Source: Podarcis liolepis
Lineage: Eukaryota
DNA: 64,000 nucleotides
Assembly: GCA_965112155.1 (NCBI GenBank)
Contig: OZ218103.1
Direction: 5' to 3' (one strand)
Part shown: positions 1-64,000 of the stretch, piece after piece
Layout of the letters: each line of letters opens with the position of its first letter
Numbering within the stretch: position 1 is the first letter of the stretch
Translations under genes and position numbers: made by a program
Notes under the pieces: generated by a model
Seen by the model: the letters and a program-made list of their open reading frames with translations, nothing else
What the model was told of the DNA's origin: nothing
Database searches by the model: none

Positions 1-245
1 CCTTTCGGATTTTCAGCTCAAGGCTTTCAGGCCCTGGGCCACATCCATTCCCCATGCTGGATTTAATTTCACTTTTAATATGTATACTGCCTTTCTATAT
101 TACTATACACAAGGCAGTTTACAAGCTGAAAAACAACAAAATATACAACAAAGATGACTGATGTTTTAATGTATTCTTAATCTCTTGTTGGAAGCTGCCC
201 AGAGTGGCTGGGGAAGCCCAACCAGATGGACAGGGTATAGGTATA

Positions 246-296
<51 letters not shown>
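246..296 (+). repeat. (AAT)n microsatellite at the tail of a LINE/SINE 3' remnant (about 1-245)
   Basis: About 17 AAT units directly after gaagctgcccagagtggctgggg...ggtataaat, a typical squamate L2-type tail. Confidence 0.85.
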
Positions 297-627
297 TACA
301 CACCTTATAACAATCTGATAGGATACAAAGGATTCATAATAAAAACATAGTAACTTTAAAACAAACTTTTACCAAATAAAGCTGTATTCAATAATCCATT
401 AGACTATAACAGTACAAAATAAAATTAATTCTCAAACTATCAGCAAATAATAATCAGAAACTCACTCTTAACAATTATAATAAATGATTATTAAACTATA
501 ATCAAGTAAAATAACAGCAAGTGACAAGGCATAAAATACCACAATACATACAAAACCATGGAAACTGAAAAACTGAAAAACAAAGACACACAATTTTACA
601 AAATTATAATAATTTTGTTTCTGAAAG

Positions 628-819
628 GAACGACTTCCTCAAGGAGATAAAGATTATGTCCAGGTTGAAGGACCCCAACATCATCAGGCTGCTGGCCGTG
701 TGCATCACTGACGACCCTCTCTGCATGATCACGGAGTACATGGAGAATGGCGACCTCAACCAATTCCTGTCTCGCCAGGAGCCCCAGGACTTGTCGGAGT
801 GCTCCACCCCTTCTGTCAG
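628..819 (+). CDS. DDR2: Discoidin domain receptor tyrosine kinase 2, kinase exon (4th from last); gene begins upstream of the window
   Basis: aag|G acceptor, AG|gtagct donor, 192 bp. Translates (R)[63 protein letters not shown](S), which is DDR2-type sequence. Confidence 0.97.
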
Positions 820-2234
820 GTAGCTCATGAAGGCGGTGTGAGTGCTGGGTTGTGCACTGCCTCCTCTGTGTGCAGGCCTCATTTAGGTGGCAGCTGTTCC
901 ACATTCTGACTCCACAAGCCGCTGAGCTTGTGTGTGTGCATGTTGTACTGTGCTGCACAAAAGGGCTCAAGGTGCAGTCCTTGGGCATTTCCCCCCGAGC
1001 CTTTACTGGAGCAAAGGGGGTCCTCATTATCCCTCTTCTGCCCCCCAGCAAGTATTTGATTCCCACCCATTTCATCCCACCACCTCCTGCAGCCTTGTCT
1101 GTTCAAAGAACTATGATTGCTCTCCAGATGCTTCCTGTATAAATAATATTACAAGCTTGTTTTTTGCTCTGGGGAGACAACAAAATCAACGGCAGAGTGG
1201 AAGGGCTTGGTAAAAGTACTTTTTCACATTTCACATTTCTGTCCAGGCTTTTGTCCACGATGGAACTCAGAGCAGCATATCTGAGTCTTCTAGTCAGTGT
1301 CCTCTCCAGGCACTGGTCAGAACCAGACCTGCTTCGCTTCGGGAAGGTTGCTGCACCCTGCAGGTTCAGAGTGTGGCATCCTGGGATGGATCCATAGGAT
1401 TTGCTAGTTGGGGATGAAGACAGAGGTTGCTAAGGCAAGAGCTTGAAGAAGGGGGGGGCACCCAGCATGTTATGGGAGGACATACTGTCTGCATTAGGCA
1501 GAGTTATTCTGGAGAGCAGGAGACCTTCAGGCAGATGAGGATGATAAAGTGGGAAGCTGAGATATCGGGAAAAGAGCAGGAAAGGTGTAGCAGAGACACG
1601 GAAAAACTAAGGGTAGGAAGAGAGATACTGTACTATCTCGGGGACTTTGAATTATAGGGATCAGTGTAAAAGAAAAGCATCATCTAGTTTTTCTTCTTGC
1701 AAGGCCAACTCAGCCATGTATTAAGTAGCCTTCACAACTTCATGTTAGGGCTCGCCAGCACTTGCATTTGTCCTGCCCCTTTCTCCTGGGGAGACCCTCT
1801 ATTTGCGGCTGAATCGGAACAAGCAATAATCGATTTTGCTACAGATTGATGCTTGTTCCAATTCAGCGGTAAATAGAGGGTTTTCCTGGGGAAAACAGTG
1901 GAACAAGCAGAAAACCTCTCCGTCCCGTGCTGTATCTCCCTCTAGATTTACCCACCTAATTAGGGCTTTGCTTTTGCTGCTCCAGCTGATGCTCAAACTA
2001 CATGTGACTTCTAGGTGTTTTTAAATGGCGTGTTTAAGACTGCCCACATCTTTTTCTCTTATAAAAAGCAGCTGTGGGAGGCCTCAGTCAAGAGAGGCTG
2101 TAACAGCTGGATTAGTAGTTTGACCCATGCATTCCCCACCCCCACTCCCCCCCTAGCCCAAAGCTGCTATTTGCCCCATTTAAATAAGCTCAAAATCAAA
2201 ACCACCAGAATGCCTATATTATGCAAATCCAATT

Positions 2235-2945
2235 GAAAAAACACGTAAACATAATAGGCTGTATGATATCAATTGCAAAGTTATTTACTAGAAACTACTT
2301 CCTAAAAAATTAAATACAGCTTCTCATAAGTGTCAAAATCAACATCATGACATAATATATTAAAATGTAGCTTATTCAGTTGACAACCAAGTCCAGTACG
2401 TACAAAATACAAAGCCTATTTTGTCAGTGCTGTAATTCATTCATTTCCAATTTCTTCATCTTCTCTTGTATTTTTCTGTCTGACGTATTCCTTAGAAGAG
2501 GGACATGAAATAATCTTCTAAGTGTCTAATGATGATGATAAAGTTGGTAGACAAAAGAAACTGGCACTGGCAGATGCTGGCACAGGCAGACAAGACAAGG
2601 ATTTTTAATTGGTGTACCTATTATATTACAAAGTGTCTGTGTTTGTATGATTTAGAACTACGCACAGCTGACGAAGCCCCTTCGGGCAAAACGGGAATAT
2701 CCAGGATAAATACAAGAGAAGACAAAGAAATTAGAAATGAATGAATTACAGCACTGACAAAATAGGATTTGTATTTTGTACATATTGGACTTGGTTGTCA
2801 ACAGAATAAGCTACATTTTAATATATTATGTCATGATGTTGATTTTGTTACTATGAGAAACTGTATTTAATTTTTTAGGTAGTAGTTTCTAGTAAATAAC
2901 TTTGCAATTGCTATCATACAGCCTATTACTTTTACGTGTTTTTTC
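2235..2945. repeat. Long imperfect inverted repeat (about 240-bp arms at ~2235-2473 and ~2708-2945), probably a fold-back or Penelope-like insertion
   Basis: The arms are reverse complements, e.g. caattgcaaagttatttactagaaactac vs gtagtttctagtaaataactttgcaattg, and atcaacatcatgacataatatattaaaatgtagcttattc vs its complement. Confidence 0.85.
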
Positions 2946-3104
2946 CATTTAAAAAAACAACATATTTTGGGTGGAAGCAGTTTGACAGGAAAGTAGAAAG
3001 GGTGAAAGGGTTAAAAAAATGGCACCATAGTCCCATCTGGGTCACCTCCCCCAGCTGCTTCTTTGAAAGATTGAAATGCAACCCTTCTCAAGCCTGCAAT
3101 TTAA

Positions 3105-3891
<787 letters not shown>

Positions 3892-4473
3892 AAGACTTGT
3901 ATATATGGGAAGGAAAGGAGGAGAATGGGTCATGGGCTAGGTGAATATTGAAGGTACACATTCTTAAGGTTTTTAAAAATTATACTTTTAATCAAGTTTG
4001 TAGAATCCAGTTTAATACCATGGTTGGCTTTGTTAGCATCCTGCAGGAATACAAATTGGAATCGCCACTCTATTTTTAAAACATTCCTTTGCCCCATCAT
4101 ACTTTTATTTCTCTGATTGAACACAGGCAATTGACCTTTCAAGGGTTCCTTCTGATAGCAAACTCCCTGATGGTGACCACAGAAAGGAGAGCTAAATTTG
4201 GCAAAGGCCTGAAAATAACAGCTTCTTTCAACATGCCCTGCAATTCCAGCTGTGCTTCTCTACCAATGAGGGACTGAGAACTAGACTACCAAACTAGACT
4301 GCCCCAAAGACTGAAAAAGTGTCTTCTGCTGTTGCCACATATTTTTCTCCTGGAAGTCTCTTTGGGCTCTTGGGAGATGTACATCCCTGGATGTTTGTAA
4401 GTGCATGTTCCTAAATGGTGTGCTTTCTTTCTCCCTCTCTCCCTCTCTCCCACCCACCCATTTATCCATCCAG

Positions 4474-4623
4474 GGCAAGTTCACCACAGCAAGTGACGTG
4501 TGGGCGTTTGGTGTTACACTCTGGGAGACTTTCACCTTTTGCCGCGAGCAGCCATATTCTCAGCTCTCAGATGAACAAGTCATTGAGAACACAGGAGAGT
4601 TCTTTAGGGATCAGGGACGGCAG
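4474..4623 (+). CDS. DDR2: DDR2 penultimate coding exon
   Basis: ccag| ... |gtatgg, 150 bp. [50 protein letters not shown]. Confidence 0.98.
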
Positions 4624-4825
4624 GTATGGAAACAACAGGAAATAGGAAAAAACGAAATCTACCAGGTCATCTGCTCCATTATGGGACACTTGCATGTGCT
4701 TTAGGTGAAAAAGAGGACAGGACTACTGAACTTTTAAGAGTGTTGCATGCAAGATCCCAGGGACTTACCCAGGGTTCTGTTTCCTTGAAATTAGGGACAG
4801 TGGATGCTATGACATCTTTATGATA

Positions 4826-5067
4826 CAGTGGTACCTCGGGTTAAGTACTTAATTTGTTCCGGAGGTCCGTTCTTAACCTGAAACTGTTCTTAACCTGAAG
4901 CACCACTTTAGCTAATGGGGCCTCCTGCTGCCGCCGCACCGCCGGAGCCCGATTTCTGTTCTTATCCTGAAGCAAAGTTCTTAACCTGAAGCACTATTTC
5001 TGGGTTAGCAGAGTGTGTAACCTGAAGTGTATTTAACCTGAAGTGTATATAACCCGAGGTACCACTG
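4826..5067. mobile_element. Tc1/mariner-superfamily (Tigger/pogo-like) MITE, family B
   Basis: TA-flanked TIRs cagtggtacctcgggtta / taacccgaggtaccactg. Several other copies occur in the window. Confidence 0.9.
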
Positions 5068-5988
5068 TATATAGTTTATTTACACATATATGCAACCTGA
5101 GCCTAAGATGAAGAAGTTTACAGCATCAACACCCCAGAAGGTCACATCTTTGGATTCCCACAGAAGTCAAGCATGGCTTCTTCCATGACCCTGCTTCCAG
5201 CCCAGCTCACACCCACACACCCCAATAATTACAAGGGACTCAGACATCATGCAGGCTGAACCCCCAAATGCACAACAATACTTTAGTTGGTTTATAAGCT
5301 GCTTTCCCACAGTGAATTTTATCCGAAGCAGCTCACCACAAACACCAGCTTATCAAAGTACCAAACACCCCCCTCGCAAAAAATGTTTACAAAATGTATC
5401 AATAAATTTGAGTGTCAAAAATATTTACAAGCACAATATTACAAAGAAATAATATAATCTTAATACAGAAAATGGAAGGTAATTCCCATGGCTTCCTTTC
5501 CTACCAGGACGGCCTGATTTCCCATTTGCACTACGGCATGTTGACAATTTTTCACCCCTGTCTGGAAGCACTCAAAGCCTTGAGTAGTCTGGATTGCCCC
5601 ACTAGCAGGACCTTCCTTGCCTTGCAGATCATGCCATCTTCTTCTTAGAACAAGGAAAACGAGAGTTCTTGTGTGGTCTACTGGGTAGAGTGATTGGCCC
5701 TGAGTTCAAATTCCCCCAGAGCCATAAAATTATGTCAGCCTCTGATTAATCCTTCTCTCAGCCTCAACTTGTAAGCCATCCTGGATTCTTTGGAGGAAAT
5801 GGGGCTACAGATCTGATTAATAAGTAATCATTAATAAATGAAGTAGATTACTTTCAGCTACATTCCAGCTCTGCTGTTACATGCTACAAATGAAATCTGA
5901 AGTCTCCGGCTTCTAGTGTCTTTTTGAGAGGGGTTTTATCTGCCTTTATTCAGTATCTGTTCTCTCTCTCTCTTTTTCCTATTTAAAG

Positions 5989-6126
5989 ACCTACCTTCCG
6001 CAGCCTGCCTGCTGTCCTGATCCTGTATATAAGCTAATGCTCAGCTGCTGGAGACGAGACACCAAAAACCGACCCTCCTTCCAGGAAATCCATTGCCTTC
6101 TAAAAGAAGCAACCACTTTGTTGTGA
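5989..6126 (+). CDS. DDR2: DDR2 last coding exon
   Basis: Polypyrimidine tract and aaag| acceptor. [45 protein letters not shown] with TGA at 6124-6126. Confidence 0.96.
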
Positions 6127-7029
6127 TGCCTTTCCTTCATGCCCTAAATACTCTGGACCGTCCCAGCCCATCTGCCCTCAAAAACTTACACATAGAACTG
6201 AAGCCACTTCACCTGGACTCACAATTTCTTTCAGTAGCGGAGTTGGGACTTTCATTATCGGCCACCAAAGGAAAGGAAAGGAAAAAGATGGGAACTGACC
6301 AGGTCTACCACACAACCTCATTCAAGGTGCTATACTTTGGATTGGCAAAGACTGGGGGAAGGGATGCTATTTATCTTGTAATGTCATAGGTTCCGGTTTA
6401 TGAATGGGTTTAGTCTGCGATGGGAAGAGGAAAAGACAACTCTTATTTTCTTATTTTCCTCTGAAGGAGGAACTTGAGATGTAGTCTGACTACACAGACT
6501 TGAGGTGGGAATAGGCAACACACACACACAGCTAGGAAGAGCGCCAGCACTTTATGCCCGGGGCTGTGTGGTGTGTGTGTGTGATGCAGTTCTGCCTGAG
6601 TGTAGAAAAAGAGTAGAATGTGATACCGGATGTAGAATTTGGCTTCTTTAACTCAGCTTTCATTTTAAATAGGAATAAGTTTTATGGTCTTTATTACTGT
6701 GTCTATACACTTGAAAGTGTACGAACAATGCTTGCTGAAATCTCAGAAGCCAGAAAAATTGCTGAGGTAGGTTTCCAGTGGTTTGTGAGACAGTCCTAAT
6801 GCACACCCCCCAAAAAAATTAACCAGATATGAAAAATTATGCAGATTTGCCCAGCTTGCACATTTTACACAATAATCAGAATTTGGATCACTTTGTGCTG
6901 GTTAAATCTTCTTTTTTAGTGTGGAGTACAGACTGCCTCAATTTAGTTTTTTTTGTATGCTATATCAAATATAGAAATGTCTCCTCCTATACACTCCAGA
7001 TCTAGAGCTTCTGAGACTCTATCGATTTA

Positions 7030-7470
7030 TCTATTTTAGAGCGCATGAAGATTTTTAATACTGTGTACAGTCCTGGTTTCTCCCATCTCAAAAGGGTTAA
7101 CATAGAGCTGGAAAAAGTGCAGCAGAGGGCAACTAAAATGAACTGGCCAAAGTGGCCATTTGAGGCACTTTAGATTAGAAAATGGCAAGTAATGGAGGGC
7201 ATGATAAAGGCTTAGAAAATTATTCACAGTGTGGAGAACGATAATTTTTTCTCACTATCCCTCATAAGGCTAGGACTCACAAGTATGCAATGAAATCTAT
7301 GGCACATCCGTTCAAGAGAGTCAAAAGAGAGCGTTATTTCCTACTATGGATAATTATCATATGGAATTCAGTGCCACATGCTTTGGTGATGGCCACTGGC
7401 TTAGACGACTTCGAAAGGGGATTAGATAAATTCATCAAGGGTGCAGTCCACAAGTGGCCTTTAGCCATGA
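7030..7470 (+). mobile_element. Degenerate CR1 LINE 3' fragment
   Basis: Decayed YCVQ(F)WSPHLK..ELEKVQQRATKM coding motif, followed by tggaattca...gtgatggcc...ggattagataaattcat. Boundaries are approximate. Confidence 0.7.
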
Positions 7471-8840
7471 CAGCTTCAGGGGCAGCTTATCTCCTAATTC
7501 CGGTTACTGGGGCCAAACAGTGAGGTTCCTGTTTCTGGGTTTCCCAGAAGCCTCTGGCTGGCTTTGGTCTGATGCTCCAAGTTTCTACTTATGAGGATAC
7601 TTCACTTATTGCCCAGGCTTCACCTCTCTGTAGCATCCCATTCTTTCATCTTTTTTCTCCAGAGCCTCAAAAGCTCATGCTCCAAGCTGCTTTGAGAACG
7701 GGAAAGGCCTATCATTTTGCTCCTATGAAATAGCTGCCTTCTGCAGAATAGATTCCTGGAATTGCTTAGTAGTAGGGCATGGTAGCTACCAAAGAAAAAG
7801 GTATAAGATTTTAGGAATTGTTAACTAAACTGAGTAAACCTTGTCACCAAAGTTCCCTGTCAAAATCTTTGCATTTTGTACCTTCAGAATTTGTAGGCTA
7901 GCCCATAATAACAATGGAAGATGTGTAGAGTTGGGATGTTCAGCTACAGCTAGTAAGCGGCTAGATTTAGCCTTCAACTGTCAGGGCAGCACAAAGCTGC
8001 AAAATCTGCCTTTTGGAATTGGGCTGTATCTGGAATCTAGGGAACAGGAGAGCTCTGAAATAAAGAAGGCTGTCACCATACAAGGGTCTCTGCAGACAAG
8101 TCCCATTTTGAGCGGGTCACAGGCTGATAGTGAGGCAGCAGAGGGGTGGCAGGTGGCTTGCTTGCTGAAAACCAGTGATAGTATGAAACCTCTTGAGGTG
8201 GCTCCTACTCATTTCAGTGAGGTGAATGGTGAAGGGCTAGCAAACTGGAGGCAGTTGGGTACCAACCAGGGAGCTAGTCTGAAAGCAGCTGAGAACCAAA
8301 CTAGGCATGAAGCAGGCAGCGGCATCTGTACTTACATACCTCTGCCCCCTTCCCATATAAAGTGGGAGGTTGGGTGAGGTCTGATGAAAGAGCTGGATTC
8401 TTGGTCTTTCCTCCCCTGTATTATCTTCCCGTGTTTCATCTCCCCAGCCAAGTTCACTTTTGGCATCGGACCAAAGCCAGGAGAAAAGTGTCTGAAGCAG
8501 CAGAGTAAAGGGAGGTGAACCTGAAGAGTGAAGGAGAGAGCCATCTTCTCTCAGATGCATGTACCTTTTGTTGTAGAAAAAACCATCCTCACACGCCCCA
8601 CACTTTAAACATGAAAGGGGCAGATGGGTGAACAAATGCGACTATTTCCATCATGTCTGCTTTGGCCCTTGGCCTGCACAAGCTGCTCAGACTAAAGTGC
8701 CAAGCAAAATGAGTAAGTTTTATAGGCTCAAGCACTAATCTATTGGCTGTTTGTGTCACCTCAGCCACAGGCCGATTGCAGGTCTTTTCAGCAAAGTGGC
8801 ACAAAAAGCAACGTGCTTCAAGACCTCCAGTGCCTTATGG

Positions 8841-9331
8841 CAGTGTTTCCCAAACGTTTTTGGGCAACGGCACACCTGTTTACTGAAAAAAAATCTCGCG
8901 GCACACCACCATTAAAGCCCCGCCCCGTGACGTCAGCGCGCAGCGTCACGCCGGGAGGGACGCACAAAAGTGAAAGTTTTTTCCCTCGGCAGCTCCTCTC
9001 AGCTGCGCTCAATCCGCCTCGGAGCGCAGGAGCGATGCCTCTCTCTGGCTCTCCCTCCGCGCAGGCTGAGGGAGGGAGGGAGGGGCGCGTGTGACCCGTC
9101 TCTGCTGGGAGACCAAACCCAGCGAGGCAGAGTCGCGCGGAGGCGCCCAGGCAGCGCTGCCGGCTGCGAGGAGGAGCGCCAGGCAGCAGCAGGAGGCGCG
9201 TCCTCTCCTCGCCGCCGCCGCCCCGCCTCTCGCCGCCCGACTCGCCCGCCTCCCTCCAGGCATCTCGCGGCACACCAGCCGATGTCTCACGGCACACTCG
9301 TGTGCCGCGGAACACCGGTTGGGAAACACTG
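8841..9331. mobile_element. hAT (Charlie-like) MITE with CpG-rich interior
   Basis: TIRs cagtgtttcccaa / ttgggaaacactg and exact 8-bp TSD ccttatgg (8833-8840, 9332-9339). Confidence 0.92.
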
Positions 9332-11534
9332 CCTTATGGGATGTTCCAGTCGATTATGTCCCATAGTCATCAACAGGAGGGGGCGGGCATCCTGCTTCTA
9401 GCACCAAAATGTGTTGGGCTAGCCTTTTGTGAACGGCAAGTATGGTGCTTCTTTCTTCTTGCAAGGCTTAGTGAGGTGAACCTGTGAGACTTTGTGATTT
9501 CAGATCTGAAAATCTTTGACTTCTTGCTCTTCTGGGTGTGGAGCATGGAGTTGCGACCACAGTCCTATGGCCTCCAATGTGGCAATTCACACAGGTGGGG
9601 TGGGAGCCATCAACAAGCAGATGAAGCATAATAAGGGATGAATAGATGACTTCCTTCTGCAGCAGGACTTGGCACCAACACGTGGGTTCTGAACAAAGTC
9701 AAAATTGTCTCTATGGATCTGGAAACCATCTGGAAACCACAGCTCTAAAAGCATAGTTCTCAAGGTGTGAGGTAGGCTTCTTGGACAGTTCAGATAACAG
9801 AAAAGAGAGAGACAGATTGTTCCTTGAAACTGCAAGGCCAGTTTGGGGTATGTTTTGACTGGGCTGAGAGATGGATTGCATCCTTTCACTCCCAGTCAGT
9901 CATGGGTGGCTCGGTGCCTAATTTCAACATGTACTAATCGTTTGCCAAATGTGTCTGTTTTGCTCTTTCTCTCATTTGGCACTGCTCTTCCCTTTCTTGG
10001 GATCCATCATGCAAGGAACCTTAAATCATGCTGTGTCAGTCTTCCTTCCTTTCCCTTTGATCGCTAGCCAAGGACAGGGGGAACGAGCTCTTGCCAGGCT
10101 TCCTTTCGGTCTTTGTATCTTGGGAGGCTCAAGCATTCCAGTTCTTCTTTTCGGATTATCGCCATCGTCAGCATCATGTTCTTTGTATGCTGCCTTTCCT
10201 TAGTTAAAGCAATTCTCAAGGCAGCTTACAACATGAAAATATTTACATAATTACGAACACAACTGAAACAATTATAAACAGTGATTAAACACATCAAAAT
10301 GTACAAATCTGAACAATTTCCACATTAATCATAATAAGATCTAAAAATCAAGATAAAAATAATAATATCTATAACAGCAACAAAAGCCTTTCGGCACTTT
10401 TAGTGGTTGCTTCATTTAAATATAACTTTGTCAGACTTGACGCAAGTCACAGTCTGCGGGGAGAGACTGGCAGAAGTGAGCTGAGGCAGACCTGGGCAGA
10501 GTGAAATAATCAGGATAACTGAGGAGTCTTCTTCCTGTGGTGTCAAACTCTCCACATAGCCCTCTGTCCAGCATCCTGAAAGGCACCACGCTATTTTCCC
10601 TGCTAGAGGATACATTCTTGCAATTGCCATTTTACAATTACTTACTAAGATCTAAATATCTCACTTCGATGTCTGCACAAACAGCCTGGCTTCCTTCTAT
10701 GGGCTTTGCTGCTTCTGATTCAGTAGCATTCAGCTATTTTGCATCTTAGTGACTGCTCATTTACTCATACCACAAAACTAAACTAGGGGTGAGGGAATTT
10801 TGGACCATGAAATGTGGGGAGGTAAGATGTGCGTCCATAGCTCATTGCCTTCCAATGTGCTCCTCACTTTTTAAGGATTTTTGAGGATTATTGCACTTTT
10901 GTTGGTAGCATTGGTACGTGCAATTAAGCACATGCTTGTTTTATTTTGTCGCCAAGGGAGTCTTGTAACTAGATTTTTGAAGTATGAAATCGCAGATATA
11001 ACAAAGAAAAACAAACACCAGAAACCCCACCTTTCACGTAAAGAGAAGAATCTACTTTTTCTCCCAACTGTAAAGTTGATTTTTTAATTTTTTTACCATA
11101 GTAACACCACATTATATGCTACAGCTTCCCACCCTTGGTGGTTTAAATGGAGGTGAAAAACTCATGTTTGTAAATAGCTTGCTACCTGATTGTTTATGGG
11201 AACTAAAAATTCCATCCAGGCTCCAGATCACCAGGTTGGGAAGGTTCTGTAATCCCCCCCCCCCCCCCGCCTTCCATTCTCTCCCTCCCTGCCTTTCTCT
11301 CCTATAAAAGGCTCAGGTGTATGTATTTAAGCAGACATTTTATGAAATTATTCACAATATAGGTCATATTTGCACTACATAACAAATGAATTACCGAGAC
11401 ATCAAATAACACAGAACTGCAGTATGTCACAAGTGAAGATGCTGTCTTAACAACAACAATTTTTTAAAATAAATAATGCTATTGTATATAGGTCAACTCT
11501 TCATAAAGCACCTTGGTAGAAGCCTGGTTTAAAA

Positions 11535-12069
11535 ACCAGGCTCAGGGCGGCTAACAGCAAATATAAAACATTGATTAGAATGCAACTTAAAAACAGCATA
11601 AAGCAGCATAAAATGCAGCATCAATATCAATAAAATTCAAAAATTCAGGGGTCATTTTTTGGGGGGGAAGAACAAAACCCAGTCAGGAGACATCAAATGA
11701 TCACCAGGGTTAACTGGCCCAGTTGGTCCTACAAGGGCCAGCAAGGAGACCAGGGAAGAATTTAAATGTGGGGTCCCAGAAAGGGTTTCTTCATAGAAGA
11801 GGACAGGGAAAAGGGAATAGAGGATCAGGCTAATTCAAACTGAAGGCCAGGCGGAATAGCTCTTCTTACAGGCCCTGTGGAAGGAGATCACGTCCTGCAG
11901 GGCCCTAGTTTCGTGGGACAGAGAATTCCACCAGGTCGGAGAGGTCCCTGAAAAAGCCCTGGCCCTGGTAGAGAATAGTCTGGCTTCCTTAGGGCTCGGG
12001 ACCTTTAAGCTATTATTACCTTAGGGTGCTCTGTGGGACATACCAGGAGAGGCGGTCCCGTAAGTACGA
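11535..12069 (-). mobile_element. L2-clade LINE 3' fragment
   Basis: Reverse strand shows decayed YLRDRLS...RAFS..P.WNSL..-like coding, then an AT-rich UTR and gttagccgccctgag tail. Boundaries are approximate. Confidence 0.7.
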
Positions 12070-12653
12070 TCTAAAAAGTTTGGGAAAATAAAAAGAAACA
12101 GTTTATTTTAGAGCAGGTTGTGCATTGCATCCATCACATTGCAAGTCGTCACCTACAAGTGGAAGTGGGCCTAGCAAGGAACAACGGATGTTTCAGGGTG
12201 CAGGGCTCCTGTTTGGAGTGTGGGCCAGCTCAGCCACCTACGCCTTTGTTCAGGATACTCCGTTCCATTAACCCCCTCCTAGTTTTCTGACACACACACA
12301 ACTTTCCCCCAACAGATGCTCAGCTTTCTGTGGCCACTGAAAAGGGGTTGATAAAGGGGCTGCCTTCCTGTCAGATCCAAAATTTGTTGTTGTTAGGGTC
12401 TGCTCAGTAGGTGCGGTGAGCCTGAAGCACCGCCCCCCCCCCCAGGCACAGAGGCAAGTGTGCCCTTTCTCTGAGTGCCAGCAAATGCCATTAAGTGTCA
12501 TGACCACTGCTGAATATAGAGGTCACCTATTGCTGCCATAGCTAATAACCACTCACAGATTTTCCCTGCATGAATTTGTGTAATACCCTTCTGAAGCCAG
12601 CAGCCATCACTACAGCATCTGACCGCTAATTAACTATTATTGTTTGTTAACTA

Positions 12654-13013
12654 AAAGGTAAAGGTACCCCTGACCGTTAGGTCCAATTGTGGACGACTCT
12701 GGGGTTGCGCTCTCATCTCGCTCTATTGGCCGAGGGAGCTGGTGTTTGTCCGCAGACAGCTTCTGGGTCATGTGGCCAGCATGAATAAGCCGCTTCTGGT
12801 GAACCAGAGCAGCGCACGGAAACTCCGTTTACCTTCCCGCTGGAGCGATACCTATTTATCTACTTGCACTTTGATGTGCTTTTGAACTGCTAGCTGGGCA
12901 GGAGCTGGGACTGAACAATGGGAGCTCACCCTGTTGCGGGGATTCGAACCGCCAACCTTCTGATTGGCAAGTCCTAGGCTCTGTGGTTTAGACCACAGCG
13001 CCACCCGCGTCCC
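12654..13013 (-). mobile_element. Sauria SINE
   Basis: Reverse strand starts gggacgcgggtggcgctgtgg (tRNA-related head with ggttcgaatcc B box) and ends with an (accttt)n tail. Approximate TSD ttgtt(tg/ca)ttaacta. Confidence 0.92.
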
Positions 13014-14453
13014 TTGTTCATTAACTATGTACCATATAAAGAAGCAATGTCCTGGAACTCCTGTCAACCAGTTTCATTAGATAAGCGCAAGTTATGCTAT
13101 TATTAGCAAGAAAAACTTCTCTTTGTCTCCTTCTTCACACAGTGTATAATTTTATAAACCTCCCACCATATACCGCATTGCCAGTGACAAAATGACTATC
13201 ATGGAGGGCATGTCATAACACAAAATTTGAGTGCAGCCACTGTGAAGCTTTTCCCACAATTGTATGGGAAAAGGCTTTGGGAAAATGTTCCTTGGCTTCT
13301 TAGCGTAAGACTAAAGGTAAACATTATATTAATCCTTTTTAGCATTTTCCTCCAAAAATAATGTCAATAGCAAGCATAGCCACACTGTATCAAAAAAACT
13401 AAACTCTGTCTTCACACATTTACAGCAATTGTATCAAATAGAAAACTGGTCTTCAGAGTGCACTTCCATGTGTGGTTGTGCATACACACATTGATTTTGG
13501 TCGTTTTGTAAATCTGAAAAATGATGTCCAGAGTGTTACAATGGGTATGCCTGAGTGGTATTATGCTTATGAAAGTTCCCTCAGATTCAAAGGTGATCGG
13601 GGTGCAAAACTAGTTGTACAGTTCTTTGGAACCTGGTCTGTTTATAATACGTTGTATGTTAAGCTTCTTGCTTGTAACGATAGTACAGTATTTGTCTTTT
13701 GGTTGTACTCCATTCTTCTCAATGCAGAGCACATTTTTCTGAGATGTTCTGAGCTATCACTGCAAGTAATTGGCCCCTCTGCTTTATAGTGAACACTGGT
13801 AGCTGTGTTCCCTTCATCTCTAGTAAATATTAATGTCAGGCTGCTTAGTATTAGTTTATGACTATAGTACTCATTCAAAAACAGCCCTGTATTTTGAAAT
13901 GGAGACTTAAAGACCAATGTATAGTTTTTTCTTTATTTATTCTCTGTAAGGCCACATTGAACTGTATTCCTGTAAAATGATCCATTTGTAAATAAGATTC
14001 TTTAAAACAAAACAATTCCTCGTGCTTCTGATGTGAAAGTGGAGGGTGGTCAGTCCTGAGTTCATTGATCAGTCTTCATGGTTTAATGGCCTTGCAGATC
14101 TCAGTTTAGCTTCTTCCCAGCACAGTAATAATGGGGGGGGGGGGCGACGACACTACATTAATGGTGAGAAGTACAGTCTAACAGCAAAGTTCATGTTAAT
14201 AAAGGAGGTTATTTGAGCAGCTGGAATGAAGACTGGAATGAAGAATGACTTCTGCCTCACCAACACAATGTATGGAGACATTCAAGGAATGTAGGGGCAG
14301 TAGTTGTGGTCTGCAATCCACTGCCTAATGCTTGCCAAAGACACTGTTCTACCAGCCACTGCCAAAAAAGAGGAAATGCAATGTCAAAAAGGGAGAGCAG
14401 ATTTACAGATGCTAATTTCTATGAATAAAAGCAAATTTAGAAATAATTACTGC

Positions 14454-14589
14454 CAGTGCTATTTTTCTAGAAAAAGAGGTGCTGGAACTCACCATTAAAG
14501 CCTCCTTTATTTTCTTATAATGGCAATGGTGCCCACCTGAGAGGTGCCGGGACTGAGTTCCAGTGAGTTCTGGCTGGGAAAAAGCCCTG
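14454..14589. mobile_element. Small hAT MITE
   Basis: Ends cagtgctattttt / aaaaaagccctg with 8-bp TSD attactgc/attacggc. A related copy lies at 57099-57223. Confidence 0.8.
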
Positions 14590-15413
14590 ATTACGGCAAT
14601 TTAAATAGAAATTCAGTACATCTCACCACAGTGCAGAAGAGTGTGACCATGACATATGTGCCAGTCAGCTGTCCTGGTAATAACCACTGAGTGGGCAACC
14701 TTGAGAACCCTGCTCTCTCTTCTTTGACAACACTACCCTTCACATGGAGAACTGTCCTTCATCAAGTAAGACACACAGCCACCCTACAACTGAGCCAGAG
14801 CAAGGAGCAGTCATGACACTGTATGGACACCATGACCGCTGGAAAAGCACCTCATCCCAAAAAACCACTACTTCTCCACAGCCTAGTAGAGCAAATGTCA
14901 GAATTGCAGGAGGGCCCAGCGCCAATGCTGCCTTATTGCCATTGCAACTAATGTGGCTCAGCTGGATGTTGAGCCGAGTTTTGAATCTGTTCAGCGAACG
15001 AAGTGGCTGGCACTGCCCCTAACATATACATGTCAGAGCATCATTCATGAAGTGATGCTAGCCAGTGTCTCAAATGGGACCAGAGCAATTCTTGTTTCCA
15101 GGGCCAGCCCAAGACCACTTGGCACAAAATGGTGCCCTCCTCCCTGGCAGGAAAGAAGTGGTGAGTGCACATCTATGTCAGGAACAAGGGGGTAATAAAG
15201 ATCTGCATTCGGACCCGCTACCCCTGTGGATCCAGCTGCCCAAGTTGGTCGCCTCACCTTGCCTCATGGCTGGGCTGCCCCTTCTGGGTTCAGGCGGCTG
15301 CGCCTCCATCCCTGCTGGGCAGTTGGCCAGCCCACACGCACAGAGCAGCTCCAGAATTCCACTCGATTCCTCAGCCACCATCACTAACAAGCCACATGTC
15401 ACTTGGCCGGGAC

Positions 15414-15747
15414 TGAGGCGTTCTCAAAGTAAAGGAAGGATTGAACTCTGATTAATAAGAATACACACAGAGGCTTGAACCAGCAAGAATCTGGGAAGGG
15501 TGCGTATAATAATCTCTCTCTCTCCACCCCAAGGCTATCCCAAGGCTTGCGGATAGCTTCCTGAAGCCTGGAGAGCGAGAGGGGTCGGTGCACACCGACC
15601 CCTCTCGCTCTCCAGGCTTCATCGAAAGCCTGCATTCGCCCCATAGGACGCACACACATTTCCCCTTCATTTTTGGAGGGGGAAAAGTACATCCTATAGG
15701 GCGAAAAATACGGTAATTCCTCATAGCAATCCCACCTGATCACTACA
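15414..15747 (-). mobile_element. Internally deleted solo LTR (same family as 42762-43432) containing half of a Tc2-like MITE
   Basis: TG...CA ends and 6-bp TSD cgggac/tgggac. Both ends match the reverse complement of the ends of 42762-43432. About 15531-15713 matches one half of the MITE at 29661-30111. Confidence 0.8.
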
Positions 15748-17164
15748 TGGGACCATCCCACAGCAGGAGCCAGGCTGACTCCCAAGACCTTACGCTTGTT
15801 GAGCTGTTGAAGAAGAGACACAGCTCCCTGCCCCCCACCAGCAACCAATCCATTCAGTTGCTACTCTTTTGTTTAAGGGGAGGAAGATGGTGTTTGAAAA
15901 TTTAATTGGGGGAGATAAAGGAGTTTGGAAGGGGAGAGAAGACAGTTATTCATAGGACTTTTCTACCTGTCATTTCTATTAAAGTGCATTGCAGCTTTTG
16001 CGGTAATGATGTGTTCAGAGCATCCAGCTTGAGGGCGAATACGACTTAACCAAACATGCTGTGGTGGTGTACTCCTTCACTTACATCTCCACGAAACCAC
16101 CTATCTCAGGGGTTGTCCACCTGGTCCCTCCCGGCCACCAGTGGGCGTTTCAGGATTCTAGGTGGGTGGTAGGGGGTTCTATGGCACAAGCTGAATCCTC
16201 CTTCCATCAAGCCCTGGGGGGCGGCAAGGAAATTTTACCATCAAGAAAGATGCATTAGTGGGCGGTAGGTATAAAGAGGTTAACTACCCCTGGCCTTTAT
16301 GCTGAATGTGCATAAAGTGAGCAACAAGTGTAGATTAACTGAGATTATCCAACAATGTTTTAAAATATTCTTAAATAAGTAGTTATAGTCAGTTTGCAAA
16401 TAAAGCCTACTGTAGTTCCAGGTGGAATGGAGCAGAATGTTGTAAAGTAAAACTATAGAGAAATTGGGGAAATTACCTTCAGTGTGTACTGTTATTTATT
16501 TGTTTGTTTGTTTATATCCCACCTTTCTCACAGTGCAGGGCTCACAGCACACAATAAACAAAAATAATTAAATAAGTAACCCTATTAAAAACATCACTGA
16601 AAACCTTTCCTATTTATTTATTTATTTATTCCTTATTAAATCTATTTGTATCTTACTTTTCCAACCAAATGTATGGACCTAAGGCTATAATCCTAAACAT
16701 GCTTACTAAGGAGTAGATCTCATTAAGATCAATTGGACTTCTGAGTAAATATGCTTAAACATACAGTAAAAACTGCAAGTTGTCAAAACAAAGATATGTG
16801 CCATTAAAAGAACACTAGTATTTAAAACATTCTTTTTAAAACACATATAGAAAACAGCAAAAAGCCAAATCCTTGATCCCCAAAGGCTTGAAGGTGGCCT
16901 AAGCACTGCTTATGACCGAGCAGGCCTGCTTCTTGTGGCTACTAGCTTCATCACAGCCAGAGAAGCAGGCATGAGTTTTATTTATTATTATTTATATATT
17001 TTTATACACCATCCTTCATTTGAGGATCACAGGGCGGCTTACAATATAAAAACACAAAAATACATACCGTGGTAACAAACAAAAACAATTCCCTGTCACA
17101 CACAGCTTAAAAGGCCATAGTTTGCTTAATTAGCCAAATGCCTCAGCAAAACTAAGAAAAGTTC

Positions 17165-17728
17165 AAAATAAAAAAAATCCTTCCAGTAGCACCTTAAAGA
17201 CCAACTAAGTTAGTTCTTGGTATGAGCTTTCGTGTGCATGCACACTTCTTCAGATACACTGAAACAGAAGTTGCCAGATCCTTCTATATAGTGAGAAGGT
17301 GGGGAGGGGTATTACTCAGAAGGGTGGTGGGAATGGGAGATTGGCAGATAGCTGAGATGAGCCTGTTGACGACTCTTAACGACTGCAATAGGTCTTACAG
17401 GAAAAGGCAAGGGGTGAGAAGGTGAAAAATGACTTAGTCATGTATAATGAGATCAGTCATGTATAATGAGTAATACCGCTCCCCACCTTAATGAGATAAG
17501 AGATGAGATATTAGTCATGTATAATGAGATAAGTCATGTATAATGAGTAATACCCCTCCCCACCTTCTCACTATATAGAAGGATCTGGCAACTTCTGTTT
17601 CAGTGTATCTGAACAAGTGTGCATGCACACAAAAGCTCATACCAAGAACTAACTTAGTTGGTCTTTAAGGTGCTACTGGAAGGAATTTCTTATTTTGACT
17701 ATGGCAGACCAACACGGCTACCTATCTG
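17165..17728. mobile_element. Penelope-like retroelement remnant with inverted pseudo-LTR arrangement
   Basis: About 150-bp inverted arms. One arm carries an extra tail gactatggcagaccaacacggctacctatctg. 12-bp TSD taagaaaagttc/taaggaaagttc. Same family as 50241-50463. Confidence 0.85.
17220..17257 (-). ncRNA. Minimal type-I hammerhead ribozyme motif, intact core
   Basis: Minus strand reads GUAU-CUGAAGA-A-GUGUG(CAUG)CACAC-GAAA-GC-UC-AUAC: 4-bp stem I, stem II, conserved CUGANGA and GAAA boxes, palindromic AGCU in place of stem III. Confidence 0.75.
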
Positions 17729-17779
17729 TAAGGAAAGTTCGACACCTTTGGCCCCAAAGAAGAATAATTTCCCTTTTTG

Positions 17780-18620
17780 AAAGACGGGAGTCGTGTTTTC
17801 CGGGGAGCCCTTCTCTCAGTCCCAGGAGCCTGAGCCTCTCGCTCAGCGCGGCCCCTCGGGCTCTCCTGGGGGGGACGAAGACGCCACCGGAGTCCGAAAG
17901 CTCCCTCCTCCGCGCCTCCTTTGCACTGACTGGGGCTCCCCCCTCACGCGTCTCTTCTTCCTGACCCGCCTCGAGCCCCCGACTTCCTGGCGCAGCCAAC
18001 CAATGAGGAGCCCGAGGGGCGGTGATGGACAGGCTTGGCGCCCTCTCTCAGGCCCTGCCCGGCCTCCCTTGGCCGCCTGCCCCGCCATCGGGCTACCGTC
18101 ACGCCACTCGGCCGCTCGGCCCCGAGCGAGGCCTCTGATTGGGCCAGGGAGGCGGGGTTTGGAGTCGGGGGCGGGGCCTGGGCGGGGCCAAGCCCGGCTT
18201 CTGGCGGCTCGTCCCGCGGCGCTCGCCTCCAGCCTCCAGTCGCCGCCGCCGCCGCTCGCCATGCAGAAGGTGGCCGTTGTCACCGGCGCCAGCAGGTAAG
18301 GAGGGAGGGGCGGCCCGGGGACCCGCCCGGCAGCGGCGCGGAGGAGCCGGGCTCGGAAGGGGAGGCTCGGCGGCGCCGAGAAGGAAGGAGCGGCCGGAGT
18401 GCGGGGAGCTCGGCGGAGCGCGGCGCTGGGACGGGGCGGGCGCGGGAGCCTGGCGGGGACGCCGGGCGAGGGGTCCGGCGGGCGTCAAAGCCACCCGAGG
18501 CGCAGAACTGCAGAGCTGTCTGCTGGAAGGGACCACGAGGGTCATCTAGTCCTGCCCGGCAGGAATCCTTCCCCGCGCGGGACTCGAAGGGCGAAGAGTC
18601 TCGTGCTCTCCTAACTGAGC
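17780..18620 (+). promoter_or_regulatory. HSD17B7: CpG island and HSD17B7 promoter with SRE, CCAAT and GC boxes
   Basis: Very high GC and CpG content. CCAAT 18000-18004, SRE-like GTCACGCCAC 18098-18107, ATTGG 18138-18142, GC boxes 18168-18177 and 18179-18188, all upstream of ATG 18261. Confidence 0.85.
18261..18295 (+). CDS. HSD17B7: 3-keto-steroid reductase / 17-beta-hydroxysteroid dehydrogenase 7, coding exon 1
   Basis: gccATG Kozak context. MQKVAVVTGAS(S), donor ag|gtaagg. First half of the SDR TGxxxGxG motif. Confidence 0.96.
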
Positions 18621-21196
18621 TCCTCGGGGGCAGAGGCTGCAGCCCATTTCGAAGCCCCCTCCAAGCTCGCTCTTTCCCTGGGAACTGTTAGCTCTGCAAG
18701 GGGCAAAGAGCAGCGCCCAGAATGATGTGCTTTAAATGTTGTGTGTGAACAGTTGTGACAACAGCAGTGAAGAGGGTGGATTTCATACCTTGGCTTTCTA
18801 GGAAAGTGTCAAATCTGTCTTGCAACATGTAGGGAAATATGTTTAATCTTACAGTACTGGTTGCTTTGTAGATTTGATAAAACATTGAGAGGCACTAATA
18901 GTGTCTGGAATCAAAGTTTATCACTGGATTTTAACACTATTGTAATGTGCTTTATATCTTGCTTCTTAGAGAACTTTTTTGTTTTGTTTTGAAGTCTCTG
19001 TACATTATTGAAAAGACAACAGCCAATATTTGTAAATCCATGGTGTGGCCATATTTGGAATGCCCAGTGCACTGCTGGTTATCCCACCTCAAAAGGTATT
19101 GTAGAGATAGCAAAGGTATGGGGAAACAACAACCAAGGGTGCAATCCTGTACATAGCCACCCAAAAGGAATAAGCTTCACTGAGTTCAGTGGGGTGTACT
19201 TTCAGGTAAGTGTGCACAGGATTGCAGCCTAAAACTAGAGTCCCAACTTCACTTCGCTGAGAGTGGAAGCCCCATTGAATTCAGTGGGGCATATGCTGGT
19301 GAAGGGGCTGAAGCGCCTGCGTTATGAGCATATGTAAAAGTGTTCTGGGGTTTTTAGTTTAGAATAAAGGGGGGGGGTGTCAGGATTTTAGAGATGCTTA
19401 GGTGGGTGCATGGCCAAAAAATGCTGGGAACCACTGCTCTAAAGAAAGCTTGAGCGGAAACTGAGTTGTTCTCAGTTTGCTGCTGGTTAACACAAAATGC
19501 CAAGCCAAAGCTCTGGTTTATTTCTTCCTGGCTGGGGATAAGAAGGGGGTGGGGGGTGGGGAGTGCACTTCAGCAGCATGCACCAGGATGCTGCTCATTC
19601 AAGATGAGCCACAGTTGGCTGTCTGGGTGGTGAATGATTAGAGTAAGAAGTAGTCCTCCAAGTGGAGCACTTGACTTGCCACTAGCCAAGCCACTGCAGC
19701 CTTGATTTGCAGTCCCCTCCAAGCCAGTCTGCTCTGCTGCCTTCTGCTCTTCACTTCAGCCACTGCCTCCGTTCCTTTCTTCACATTGAAGCAAGCGGTT
19801 ACTTTATTATAAGTCTGGGTTTGTATCAGCTAGACCAATATATTGCCCTGAGAAGATTTTGCATACTATTCCTATGGACATTTTCCTTCTCCTGGAAAAC
19901 TAGCCCCCAAAATGGTTCATCCCTGGAAGTTCAGTACAGCTGCTTTCGGATCACTGAAACTGTGTATTGTGAAACTGTGAGTTCCTGGGGTTCCTGCTCA
20001 GAGGGCTGCATAATCAATATCCAGGGCTCCCATTTGGCCTCTGCAAGGCTTCCCAAGTGTCCTTTGAATGCATGGCTTTCGTAGTTGTGTATCTCCATTT
20101 GAAAGCTTTCCAGGTTTCCCTTATGTACCTAGATAACTGATTCCTAGTTGATATCTTCTTGAGTGCAGTGCTAGATTTTTATTTTTGCCCCAGGTTATTC
20201 CCCCTCCCCCCAAAAAAGGCTAGTTTCGCCCTTGCTTGAGTGAACCATCCTCCTCCTTCAGTCCTTGCTTCTATGTCCTATGCCTTCCTCTCAGGTTTGA
20301 AATCACAGTCTTGGGGTCAAGTCCTTGTTCTTGCTTGAGGTGTTTCCTATTGGGGCTCCATCAGGGCAAACTTGTGTCTTCCTAGCGGATCTCCAGATAG
20401 CTTTAAATACTTATGAACTGAGTTTATATAGCCATTCCATGGTTTCTGTGACAAATTGTCACACTTACTTTCGGTAGGCTTTTGAGACTAGTTAGGGATT
20501 CTTTCACTCTTTAGATCATGGTTTCTGTGTAGGGCAGGATTTGCTGCCTGCTTAAATTGTAATTTTGCTGTCTGAAGCAGAATATATACATTATGTCATG
20601 TTCATTTCATGTAATAAACTAAACTTTATTCCCTCTGTGTGAAAACTGCTTGTGGGCATCAAATTAAGGATTAACACATATTCATAGCAAATGCGGTCAC
20701 AATTGTTGGCAGTGTGTGTATGAGTGCTTGTGAATGGTGAACTCAAATGTGGGTTCAGACACGTGTCATTGTCACAGTTCTACTCTCCCTCTTTCAGGGA
20801 GGGATTTGCAACCTTCTAGACTCAGATGGACCTCTGCTCCCTGCTAGTTTTAATAAGCCAAGAAGGGCAATCGTCAGAGACTTCTCAAATGTCCTGCTCG
20901 CTAATTGTGAAGGCACGTTATTTCATGTGGGGCTGTGCAAAATACCCAGAAGGAAGAGGAGAGACCCTTGAAACTGCAAAGTTCTTGGTTTTGTTCCGAA
21001 GGGAGTGTTTTCAGTTTGGATCTTGGAAAGTAGCATCATATTGGGCCACATGGCAGGCTGGTCATGTTGCACTTAACCGATCTGGGAGGTGTTGCTCTTT
21101 TGGTCGTCAAGGGAAGGGCTCCCTGAGACCGGGAGAAGCCTTCAGTTGTATGGAGTTGTGATGTCTGGCCCTGATCCTGTGCTCTTACTGTTGCAG

Positions 21197-21400
21197 TGGA
21201 ATTGGATCTGCGCTGTGTGAGCGTCTCCTCCAGGAAGATGCCAGCCTCCACGTGTGTTTGGCCTGCAGGAACCTGGAGAAGGCAAACGCCACCCGTAACC
21301 ACCTGTTGTCCTGCTTCCCCAGTGCAGATGTCAGCATAGTTCAAATAGATGTTAGCAAGATGGCCTCTGTCTTACACGCAGCGGAAGAGATCAAGGCAAG
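21197..21400 (+). CDS. HSD17B7: HSD17B7 exon 2
   Basis: tgcag| ... |gtatgt, 204 bp. [67 protein letters not shown](R). Confidence 0.97.
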
Positions 21401-22053
21401 GTATGTGGGGGGAGCAGGAATGGTTTGGTTAGGCTGCCTGTGCTGTGGCTGTTCTCCAGGGAGCTGCTTCCTTAACTCATCACCTTTCCAGGACTTGCTT
21501 TTCTTACTTGAACTGGACCTGTTCTGAGATGTGATTGCGTGATGTGTGATGGCCAAGAGAAGCGGTTTGCACAACTGGCAGAATCAAGTCTTCATTAAGC
21601 TATAGATGGGATGAAATTATATGCTGAAATGTTCTACTGTACTCTATGAAGAAACTCCTTGCTGGTAGAAAGTAAGTATCTCAGGGGAAATGTTTCATCA
21701 TAATCCCCTGGCATACTAGCTTTCTGTATGTAGGGAGGTTTCTGCCCCTCCTCCCCCAAATGGAAGAGCGTTCCAGCCTGCAGCCTAAAACAGTTTAGGG
21801 CAAGCTTGACCTCTTGATTATGAGAATTCGCCCCTAGTGTGCTTCCCCAGAAAGATTTGGTGTTGGACCAGACATTAGGGGGAGAAATTACTAACTTTTA
21901 TATAAACTACTTAGAGGTTTGGGATGATTGGTGTATGAATCCTATTAAAAAATAAATATATTTTAAATTCTGGGGTACTCCAGTTCTGCTTAATTGCTAT
22001 TTAATGCTTCTTTCCCATCCTTTCAATAACCACCTTTTTTTGTTTTGGTGTAG

Positions 22054-22146
22054 ATTTCATCGTTTGGATTATCTCTTTCTGAATGCTGGGATCATGGTAA
22101 ATCCACGTATCAGTTTATGGGCATTTATACGTGGCATCTTCTCCAG
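22054..22146 (+). CDS. HSD17B7: HSD17B7 exon 3
   Basis: gtag| ... |gtatgt, 93 bp. FHRLDYLFLNAGIMVNPRISLWAFIRGIFS(R), containing the NAG motif. Confidence 0.96.
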
Positions 22147-22914
22147 GTATGTTAGATATCTAACTGTTCCGTCGCTCGTCTTCATTTTCTGCCTGGCTTT
22201 GTGGATAGGAGGGGAGGACACGGAGTTACTTAGGCAGGGTTGTCCAGGGAAACAAACTGGACCTCACTCTTTATCCGGCCTCCACCCCACATGTTACAAA
22301 CCTAAAATTATGGAATGTGAACATTTCTCTTCTGAGACAGAATGCTGCAGTTTGTCAGTGAGCAAAATCTGACACAAGGCTGCCCTCTTAGCATTGCAAT
22401 TCCTTTCCTGCGTATAATACAGGAAGAAAATTAATAGGCTCTTATTAGAGGTTAAAAAAAGTGAAGCTTCCTCAGAGTGTGTGTATTTGTTTGTTTAGTT
22501 GCTTGTTACCCTTCACTGTTGCAGAGGTACATTGGATTATGTGACAGCACTGAGGAGTAAGCAAGGAATAAAACCAAACAAAGCCCTATTCTATCTGATT
22601 CTGCCTCTCAACCCTCCACCTCAAGGCCTCCACCTCCAATGTTCCTAATGTGAAACATATTAGAAGCCAAGTGCATCAGAAGCCATTTTGGCGTATAAGT
22701 GGTGTGTAAATTAATAATAAGAAAATTGCATAGTGAGTTCACACTGGTATTTAAGTTCGCTTATATATGTGTGTGTGTGTTCAGAAGTGTTGCCTTGTCA
22801 GCCTGCTGCTGCAAAAACAACAGACTCTTGTGACGTGTAAAGTCTAACAATCTCTCTTTCAAGGATTTGCATCCACTTTGTCAGATGTGTGAAGTTTTAT
22901 ATTCTGTTCAGGGA

Positions 22915-22918
<4 letters not shown>

Positions 22919-22960
<42 letters not shown>
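22919..22960 (+). repeat. (GA)n microsatellite
   Basis: About 21 uninterrupted GA units. Confidence 0.95.
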
Positions 22961-22967
<7 letters not shown>

Positions 22968-25900
22968 CGCTAATGTGAAGAAGGAGGGGGAATTACACCA
23001 TTAAGACATAATTGGTGTCAGTCTGCCTGAGCCCACTTAAACATGCACAGAGGAGCCTGCAGAGGGACGGGGACTCGAGTTGGGATCTGCCTAAATGCAA
23101 AATATATGGGCTGGATCCTGTGTCCAGTCATACTTTGACTCACAGGGAGGAATTCAGCATTGTGCCCTTCCAGTGGTCCTGTTAGTGTAAGCATTTCCTG
23201 CGGGTTCTCCAGCCCCACCCCCCAAAAAAGAACCTTCTCTTTTTGGCAGAGGACTAGTGAGATTCATTGTGTGTCTCCCATAGTGCACCTGTGTAGTAGA
23301 ATTCATCCCATGGAACTCAATGAAACTTTAGTTACCTGACTGACTTATGTCCCATTAATATCTATGGGTCTGCACTAAGTAGTAATGCTAATATTTGTTA
23401 GTCTTCCCCCCCCCCAAATGAAACAAATTGACTGAATCCAGCTACACACACTCATACTTACCTACCCCTGTGTGACAGGAACAGTGCTTTTATGTTGAAC
23501 AGGTGGCTAGACCAGTAAGACAGCAACAAACCTCCCCTGGAACATGTGTGACGTTTGCAGTTCACTTGCCCTTGTCAGTGTAGTTGGAAACACAGGAAGA
23601 CTGTCTAGCAGTCCTGTTACAATATCTGTATCTGGAATAAGTTGAGGATCCTATTTCCTCTCTCCTTTTCGCTGTCTCCCTTTTCCGTGTCCCATTTGCC
23701 GTAAACTCTTGCTGCTTGCTTTCAAGATCTTGCCTTCATCTCTCGTCTCTTGTTCTTTGACCTTTGTCCTTCAAAATTCTCACCATTCTGTTGGCCTCAT
23801 CCTGTCTGCCAAACCTAAGAGTGCTGCTTCTGTCTCTTCATCTCTGTTGCCTCGCACTGTTCCTTGTTCTGTCCTTTGGATGGCACTTTCATTTGACTTT
23901 ATTTTGAAATAGAATTATATATTGAAATAGTGGCTGAGACTTCCCTGCTTTCAACCTTTACCTCCTCGTTCTTTTTCCTCATTGTGTTTCTGCTTTTTTC
24001 TATCGTGTTCTTTTCCCAGCCTCCATCTTTTTAGTCTGTGAGCTTACTAGAAGGGTAAGTCCAAAAAAGGACTGTGAGAATAAAAATTAAAACGTTTGCA
24101 TCAAAAACACGGGCTGGACCTTGAGAAATGTTTTGATGTATGAACCTAAACATATGAGAGTTGGGAATACTTTCATTTGGGCATTGGTACTTGACGCCTT
24201 GACTGAGACCCCCCACATTTTCAAATGCATCTCTGAACCATGTAGACTAGAGAGTTTCTTGTTTGTTTCCTAATTTCTGGATTCTATCAAGTTCTTGTGA
24301 GCCACAGATTGTGCCCTCAGATGCAAGGGGAGGGAAGGTTCCAGTCTCTCTTTAATTACTGAATAGAAGAAGGCATTTCAGCAGGTGCAGCCCCTCGTTC
24401 ACCCCTTTGACACGATAAGCTGCATCTGCCAAAATTCCTCCTCATACACAACTGTCAAAGGCTCAGGAGCTCTGGGCGGCAAGTTACCCTGTGTGCTTTC
24501 TCAGTTATCCAAGCTGCAATGTCTTAATATTTACCTGTTTTCCTTTCTGTGCCTGCACTCATTCCTTTTTCTTTTTTCCCAATTTTTGAGTTCATCCTTT
24601 TTAGAAATGGGGAAGACGCACACAAATTCGAACCGTGAGAACACCATTGACGTGTATTTTCTGTAATCTGCATTTTGTCAAACCGAGTGTGATCTCCTTG
24701 TTAGACCACTGAAACACATTGAGCTAGTGTTCCCAGAGAAGAATCCTGAAACGGCTTACAATATCTAACCTGTAACCTAACAACTGCCTGTTCTATTTAC
24801 ACTTGTATCCTGCTCTTCCTCTAAGGAGTTCAAAGCAAGACACATGGGTTTCCCATGCAGTCTCCCATCCAAATACTGACCAGCCCCAAACCTGTCTAGC
24901 TTCAGTGATGGAACATCCTCAAGTGGAACAAAATGAAGCAAAGTCCTCTTTTGCCCAGTATGTGCTACTTCCTTTGTGACACGGGAACTACATTTCTGTC
25001 TTGGTTTTATGTAGCAGTCCTTATTTGCATAAAGTTGTTTGCTATCTTCATCTTGTGTGTTCTGATGATGAGCCTCCAAGGTAGGTTATACTGCTGAGGA
25101 ATCAACAACCAGGTATTGTTACTTTTCTAAGGTAGCTGTAGCTGTTGGCTATCTCTGGCAACAGGATGGATCCCTGCTACCTCACACTGCTGTGCATTCT
25201 GCCAATCAAAAATAACATCAAATCTGCCTTCTGTTTTAGGTTTCCTGCCAACTGCAATATGCTTTCTGCTAGCTTTGTTCCTGTTGTAGAAGTGGACAGC
25301 TCCACTTTTCCTCTGACCCATTGCTAATTATTTCCAGACACACACCTGGCTTTCTACCACAAGAATCCCGAAGTATCAGGCACCTCATAGGCTTTGTTCA
25401 CACATAACACAAAGCCATGGTTCAGTTAGCCCAACTGTGGGTTGTTGTTTTTTAAGTGTCTGATTCCACCCCACACTAACCATGGTTTATTTCCAGACAG
25501 CAAAGCATGATTTGAAACCATGGCTCATTCTTGGCTTTTTTTTGGTTTTTCCTGACGCCTGAGCCAGCATCCTGGTTTTGTAACCTTTGTCTGGGTGTCC
25601 TGTCACAGACAGATACTCGTGAAGTTCCAGAAGTGTGAGGCAAGACCTGTGGGAGAACAAAGCTACTCCCCAGGCTAAGCAGCTCTTGGTGTTACTTTTC
25701 CAGAAGTAAGTCTCAGGTTGTGATGCCAATGGAAATAAAATTGAAAGAGGTTTGACCTGCTTTGCTACTTTGCTGTCTATACAGGACTGTTGTGTTGAAA
25801 ACACAACAACTTTTTAAAGTTGGCTATCCTGATCATTACACTTACCCACAAATTATATCACTTCAGCCAGCAAATTGGTACTTAAACCCCCCCAAAAAAA

Positions 25901-26917
25901 CCAAACTAATGGGGATGTTGTCAGGAGCCCTGCAGGGCAAAAGTCTCCCCTGTCACTTAATGGATTCTGAATTTCTGATCTTAAGGCAGCATGGTGTGTG
26001 TCTGTGCTGGGCAGCTGGTTTGGCTTGGGGCATGTGGAGAGCAGTTGAAAATCTGTGAAAATTTCTCTCTTTGATTGCGCAACTGTCCAATTGTAAGGAA
26101 GCTGGTGATGGAGAAGCAATGCCAGTTACAGGAGCAATGTGATGGTTTTGGGATAACAGACAGGAGGGAGAAATACACAAAATTGAGCAAGCCAAGCTGT
26201 GATTTCTTTCCTCTGAGACTCATCATAGCTTGTTCAACAATCCGTGTGAATGTGGCCACTGTTTCTGAAATCTTTGTTCTAGAGTAGCCGCTCTTGGTTG
26301 AACTGCAGGCTGCCATTTTGGTTTGCTTCTTAACAGCCACAACCTGGGAGGCTGCTTGAAGAATCTCTCAAATTCAAACACAGCTATTATATTTGTCCTT
26401 TGTGGATGTGATCCAGAGGAAAGCTGTGCACACAGCTAAGGGGGTTCATAGAAATTTCCTGCAACTGCTTGCAGTGCTGAAAAGAACACAAGGGCACAGC
26501 TGGATCCGGCCAAGAGTTCATCTCATCCAACATCCTGTTTCCACCAGTGGCCAACCGGGCAACTAACATAAAGACTTTTCAGTTTAGCATTTAAAAAACC
26601 AACCGCCTCTTCAGCATGTAATTAAAACATCCAATAACTTTCTGGCTCTTTTATTTATTTTACTTGTTCTTCTGTTCCTTTCATTGTAATCATGGGGACT
26701 GGGATTAGTGGTAGTCCTTGGATCACAGTTTAACAACGTTCCAAATAAAAACCAGCTACAGTTTCTGTCATTTCCCAAAGATTGCTTCCTTTTTGCCGGC
26801 ATAAGCCATCTCCACCCACCCTCACATTTAGTTGAAAGGACCATAATATTGGTTGGCGGTTTCTCTTAAGGGCAGCAGTCCTCTCTTCTACGCTCTAACC
26901 TCTTCCCCTGTTTTCAG

Positions 26918-27032
26918 GAGGGCATACCAGATGCTGACTACAGCAGAGGGTCTGATGAGCCAAGAGGACAGGGTCACTGCAGACAACCTCCAGGAGGTCT
27001 TTGAAACAAATCTCTTCGGACATTTTGTTCTG
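26918..27032 (+). CDS. HSD17B7: HSD17B7 exon 4
   Basis: ttcag| ... |gtaggg, 115 bp. [38 protein letters not shown]. Confidence 0.96.
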
Positions 27033-28274
27033 GTAGGGAAGCTTTTACCTAGTTTTTGTCACACATCCTGGTGTTGTGCAGATGTTATCTGGGTGTTTAT
27101 ACATGTATTGCAAGACATTATTCTAGGTGATCTATGTATTGTGCAACGTTGCCCTACATTCCAGACTTAAAGATGGTTGTGAATAAGCTCTCACCTCTTT
27201 AGTTAATACATTGGTATATCTGCTGAGCTTCCACAGATAAGAATAAGGATGCCTATTTGCATAGGTAAGTTTGCCAGTCCTTTGTTAGTCATTGTAGTGT
27301 AATATCTCTAGCTCTCATCTTTGGTGGCTGTTGCTGGTCTCAGAATATTAAATTGAGTGTGCTAATTCTCAAAAACTGAAGAAGTCCCAGTAGATTTGTT
27401 TTGGTGTGGTTGCTTTTTTAGCACGAGGGCTTAATTCTGCACCAGCAGCATCTGTTTTGACTTTCTGGATGTGATCTGCCGATTTCACAACGGGTTGGTA
27501 GCTGACAGAAAAGCTGACCAAAATTTCTGCCTCAATGACTTCAGGACTGAACTCACTGCTGGTCCTTTCAGTGGACTTCCAGCAAACAACGTTTAAAGGC
27601 AATCTTGTAAGCTGTAATTTGGCCGCACAGGGCAAAAAAATATTAACAATAGAATCCCAGTATAGTAGCTTTATCTCCATAATTGTATCCTGTCATTTCC
27701 TTTAGTGTCCACTGCATGGAGCTAGTGTATTTGACTCCTCTTTACTCTTGCAGAATAGATAATCAAAGTTTGTGGCATCTTGCAATCAGCAGGGTGGTGA
27801 GCACACTAACTGGTCCTACCTGTGTCTGATTCTATGTCTGTGGGCTCCTATTGCAGTGCATAATTGTAATGTGTGCCTGGTGGCAGGAGAGGCAGGGGTG
27901 AGTTGGGGCAACACAATCGTGATGGTGTAGGTTTTACTTGCAAAGCAGGTGGGACCTTAACTGTCAAGAAGGGCAGAACCTCTTGTCCATGGACAGTGGC
28001 GACGCTGCCGGGCATCTATAACGCATGAGTGAAGATGCAAAGTGCTGTGTTACAATTTCACGCCTGTGCTGTGAAATTGGAAACCAAAGACCCGTTCCAA
28101 AGGTTTATGCTGACTTGTGGCTCACTTAAGAAGAATATGTTTATCCAGTGTATACTGTTATAAGTCATGTTGTATGGACAGGAAAGTAAATACATTTGTA
28201 AAGTATTTTAGGGATCTTTGGGGAAATCCTGTTGGTTCTGTTGAGTATGGGTCAGCTTTGTTTTAGAATGTGTA

Positions 28275-28490
28275 CAGTGGAACCTCGGGTTATGTACCGT
28301 CCTCCGTACGGATGCTTCGGGTAATGAGCTCTGCTAACCCTAGTTGCGAAATTTGCCCCGGGATGCAAGCGGAAGTCGCATGGTGGCAGCGGGAGGCCCC
28401 ATTAGCAAAAGCGCGCCTCATGTTAAGAACAGTTTCAGCTTAAGACCGGACCTCCGGAACAAATTAAGTTCATAACCGGAGGTAACACTG
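28275..28490. mobile_element. Family B Tc/mariner MITE, diverged copy
   Basis: TA-cagtggaacctcgggtta ... taaccggaggtaacactg-TA. Confidence 0.8.
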
Positions 28491-29112
28491 TATTCTGAAA
28501 ATAATCTTTTTTTCTTTCATAGATGAAAATGCAGAACATACTTCTTGCAAGTAGAACTTGTGAGGAAGGATCTGTATCGGGGGTTACCAAACATTTTCCT
28601 CCATTGGCCACTTGAAAATTGCAGAGGGGCTTAGTGGACAATGATTTTTCGCCCTTTGTAGTAATTGTAGTGCACTATGATAGGTGCTGTATGATTTTTA
28701 ATTATATTTTTATTGCTCCTTTTGTTTTTTATATATTATATTACAGTTTGAATTCTGATATTAAATATATTAAATATTTTTAATTATTTTAACTGTGTTT
28801 TTATTGCTGCTTTTATTTCACATTGTACAGTATTACAATTTAAATTTCTTCAAATCCAAAATTTAAATACAATATAAGAAATAAAAGAAGCAATTAAAAC
28901 AGTTAAAAATCAATATAAATATTTAATGCGATGGATGTGCTGTCTCCTGTCTTCAAACACAAATCCACAGGCATACTGTGGACCACCTGAAAGACCCTGG
29001 TGGACCACTAGTGGTCTGTGGACCACAGTTTGGGAACCTCTGTTCTAGATTGTATGCCTCTTAAGGCAGGAACCTGGAGCCTTGTTAAAGTCTGGTTTCT
29101 TCATTTTTGCAG

Positions 29113-29307
29113 ATCCGGAACCTGGAGCCTCTGCTCTGCTGCGTTGAAAAGCCCAGCAAGCTTGTCTGGACCTCTTCAGTCAATGCCTGCAAATCTAACT
29201 TCAGCCTTGAGGACTTTCAGCACAGGCAAGGCAAGGAGGCCTACAGCTCTTCTAAATATGCTACTGACCTTACAAGTGTGGCTCTGAACAACCGCTTCAA
29301 CAAGCAG
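29113..29307 (+). CDS. HSD17B7: HSD17B7 exon 5 with catalytic YxxxK
   Basis: tgcag| ... |gtgaga, 195 bp. [65 protein letters not shown]. Confidence 0.98.
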
Positions 29308-29660
29308 GTGAGAGCACCCTATCCTAGTCCTTCCAAAAGGCCCTTCCGACCGAAAGCAAAAGAAGGTGGCATTCTTTTCAGGAAAGTTGGCAAAGTGTGC
29401 CAAGATAAGCGGGTGTGAGTCCCATCAGTGGAAGGCTGTGCAAGGACTTACACATCTGCAATGGGGTCCCCCTCTACACACCTCATGCCTCCCAAATTGG
29501 CTCTGAGGTGTGTGGGTTGTGGGGACCCCCAGAATGTGGTGAGAAGAGTGAGGGGGCCGCTCCGTCTGGCAAGCGGAAACGCTTGTGGTGGTGGAACACT
29601 TGATGTTGTGTGACTCTCAATTCCTCCCATTGTGTTGCGACTTTTCTGAACCGCTGCTTA

Positions 29661-30111
29661 CCGTATTTTTCACCCTATAGGACGCACTTTTTTCCCTCCA
29701 AAAATGAAGGGGAAATGTGTGTGCGTCCTATGGGGCGAATGCAGGCTTTCACTGAAGCCTGGAGAACGAGAGGGGTCGGTGCGCACCGACCCCTCTCGCT
29801 CTCCAGGCTTCAGGAAGCTATCCGCAAGCCTTGCGAGCCTGGCGGGAGTTCCCGCCGGGCTCACAAGGCTTACGGGCAGCAGCCTGCAGCCCGAAGCACG
29901 GGGCGTGCTCCGGAGCGCGCCCCGGGCTTCAGGCAGATGTCTGCAAGCCTTGCAAGCCCGGCAGGAGTTCCCGCTGGACTCCCAAGGTTTGTGAATAGCA
30001 GCCTGTTCTGGGGGCTGGGGTGGGGGAAATATTTTTTTTAAAAAATATTTCCCCCCCAAAAAACTAGGTGCGCCCTATGGGCCAGCGCGCCCTATAGGGC
30101 GAAAAATACAG
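29661..30111. mobile_element. Tc2/pogo-like MITE (CCGTA termini) with internal palindromes
   Basis: TA-ccgtatttttcaccctatagg ... cctatagggcgaaaaatacag-TA. Confidence 0.88.
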
Positions 30112-31641
30112 TAATCCCTGGAGCATTTGTACTCAAATGTCTTGAGAGTTCAGCACAAACTCAAGACAAGCCACAGAATTTGATACTGGCTACAGAATTC
30201 AGTCTCCTGAGAATCTGTCTTCTCCTTTTTTTAAAGTAGGTTTCTAATCCACAGGGCTGCAAAAACAAGCTTTCAAGTTAACAGACAATGCCTGGTCATA
30301 TGCCTAGATTTTGAGGGTGGAGAAGGGGGGGCTTTTATCAGATTGACTATTCTTCTATTTCTCCTTTTTGTGAATAGTGAAAGCAAAATAAATCATGCAG
30401 ACTAAGGGATCTTGAGCAAATTACGGTAGTTTAATTTGCATAATTTATACAGGACATAGAATTTTAGCTGTTTTGTGCTGTGTGGGTGACAAAATGAGAC
30501 AGCATTCTCAGTGGTGGCCCCCAAATTATGGAACTCCTTCCCAAATTACATTTGGTTGTTCCCCCACATTGGGCTCATTGAGATGCAAGGTAAAAGCATT
30601 GTTATTTACCAAGATCTTTGTATATGTGATGTTGCTGCTAATGTCATTGTTGCTCTCTGCTCCTATTATGATGAAGGGTAGGATATAAGTACAAGGAAAT
30701 GAATAAATACAAACTTTGGTTACTTTGGTTCAGATTTTGCCATTGTTTGGGACCGCATTATACACTGTCACCCATGGAGTGTTTTAAAAATATGCAAGAT
30801 GTATCACAATCTTGTCTTATTTATGTTTGCAACACCCCCTGTAAAATGTTCTTTCCATATTGGGGTGAAATAAAATTGACCATGGCCAATAGCAATTTCA
30901 TGATAAAAGAGTTCTTTTTCTAAAATGCCTAAAAGAGCTGAGAGCAATTTGGCAAGGTGTATTGCTGTTCCTCCGGGTCCTATTTTAATAGTCCCAATGA
31001 CCCTGGAAAGTCGCTTAGGCTGTCCAAGGCTTCCCAGTCAGGAGTTGAACCCTGATCTCCCTTCTCTGGGCCAGACTGCTGCACTGTGGCTTCTCACATC
31101 TGTTCCTCCCCACCAAGCCCTTTCCATTCTGTCTGCCCTCCTTCCCCACATGAGTCAGAGGCCTAGTCCACACCATAATTTAATATGGACTAGAAGCTTT
31201 TGTTTTGTGATGTCCACACAGTACCTCACCCAACTGGCAGCCCACAAGGCCCACCTTCACTGTTTTATTCAGATTCTCCCAATCTATGAATAATTTGTTA
31301 AGAGGACATAAAAATCCAACATAAAATCGCTTTCCACTGGCGTGTGGGTGTTAGGATATTTCCGTTCCACCTTAAAAGGGAGAGGCTTTGTGAGTCACAG
31401 AGTCTGCGTATTTCCTGTTCACAGGAAGTTTATGCTTTTGTATATGCTTTCGTTTTCTCTCTGTGCCTGAGACATCGTAGCAGGCAGTCATGTTTTCTCT
31501 TTGTTCTGACCAACGCTGAATAAACTTGTAAATATGCTCTCCTGAGTGCACCTTTCGCTGTACGTATCTGCTGACAGAGCCTGCACGAGCTCTGGAATGT
31601 GGCAAGCTATTTCTGGGGCTCCTGTCGCTAATTGACTGATA

Positions 31642-31958
31642 CAGTGGTGCCCCGCAAGACGAATGCCTCGCAAGACGGAAAACCCGCTAGACGAAAGGGT
31701 TTTCCGTTTTGGAGGTGCTTCGCAAAACGAATTTCCTATGGGCTTGCTTCGCAAGACGAAAATGTCTTGTGAGTTCCTGCGGGTTTTTTCCCCTCCCCCC
31801 CTTTCCCCCAAGCCGCTAAACCGCTTATCAGCTGATCCGCTAAGCCACTAATAGCGCTAAGCCGCTAAGCCGCTAATGGGCTTGCTTCGCAAGACGAAAA
31901 AACCGCAAGACAAAGAGACTCGCGGAACGGATTCTTTTCGTCTTGCGAGGCACCACTG
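31642..31958. mobile_element. Tigger-like MITE (family distinct from B)
   Basis: TA-cagtggtgcccgcaagacgaa ... ttcgtcttgcgaggcaccactg-TA, with internal gcaagacg and gccgctaa repeats. Confidence 0.85.
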
Positions 31959-32660
31959 TATCTACAGGAGGTCGATGGATCGCAACGGAGACGGCTTGGG
32001 GGCAGGATGGCCTTTGTCTCCCTGGCAGTATCCCAACAGTGGGTGCCCTGCAGTGCATTTTGCGACTGGGCTCCCCCCTCCACAATGTGTGTGGTGATGT
32101 TTCACTGGGTGCTTTGGAGGGGAGGAAGAAAAAGAAAAGTGCTGTCTCCACATCTCCACCCTGTTGCTCTCCTTGTCGTGCCTTGGCTGTTTATGTCCTT
32201 TTGGAAATTGCACAGTGGCTTTATGTTTTTTTGGGGGGTGAGGGATTTCTGGAGACCAGCTTCCTTCACACTGACATGCAATCACACGTAAAGCAGTGAC
32301 TTGGGGATGCCGTTCTTTCCACTCCATCCTTCCACAATAGCAGAGAAAGTGGTTTCTAATGAATGGGCAGGGGAAACCTCTCAGGTTTCACAGCTCTGAA
32401 GTCAGCCAAATGCAGGATTTCCGCCTCCCATTCAGAAGTAATTCTTGTCCTAGTTTATGCCATTCACATGTAGAAAGGGCAGAATAGTAAGTTAACAAAA
32501 CCAGGAGGGAAGATTTTTAAAGCTTGCACCTCTTTCTGTTACAAACTTGGCACAAGCCCTGTCTACGTGGTGTGAGTGTGGGTGTCTGCCAGCAGTTGTG
32601 TGTGTCACAGTGTGGCCCCATGGAGCCATCTCTTTCTCTCTCCCCCCACTCTCTCAACAG

Positions 32661-32765
32661 GGCCTGTATTCTAGCGTTGTGTGTCCAGGTGTTGTGATGA
32701 CCAACATGACGTTTGAGATTTTGCCTCCTTTCGTGTGGAAGTTATTTTTCCCCATTCTGTGGCTG
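32661..32765 (+). CDS. HSD17B7: HSD17B7 exon 6 (membrane anchor region)
   Basis: aacag| ... |gtgagt, 105 bp. [35 protein letters not shown]. Confidence 0.96.
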
Positions 32766-32913
32766 GTGAGTGTGATGGTCTTCAGAAACTGCAGCAAACC
32801 CTTAAGTTCTAGGAACTAGAGGCCGATTCAGATTCCCTTATAAGCAGAGAGAAAAGCTGAAGTGGTCAGCGGAACAAATACAAGCATATGGCGCGATCAG
32901 ACTTTACAGTATA

Positions 32914-33137
32914 CAGTGGTACCTCGGGTTACAGACGCTTCAGGTTACAGACTCCGCTAACCCAGAAATAGTACTGGGTTAAGAACTTTGCTTCAGGATG
33001 AGAACAGAAATTGTGCAGCGGCGGCACGGCGGCAGCAGGAGGCCCCATTAGCTAAAGTGGTGCTTCAGGTTAAGAACAGTTTCAGGATGAGAACGGACCT
33101 CCGGAACGAATTAAGTTCTTAACCTGAGGTACCACTG
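32914..33137. mobile_element. Family B Tc/mariner MITE
   Basis: TA-cagtggtacctcgggtta ... taacctgaggtaccactg-TA. Confidence 0.9.
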
Positions 33138-33684
33138 TATTTTACTATAGAGGAAGCCCTTTTTGTCTGTTTCTTGTTTGGGGTCAGACCATCAGAAGAG
33201 CCTCTCAGGTCAGGCCAGGGCCCCTCTACTCCAGCACCCTGTTCTCGGAGTAGCCCACCAAGTGCCCACGGGAGCCCCATAGTGGGACCTGAGCACCAGA
33301 GCCCTCTCCCACTTGGGATGGACAGCAACCAGCATTCAGAAGCATCCTTCCTCTGACAGTGGAAGCAGAACATGGCCATTGTGGCTTCTCCTCCAGGAAT
33401 TGGTCTCCCCTTTAAAAGCCATCCAAATTGGTGGCCATCGCTGCCTCTTGTGGGAGCAGCCTCCTTCGTTTATCTGGTGCTGGGTCTGCCCTGAAACCTG
33501 CAACCTTCAGCTTTGCTGGGTGTCTTCGAATTCTAGTGGGATGAGAGAGGGATATGGCTGCTATTTGGGGGCAGAGGATGGTGGGGTTTTCCTTGCCCTC
33601 CTGGAGCTGCTTCCTCAGCTTCAGTGCCATGGAGTAGAAAGAAGAGAGAACTGACTTCTTGCTTTTCTCTCCCCGCAACTCCAG

Positions 33685-33741
33685 TTCCGCCTTTTCACCA
33701 ACACGTATACACTGACGCCGTACAATGGAGCAGAAGCACTG
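33685..33741 (+). CDS. HSD17B7: HSD17B7 exon 7
   Basis: ccag| ... |gtaaga, 57 bp. FRLFTNTYTLTPYNGAEAL. Confidence 0.95.
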
Positions 33742-34469
33742 GTAAGATGCTTTGGCACTGACATGTTGTGCATTGTGCCTGCCTGATCCATCGCGTTTGC
33801 CTTGCGATAGCCGGTGTGCCAAGAGGTTCACAGCCACTTTCTTTCCTCTTCTGGGGAACCTGTTGGCTGCTCCCACCCTCACCCACCCTGTGATGTGAGT
33901 AGGGCCAACTCTGGTCTGCACTCCCAGCCAGCAACTGTGTGTGTGCATGCGCGTTTGCTGCATCCGTTTGTTTGTTTGATCTGATTGATACCTGCCTGCA
34001 GGTGGGAGTGTGTTTGTGCCGATCATAGTGTGGGATGTTGCTTGATGGCTGGCTGAGTGAGTGCCGCTTGGGTGGGGGTGGGGGGAGTGGTCCAGGGCCT
34101 GTCTCACTATATAACAACAGGCCCTAGGGGACTTCAATATCCACCCAGAGGCTGCTGGCTCAAGACTTCGTGACTACCATGGGTCTTTCTCGGTTGGTCA
34201 TGGTTCCAACACACCGGGCAGAGCAAAGTCTTGATGTAGTCTTTGCCCCAAGTGATATGAAGGACGGAATGAGGATGGGGCAATGCCACGCCCTCCCTTG
34301 TCATGGTCAGATCATTATCTGCTTCAGTTTGGACTGACGACTAGTGGTGGACACATTCAGATGTCTCACCCTTGCAGACTGAGGGAACTCGATGTGTTCC
34401 TGAATGCTCTGGGGAATTTTCCAGAGGAGAAAGCTAGTGGAGTCCTTATCTGACAATGGAACAGCAAGA

Positions 34470-34910
34470 TGAAACAGGCAGTTGCCCTGATCACTCTGGA
34501 CCCTTCAGATTGGAACAGCTCTCCTCCAGTTGCCAGTACCTCCTTTGGGGGGAAGGTGGTGGAGAGGGCTGTGGTGGGGCAGATACAGGCATTCTTGGAG
34601 GACACAGATTATTTAGATCCATTTGAATCTGTGTTCAGGCCTAGCCATGGAACTGAGTTGGCCTTGATCACCCTGATGGATGACCTCTGCAGAGAGTGGG
34701 GACTGCTGGCGGGGGGGGGGGGAGTGAGTCATTGCTCTACCTTCTTGATCTCTTGTTGACATTTGATACCATTGACTATGGTATCCTCCTGGACTGGGAA
34801 TTGGGGGCGCTGTATTGCAGTGGTTCTAATTCTACCTTCTGCACCAAGTCCAGAGAGGAGGCATTGGGAGAGTGCCTGCTGGCTCCCTGGCAGCTTACAT
34901 TATGGGGTTA
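34470..34910 (+). mobile_element. Degenerate L2-clade reverse transcriptase fragment
   Basis: FLEDTDYLDPFESVFRPSHGTELALITLMDDL and, in another frame, LLDLLLTFDTIDYGILL: decayed QSGFRPGHxTETAL and LLDLSAAFDT RT motifs. Confidence 0.8.
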
Positions 34911-35035
34911 TCTCGTTTGAGCCCCTTTAGATCCAAATCCAGCCCCACAGGGGTTTTCAGCACTGGCAGCGGTTGTCTTGAGTCAAACGCACTTGCAAGG
35001 AAAGAACTGCTCACTTGTTTGCATCCCTTTTCTAG

Positions 35036-35134
35036 GTTTGGCTCTTCAAGCAGAAGCCCGAGTTGCTGGACCCCCTGGTGAAATTTCACAGCTGCACCAC
35101 ATTCTTTGGGAAGAACTACGTTGAGATCCGCAAG
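35036..35134 (+). CDS. HSD17B7: HSD17B7 exon 8
   Basis: tctag| ... |gtaagt, 99 bp. VWLFKQKPELLDPLVKFHSCTTFFGKNYVEIRK. Confidence 0.96.
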
Positions 35135-35174
35135 GTAAGTAGACCCCTTCGTGTGCATTGTGTTGTCACGAGTA

Positions 35175-35400
35175 CAGTGGTACCTCAGGTTACATACGCT
35201 TCAGGTTACACACTCCACTAACCCAGAAATAGTGCTTCAGGTTAAGAACTTTGCTTCAGGATGAGAACAGAAATTGTGCTCCAGCGGTGCAGCGGCAGCA
35301 GGAGGCCCCATTAGCTAAAGTGGTGCTTCAGGTTAAGAACAGTTTCAGGTTAAGAACAGACTTCCGGAAAGAATTAAGTACTTAACCCGAGGTACCACTG
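35175..35400. mobile_element. Family B Tc/mariner MITE
   Basis: TA-cagtggtacctcaggtta ... taacccgaggtaccactg-TA, 40 bp downstream of the exon 8 donor. Confidence 0.9.
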
Positions 35401-36009
35401 TATTGCTTTCATGCTTTTGGTGCACACTACGCCGTGGGAAATCATGGAGGACCTACGTCATGAGGCAAGGCAAGGCAGCTGTCTCGGAGGGTGGATTCCG
35501 AGTTCCATTAAGAGGCAGCAGAATCTTCCAGAAAGTTCCACTGCAGAAAGCCCCATAGAAATGAATGTTACTCGCCTGGAGCTTTGGAGATAGGAAGGGC
35601 TAAAACTTACATTTATTTTTAAATGTTATTTCCCTGCGAAAGATGTGTCTTGCTGGACTAGATCAAAGGCCCATCCAAGCCAGCGTTGTCTCCCACTGCA
35701 GGGCCACAACACTCCCCACTTGCAGTGACCAGGCAAAGGCTGACTATGGATGCGCAGAGTGTTTTATGGCTCCTGCCATTTTGCAACCCAGGGGCTTTGC
35801 AGTGAGAAGTGCCAGCCGCCTGCCACCTTCATGTCCCCAAGAAAGCAGCTGGGCCCGCCTACTTCGCACCTCTGCAGTTGGGTCAGAGCTGATGGAAGGG
35901 AGGGATGGCTCTGGGGTCTCCTCTGGGGGTGGGGGGTGGGCTTGTGGTAAAGGAAAGAAAACACTGCTGGTTCTGTGGAATCTGTCCTGATCACAGCTGT
36001 GTCTTTCAG

Positions 36010-36111
36010 ATGGATCTCAGTGAAGATACCGCAGAGAAGCTTTACGAGAAGCTCTTGGAACTAGAGAAGCAACTTCTTGCAAGGTCCAACAGCCCACAGC
36101 ATAAAAAATAG
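36010..36111 (+). CDS. HSD17B7: HSD17B7 last coding exon (exon 9)
   Basis: ttcag|. MDLSEDTAEKLYEKLLELEKQLLARSNSPQHKK*. Joined CDS is 1005 bp = 334 aa plus stop, with all intron phases consistent. Confidence 0.96.
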   Translation: MDLSEDTAEKLYEKLLELEKQLLARSNSPQHKK

Positions 36112-36451
36112 CAAAGCCAGGCCAGTCTTTAGCCACCATTCCTCATGGCAACGAGTTTCTTCCACTTGGGACAGTTAAGAACCTCGGCTCCTCACCACCA
36201 CCCCACCCTGGCTTTTGCCTTTTGCAATGCAAACCTCTCTAGAGATGTATCTTTTGGCTGTCATGAAGCTGAAATGCTGAAAGAGACCAAAAAGTCTTAC
36301 AGTTCAGTCCCTGCCCACCCCAGCGTGGATTTTATAACGCCTTTGCTCTCCTTTTAGTTGCCGTGTCTTTACATCACTGCAGCATTTGTCTTTTCCCCGT
36401 TACGTGTTTCCTGAAGCCTTTGTACTCCTCAGAGCAGGATGTTTTTCAAAT

Positions 36452-36457
36452 AATAAA
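36452..36457 (+). terminator. HSD17B7: Candidate HSD17B7 polyadenylation signal
   Basis: First AATAAA I found after the stop codon, followed by GT-rich sequence. Confidence 0.55.
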
Positions 36458-38114
36458 TGAAATGAAGGGTCGCTGTGTCCTTGCTTCAGAAGTGGGCATT
36501 CGGGGGGGAGGGGTAGTCCTGCCATTAGGTTGTGTGGCATTGCCTACTAAAGAGCAAAGTAGAGCTGGTTTGTGCCCTGGCTCCACTTTTGACCCAAACA
36601 TGCATTTGGGGACCCCTTTCTTAACCCTTTCCATGTGTTTGCATGGTGGAGGTGCTCCTCTTGTGACCCACCTTGAATGCCAATCTGGAAAATCCAGTTC
36701 ACCTTTGCTAGGACTCAGTGCTAAAGAGTGGGCTTTCCCTGGGGAAAGTGGCAGGACAAGCGGAAGTCTGGATGAGCCCTAAGATTGCTTAACATCCCCT
36801 CCCACCGTAGCTTCTTTCCAAGAACTCAAAGTCGTTTGTATTTTAAGCAGAGTGAGAGATGGATGCATGGGAGTAGGAAAACAGAAATGCTGTCCTACGC
36901 AGACAGTACTACTCTGCCATTCAAACATCAGTGGGAAGCTGTTTTAAATGCTTTAGATGAACATTGGGCATTTCCCTTCTATCAGTACTATCAGTAGCAT
37001 CACCTGGCATGAAGGGGTTCACTCAATAGTTTGATTTCCCATGGGTGAAGTACCCCCCCCCCCCGGTTGCAGCTGCGCAACTGCCCTTGTGATCCCAGGA
37101 CATGATCTGAGTGCACCTGATGCAGCCACCTTGCAGAAACACAACAGGACTAGACTGCTCTGGACGCCCCACGAGATTCATCCGCTATAACAGCAGAGTC
37201 AAGGTCTTGGTGGATGCAGGCAATTTTATCCTCAAAATGTTTTGCAAGCAAGTGACATCAGCTACTGTTGGTCCCGCCACCTCCTCTGGGCCAGCCTGTA
37301 AAAGGCCCTGTCCAGTCTGAAAAAGTTCTGCCGGACGACATGATGAGGATGCCATGGAGGCTATTTTGCTGTCTTCCCTGCCACTAGGGAGGCTCCATAA
37401 TGAGCTCTTACCAGTGTTTGGTTGCATTCATTTGGATCTTTTCTCCACTTGCATTCAATATAGAGGAATGATTTTTGAAGTTATTTGAGGTAAAATTGAT
37501 ATGTTTGATTAGAGAAAAACCATTGCTGACATTTATTAATAATAATAATTAGAGAACCCCGTTTGGATTTTGAGTGTGAAAAGAAAATGAACAAATTTGA
37601 GACATTTGAGTTTGATGATTGTGAAAATATTGCTTAACAGGAAGTAGAATAGTTGGATGTCATCCTAGAGTGAATGTTTTGAGTAATTTCTTTTATGTAA
37701 AGGCAGCAATCATTTTGTGTGTTTCCCCTTGAAACACAACTGCTGTTGTGAGGGTCCTTTTGGACCTGGAAGAGGGCAGAACCCACATGCAAAATGGTTG
37801 CTGCCTGTAACTGACAAATGGAAAATCAGAAGTCCTTTTTATTTTTATTTCTCTCCCCCCCCTTTAATTTCCCGTTTCCCTCCCTCCCCCTTTTCCTTTG
37901 GGTGTCCTCTGCTCCGGGTCGTCATTGGGCTGCAAGGATGACACACACATGAAGGTGATGGACACTGAGTGAAGGACGCAGGGAGGGGAAGATCTCCCAG
38001 GGTGGGAAGCTGGGAGAAAAAAGGAAAGCTGTAGGGTTAAGAGCTACCTTTGAGGGACACTCTGCATTTTCTTTTCTCTTTCTCTGTTTTCTTTCTCTCT
38101 TTTTGTTTTGTTTA

Positions 38115-38115
<1 letters not shown>

Positions 38116-38163
<48 letters not shown>
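38116..38163 (+). repeat. (AAT)n microsatellite adjoining minus-strand L2 remnants (about 38165-38990)
   Basis: About 16 AAT units. The neighbouring minus-strand text GLPLRPVQKLQLVQSAA is an L2 ORF2 C-terminal motif. Confidence 0.85.
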
Positions 38164-38164
<1 letters not shown>

Positions 38165-39140
38165 GTATTTTTATTATTTATTCCCTGCCCATCTGACTAG
38201 GTTCCCCTAGCCACTCTGGGTGGCTTACAGCATGTATAAAACATAATAAAATATTAAACATTAAAACTTCCTGATACAGGACTCTTTCATCTTACTGTAT
38301 TATGAAAAGGCTTCAGTAAAATCTGAAAGTAAAACCTTGAGCCGCCTGGTCCAGTAGCATATAGGCATCCAGTGCAGTTCCTTCCACAGTAGTGACATGT
38401 TGACGATGGGTCACACCCTGCAAAGCAATTACCTGCTGCACTTTGCACTAGCTGCAGCTTCTGAACTGGCCTTAAGGGCAGCCCAACCGAGAGTGCCATG
38501 GCAGTAGTCTAGTCTTGGAAGTTACCAAGGCATGCACCTCTGTGGCCAAGTTGTCCCAGTCCTGGAAAGAACGAGCCACTGCAGGCATGTGGGCCTCCAA
38601 CACTCCCAGACTACAAACCTGCCCTCCATCTGTAGCTCTCAGGGGATTCGCAGCATAAAAATGCAAGATAAAAACACAAAGTACACAATAAAAAAGAGCA
38701 AAACAAAACAAAGCCCCTTCCCCACCGCCAGAAACATATTTAAGAGGATATAGGATGTTGTAAGCCAAAGGCCAGCTTGAAGAGGAATGTTTTCGCCTTG
38801 CGCCTAAAGGTGTATAAAGAAGGTGCTGGGCTCCTCCTGAGCACATGAACCTGCAAAACAGATCAGAATGCAGTTTCAAGAAACTTTCCACTTTCACCCA
38901 ACCAAACTGACCAAGAACTTGCGCAGCTGATTCATATGTTGCAGAAAAACAGAGTTATGTGCCATCAGCATGCTGAGAACACCCTACCAAGTCCAAAGCC
39001 CATGGTTTCATATGGAAGAGTCCTGGGAACAACTGGCTTGGTGTGCTATTTCAGGGTGTGCAAGCCTGCTTTGAGCTGATGGTGATCTTGAGTGCCATGA
39101 TTTTGGAGGGTCATGGCATCCTTTCCCCGTGCACTCAGGG

Positions 39141-39720
39141 CTATGGTTTCATCATAGCCTGCCCCTGTGGTGAACGCTGCATGGTCTTTTTGTGTCCAAA
39201 TATCTCCTGGAGACTCAGTTCCTTTTCCCAGGCAGGAGCGTTCTTGTGGCGAATGTAGCGGGCTTTCCTAGCTTCCGCATAAGACTTTAGGAAATCTGGC
39301 CTGGCATACATGGTCCTGAGGCGTCCATCTGCTGCATAGGCCTCTGGATCCATGATCAGCCTCTCAGGCCCAAGGGAAGGCCTTCGTTGCCCTGGGAGAG
39401 TCACGAGCTTAGTGCCCTTGGCTCCACCAGCAGCTCTGCTCTCCTTCTCTGCAGGCCCTTCCCCTTGGCCCTCGGTTCCATCTGCTTCCTCTCCCTCCCC
39501 AGCCTCTGAGGAGATGCACAGCTGCTTGGCGATGGAGTCCTGTAGGGTGGCGATGTCCCTGTCAGCAGTGGTGTTTGGGTCTGTGACATTCAAGGGGGGC
39601 AAGTGCCCTTTTCTGCCCTCTTCATTTCTTGCGACATCACCATCAGGCTTCTGTAGATACAAGGAAGGCTGGCTTGTCCCTGGAAAGCCTCCTGCCTTGG
39701 CCAGTGTTTTCCTCTTGGAT
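39141..39720 (-). CDS. CCDC190: Coiled-coil domain-containing protein 190, last coding exon
   Basis: Acceptor ttttcttctag|A. SKRKTLAKAGG...PDFLKSYAEARKARYIRHKNAPAWEKELSLQEIFGHKK...KP*. Matches the conserved ARxAxYxRH...LSxxEIFGH motif of CCDC190, and sits tail-to-tail with HSD17B7 as in other amniotes. Confidence 0.9.
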
Positions 39721-40845
39721 CTAGAAGAAAAGAGGGAGAGTCACACAGCCCTGGCCTAAGAGGGTGGTTTCAGTTCCCCACTGAACGGAGTATAAAGAAA
39801 CTGCAACCACCTCAGTGGCCTGGAAGTCCATGTGCTTCTGAGGGCAAAGTGCAGCCTCTAATTGGCAGGGTCTAACCCTAAATTGGAGCGTTTCCTCATA
39901 TCTTTTTTGAAGTGGAAAGAGTGAATGTGTTTGCGAACATGTTATCAGGCAAGTACCCTCACGAGAGTGCCAAGATTTGGCTCCTGCTTCTTGTTCATAG
40001 TTTGCTGTGACAATGTGGAATAGGGAGTAGGCTGCTGCTACTTTGCGTGAGGCAAAGCTGACGCAGTGGCTCTGCCTCCATCCTCCATTTACACTTCCAG
40101 TCGAGGTTTTGAAGGCTTTGTTCTGTCTCCACAGTCAGAGACAGTTCAGGTGGTAGTCAGTTAACTAATTGTGCTCACACAAGGATTATTGCTGGCACAA
40201 CAGGACTTTCCCCACTCTGCACATATCCTGCACGGTTACCAAATCTGTTCCAGAGATTTAGAACAGATTCAGGGGGTGGAGATCCACATGGGAGGAGAGG
40301 AGGAGAACCAGAGCCAGCCCAATACATTCTCCTGCCTGAGGCAAACCAGAAAATGGCAACCCGTGGGAATCCTGGGAACTGTAGTTTGTTCAGTGTGCAT
40401 GGATAGCAAATATCAGGCTCAGGGACCAGATGCAGCCCTCCAGGTCGCTCTGCTGGGACTCAAGCCACCCCCTTCTCCAGTCCTTCTTTGCACCCTTCAT
40501 AAGCGTTTTTGACTGATGCACCCCTCCAAAAACATGCCTCCTCTCTCTCACCTCTGCACCATGGCTAACTGGCTGGAGGCTGAAGCTGCTCTCTAGCAAA
40601 GCTGGGAGGGAGCTTGTCTGTCAGGAGGCGGGCATTTGATAGAGATATGGAAAGGAAGGGCTAGTATGATGCCGTGAAATGGGGAGACATTCTGTGGTAA
40701 AACAAGGCTGCTGAAATGGAAGAGGAAAATGGGCGGCAGATGCAATGCTCATGAAATGAGAATAAAACTTGGATTTCCATTCCTTAGACACATGCATGGC
40801 ATTTTAGGAGCCCAGATGTGAAGTTCTCCTGACAGACACCCTTAC

Positions 40846-40963
40846 CGCTGTGCCGCATCTTGGAATCTGCTGTAATCCTGTCCTGCCTGTGGCGACAGGA
40901 GTGGAAGAGCCAGTTTTATGCTTCTGCGTCCAGGGCCCACTGAAAGCTTCTGCTTGGAGCGAC
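40846..40963 (-). CDS. CCDC190: CCDC190 middle coding exon
   Basis: ttttctcccaag| ... |gtaagg, 118 bp, phase 1 to phase 2, bridging the two flanking exons in frame. (S)RSKQKLSVGPGRRSIKLALPLLSPQAGQDYSRFQDAAQ(R). Confidence 0.8.
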
Positions 40964-41792
40964 CTTGGGAGAAAAGGAGCAGGCTGGTTATCAGGATCCC
41001 CCCTGCATTAAAAGCCCCCAAACAGGGACTTTGGAGTCAATCTAGATCAAGCATTGTCAACATGGTACCATCCAGATTCTGTGGGCTGCTGGATAGGGTT
41101 CATAAGGGTTGTAACTCAAAACATGTGGGGTGCCCCACATTGGCTGCTGCTGCTCTACACAGGAGATGTGTGAATGATTTGTGACTGTTTTAACTGAAGA
41201 ACAGCTGGGAGGAGGCTGTCAATTTCAACAAAGGAACAGAATGGGACGGCTTAATCCTGTCTTGCTGTTTGTCCACTCAAAATGGCTTCCCCAAATTGCT
41301 TTTCACCCTGAAAGGAAGATTCTTTCATCAACTGGGCTACATTTGAGTCAAAGAAGGGTGGGGAAAGGCTGTTTACCAATGAGGATGGGGGTCATTTTCT
41401 GGCACTGAACTGCAACCAGTGTGCCCTATGACTAGGGTCTGATTAGGTCATTAGGACCATATTGATTGATGTTCTAATCTTAAACTAGCCCTAGTCATGG
41501 GGAACAACTTGCATAGAATGGGCAGTCTCAGATGGGCAGAGATGCCTCTCCATTCTACATCCAAAAGATGCACCCAGCCAATTCAGGGGAAGAATATGCA
41601 ACCCCATTGACACACATGGAAGCCTGCTTCTTCCCTTCCTGGATCAGGATCAGGGCATCTGTGGCCTTCCAAGGGTAATCTTGGTGGCAGGGGTCAAATT
41701 CTGCACCAAATTAATTCCAACTGCAGAATCCCTGCTTTCAAAAAGTGGCTTTGCCGTTGCATTGGGTGAAAGAAGAAGGAAACAGCTCCTCA

Positions 41793-42239
41793 TTATTGGA
41801 GTATTACAATATATCCAAAACAATGGAAGAAATTGGAAGGATTTCAAAAGAAAAGAACGATAGGGACTGGAAGGTGTTTAAAAGATACGTGCAAAATCAT
41901 ATCGAAAAATCAGAACTCCTATTAGAATAAACAAGTTCTGTTTCAAATACTGAAATATCAAATAAGATGGAAAACAATGTGTAATAGAAAAATAAGTATG
42001 AAATTAGGGTAAAGGTGTGTGAAAGAAAGTAATAGAAGTGGAAAGAAATTGTAATTGAGTAGACTGGAAGTCAAACACAAAGGTGGGGTGAAGGGTTGGT
42101 GGATGGTGATGGGGAAAGGAACTATTTGTGGGATTGAGTGTAAGTATGTTTGAACATTTTTAAGGATTGTATGAAATGTATGTTTGTATGCTTGTATATG
42201 TGTATTAATGATGAATTCAAATTTCTAAAAAAAAAGAAA
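41793..42239 (+). mobile_element. 5'-truncated L1-like LINE
   Basis: ORF2 end (..DRDWKVFKRYVQ..), AT-rich UTR, A-tail and 17-bp TSD aaggaaacagctcctca (41776-41792, 42240-42256). Confidence 0.85.
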
Positions 42240-42257
42240 AAGGAAACAGCTCCTCAC

Positions 42258-42432
42258 TCTTCTGCATTCTCATGAGCTCCTGCTGGAGTCTCCGCTGCTC
42301 CTTCATCATTGAATTCAAATAGGAGAGGCGGGCGTCTTCTAAATGCTGCAGTCCGCGGATGAGCCTGGCCTCTGCCCTCTTGCCATCCTGCCTCTCGGCC
42401 TCCCAGCGTCTGGAGGTCTCCCCACCTGCCAT
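42258..42432 (-). CDS. CCDC190: CCDC190 first coding exon
   Basis: gacATGg start. MAGGETSRRWEAERQDGKRAEARLIRGLQHLEDARLSYLNSMMKEQRRLQQELMRMQK, donor A|gtgagg. The N-terminal coiled coil ER..K.AEARL...EQR.LQ.EL is typical of CCDC190. Joined CDS is 873 bp = 290 aa. Confidence 0.9.
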
Positions 42433-42649
42433 GTCTGTCTTTAGTCCCAGAGAGAGAAAGGCTTCCTGGCACCCCTGGAGAATCTGAAAAAGATTTAGCA
42501 AGGTCAGCCCCACATCCTCTTTCCCTCAAGATAGCTGCATATCTCCCAGCTGTCCAATTAACAGCCCAGCATTTGCATAGAATTTCTGAATGTTGTGATT
42601 AAACATGTCATGCAAATTTATCCTCCACTACTGAGACATTATTTATGTA

Positions 42650-43738
42650 CAAGCATACCCCACTTATGTGCATTCTACTTGCACATGACTGCATATATTT
42701 GTGGTGCCGGGAAATAATTAAATAAATTGAATCGTACCAGGAATTTGTGAGAGAAAGCTGTTGTAGTGATCAGGTGGGATTGCTATGAGGAATTATAACA
42801 AATATAGAGTAAGCCATCTGTGTCAGCAATGAAAGCATTGCGTTGACTGGGTTTAAACTATTTTGATATGATTCTTGATCAATCTACACCTCTGCATCCC
42901 TGTTCCATTTCTCTTTCTTGACCAGTCACGTACACTGCCAGTTGCTTCACCAGGCAGGCATCCTGGGTCATCAAAGACAGTGGCCAGTTTCTTTGATGTA
43001 GCTTTTCTGGTATGTTAATCTTAGGATGTTAATATTAGGGCCAGGAAACAGATCTCACCTGAAGGTGATAATGATCGCTGTACCGCCTGGCCATCATTCT
43101 TATCATCTATATTGCTTGTTTATCACCTCCGGGGTTGCCAGACAGCACTCCTTTTGTAGTTCTGTTTTGTTTACCCCAGAAATAGGCGTGCTTAATTAGT
43201 TTTGGTAGTTTAATTTTCCCCACGTGGGGTTTGTTGAAATGCTCAGAAGAAATCTGATTGGTTCTTATGAACACCCTGTAAAAAGTTCTTTTGTGAATAA
43301 AACGACCTGGACCGAGGGGTAGAGGGAGAGAGATTATTATACGCACCCTTCCCAGAGTCTTGCTGGTTCAAGCCTCTGTGTGTATTCTTATTAATCAGAG
43401 TTCAATCCTTCCTTTACTTTGAGAACGCCTCAAGCTGGAGAGTCTCCGTCAGTGAGGGCAGAGGAAGTCCCAAAGAGACCAGAGGCACAGTGGGGCTTTG
43501 TTAGGCTCCTCAGCCTCCCCACCTAGGAGCTGATGAGCAGGGTAGTGCAGCAGCAGCCGCCACTTTTCTGCAGCCAGCCCCGAAACTTCAACTCTAGTTA
43601 AAGAGAGCGTTGTGGAGAGAGAGCACTGGAGAACAGGAGAAAACAGGCATTTAAAGAGGGTGCTCCCCACTTTACACAATTTCACTTATGTGTGCAGAGG
43701 CTCAGAACGTAACCCCGACATAAGTGGGGAGATGCCTC
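42650..43738. mobile_element. Old Tigger-like element hosting a solo LTR
   Basis: TA-caagcataccccacttatgt ... acataagtggggagatgcctc-TA imperfect TIRs. Confidence 0.65.
42762..43432 (+). mobile_element. Solo LTR (ERV-like, 6-bp TSD)
   Basis: TG...CA ends, TSD agctgt/agctgg, ATTGG near 43256, AATAAA 43296-43301. A second copy lies at 15414-15747. Confidence 0.8.
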
Positions 43739-46700
43739 TATTTGTGGGGTGCCCAAATCTTGTTTAGAAATTTGGATCCCATCAGAAGTTGCCTCATTAC
43801 AGCAGAACAAGCAACATTAATCTGAACAGGTCTAGGCTCACATTCGGAGTGGTCTCAGGGATCTCCTGTGATTCTGTCCACACTCGGGGCTCATCCAGAC
43901 TTCCTCTTGGGCTGTATTTCTATGGAAAGGTGAGGGCTGGGCTTTAAAGCTCTGTGTCCAAGTGCGTGTTTATTTGGAGCTGGCGCTCTCCCTGGGAAAA
44001 TCTAGGTGGTACTGCTGAAGCTGGGCAGACGGCAACCGGGTTTTCCTCAGTGGGACTTACTTCTGAAAAAACATGCAGAGAATCAGGCTGTGAACTGGGC
44101 CGCGTGGGGTCAGGCGCTCCCAAAGATCTGAAAGAGAAAGGGAACAATCCTGGAATTGCCAAACCCTTAACAGGGGGCCTGCGTTTGTTGTGTTACGCAG
44201 ATGGTGTTGCTATGAGAAGGGCTGTTACCTAAGCCATAGTTAACACATTAGCTGAACTCTGTTCTGGAAGGCTAAAAAGTAAATCTTGCTGTTTACATAC
44301 CCCTTTTAATGCGTGAGTAAACAGTGCAGAACTTGCTACACCTATAACTTCCTTAAGTTATTCACTCCTATGCCTCCAGTGTAAAGGAGCAGAGTCCTGA
44401 AGCTTTTCATGGGTTGTGAACGCTAGAAAGAGATCCAGCTGTGGATGCTAGACTATGCCTTGACTCTTGGCTACGTTATTCCTTCAGCTGCCCAGGGGCA
44501 TTGCTGTACAGAATTTCAAAAATGCCACTAATCCGTCCCAGAAGATGTGCAATGTCTGTTGTGTGAGTCGCATAGGAACAGGGGAGGGTTGAGATGAAGA
44601 ACTCTGGGATTGGTTAAGGAAGAGGCGAGTGGCCTGGCTGCAGTGGAGCAGGGAAAGTGGATCAGGCCAGCTGACCTGTGCCAGTGTAAAACTAATCCAC
44701 CCAAAGTCCTCTTTGCATCCAAAGAAAGATGGTGCAACATTAGGTTTCTTGGGTTTCTCTCAGGTGGCCACGTGGAAGGAGAACAGTGTTTCTTCCTGTT
44801 CCTTTAACGCTCGTATCAAAGAGGAAAATTTCTAATCCCTGCAATGGCAAGCTGCAAATGCCGAAATGGCCCACACAGCTATGAAGCCCTGTCCTCCTTG
44901 GCACCTGGCCTTGGCACACACCCTGCAAGGGCCCCTGCCAACACACGAGAGAAGAAATGCTGGAGAGCAGCAGCAGCACTTACAGTTGAAGGATTCGTCC
45001 TGTGATTCTCTTTTGTTCAGGATGACAGGGACCCTGAGGCTATTGGGGAATTCCAGGCACAATCCGCAGAGCAAAGAAAGGCTGATCATGTTAAAAGCCA
45101 GCAATAATTTTCTCTTTCTGTCTTTTGCTTGCCCTTCCCCAAGGAACGCGTGGCGGTGGGGAATCCAGAAAGCTCCTGAAATCCTGAACACTAGACCCAA
45201 ATCTTCCCACAACGGAGGCTGCTTGCAGGGCAAGTGAGAGCCGCATGCTCCCAGTGCTGCGTGAAAACTCCGCTGCGCCTGCTGCCGGCTCTACTACATG
45301 GATTTGGCTTGTTGCCTAGTAGGCGGAGGCAAAGAACAGGGCAGCTCCTTGACTCAGGGGAGCAGCCCCCATGAAACTGCTCTGCAAATAAGAAACAGAC
45401 ATGTGGTGTGGAATCATCACTCAGGAAGGGTCTTTGCAGTCGATACAAAGCAGCACACATTTATTTCCTTAGAGGAAAACATAATACATAAAGTAAAGCA
45501 CTAAAGTAGCGATACGTCAGCCTGGGCTGTTCTGACAATATCTTCTCCCCATACAATGGAGGGGAGATTTTCCTTGTTGTGGGGCCTCGGGGGAGAGAGA
45601 ACCGTGTTGCAGGGAGATAACTGATTACCCTTTCAAAGATATTCCTCCCTTGGAATTCTCTCACCTAGCCCTCTTCCTTTACAAAGCAGCATGCACAGGT
45701 GAATTCCCTTCTGGGCTCTCTTCCCATTACAGGTGTCTGTTTTGATGCTCCAGGCGAGAACAAAAAACTAAAAAGAAAAAAGGTTTGCCAGACTGAGCAA
45801 AATCTGCAAGAATGAGAGGAGCTCTGCCATTGCCTGCTATTTTTCAGCTTTGTAAAAGGCTAAAAATAGCATGCTTTGGTAAGTGTGCCACCTGCCCCCA
45901 ACACTAATTATTATCTCATTTTATTTTGAAGCTGTGAAAAAGCCAGAAATCTTGATACCTGGAGGCTTTTGCAAGCGACTCTATAGCTTTTTCTCCTACA
46001 AAAATTCCCACCCCACAATCCATTGCATGCAAATGTAATAGTACAGTGACTACTGGCAACTAAATTGACACAGCAATCTGTGCAAACGCAGGCAAACATG
46101 CAAGTATACATACATACAAAACATCATGCACACAAGGTAATCTTACTCAAAGGATTAACCCCACTCCCCTGCCAAAATCACATTACTTGAAAACTTTCCC
46201 CACCATCAGAGACTCCAAGAGGGGGGTCCAAGGAACCCTTAGGGACTTGATTTATTCTGTAGAATTCATTTGGAGCCTAGTTAGCAAGCAAATCTTCCGT
46301 CTAAGCCCACAAGCAAGCCAAAGGTAATTAAGAACGTCAGCCCAAAGATAGCTATTGTGTTAGGAAAGCCTAGCAACTAGAAACCAAGAGACTTGTTGGC
46401 TCCCAGACCTGTTTTCCCTAGTTCCCTCCAGAGATTAAGAGAAATCTCAGAGTGCTGCAAGGACGCGGTTCCACAGCCAGCTCTGAAGTGAACGGCTTCA
46501 TGCAGCACAATAAAGTGTGCGTGTGTAACAAATGAAAACAGGAATTGATGTCTGAGGTGGTGTGAAGGGGGGGCATCATTTGGGCTGGCACTGGAAGGTC
46601 TCTGACATTACGGGAGGAAATGGTAGCAGGTTCCAATTGGCAAATTACTGCTAACATACAGAGACATTTACTGGGGCATTATCTTCCTCAGCAATAGTTG

Positions 46701-47533
46701 GATGACGTGCTGGGAGTGCTGGGCATACATCCCTCCATGATGCTGTGGGGCCAGACCAGGGCCTGAACCCAAATCCAGTCTTAGAGACCTAATGTATTTC
46801 AGGTGATTTTGTGAGCGCATAGAGGGAGGAGGGGCAGGCAGGCAGGCAAGGGCTGCTGTGGTGCCGTCTACTATGTTCCATGCATGAAGATGCAGAGCTA
46901 CAGAAAGACAAGCCCCACAAGTTTCTGATATCAGTAGGCTTTCCCCATCTCACTGAGCAAACATGAGAGACCTGTCCATAGAAATTAATGGGGAAATCAA
47001 AGACTTTACTGCATGTGCGACTGGGAAATGTCTCCCCCACTGCTGGCAAAAAGCAAAACAAAAACAGCAGCAGAGACAAGGTCCCTACACTTTCTAAATG
47101 CGGTCTTGCTGTTGGGGGAGGGATATTTTCACAAGTTCTTTCTTGCACATTTAAAACTGCAACCCATCTGCATGCGACTGAACAAAGCACAAGGCTCCTG
47201 CCTGCATGGGCACAGCCTTAAATCAATAAAAATCAATATAAATCTTAGGTTCTGCCCCCCCCCCCGAAGTCTGTCCTCCGCAACAAAAACCCTGACTATG
47301 CCCATGTCTGTATGTGATGAAAAGCAATGTTTTTATGTGAAATATGAGCTGACTTAGAAAGAGCAGGACTTCCTCTGTTTACTGCTTCCATTTGTTTGTG
47401 GGGCGTCCAGACACGCAGCTACACCGAAATCTTTGGCTAGGCCACTGCTTTCTATGGATAGCTCTCAGTTCCACCCCAGGAGGCATTTAAAAATGGTTTC
47501 CCAGAGTGAACCAGGAAATGGTGGATCTAGATA

Positions 47534-47666
47534 AGGGCTAGCCCTTGTGGTGCTCTCCAGTTGTTGATGGACTACAGCTCGCAGCATCCTTGATCATTGG
47601 CCAAGCTGGCTGGGGCTGATGGGAGTTGTAGTTCGGTAGCACCTGGAGGGCAGTCCGCTATCCCTG
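47534..47666. mobile_element. Small hAT-type MITE (ggactaca...tgggagttgtagt family)
   Basis: Internal inverted motif ggactacagctc / gggagttgtagttc, common in squamate hAT MITEs. The ends are decayed. Confidence 0.6.
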
Positions 47667-48049
47667 ACCATGAGATCACTCTTTCTCTGATTTCTGACTG
47701 CCTCTGTGTCTGGAGGGGATGATGAGCACCCACCACCCACAGAAGCTTCGCCAACCAGGTCCCAGTGCCAAACCTTGAGGTCTCACAGGCTCTGGAGTGC
47801 TGAGACAGGCTGGGTGGGCTGGGCTGGGCTGCTTCTTCCCACAGGGGATGCCCTTCTGGCTGAGGTAACTACTATTCCCCTTCAGATAAACATAACATAC
47901 TGGGCATGGGAGGCCAAGTAGCTACCATGCTAAGTTCAAGGGTTTGGATTTGGTGTATAAAGCCCCATGTGCAGCTTGGGACCAGGCGACCCGAAAGATT
48001 GTCTCACCCCTCCGTAGCATCTTCTCAGGTAGTCCCATTCTGGACAATA

Positions 48050-48432
48050 CAGTGGTACCTCGGGTTACAAACTTACCGTATTTTTCGCTCTATAACACGC
48101 ACCTGACCATAACACGCACGTAGTTTTTAGAGGAGGAAAATCCGTAGGCATGCCACCCGTAGGCATTCCCTCCATAACACGCACAGACATTTCCCCTTAC
48201 TTTCTAGGAGGAAAAAAGTGAGTGTTATGGTGCAAAAAATACGGTAATTTGTTCTGGAGCTCCGTTCTTAACCTGAAACCGTTCTTAATCTGAGGTACCA
48301 CTTTAGCTAATGTGGCCTCTCGCTGCCACGCACTTTCTGTTCTCATCCTGAAGCAAAGTTCTTAACCCGAGGTACTACTTCCGGGTTAGCGGAGTTTTTA
48401 ACCCAAAGTGTTTGTAATTTGAGGTACCACTG
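48050..48432. mobile_element. Family B MITE interrupted by a nested Tc2-like MITE (48076-48244)
   Basis: Outer TA-cagtggtacctcgggtta ... gaggtaccactg-TA. Inner TA-ccgtatttttcgc ... gcaaaaaatacgg-TA. Confidence 0.9.
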
Positions 48433-48629
48433 TATAGGAACCAGTCCCCTAGCATCATGGCTGGTGCCCTTTGGAATCCCGTCCCCTTGAATATTAGTCA
48501 GGTGCCCTCTCTGTTGCCTTCGGGGCGCCCAGTGAAGCCCAAGCCTTTTAAGTGGAGAACTTTCCCAGTTTGCCTCTGTACTGGAACTGGTTCTAAAATG
48601 TTTTTAAACTGTTTCTAATGGTCTTACTA

Positions 48630-48982
48630 GGGACGCTGGTGGCGCTGTGGGTTAAACCACAGAGCCTAGGACTTGCTGATCAGAAGGTTGGCAGTTCGAA
48701 TCCCTGCGACAGGGTGAGCTCCCGTTGTTCAGTCCCTGCTCCTGCCCACCTAGCAGTTCAAAAGCACATCAAGTGCAAGTAGATAAATAGGTACCACTCT
48801 GGCAGGAAGGTAAATGGCGTTTCCATGTGCTGCTCTGGTTCGCCAGAAGCGGCTTAGTCCTGCTGGCAACATGACCCGGAAGCTGTACGCGGGCTCCCTC
48901 GGCCAATAAAGCGAAATGAGAGCTGCAACCCAAGTCGGTCACGACTGGACCTAACAGTCAGGGGTCCCTTTACCTTTACCTT
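48630..48982 (+). mobile_element. Sauria SINE
   Basis: gggacgctggtggcgctgtgg head, gttcgaatccc B box, (accttt)n tail, TSD taatggtcttact. Confidence 0.93.
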
Positions 48983-49404
48983 TAATGGTCTTACTGTTTT
49001 ATCTCTTGTTGTTTGCCACCCTGGACTCATTTGGGTGGAAAAGCAGTATATACATTTAATAAATAACAATAATGCTGGTGCCTCCATGTTGGGGTCTTTT
49101 GTCTGGCATATTTTCAAATAATTCTTCACATCCATGAGGGCTAGAAACCTTCCTTTAAACAGAAAGAAATCTACAGCTCTTAGGAATTATGGTTTGGAGA
49201 CGCCTTGCTAGAAAAGTATTAAAGCGACAAAGTAAAAAAGTGTCGGCTTCTATGGAGCACGCTTCTCTCTGGGGGCAGGGCAGCATCACTGTATAGGCAA
49301 CAACCCATTCCAATTTAAACTGGAAGTGGCAACCAAGGGCTCTGAATGTGTTCTGTCCCTTTGGTGCAAATATAGTTTATAAATAAAACAGTGCCATGTG
49401 CCCA

Positions 49405-49418
49405 CCACAAGGTGGCAC
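49405..49418 (+). promoter_or_regulatory. Candidate CTCF site
   Basis: CCACAAGGTGGCAC is close to the core consensus and is preceded by an upstream-module-like cagtgcc. Confidence 0.45.
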
Positions 49419-50240
49419 TGTGTTCTCACCTAATCTTTAAAGCACGAAGGATGTCAGTTTGCAGAAGGGCCGCCGGGAGGCGCCTGGAACCCACGACTGC
49501 CCTGTCCTTTTCAGGCCAGCTTTGTATTGTTCTTATTAAAGGTAAAGCTTCATCTCTCTTTTTTGCCAGCAAAGCATTTCTCCTTCCCGGGGCTGGACTG
49601 CCCAACTGGCAGGCTGGGCACATGACTGGGGCATCAGCAAAGCAGGAGACCAAAAAACGGAGAGATTTTTAATAAGGTAAACTAAAACAGGAGGTCTATG
49701 CCATGCTGTTAAAGGCACAGGAAGAAGATAAAGGAAGAAGAGGAGACTTAGACATACGACTTGGCAGGACTGTTCCAAGTGTGGAGACAGGAGAGGTTGC
49801 GGCTCCAAGATGCCATCACAAGACGGAGTCAGAAGGGGAAAGGACAACACGGAAAAGCTCATTTTGTGAAGCTCAGGGAACACCAGCCTTTCCCGGCCTG
49901 GTCTCCTCCAGGTCTTCTGAGCTACAACTGCCATTTTTTCTGCCCACTCAACTAGTCAGGGCAGGCTAAGGGGGGCTGATGGGTGAGGTAGTCCCCAAAA
50001 ATCCGGAGGGCACAGGTTTGGGGAGGTTGGGCTGGAATTAGACCTTCAGGCTGATCAGTATACAGTGGTACCTCGGGTTAAGTACTTAATTCATTCTGAA
50101 GCAAAGTTCTTAACCTGAAACTGTTCTTAACCTGAAGCACCACTTTGGCTAATGGGGCCTCCTGCTGCTGCCGCGCCGCCGGAGCTAAATTTCTGTTCTC
50201 ATCCTGAAGCAAAGTTCTTAACCTGAAGCACTATTTCTGG

Positions 50241-50463
50241 TTCCAGTAGTAGATAGGTAGCCGTGTTGGTCTGCCATAGTCAAAATAAAAAAATTCCTTC
50301 CAGTAGCACCTTAAAGACCAACTAAGTTAGTTCTTGGTATGAGCTTTCGTGTGCATGCACACTTCTTCAGGTATCTGAAGAAGTGTGCATGCACACGAAA
50401 GCTCATACCAAGAACTAACTTAGTTGGTCTTTAAGGTGCTACTGGAAGGAATTTTTTTATTTT
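50241..50463. mobile_element. Penelope-like palindromic insertion
   Basis: Perfect 89-bp arms (50282-50370 / 50375-50463), one-sided tail agataggtagccgtgttggtctgccatagtc, exact 12-bp TSD cactatttctgg (50229-50240, 50464-50475). Confidence 0.88.
50371..50408 (+). ncRNA. Minimal type-I hammerhead ribozyme motif, intact core
   Basis: GUAU-CUGAAGA-A-GUGUG(CAUG)CACAC-GAAA-GC-UC^AUAC, with predicted cleavage after 50404. Confidence 0.75.
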
Positions 50464-50706
50464 CACTATTTCTGGGTTAGCGGAGTCTGTAACCTGAAGC
50501 GTATGTAACTTGAAGCATATGTAACCTGAGGTACCACTGTATTTGAAAAGTGACTGTGAAGGGGAGCAATGCCCCTTATTATTAAGCAAGATAGCTAAAG
50601 TAAGGGGGTCACGTCCTCCATTGTGACACGTCCCCCTGCTGAGTGACTTGGCTGAGCACTTTGGGAAGAGCAACCATTTGAGGATAGCCAGTGAGGGAGA
50701 TCAGAG

Positions 50707-50747
50707 ATGTTGTGGGAGAGATTGCAGAGACTCTCTTTGTCTCAAGT
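50707..50747 (+). CDS. Unrecognised small gene, predicted coding exon 1
   Basis: gagATG with in-frame upstream TGA (50692-50694). MLWERLQRLSLSQ(V), donor |gtaagt. Confidence 0.55.
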
Positions 50748-50864
50748 GTAAGTAGGATTTCTCCTCCTTTCTGAAACGTAGGGGAGGTTTAGCTGCCAGG
50801 TGCCCCAAATCCAGCACAGAGATCTCTAGAACCCATTTCCTCATTGTTTCCTCTTCTTCCCTAG

Positions 50865-51076
50865 GTTCCGAAGTCTGAGGCGGCTCCGCAGGCTGCTGGT
50901 CTCCTGCTGCCGGTTGCCCAAGATACATCCCCTGGTCTGTCAGGAGGAGGAAGGAGATGAGTGGAAGGAGGAGGTCAACATCATGAAGGACGGGAAGGAG
51001 GAGAAGGTGAAGATAAGATCGATTTTTGTGAGACCATGCGACCAGGGGATGGAGTCCACTGATAACAACGTGGATG
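50865..51076 (+). CDS. Unrecognised small gene, predicted coding exon 2
   Basis: tttcctcttcttccctag| ... |gtgagt, 212 bp, open. FRSLRRLRRLLVSCCRLPKIHPLVCQEEEGDEWKEEVNIMKDGKEEKVKIRSIFVRPCDQGMESTDNNVD. Confidence 0.65.
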
Positions 51077-51221
51077 GTGAGTGTTGATTTTTCTTCCTCA
51101 GGAACAGGGAGACCAGAGAAAATCTGGCAGTGGGGCGAGGGTGGAGGGAGCAGAAAGATGGGTTATCAGCATAAGAATCAATTAAAATATTAAGAATCAT
51201 TTCTCTTCTTTTCTCTTCCAG

Positions 51222-51316
51222 GCAACGGCAGCAGTGAGACCAGCAGCTCAAGCGGAGCTCTTACCCCCCTCCCACACCCAGTTCCCCCCTCCCCACAATT
51301 CCAAATTTATAAATAA
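51222..51316 (+). CDS. Unrecognised small gene, predicted coding exon 3
   Basis: ttctcttcttttctcttccag|. (G)NGSSETSSSSGALTPLPHPVPPSPQFQIYK*, with the TAA lying inside AATAAA 51312-51317. Confidence 0.55.
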
Positions 51317-51371
51317 AGAAATATAGAAATCATTTTTGTATGGATTCTGTTAAGTTGTGGGTGAACATATC

Positions 51372-53690
51372 CAGGGGCGCCGACTTATAAAAAATATTGG
51401 GGGGGCCCATACCGCTGGTTCGCTCGGGTAGCCGGGAGAACGCAGTTCAAGGTGGCGGTGTTGGGGAGAGACCCTCGCTCAGGGCGCCACTAGACTTGGC
51501 GGCCGGCGGCCTATCTGGGGGGTTCTGGAGCGTATTTCGGCGGAGCGATTGGGGAGGAGGGGGCTTGTTGCCGGATTCTTCAGCTGAGCCGGAGATCCGC
51601 TGCTGGGGGTCCCTGGGCCGAGTTGTGAGCACGGCCTGCTGAAGGGAGATCCAGCCGATTGCGCGACGGGGACGGCCGGGGCTCTCCGGCTAGGGCGCGC
51701 GGCTGGCTGGCTGGCGAGGGAGCAGGTGGGGAGGAGGCGGGGGTCCTCACTCTCTTAGGAAACGCACCCGCGCGCCCGATTGCCACGAAGTCCGAAGGGT
51801 GCGTGTGTGGAATTAAAAAGCAAAAACGAGATATGGGCAGGGCAGGCAAAGAGTTTTCTGCAAGAGGATGGAGGGCAGGTAGAAGAGAAAATCACTCAGG
51901 ATGAGACAGTCAAATCAGCCATGATAAAATGGGCTCAGGATATTGGGTATAACATCATGTTTGAGGACTGGGAAAGGTTATGGACCACCGGAATGAAATT
52001 CACGGCATGTAATGCCTTGAAGGAAAATATTATGAAAATGATTTATAGGTGGTACATGACCCCAGTCAAGCTTGCAAAAATATATCACCTGTCTGATAAT
52101 AAATGTTGGAAATGTAAGGAGGCTGAAGGGACATTCTTTCACCTCTGGTGGACTTGTCCAAAAGTGAAGGCCTTCTGGGAAATGATCTATAATGAGTTAA
52201 AAAAGGTATTTAAGTATACCTTTCCCAAGAAACCAGAGGCCTTCCTCTTGGGCATTGTTGGCCAGAAAGTGTTAAAGAAGGATAGAACTTTCTTTATGTA
52301 TGCAACTACAGCAGCAAGAATACTTATCGCAAAATATTGGAAGACACAAGATTTGCCCACACTGGAAGAGTGGCAGACGCAATTGATGGACTACATGGAA
52401 CTTGCTGAAATGACGGGCAGAATCCGAGATTTGGGAGAAGAAACAACGGAAGAGGACTGGAAAAAATTTAAGGACTATTTACAAAAACAATATAAGTTAT
52501 ATGAATGTTAAAAATTTACACGATTCGGAAACTATAGCTTCAGCAATTAGATTTGGGAAACAGGAAATTATATTTTAAGTAAGAAAAGGTCAAAATCTAA
52601 GGTAATACTATGTTTAATTTAAGATATAAGTAACTGATGAAAAGTATGTTAAATTTAGAGGTATAGTATTTGAAAAGTACAAAATAAGGTACGAAACAAG
52701 GTAATAATTTGCTGATATCTTTATTATAAAGAATGCAGGGTAAGGGAGATGCGAGGAAGTCCAGTTAGTTATATAAAAAATGTGTTGAATGGTTGGTTTT
52801 CTTTTCTTCTTTTTCTTCTTTTCTTTTTCTTGTTCTTTTACTTTTTTCTTCAGTGTATGTTTCTAACTTTGTATTTGAAAACTTAATAAAATATTTATAA
52901 AAAAAAAGAAGAGAAAATCCTTTCGCTTTTCTGGGGCGCAGGGAAGTCTCAGAGCCGGAGGTTGGGGAAGGGACCCCCTTTGCTCTGCCCTCTTCTCCCG
53001 TCTTAGATTTGCATGGGGGTCCCCGCCCGAGCTTGCCTGGCCACCGGGCCACACAAGGGCCACGCTCTACGCGGCGCACCTTGCTAGCTGCGCAGCTGTC
53101 CTCCGTGGCTGCGGAGCGGCCCTGCGCCGGTGCCCAGCCCCTCTGGGCACCCGCTGCGCTGCCAATGACAAGCGGGCGACGTCGCGGGCGGGGAAGGCGT
53201 CGCTTTCTTTCCCGATCCTTCATCCTCCCAGTCTTCCAGCCCTTTTTGGGGTTGGAAGCTCGTCTCGTTCGCCCTTCTCCTTTCTTCACCCTGCGCGCAA
53301 TTTTCCTCCCTCGTCTCCCTCTCCATTTCTCCTTCCTTCCTTCCTTCCTTCCTGACTGACTGACTGACTGACGGGCTTGGGCTTGGGCTTGGGCTCGGGC
53401 AGCCACAGCGTCGGCGGTGTTGGCGATCGGCGGCGCGGGGGGATGGCCCTCCCGGGGGAGCCGGCGCTGCTCAATGGGGTTGCCAAGGAGACAGGCCGGC
53501 CGCCCCCCTCCCCCGGCCCAGCGCCCCCCGCCGCGCCGGTGCCCGTTATCGAGCTGGTGCGCGCCGGGCGCCCTATAAAAGCCGCGGACGCGCCCACCGC
53601 CGCCCGAGATTATTGGGGGGGCTGAGCCCCCCCAAACAAATTTTTGAGGGGGCTCGAGCCCCCTCAGGCCCCATGGAGTCGGCGCCTATG
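51372..53690 (-). mobile_element. Family A hAT element, long form with a different CpG-rich interior
   Basis: TIRs caggggcgccgact / agtcggcgcctatg, exact 8-bp TSD aacatatc. Sub-terminal sequence is shared with 3561-3891 and 62034-62378. Confidence 0.9.
51894..52906 (+). mobile_element. 5'-truncated young L1-like LINE (ORF2 C-terminus with zinc knuckle)
   Basis: Open frame to 52511 including CWKCKEAEGTFFHLWWTC (CCHC), then AATAAA and an A-tail. 13-bp TSD agaagagaaaatc (51881-51893, 52907-52919). Confidence 0.92.
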
Positions 53691-54204
53691 AACATATCAG
53701 ATGACACAGCGATTCTTCAAACAGCGCTTGTTTATTCAGAGGCCAGAACAGAACAGAACTGAACTGAAGGGTTCAGCCAGCCTGCTTATATAGAGCTCCA
53801 CTACAACGCAACAGTAACCATTTTCTGTAACTATCCAATCACTGAACGTCACTTTTGATCCCTTATTTGCATATGTGGACCTGAGTGAAAACTATCTACA
53901 GTATCCCCCTGCTGGCCCAGGGTGAGAACTTCAGTACATAACAGATTCAAATAAAGTTTGTAATATAAATATGCTAGTCTTTGATCATGCTTTTATCCCT
54001 GGGGGTTCTTTTTCCCAACAGTTGTGAGGATGGGCAAGAAAGTTACTTGCCCAAAAATGGAAAGAAGAAGAATACGTCCCAGAGAAAGAAGAATGGATAC
54101 AAAAACTTATGAAATATGCCAAAATGGCGAAACTTACCATAAAAAAGAAAGCAAGATAACCAACTGTTTATAAAAGAATGGAAATGGTTTATTGGATATG
54201 AATG

Positions 54205-55191
54205 GCCATGAATGTCCGCTCATCCTCCTGGGGAAAAGTGACTAGAGGGGTGCTGCCAGGTTCTGTCCTGGGCCCCTTGTTGTTCAATGGCTTTATCAAT
54301 GACTTGGATGATGGAATTGAGGGGATGCTCATCCAATTGGCAGATGACACCAAACTGGGAGGGGTAGCTAATGCTGCAGAAGACAGAATCTGAATTCAAA
54401 ATGACATGAACAGATTGGAGCACTGGGCGCAAGCGAACAAAATGAATTTCAATAGGGAGTCATGTCAGATTCTGCAAGAACCAGATTCACTAAGATGGGA
54501 TGGGGGACACCAGGCTTTCTAGCAGTACAGGTGGAAAAGATCTTGGTGGACCAAAAGCTTAACAGGAGTCAACAGCGTGATGCAGCAGCAAAAGAAAGCT
54601 AACACTATTCTAGGCTGCCTCAGCAGAAGTCTAGTGTCCAGATCAAGGGAGGTAATAGTACCACTCGATTCTGCCTTGGTCAGACCACACTTGGAATACT
54701 GTGTCCAGTTCTGGGCACCACAGTTTAAGAAGGATGCTGACAAGCTGGACCATGTGGAGAGGAGGGTGACCAAGATGATTGAGGGTCTGGAAACGAAGCC
54801 TTACGATGAATGCTTGAAGGAGCTGGGTATGTTCAGCCTGGAAAAGAGGAGACTGAGAGGAGATCTTCAGCTATTTTAAGGCCTGTCACATGGAAGAGGG
54901 AGGATGCTTGTTTTATCCTGCTCTGGACGGGAGGACTCGAACAGATGGCTTCAAGTTCAAAGAAAGGAGATTCCGACTAAACATTAATGAAAACCTTTCT
55001 GACACTAAGAGTGGTTTGGCAGTCGAACAGACTCCCTTGGAAGGTGGTGGACTCTCCTTCCTTGGAGGCTTCTAACCAGAGGCTGGATGGCCATCTGTCA
55101 TGGATGCTGTCGCTGAAATTCCTGCGTTGCAGGGGGTTGGACTAGATGACCCTTGGCTCCCTTCCAACTCTAAGATTCCATGATTCTATGA
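54205..55191 (+). mobile_element. CR1 LINE 3' fragment
   Basis: GVLPGSVLGPLLFNGFINDLD, LADDTKLGG and [20 protein letters not shown] motifs, ending in a ttccatgattctatga tail. A short L1 piece precedes it (about 54040-54200). Confidence 0.93.
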
Positions 55192-55264
55192 AATGGATCG
55201 GAACTCATGACAGCCACTCACCAGTTTCATATTCAAAACTGCTTCCCACCCCAACCTCTTCTTG

Positions 55265-55484
55265 ATTACCGTTCCAGAGCCCCGTTCGCATCCTGAGCAG
55301 AACGCAACCCACGTCTGCAGGTGACGATTTGCCGCTTCTGAAGATGCGCATGATGTCATTTTGAGCATCTGCGCATGTGTGAGCGGCGAAACCCAGATGT
55401 AACCCGTTCCGTTACTTCTGGGTCGCCGTGGAACGGAACCTGAAAACGCTCAACCTGAAGCATATTTAACCCGAGGTATGACTG
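55265..55484. mobile_element. Partial Tigger-like MITE related to 58072-58301
   Basis: Ends aacccgaggtatgactg-TA, the reverse complement of the start of the 58072 copy. The left end is not resolved. Confidence 0.7.
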
Positions 55485-55880
55485 TATATATAAATAATAC
55501 ACTAAAGTAGACAAATAATAACTTACAAAAAGAATCAATAAATGTCTCACCCATTGTCTATAAACCTTGATCAGAATCCCATGTCAGGTTTTCTTTTGTG
55601 AATGAAATAAAATGGTTTCAACCAGTTTTTAATACAGTAGCCAAGAATCAAATGTAGAGCTTGGGGTACATTTTAACGTAATACTGGACAGATTACTACA
55701 GGGTCTGGAGAGGGGTTATTTTGAACTATGTAGTGAGAAACAGCAGCCGTAGTCGAGGCCAGAAGTGCTTTCCCTTGGTGACCCCGCCGTGCTGAAAAGG
55801 GGGGGGGGGTTGCAAGGGGATCTTTTCGAGATCTTTTCTAAATAAATGGAATAAAACCGCTTAACCCACTGAACAATATG

Positions 55881-56114
55881 CAGTGGTACCTCGGGTTAAG
55901 TACTTAATTCATTCTGGAGGTCCATTCTTAACCTGAAACTGTTCTTACCCTGAAGCACCACTTTAGCTAATGGGGCCTCTCACTGCTGCTGGAGCACGAT
56001 TTCTGTTCTCATCGTGAAGCAAAGTTCTTAACCTGAAGCACTATTTCTGGGTTAGCAGAGTCTGTAAACTGAAGCGTATGTAACCTGAAGCGTATGTAAC
56101 CCAAGGTACCACTG
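55881..56114. mobile_element. Family B Tc/mariner MITE
   Basis: cagtggtacctcgggtta ... taacccaaggtaccactg-TA. Confidence 0.88.
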
Positions 56115-57098
56115 TACTTATACAGAGACTCAGAAGTTGAATGCTTTATATTGTGGTGGCAGCACCAGCTCCTTGAATGGATGCTTGCAGACACTCACTG
56201 ACTTCCTAATAAAGACAGCAATTCTTATTTAACTTAGCACATTAAAACCCCAAGCTTTCTCCAAATCTCGTTCAGGCTGCCAACACACCTTACATTTAAA
56301 GCGCATGACTTCTCCCAAATAACCCTCCACAAAGCTGCCATTGCCAGCACCCAGAGGAAACTACTGTTGCCAGGATTCTTCAGGTGAAGTCATGCCCTTT
56401 GAGAGGAAGAACTTGTTTTAGTTCTTGTTAAGATTTTGCTAAAAGGTACTTTGCTAATCTGGTACTGTGCTGAGATAAAACCCAGTGAAATTATAGTATG
56501 AAAAATCAGATTTAATTGGTGAAAACTCCAGTTTAAGGGAGGGAGAATTAAATTGTTTTAAAGACAAAAGAGATCTAACTGTAAATAGGAATCGTATCTA
56601 GTGTCTGTAATTTCCCTATGTTAATTCCTATGGGACTGCACAAACTCCTGATATCTGGTTCATTTATTTCTTCATACAAACATAGCCTGCTGAAGCTACT
56701 AATAATCAGTGGTTTAACATCCCCTTATCCTCAACTGCTGCGTGAACATAAGGTAGTTATTATGCTGTCAAAGGATAGTTTTCACCACATTAGGAACAGT
56801 GGGCCCCACCAGACTGGTGTTTTATTGAGGGTGTGTTCTGCAGCATGCAATTAACACGATAATAGTGCATAAGTGGTAGATTTATTCTGATTTATTAGTT
56901 GTTCTGCATTGCTTTCCCAATGTTACCACATTATTGCTTTCTTGAGGGGCTGTACTGCAAGAAAAGCAGGGCAACCCCACCCATCTTAAACCTTTGTGGT
57001 ATGAAAGGTTATGGGATATGCACTGATTGGAAATGAAGTACTGTGACTTTCCCAATTTTTTGCAGGCACCAACATTGTTGAAAATGGGATCGCGTAAA

Positions 57099-57223
57099 CA
57101 GTGCTATTTTTCTAGAAAAAGAGTTTCTGAAACTTACCATGAACACCTCCCTTGTTCTCTTAAAATGGCAATGGCGCCAACCTGAGAGGTGCCGGAACTG
57201 AGTTCTGGTGAGTTACAGCCCTG
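57099..57223. mobile_element. Small hAT MITE, same family as 14454-14589
   Basis: cagtgctatttttctagaaaaagag ... gagaggtgccggaactgagtt ... gccctg. Confidence 0.75.
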
Positions 57224-57974
57224 CTAAAAAGACTGCCCCAGTGGTGCTGTGAGTGCAAATCCTCATGGGCACAGACTGTCCAGAGGGGCCCAGTTCCATT
57301 CTCCTGCCCCCATGCTCTTCCACAAAACCCTAAAACTAAAGCAAAACTAAAACACCAACTTTTTAACGAAGGAATATGAGATGGCATAGGTTGGGTGGGA
57401 TGGAGAATTTTGCATACTTCTCTGATTCTGGAGGCATAATTGCTGGTTGACCTGATTCTGTGCAAGAGCCCAGGTTCCATGTGGAACTGCTGGAGAAAGG
57501 CTCCTAGTCTTGGATAATACCAGTCAATCAGAGAATTGCTGAAATTCATACAAGCAAAACAAGGACATGGATTGCAGGGGGTGAGAACAATACCTTGTGA
57601 TGCTGGCAAACATCTGCTAAGTTGGAAGCAGCAACCTGGAGATCACACAGGACTCTCAATTTTTTCATGGGCACAAGAGTCTAAGAGGTGCTAAGCCCGT
57701 AACCTTAAAACACCTCGTTCCTTGGCTGTGCACCAGCAAGTAAGCAGAGGCCCTCAGCCAGAGTCTCCTACAGAGTTCTGAGCCACAATAACAAGCTGTT
57801 GCTGAAAAGAGGTCTGATGTGTTGGTGAAGTTGAAGTCCTAGTTCAGTTCTCTGTCTGCTAAAGCCACAGGTGACCACTTGGCTCATGAATCTAGTTTGC
57901 TGCTAAGCTTTTATCTGATTAAGGTGACCACCTATGATAGATGTTCCAGCACAGTAAGGCTCTTTGTATTGTAA

Positions 57975-59040
57975 TTATTGAATTTTCCATTATATATTAT
58001 TTTTTCACCTTGTTATTTGTTCAAAAGAGCTATTGACTTCCCTCCCTCCCACCTCATGGTTACCTTACTTACAGTCATACCTCGGGTTACAGACAGTTCA
58101 GGTTGCACGTTTTTGGGTTACGGACGCGCCAAAACCTGGAAGTACCGGAATGGGTTACTTCCGGGTTTCGGCGCTCGCGCATGAGCAGAAACACTGAATC
58201 ACAACCCGCGCGTGCGCAGACGCAGTGCTGCGGGTTCTGGACGCTGCGGGATGCGAACGTGCCTCCTTCACGGATCACATTTGCAACCTGAGCATCCACT
58301 GTATTTCTATTTCACAGCGTTTCTATTTTTTCCTGTTTATATCCAACTATCAAATTTTAAATATATATGTAAAAAGTACCTAACCTCAACATTACAACAT
58401 TACAAGTTTCTTAAGTTTCTTAAATTATCCTTCAAATATTGTATAAATTTACTGCAGTCTTTTTGAAACGCCTGATCCCGCTGGTTTCGGATTTTCCTGG
58501 TCAACTTTGCCAACTGTGCATACAGTGGTACCTCAGGTTAAGTACTTAATTCGTTCCGGAGGTACGTTCTTAACCTGAAACTGTTCTTAACCTGAAGCAC
58601 CACTTTAGCAAATGGGGCCTCCTACTGCTGCTGCACCGCCGGAACACGATTTCTGTTCTCATCCTGAAGCAAAGTTCTTAACCCGAGGTAATATTTATGG
58701 GTTAGTGGAGTCTGTAACCTGAAGCGTATGTAACCTGAAGCGTCTGTAACCCGAGGTACCACTGTATTCAATCATCTTCACTTGCCACTCTGGAATCGTT
58801 GGTGTCTCCTGTGGCTTCCATTTTTGAGCTAATAAAGTCCTTGCTGCCACTGTTGCACACCTGAATAGTCTTTGGTCTTTCTTTAGAATTTCCTCACCTA
58901 TTATCCCCAATAAAAACGCTTCTGGTTTTTTAACAAATGTACTTTTGTACATTTTCTTTAACTCATTATATATCATGTCCCAGTAAACTTTTACCTAACT
59001 GCTTGTCCACCACATGTGATAAAAATTCCCCTCCTTGTTA
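57975..59040 (-). mobile_element. Truncated L1-like LINE interrupted by two MITEs (58072-58301 and 58523-58764)
   Basis: Minus strand FYHMWWT...MIYNELKKMYKSTFVKKPEAFLLGII...EWQVKMIEY is homologous to the 51894 copy. Both MITEs are TA-flanked. Boundaries are approximate. Confidence 0.85.
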
Positions 59041-59530
59041 GAGTGATAAAAATTCCCCTCCATGTTAGAGTGTTCTAGCTTAGTGGTGTCTTATAGTTTT
59101 TCCTTTTAAACTATTTTCAGTGAAACTAATTTTTAGAAATACAAGCCACTCCATGCGCTGTCCCTTAATAGCAAGGGAAGCCAAGTAGTGATGCTAGAAA
59201 CCAACCTGGATGTAGAAAGTTCAGTGGAATAAGGTTTGGATCCTAACCAGTGAGCTCACAAAAGTTCAGTAACATGACCTGTGGCCACGATTATATTTAG
59301 ATCTTAAGCAACATCTTAGGCCACTTCTTATTACCGTAATATCTTGCTCTGCTTCCTCATGCAGTCAGGCTGATGGTCTGGTCCTCTGCTAATGTCATCA
59401 GTGGCACATCACATCAGCACATGTTCATCCCCCTGATCTGCTGGAGAAGACCTTTTGCCACATTGCGTGTGTACTAAGAGTGCTGGAGTAGCAGTTTTCA
59501 AACTTTTCTTCCATTGACTAATATTACTTT

Positions 59531-59599
59531 GCAGACCACTTAATACGCTTCATTTTTCAAAGAGCAGACCACTTAATACGCTTCATTTTTCAAAGAGCA
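59531..59599. repeat. Perfect 33-bp tandem duplication
   Basis: gcagaccacttaatacgcttcatttttcaaaga x2, plus gca. Confidence 0.95.
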
Positions 59600-61589
59600 T
59601 CTGTAACTCATATTCAAATTTCTAAAAATAAATACAAGAGCTAAATACAACTCTTGCAGTCAGACCCCCTCCCCATTTCTGTGGCGCTCTAAGGCCTTCA
59701 CATGGCTGTCGGCCCTGACAAGAACTGCGGACAAGTTCTTTGTCTGAATCTATCTAATCCATCTTAATTGTTTTCAATCCATATCTATACACCCCAAAGT
59801 CCAGCAAATGTAGAGTTTATGCAAATTCTGTCTGAATTGTAATACAAAAGCTCAAAACCCCTTTCACTTAAAGGTTGAAGACCTTCAAACATACTTGCCT
59901 GTTGGCATACGAGCTTGGATTTGATATCTTTACGAGTACATTACTCCAGATATTTCGAGAATCTTCTCATGACGCCTTTGACAAATCACAATTAGCATAA
60001 TCTACCTAACAGAGTTATTGTGAACATAAAAAGGGATAAAATTTTGTTCTTAGACTTTTACTACCTTGTCTTATACAATAAAAGGGAAAAATGCAGTTGT
60101 GGTTTTTAACCCCCATTCTGTACTTCATTCTTTCCTTGCTTACAAGCAAGAGCTTTTCATTGCAAAAGGAAGAGCCTTTGGGTTGTTTTTTTTCCTCTCC
60201 CTGCTGATATTTTTACTGGCTTGTAGGTGCTTTTCTTTGGAATAGTTTGCAAAAGATAGTGAATGCCTAATGAACAAACCCCTGGGGCTTTAGTCAGACT
60301 TATCATGACAAGCTAAAAATTAATTTAGATTGTCTACCTTTTAGGTACAGGGGGAACCTTTTTTTGAAAGCTAAATTAATTCACCAGCCTATGGTGAGGG
60401 AGTGGAATGATTAATAATATCTCAATAAGAAACTGCTGAGAAGGAATTTTCTGTTTTACTGTTCATGGGAACTAAAACCTGCAATTTACTACCCAGTCAA
60501 AAGGCTGTATTTAGCCATGGGCAAAATATCTGATGCAGTTTCCACTATCTCAGCAAATCACCTACCTCAAATCTACCAGTGATTGCAAAGTTTAATGGCC
60601 ATTTCCAAAAATGGAACTTAAAAGAAAACGAAAGTCTGGACAATGTGGGCAAATGAATGAAGTTTCCAGAGGAGTTTAGACAACCCATGGAAGGAAGACT
60701 GAGAAAATGAGGTGCTGTGCACTGGAAATCTGTCTGCAGAAAACAGACACATCGGAGTTGCAATGAACTGGAGATCACTATCCAGTTAGGGAGGGAAGAA
60801 GCTATATTGGCAAGTAATGTGTGAAGTAGGTTAGCTCCCTCTGGTTACAGGAAAGGCTTCAGGAAAGGATACACACATACACACAACAAGAAATGTTGCT
60901 GACATGAGGGGAGCCCCCGGATTAATTTATTCATTTTATTTGTATGCCGCTTTCCCACACACCAAAAAATCATGCTCAAAGTGGCTTACAACAAAGAAAA
61001 TAGGAAAACACTTCGAACAATTCCCTATGTGATCCCAAGTGCTTCTTCTGAAGGACCTTCCCCTTCATAGTGTTCTTACATATAGCAAGGGTCTGATCTT
61101 TAAAGAGCAATAAACCTCTCCCAGCAGCCTGTCCTTCAACCTCTTGTCTCCGCTGGACTCCAATACTGAGAGAAAAACCGCCTGTCAGGGAGGAGTTTGA
61201 GAGCTGAAGCCCCAGGGGCAGAAGCAACACAGGCTTTCGCTGTATCCTGAGTCACTTGAAAACACACAAAGAGGTCTTTAACATCACCATGCTATTATAG
61301 TGTGGACAATCACACTCTCAGAATGTTTCCTTCATGTACTTCACAAAACCTCAAACTTTGTGATGAATTCTACAAGTGTAACAAATATGCAAGCTGGACA
61401 GATTTACATACATTTACCTACTTTGCTTGTTCCAGCAATTTAGACATAATTTTGTGCGAGTTGTCGTTTAAAGTAACTGCATTAATCGATGATTGAAAAA
61501 GATACAGGGCCAAGAGGCAGATGTTAGCGAAATGGGAGGTGCAATGGCCTGGTTCTTGCAAACAGAGGGTGAGATGGTAAACCTGTGTC

Positions 61590-62033
61590 AGGACTGTACC
61601 CGGTTTATTTCTGGGCACAATTCAAAGTGCTGCTTATAATCTATAAAGCTCTACACGGCTCAGATCCAGGCTATCAGAAAGACCATCTTCCCTCAGACAA
61701 ACCTGCCCAGCCTCTGAGACCTCCAGGGGAGGCCCGTCTCTCGGTCCCACCACCCTCACCACCCCCATCCTGGTTGGGGACACAAGAAAGGGCCTTCTTG
61801 GTGGCTGCTCCCAGACTCTGGAACTCCCTCTCTGGGGTAGCTGTCCTGGCTCCCTCCTTGTTGTCCTTCCGCCAGCAGGGAACTGACTGCTTTTAAGGTT
61901 CTGTGCTATGTTTTCAATGGATCTTTTTAAAGTATTTTAATTCTATTAGTGTTTAATGAGTGTCTTTTCTATGCTTTGACCTTGTTCTATTTTAGCTGCG
62001 TAAGCTGCCATAAGTTCCAAACTGGGGGAAAGG
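61590..62033 (+). mobile_element. L2-clade LINE 3' fragment
   Basis: LYPVYFWAQFKVLLIIYKALHGSDPGYQKDHL...RAFLVAAPRLWNSL is the L2 ORF2 C-terminus. Its tail is split by a hAT MITE. Confidence 0.85.
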
Positions 62034-62378
62034 CAGGGACGCGGACTTATAAAAAATATTGGGGGGGGGCCCGGGAAAGCTCATGAATAATAAATAAGCT
62101 CATGAATATGCAAATAAAGTGGCGCCGCCTCCTCGTGAGCGAATAGGGGAGAGTGTGCTGCGCCTATTAATCAGCTCCGAAGGAAATTGGGTGGAGCTTT
62201 TGCTCGGGAGGGAGGGCAGGAGGCATGCAGCCCGACCCTTTGCATTTTGGGCTGGGGGAGGGGCGGCGGTGGCGCTCTGCTGGAGGGGCACCGGAGATTA
62301 TTGGGGGGGCAGAGCCCCCCCAAACGAATTTTTGAGGGGGCTCGGGCCCCCTCAAGCCCCATGGAGTTGGCGCCTATG
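62034..62378 (-). mobile_element. Family A hAT MITE, short form
   Basis: Inverted near-copy of 3561-3891 with exact 8-bp TSD gggaaagg. Confidence 0.92.
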
Positions 62379-62820
62379 GGGAAAGGTGGATATAAATAAA
62401 TAAAATAATGATGATAACAACAATTGTTGTTAGCCGCCCTGAGCCCGGGTTCGGCTGGGGAGGGCGGGATATAAAGAAAATTTATTATTATTATTATTAT
62501 TACCCCTCCATACTGCATGAAGGCTTCTCCATTCAAAAAACCAAAACACACACACCAGTTTATCTGAAACTGGTATGTCAGAATGCATTTTATCCTGACA
62601 TGCCAGTTTCTATGTGGGGGGTATGTGTTTGTGTGTGTAGAACATTATTTTATGCGAGCCTCACCTGCAGCCTGAACTGGCGCTGTCCTACTCTTCCACC
62701 AGCCGATTGATATAAGAACTAAAGACCTCAGGTGTTTATTTTTGATTTTAATAATGTTTCACTTTAATTGCATTTAACCTTTTAGAATGTATTAGGCTTG
62801 ATTTTTGTGTGTTCTACATT

Positions 62821-63008
62821 TCATAGAATCATAGAATCTTTGTGTTGGAAGGGACCCCAAGGGTCATCTAGTCCAACCGCCTGCAATGCAGGAATCTCAG
62901 CTAAGGAATCCGTGACAGGAGACCACCCAACCTCCGCTTAAAAACCAAGGAAGGGCAGTCCACCACCTCCCGAGGGAGACCCTTCCACTGTCAGACAGCT
63001 CCTACTGT
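62821..63008 (-). mobile_element. CR1 3' end
   Basis: tcatagaatcatagaatc tail repeat and ggaagggaccccaagggtcatctagtccaacc. Confidence 0.85.
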
Positions 63009-63554
63009 CTCTCCCCTCCTACGCTGCCTTCCATCTCTCCTTATCTGACCCTGAAAGGCAGGATGTTTTCCTATGTCAGTTATGAGTTAGCATCAGGGAA
63101 GAAATCCTTGGCAGTTTCCTGAAAGATAGATGGGAGAAATGTCATTAAAGACTGATCATAGGCTAGGTGGCCAGGGCAACATGGGACACCTGATGCCTAA
63201 ATTGGGCAAAAGGCCTACACGCGTCTGGTCAACCCCAAGGGGGGGGGAGTGAATAGCAGGAAGACGCCATGCGTGTTTTCTATCCCATGACTAGTAACCT
63301 TTCTTGATGTATATGAAGGTGTTTTATGACTCGTTGTTTGCTGTGTTTGAACTATGATATCAGCCTCTGTTCTGAGGTGCCTTGGGGCAGCCCTTCGCAA
63401 CTGGCCGTTGAGTGGAGTGAGCTCTGTCCTATTGCAATAGCTATAATAAATGCTGGGCCTCTAAATCCTGATGCTGGACTTGAAAAATAGTTTCTGTGGT
63501 TTATTCAAAAGGTGGTTGTTCCTCACCCGGGTAACAAACAAGGTGATGTAGAAG

Positions 63555-64000
63555 GGAATTCTTACATTTGTCCCTATTGAAATTGAGTATGTTAGATTGC
63601 ACCCAGTTTTCCAGTCCATTAAGGTCATTTTCATTTTTTATTCTGTCTTCTGCGACATTAGCTACTCCTCCCAGTTTGGTGTCATTTGCAAATTTGATGA
63701 GCATCCCTTCAATTCCTTCATCCAAGTAGTTTATAAAGATGTTCAACAGGCTTCTTCTTCTAAATATTTACAGTTTTCGTGTTAATAACGCTTTTCACCA
63801 ACTTACCTGAGAAACAAGTTAGACTGACAGGTCTTTAATTTCCTGGATTCTTTGTGGATTCTTTTTCAAAACTTCATGTTGGCTGCGTTTCAGTCCTCTG
63901 GTGAGGAGGCTGATTCTAGCAATAAGTTACATACTTTACCTTGAAGATCAACAATTTCCCATTTGAGTTCTTAAGAACTCTCAGGTGAGTGCCCCCTGGT
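63555..64000 (-). mobile_element. CR1 RT fragments
   Basis: Minus strand NIFINYLDEGIEGMLIKFANDTKLGGVAN...FNRDKCK. Runs to the window edge. Confidence 0.85.

Follow-up and report, generated by a model that had tools for sequence, protein, structure and literature searches.

The window, by which we mean the whole stretch of 64,000 nucleotides of Podarcis liolepis DNA that was analysed, carries a compact gene of three coding exons on its plus strand. The features of the gene and of its surroundings are as follows.

3135-3584: tyrosine-kinase exon (Pfam PK_Tyr_Ser-Thr, 5.4e-28)
39141-39662, minus strand: last exon of CCDC190 (Pfam CC190, 1.6e-8)
50060-50542: Tc1/mariner-type MITE, ending 165 bp upstream of the ATG
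50579-50706, plus strand: 5' leader conserved in the gene family (promoter-proximal region or 5'UTR)
50707-50709, plus strand: start codon ATG, read directly
50707-50747, plus strand: coding exon 1 (41 nt, 13 codons + 2 nt)
50748-50753, plus strand: GTAAGT donor of intron 1
50748-50864, plus strand: intron 1, 117 nt, with a pyrimidine-rich tract and then AG at 50863-50864
50865-51076, plus strand: coding exon 2 (212 nt)
51077-51082, plus strand: GTGAGT donor of intron 2
51077-51221, plus strand: intron 2, 145 nt (GT..AG), with a pyrimidine tract and then AG at 51220-51221
51222-51316, plus strand: coding exon 3, Ser-rich acidic stretch and Pro-rich tail, stop codon TAA at 51314-51316
51312-51317, plus strand: AATAAA polyadenylation signal, overlapping the stop codon
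51780-52511: L1-like ORF2 tail, downstream of the gene

The phases of the three exons agree (41 + 212 + 95 = 348 nt), giving 115 codons plus the stop, and an in-frame TGA (50695-50697) lies four codons upstream of the ATG. Exon 2 codes for a basic amphipathic helix with Cys-Cys at its end, the motif KIHPL, a linker of acidic character and the core K-I-R-x-I-F-V-x-P-x-D-Q-G-M. An earlier note, made from the letters of the window, had proposed this gene; the signals on which it relied (ATG, exons, donors, acceptors, intron lengths, upstream stop and AATAAA) are all in place, and the 115-residue product that it wrote out agrees with the translations of the three exons. Three-exon models were enumerated on both strands under fixed rules: an ATG, GTRAGT donors, acceptors with at least 13 pyrimidines in 16 positions followed by AG, two introns of 60-300 nt each, and a frame that stays open over 300 nt or more. 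The locus at 50707-51316 is the sole one in the 64-kb window that qualifies; besides the main model, the enumeration returned one variant at the same place, which uses an AG 9 nt further in. No three-exon model arose under the same rules in 20 shuffled windows. The structure is thus no chance assembly. The gene unit (50543-51345) is single copy within the window.

The kinase sequence looks like that of DDR2. The earlier note had placed the locus in the mammalian CCDC190-RGS4 interval; of this, the CCDC190 side was verified, and no RGS motif occurs in any frame of the 64-kb window. No known RNA family was found in the window at gathering thresholds. The gene is hemmed by repeats, with the MITE upstream and the L1-like ORF2 tail downstream. 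The MITE holds a nested, nearly perfect hairpin repeat with 95-nt arms (50276-50469), which matches 17165-17727, and has at least seven other copies in the window.

Homologues were sought with the exons separately and, for whole-protein searches, with a natural full-length relative of 115 aa (P0002). The exon-2 peptide matches two P. lilfordi entries labelled 'Hypothetical predicted protein', of 114 aa (97%) and 115 aa (96%), with E-values of 1.7e-38 and 1.6e-37. The clusters of these matches comprise CAI5776277, CAI5776316, CAI5776326 and CAI5776332 together with P. muralis XP_077784320.1 (LOC144327739, 104 aa), which has the exon-2/3 sequence of the family but a different short first exon and a frameshifted tail. 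In the window, tblastn with P0002 covers exons 1-2 and exon 3. A phmmer search with P0002 over 1.84 billion representatives gave eight matches at E < 1e-3: P. lilfordi proteins at 47-57% identity, one Zootoca vivipara model and two unlabelled contig ORFs. A profile search of 5.8 billion clusters added six P. lilfordi models (CAI5776467/468/473/484/493/494). Every labelled match is lacertid and no member outside Lacertidae was found in either collection, in agreement with the lineage-specific origin that had been suggested for the gene.

At least 14 P. lilfordi models, 33-94% identical, belong to the family, so the paralogues whose search had been recommended do exist. All lie on one chromosome of 96.96 Mb, in two accession ranges (776253-776332 and 776467-776495), and since this holds for 14 of 14 the family looks clustered and not scattered in the manner of a transposon. 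The earlier suggestion of a copy from a dispersed family was therefore right about the multiple copies but finds no support as to their dispersal. Family proteins are 86-122 aa long. The residues L18, R20, K33, L37, I67, V69, P71, Q74, G75 and T79 (P0002 numbering) are nearly invariant and all are present in exon 2 of the window. The family splice positions, one after '...SSQV' and one after the '...D/N-G' codon, are matched by the three exons.

The closest known protein is CAI5776316.1 from P. lilfordi. It has the same length of 115 aa and the same three coding pieces, shows 96% identity in exon 2 and, as judged by eye, about 94% along its full length (seven residue differences), and ends in '...PSPQFQIYK' as does the window product. 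It is probably the orthologue, or otherwise a very close paralogue, of the window gene. Neither it nor the close paralogues CAI5776326, CAI5776332 and CAI5776277 have a function, name, domain or publication attached. The more distant P. lilfordi members (CAI5776253, 467, 468, 473-475, 484 and 493-495; 33-57% identity) share the exon-1 start, the helix, KIHPL, the core, the Ser-rich stretch, the Pro-rich tail and the predicted helix and hairpin, but their acidic linker is shorter, and in some cases the model runs on wrongly through the leader or intron 1.

The family matches no curated domain or solved structure. Pfam contains no family for the exon peptides or for 16 members, two single-member matches being at chance level (E about 0.16-0.17). 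The best hit of a profile search of the PDB has E = 4.3, Foldseek gave no match at E ≤ 0.001, and the ESM Atlas no usable match. In the literature searched the family accessions are unmentioned; a wider search on orphan genes brought up nothing specific either. The protein models are products of automatic annotation, and the 14 from P. lilfordi may rest on transcripts or on ab initio prediction; the annotation of that genome combined transcript assemblies (heart, kidney, liver, lung and tail) with ab initio predictors (PMC10214862). NCBI pipelines call almost no copies of the family as proteins. The gene is thus a new, unannotated member of an auto-predicted and undescribed lacertid family. 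The statement in the earlier note that no gene is recognised here holds for the mammalian interval, but not in general, since near-identical P. lilfordi and P. muralis models have been deposited.

In the proposed frame, purifying selection acts on exon 2. Reads and contigs of a related lizard differ from the window at 14 positions of this exon. Read in that frame, 10 of the 14 differences are synonymous, where 21% would be expected (binomial p = 7.5e-5); the counts in the other two frames are 3/14 and 0/14, and pN/pS is about 0.11. Paralogues that are 33-57% identical to P0002 keep in-frame blocks on either side of a linker of variable length. On the N-terminal side these are the start and '(R/K)(L/I)SSSQV' of exon 1, L-R-R-L-R-x-L-L-(A/V)-S-C-C and KIHPL; on the C-terminal side they are K(I/L)RxI(Y/F)VxPxDQGM(D/E)xT, the Ser-rich S-E-(A/T)-S-S-S and the Pro-rich tail. 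Even P0007 and P0012, at just 43-56% identity, still have the start and '(R/K)(L/I)SSSQV'. Paralogue models that read through an intron also preserve the border sequences. At the intron-1 acceptor the window reads HCFLFFPR and then FRSLRR in the exon-2 frame, and the read-through models P0009 and P0018 have FVTFFLFFPR up to the same point; at the intron-2 donor, DGEC followed by a stop in the window compares with NGEC in P0009.

The end of the protein is different. The tails of P0001, P0003, P0004 and P0005 differ owing to a change of a single base in the C-run at 51264-51269, and the last ~16 residues are thus read in two frames among close paralogues, from which we judge the C-terminal tail to be weakly constrained. 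The '...PSPQFQIYK' ending is common to the window and P0002, and the distant P0012 has '...PSPQSQIYK'. As the frame is shared with this distant member, that of the window looks ancestral.

RNA evidence was taken from four runs of four studies, namely three contig sets (probably RNA) and one raw bulk RNA-seq read set. The exact intron-2 joint, with 145 nt skipped from GT to AG, is present in all four runs: in contigs of X1, X5 and X7, and in four raw reads with four different starts in X21. Other contigs keep intron 2 and carry a 6-nt deletion at 51133; their depth is about that of the spliced contigs. Of the two junctions predicted in the earlier note, the joint of 51076 to 51222 was accordingly recovered in RNA of a related lizard, and that of 50747 to 50865 was not seen in the RNA of the four runs. 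Depth is zero in all four runs over exon 1 (bins 50695-50754) and over 51265-51324, which holds the tail, and the 3' end of the RNA was not seen. Each of the listed exon-2 pieces differs from the window in 1-6 places, and even the best runs of DNA type share only 0.29-0.35 of 31-mers. With no exact exon-2 piece and about a third of the 31-mers shared, the runs evidently stem from a related species or a related population, or else represent paralogues. The RNA validates the gene model of the family, while expression of the window copy itself is unproven. For exon 1 and the intron-1 junction it is conservation in the family that argues for the model.

An alternative upstream exon was considered and rejected. 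An X7 contig departs from the window at 50863 with a loose end of 30 nt that is absent from the window; it looks like the pyrimidine tract of a paralogue, and we read it as unspliced paralogue sequence. A loose end of an X1 contig at 50687 is likewise absent from the window.

Transcribed and spliced relatives could also be long non-coding RNAs in which the open frame is incidental, both at this locus and elsewhere in the family. The frequent retention of the intron, the two reading frames of the tail and the near absence of the copies from the NCBI protein sets would fit such RNAs, as would a product that is mostly predicted to be disordered (Atlas pLDDT 0.34, mean AlphaFold score 60). An untranslated RNA, however, does not account for a synonymous excess that is specific to the proposed frame, for a conserved start codon, or for in-frame blocks kept on both sides of a variable linker in 14 paralogues down to 33% identity. 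We regard the non-coding reading as decidedly improbable. Structure, family, intron-2 splicing in the RNA of relatives and frame-specific selection together bear out the proposal of a genuine compact three-exon coding unit.

Upstream of the start codon, the leader contains two direct copies of CACGTCC (50610-50616 and 50627-50633). The earlier note had seen motifs here and called them CRE-like. Motifs do lie at 50608-50615 and 50622-50632, 75-99 bp before the ATG, but the label does not fit: neither the full CRE TGACGTCA nor a half-site (TGACG/CGTCA) occurs within 50608-50633. There is no CpG island at the leader region of the gene (GC 0.47-0.51). RNA-type contigs from three runs span 50579-50687 at a depth of up to 294 and depart from the window after 50687, where they run into unlike flanks. 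Because these contigs cover them, the CACGTCC motifs may belong to the 5'UTR and not to the DNA ahead of the start site. Translations of the leader, 'SSIVTRP' and then 'LLSDLAEHFGKSNHL', match the wrongly extended N-terminal part of the model for P0015, a distant paralogue whose true coding part shares only about 45% identity with proteins of the window type. Judged from this match, the leader DNA is conserved better than the coding sequence.

The leader begins 37 bp after the end of the MITE, which may have separated the window copy from control DNA further upstream. This raises the question of whether the family is real and the window copy a silent or decaying duplicate, with an intact frame and an expression that was lost through the insertion of the MITE just upstream of the leader. 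The position of the MITE, the zero depth over exon 1 and the 3' tail, the differences in all listed exon-2 pieces and the low share of 31-mers are what such a copy would give. The missing exact matches say little, however, when the runs evidently stem from another species or population, and the copy has kept its signals: the start codon, the four splice sites, the frame, the stop codon, AATAAA and every near-invariant residue of the family are intact, and the tail is in the P0012-type frame that looks ancestral. A silent copy is in our view unlikely, and the suggestion of a recently dead copy does not agree with the intact sequence. The gene is neither wholly unrecognised nor dead. We consider it likely that 50707-51316 (plus strand) holds an intact gene of three exons from a multigene family, undescribed and so far found only in lacertids, that in P. 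lilfordi is clustered on one autosome.

The unit lies between a MITE and an L1-like ORF2 tail, and the many contigs over its leader have unlike flanks. This could be taken to mean that a transposable element carries the exons or includes them as a part of itself, and that the gene family is really a repeat family. Such a reading is extremely improbable. The gene unit occurs once in 64 kb, whereas the true MITE has at least eight copies; no terminal repeats or repeat pair bracket the unit and no transposon domain is present. The location of all 14 P. lilfordi models on one chromosome and their divergence (33-94% identity), which is that of old paralogues, also speak for a gene family.

For two subfamilies of such proteins, AlphaFold models were calculated with the family alignment. 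Both contain a helix (residues 11-28 and 5-22, respectively) that ends at Cys-Cys and a beta-hairpin (49-64 and 32-52) with pLDDT values of 75-92; the rest of both models is of low confidence. The helix is Arg-rich and strongly amphipathic, with a hydrophobic moment of 0.58-0.68. The Cys pair at its end is kept in 13 of 16 family sequences and absent from P0012, P0017 and P0010. No signal peptide or transmembrane segment was seen in the protein. From these models we infer an architecture of an Arg-rich amphipathic helix that leads to Cys-Cys, a hairpin of ~20 residues around the invariant I..V.P..QG core, a disordered part with Ser and acidic residues and, last, a tail rich in Pro.

The N-termini of RGS4/RGS16, GAP-43 and SCG10 anchor these proteins to the membrane by a basic amphipathic helix and palmitoylated cysteines. 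The family resembles them in that a basic helix lies beside a Cys pair, the body is small and for the most part disordered, and a transmembrane segment is absent. It has no detectable sequence or fold relation to any of them, so that the likeness would be one of mechanism, and its Cys pair follows a helix of ~20 residues, whereas theirs is at the extreme N-terminus. The kept Cys-Cys pair is only suggestive of palmitoylation. By analogy, the basic helix and S-acylation of the Cys pair would hold a small intracellular adaptor on the membrane. A partner would be bound at the hairpin core through strand addition, and regulation, probably by phosphorylation, would act on the Ser-rich acidic stretch. 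We put this mechanism forward tentatively; as a whole it is possible rather than probable. An LxxLL motif occurs in the helix of nearly all members, and the helix could alternatively mediate a protein interaction.

The same helix has some properties of a mitochondrial presequence, in which case the protein would be a small factor of the matrix or inner membrane. Its high hydrophobic moment is of this kind, the first ~35 residues are rich in Arg, Leu and Ser and hold few acidic residues, and a signal peptide is absent. On the other hand, subfamily A has an acidic residue at position 4, and Cys-Cys and KIHPL follow directly on the helix. Elements in this place adjoin a cleaved presequence or are often lost with it, yet here they are conserved, which suggests a role in the mature protein. 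Mitochondrial import seems to us improbable, and we retain membrane attachment through the helix and Cys pair as the working model.

Taxonomically restricted gene families are a main source of lineage-specific biology. To our knowledge, vertebrate families of this type with clear evidence of selection are few. The present one is useful in being compact, multi-copy, expressed in relatives and under purifying selection. It lies in a well-conserved syntenic block (the tyrosine-kinase/DDR2-like exon and CCDC190) in which mammals have no such gene, so that its birth could be dated across squamate genomes. We can imagine, though we rate it as rather improbable, that this is a young family born within or just before Lacertidae, possibly from non-genic DNA, which has expanded to at least 14 clustered copies encoding Cys-acylated micro-adaptors behind a strictly kept leader of ~100 nt with twin CACGTCC motifs. 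Were this the case, the leader would point to a shared transcriptional or translational switch, possibly of a stress or hypoxia type, for the whole family. In practical terms the family is of moderate value, as a clean candidate for studies of gene birth and expansion and for tests of a new helix / Cys-Cys / hairpin module.

The family also exposes a gap in annotation, as RefSeq-type pipelines mostly miss it or build chimeras from it. The Z. vivipara model XP_060133428.1 (278 aa, 'quinone oxidoreductase-like protein 2') is 83% identical to P0002 over 79 residues, and no other long fused model of the family was found. An origin of the family from an oxidoreductase was considered and rejected; the window contains no oxidoreductase exons, and a short HMMER run-on into the family part of the Zootoca protein looks like chance. 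XP_060133428.1 is a chimera, in which the N-terminal part of an oxidoreductase (PF00107) is joined to exon 2-3 sequence of the family that makes up its last 78 residues.

Within the small-protein family the last ∼ 16 residues are read in two frames, because the C-run at 51264-51269 differs in length by one base among the close paralogues. This difference accounts for their two alternative C-terminal ends, which are either '...PSPQFQIYK' or '...SSPLPTIPNI'.

Exons 2-3 of the family also occur in Zootoca vivipara XP_060133428.1/XP_034979467.1 (protein-search matches P0006 and P0013), which RefSeq names 'quinone oxidoreductase-like protein 2'. This model is a chimera, in which ∼ 200 oxidoreductase residues are followed by exon 2-3 sequence, and the splice phase matches at the join. 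The fusion stems from splicing across a read-through transcript or else is an artefact of annotation.

Two nested elements lie upstream of the gene:

50060-50542, Tc1/mariner-type MITE, terminal repeat TACAGTGGTACCTCGG...
50276-50469, hairpin in a nested insertion in the MITE, 95-nt arms, 99% complementary

The MITE has at least seven further copies within the window. The copy at 50060-50542 holds the nested insertion, whose core is the hairpin; the nested hairpin repeat (50241-50469) is 94-98% identical to another repeat in the window (17165-17727). An Rfam search of the whole window at gathering thresholds found no hammerhead and no other RNA family. Just 5' of the conserved leader is an upstream ORF of nine codons (MPLIIKQDS*, 50569-50598), which is relevant only to transcripts that begin 5' of position 50569; raw reads over 50545-50604 hint at such a start.

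Downstream of the gene, three features were noted:

51372-51414, copy of a short repeated piece (∼ 40 nt), just 3' of the gene; also at 3855-3891 and 62034-62067
51400-51800, GC-rich patch, GC 0.67-0.72
51780-52511, ORF of 243 aa, weak zf-RVT match, CWKC...HLWWTC motif

The ∼ 40-nt piece at 51372-51414 probably belongs to an abundant repeat, since it is covered at high depth by many RNA contigs whose flanks are unlike each other. The GC-rich patch immediately precedes the 243-aa ORF, whose sequence resembles the C-terminus of an ORF2 of L1 type.
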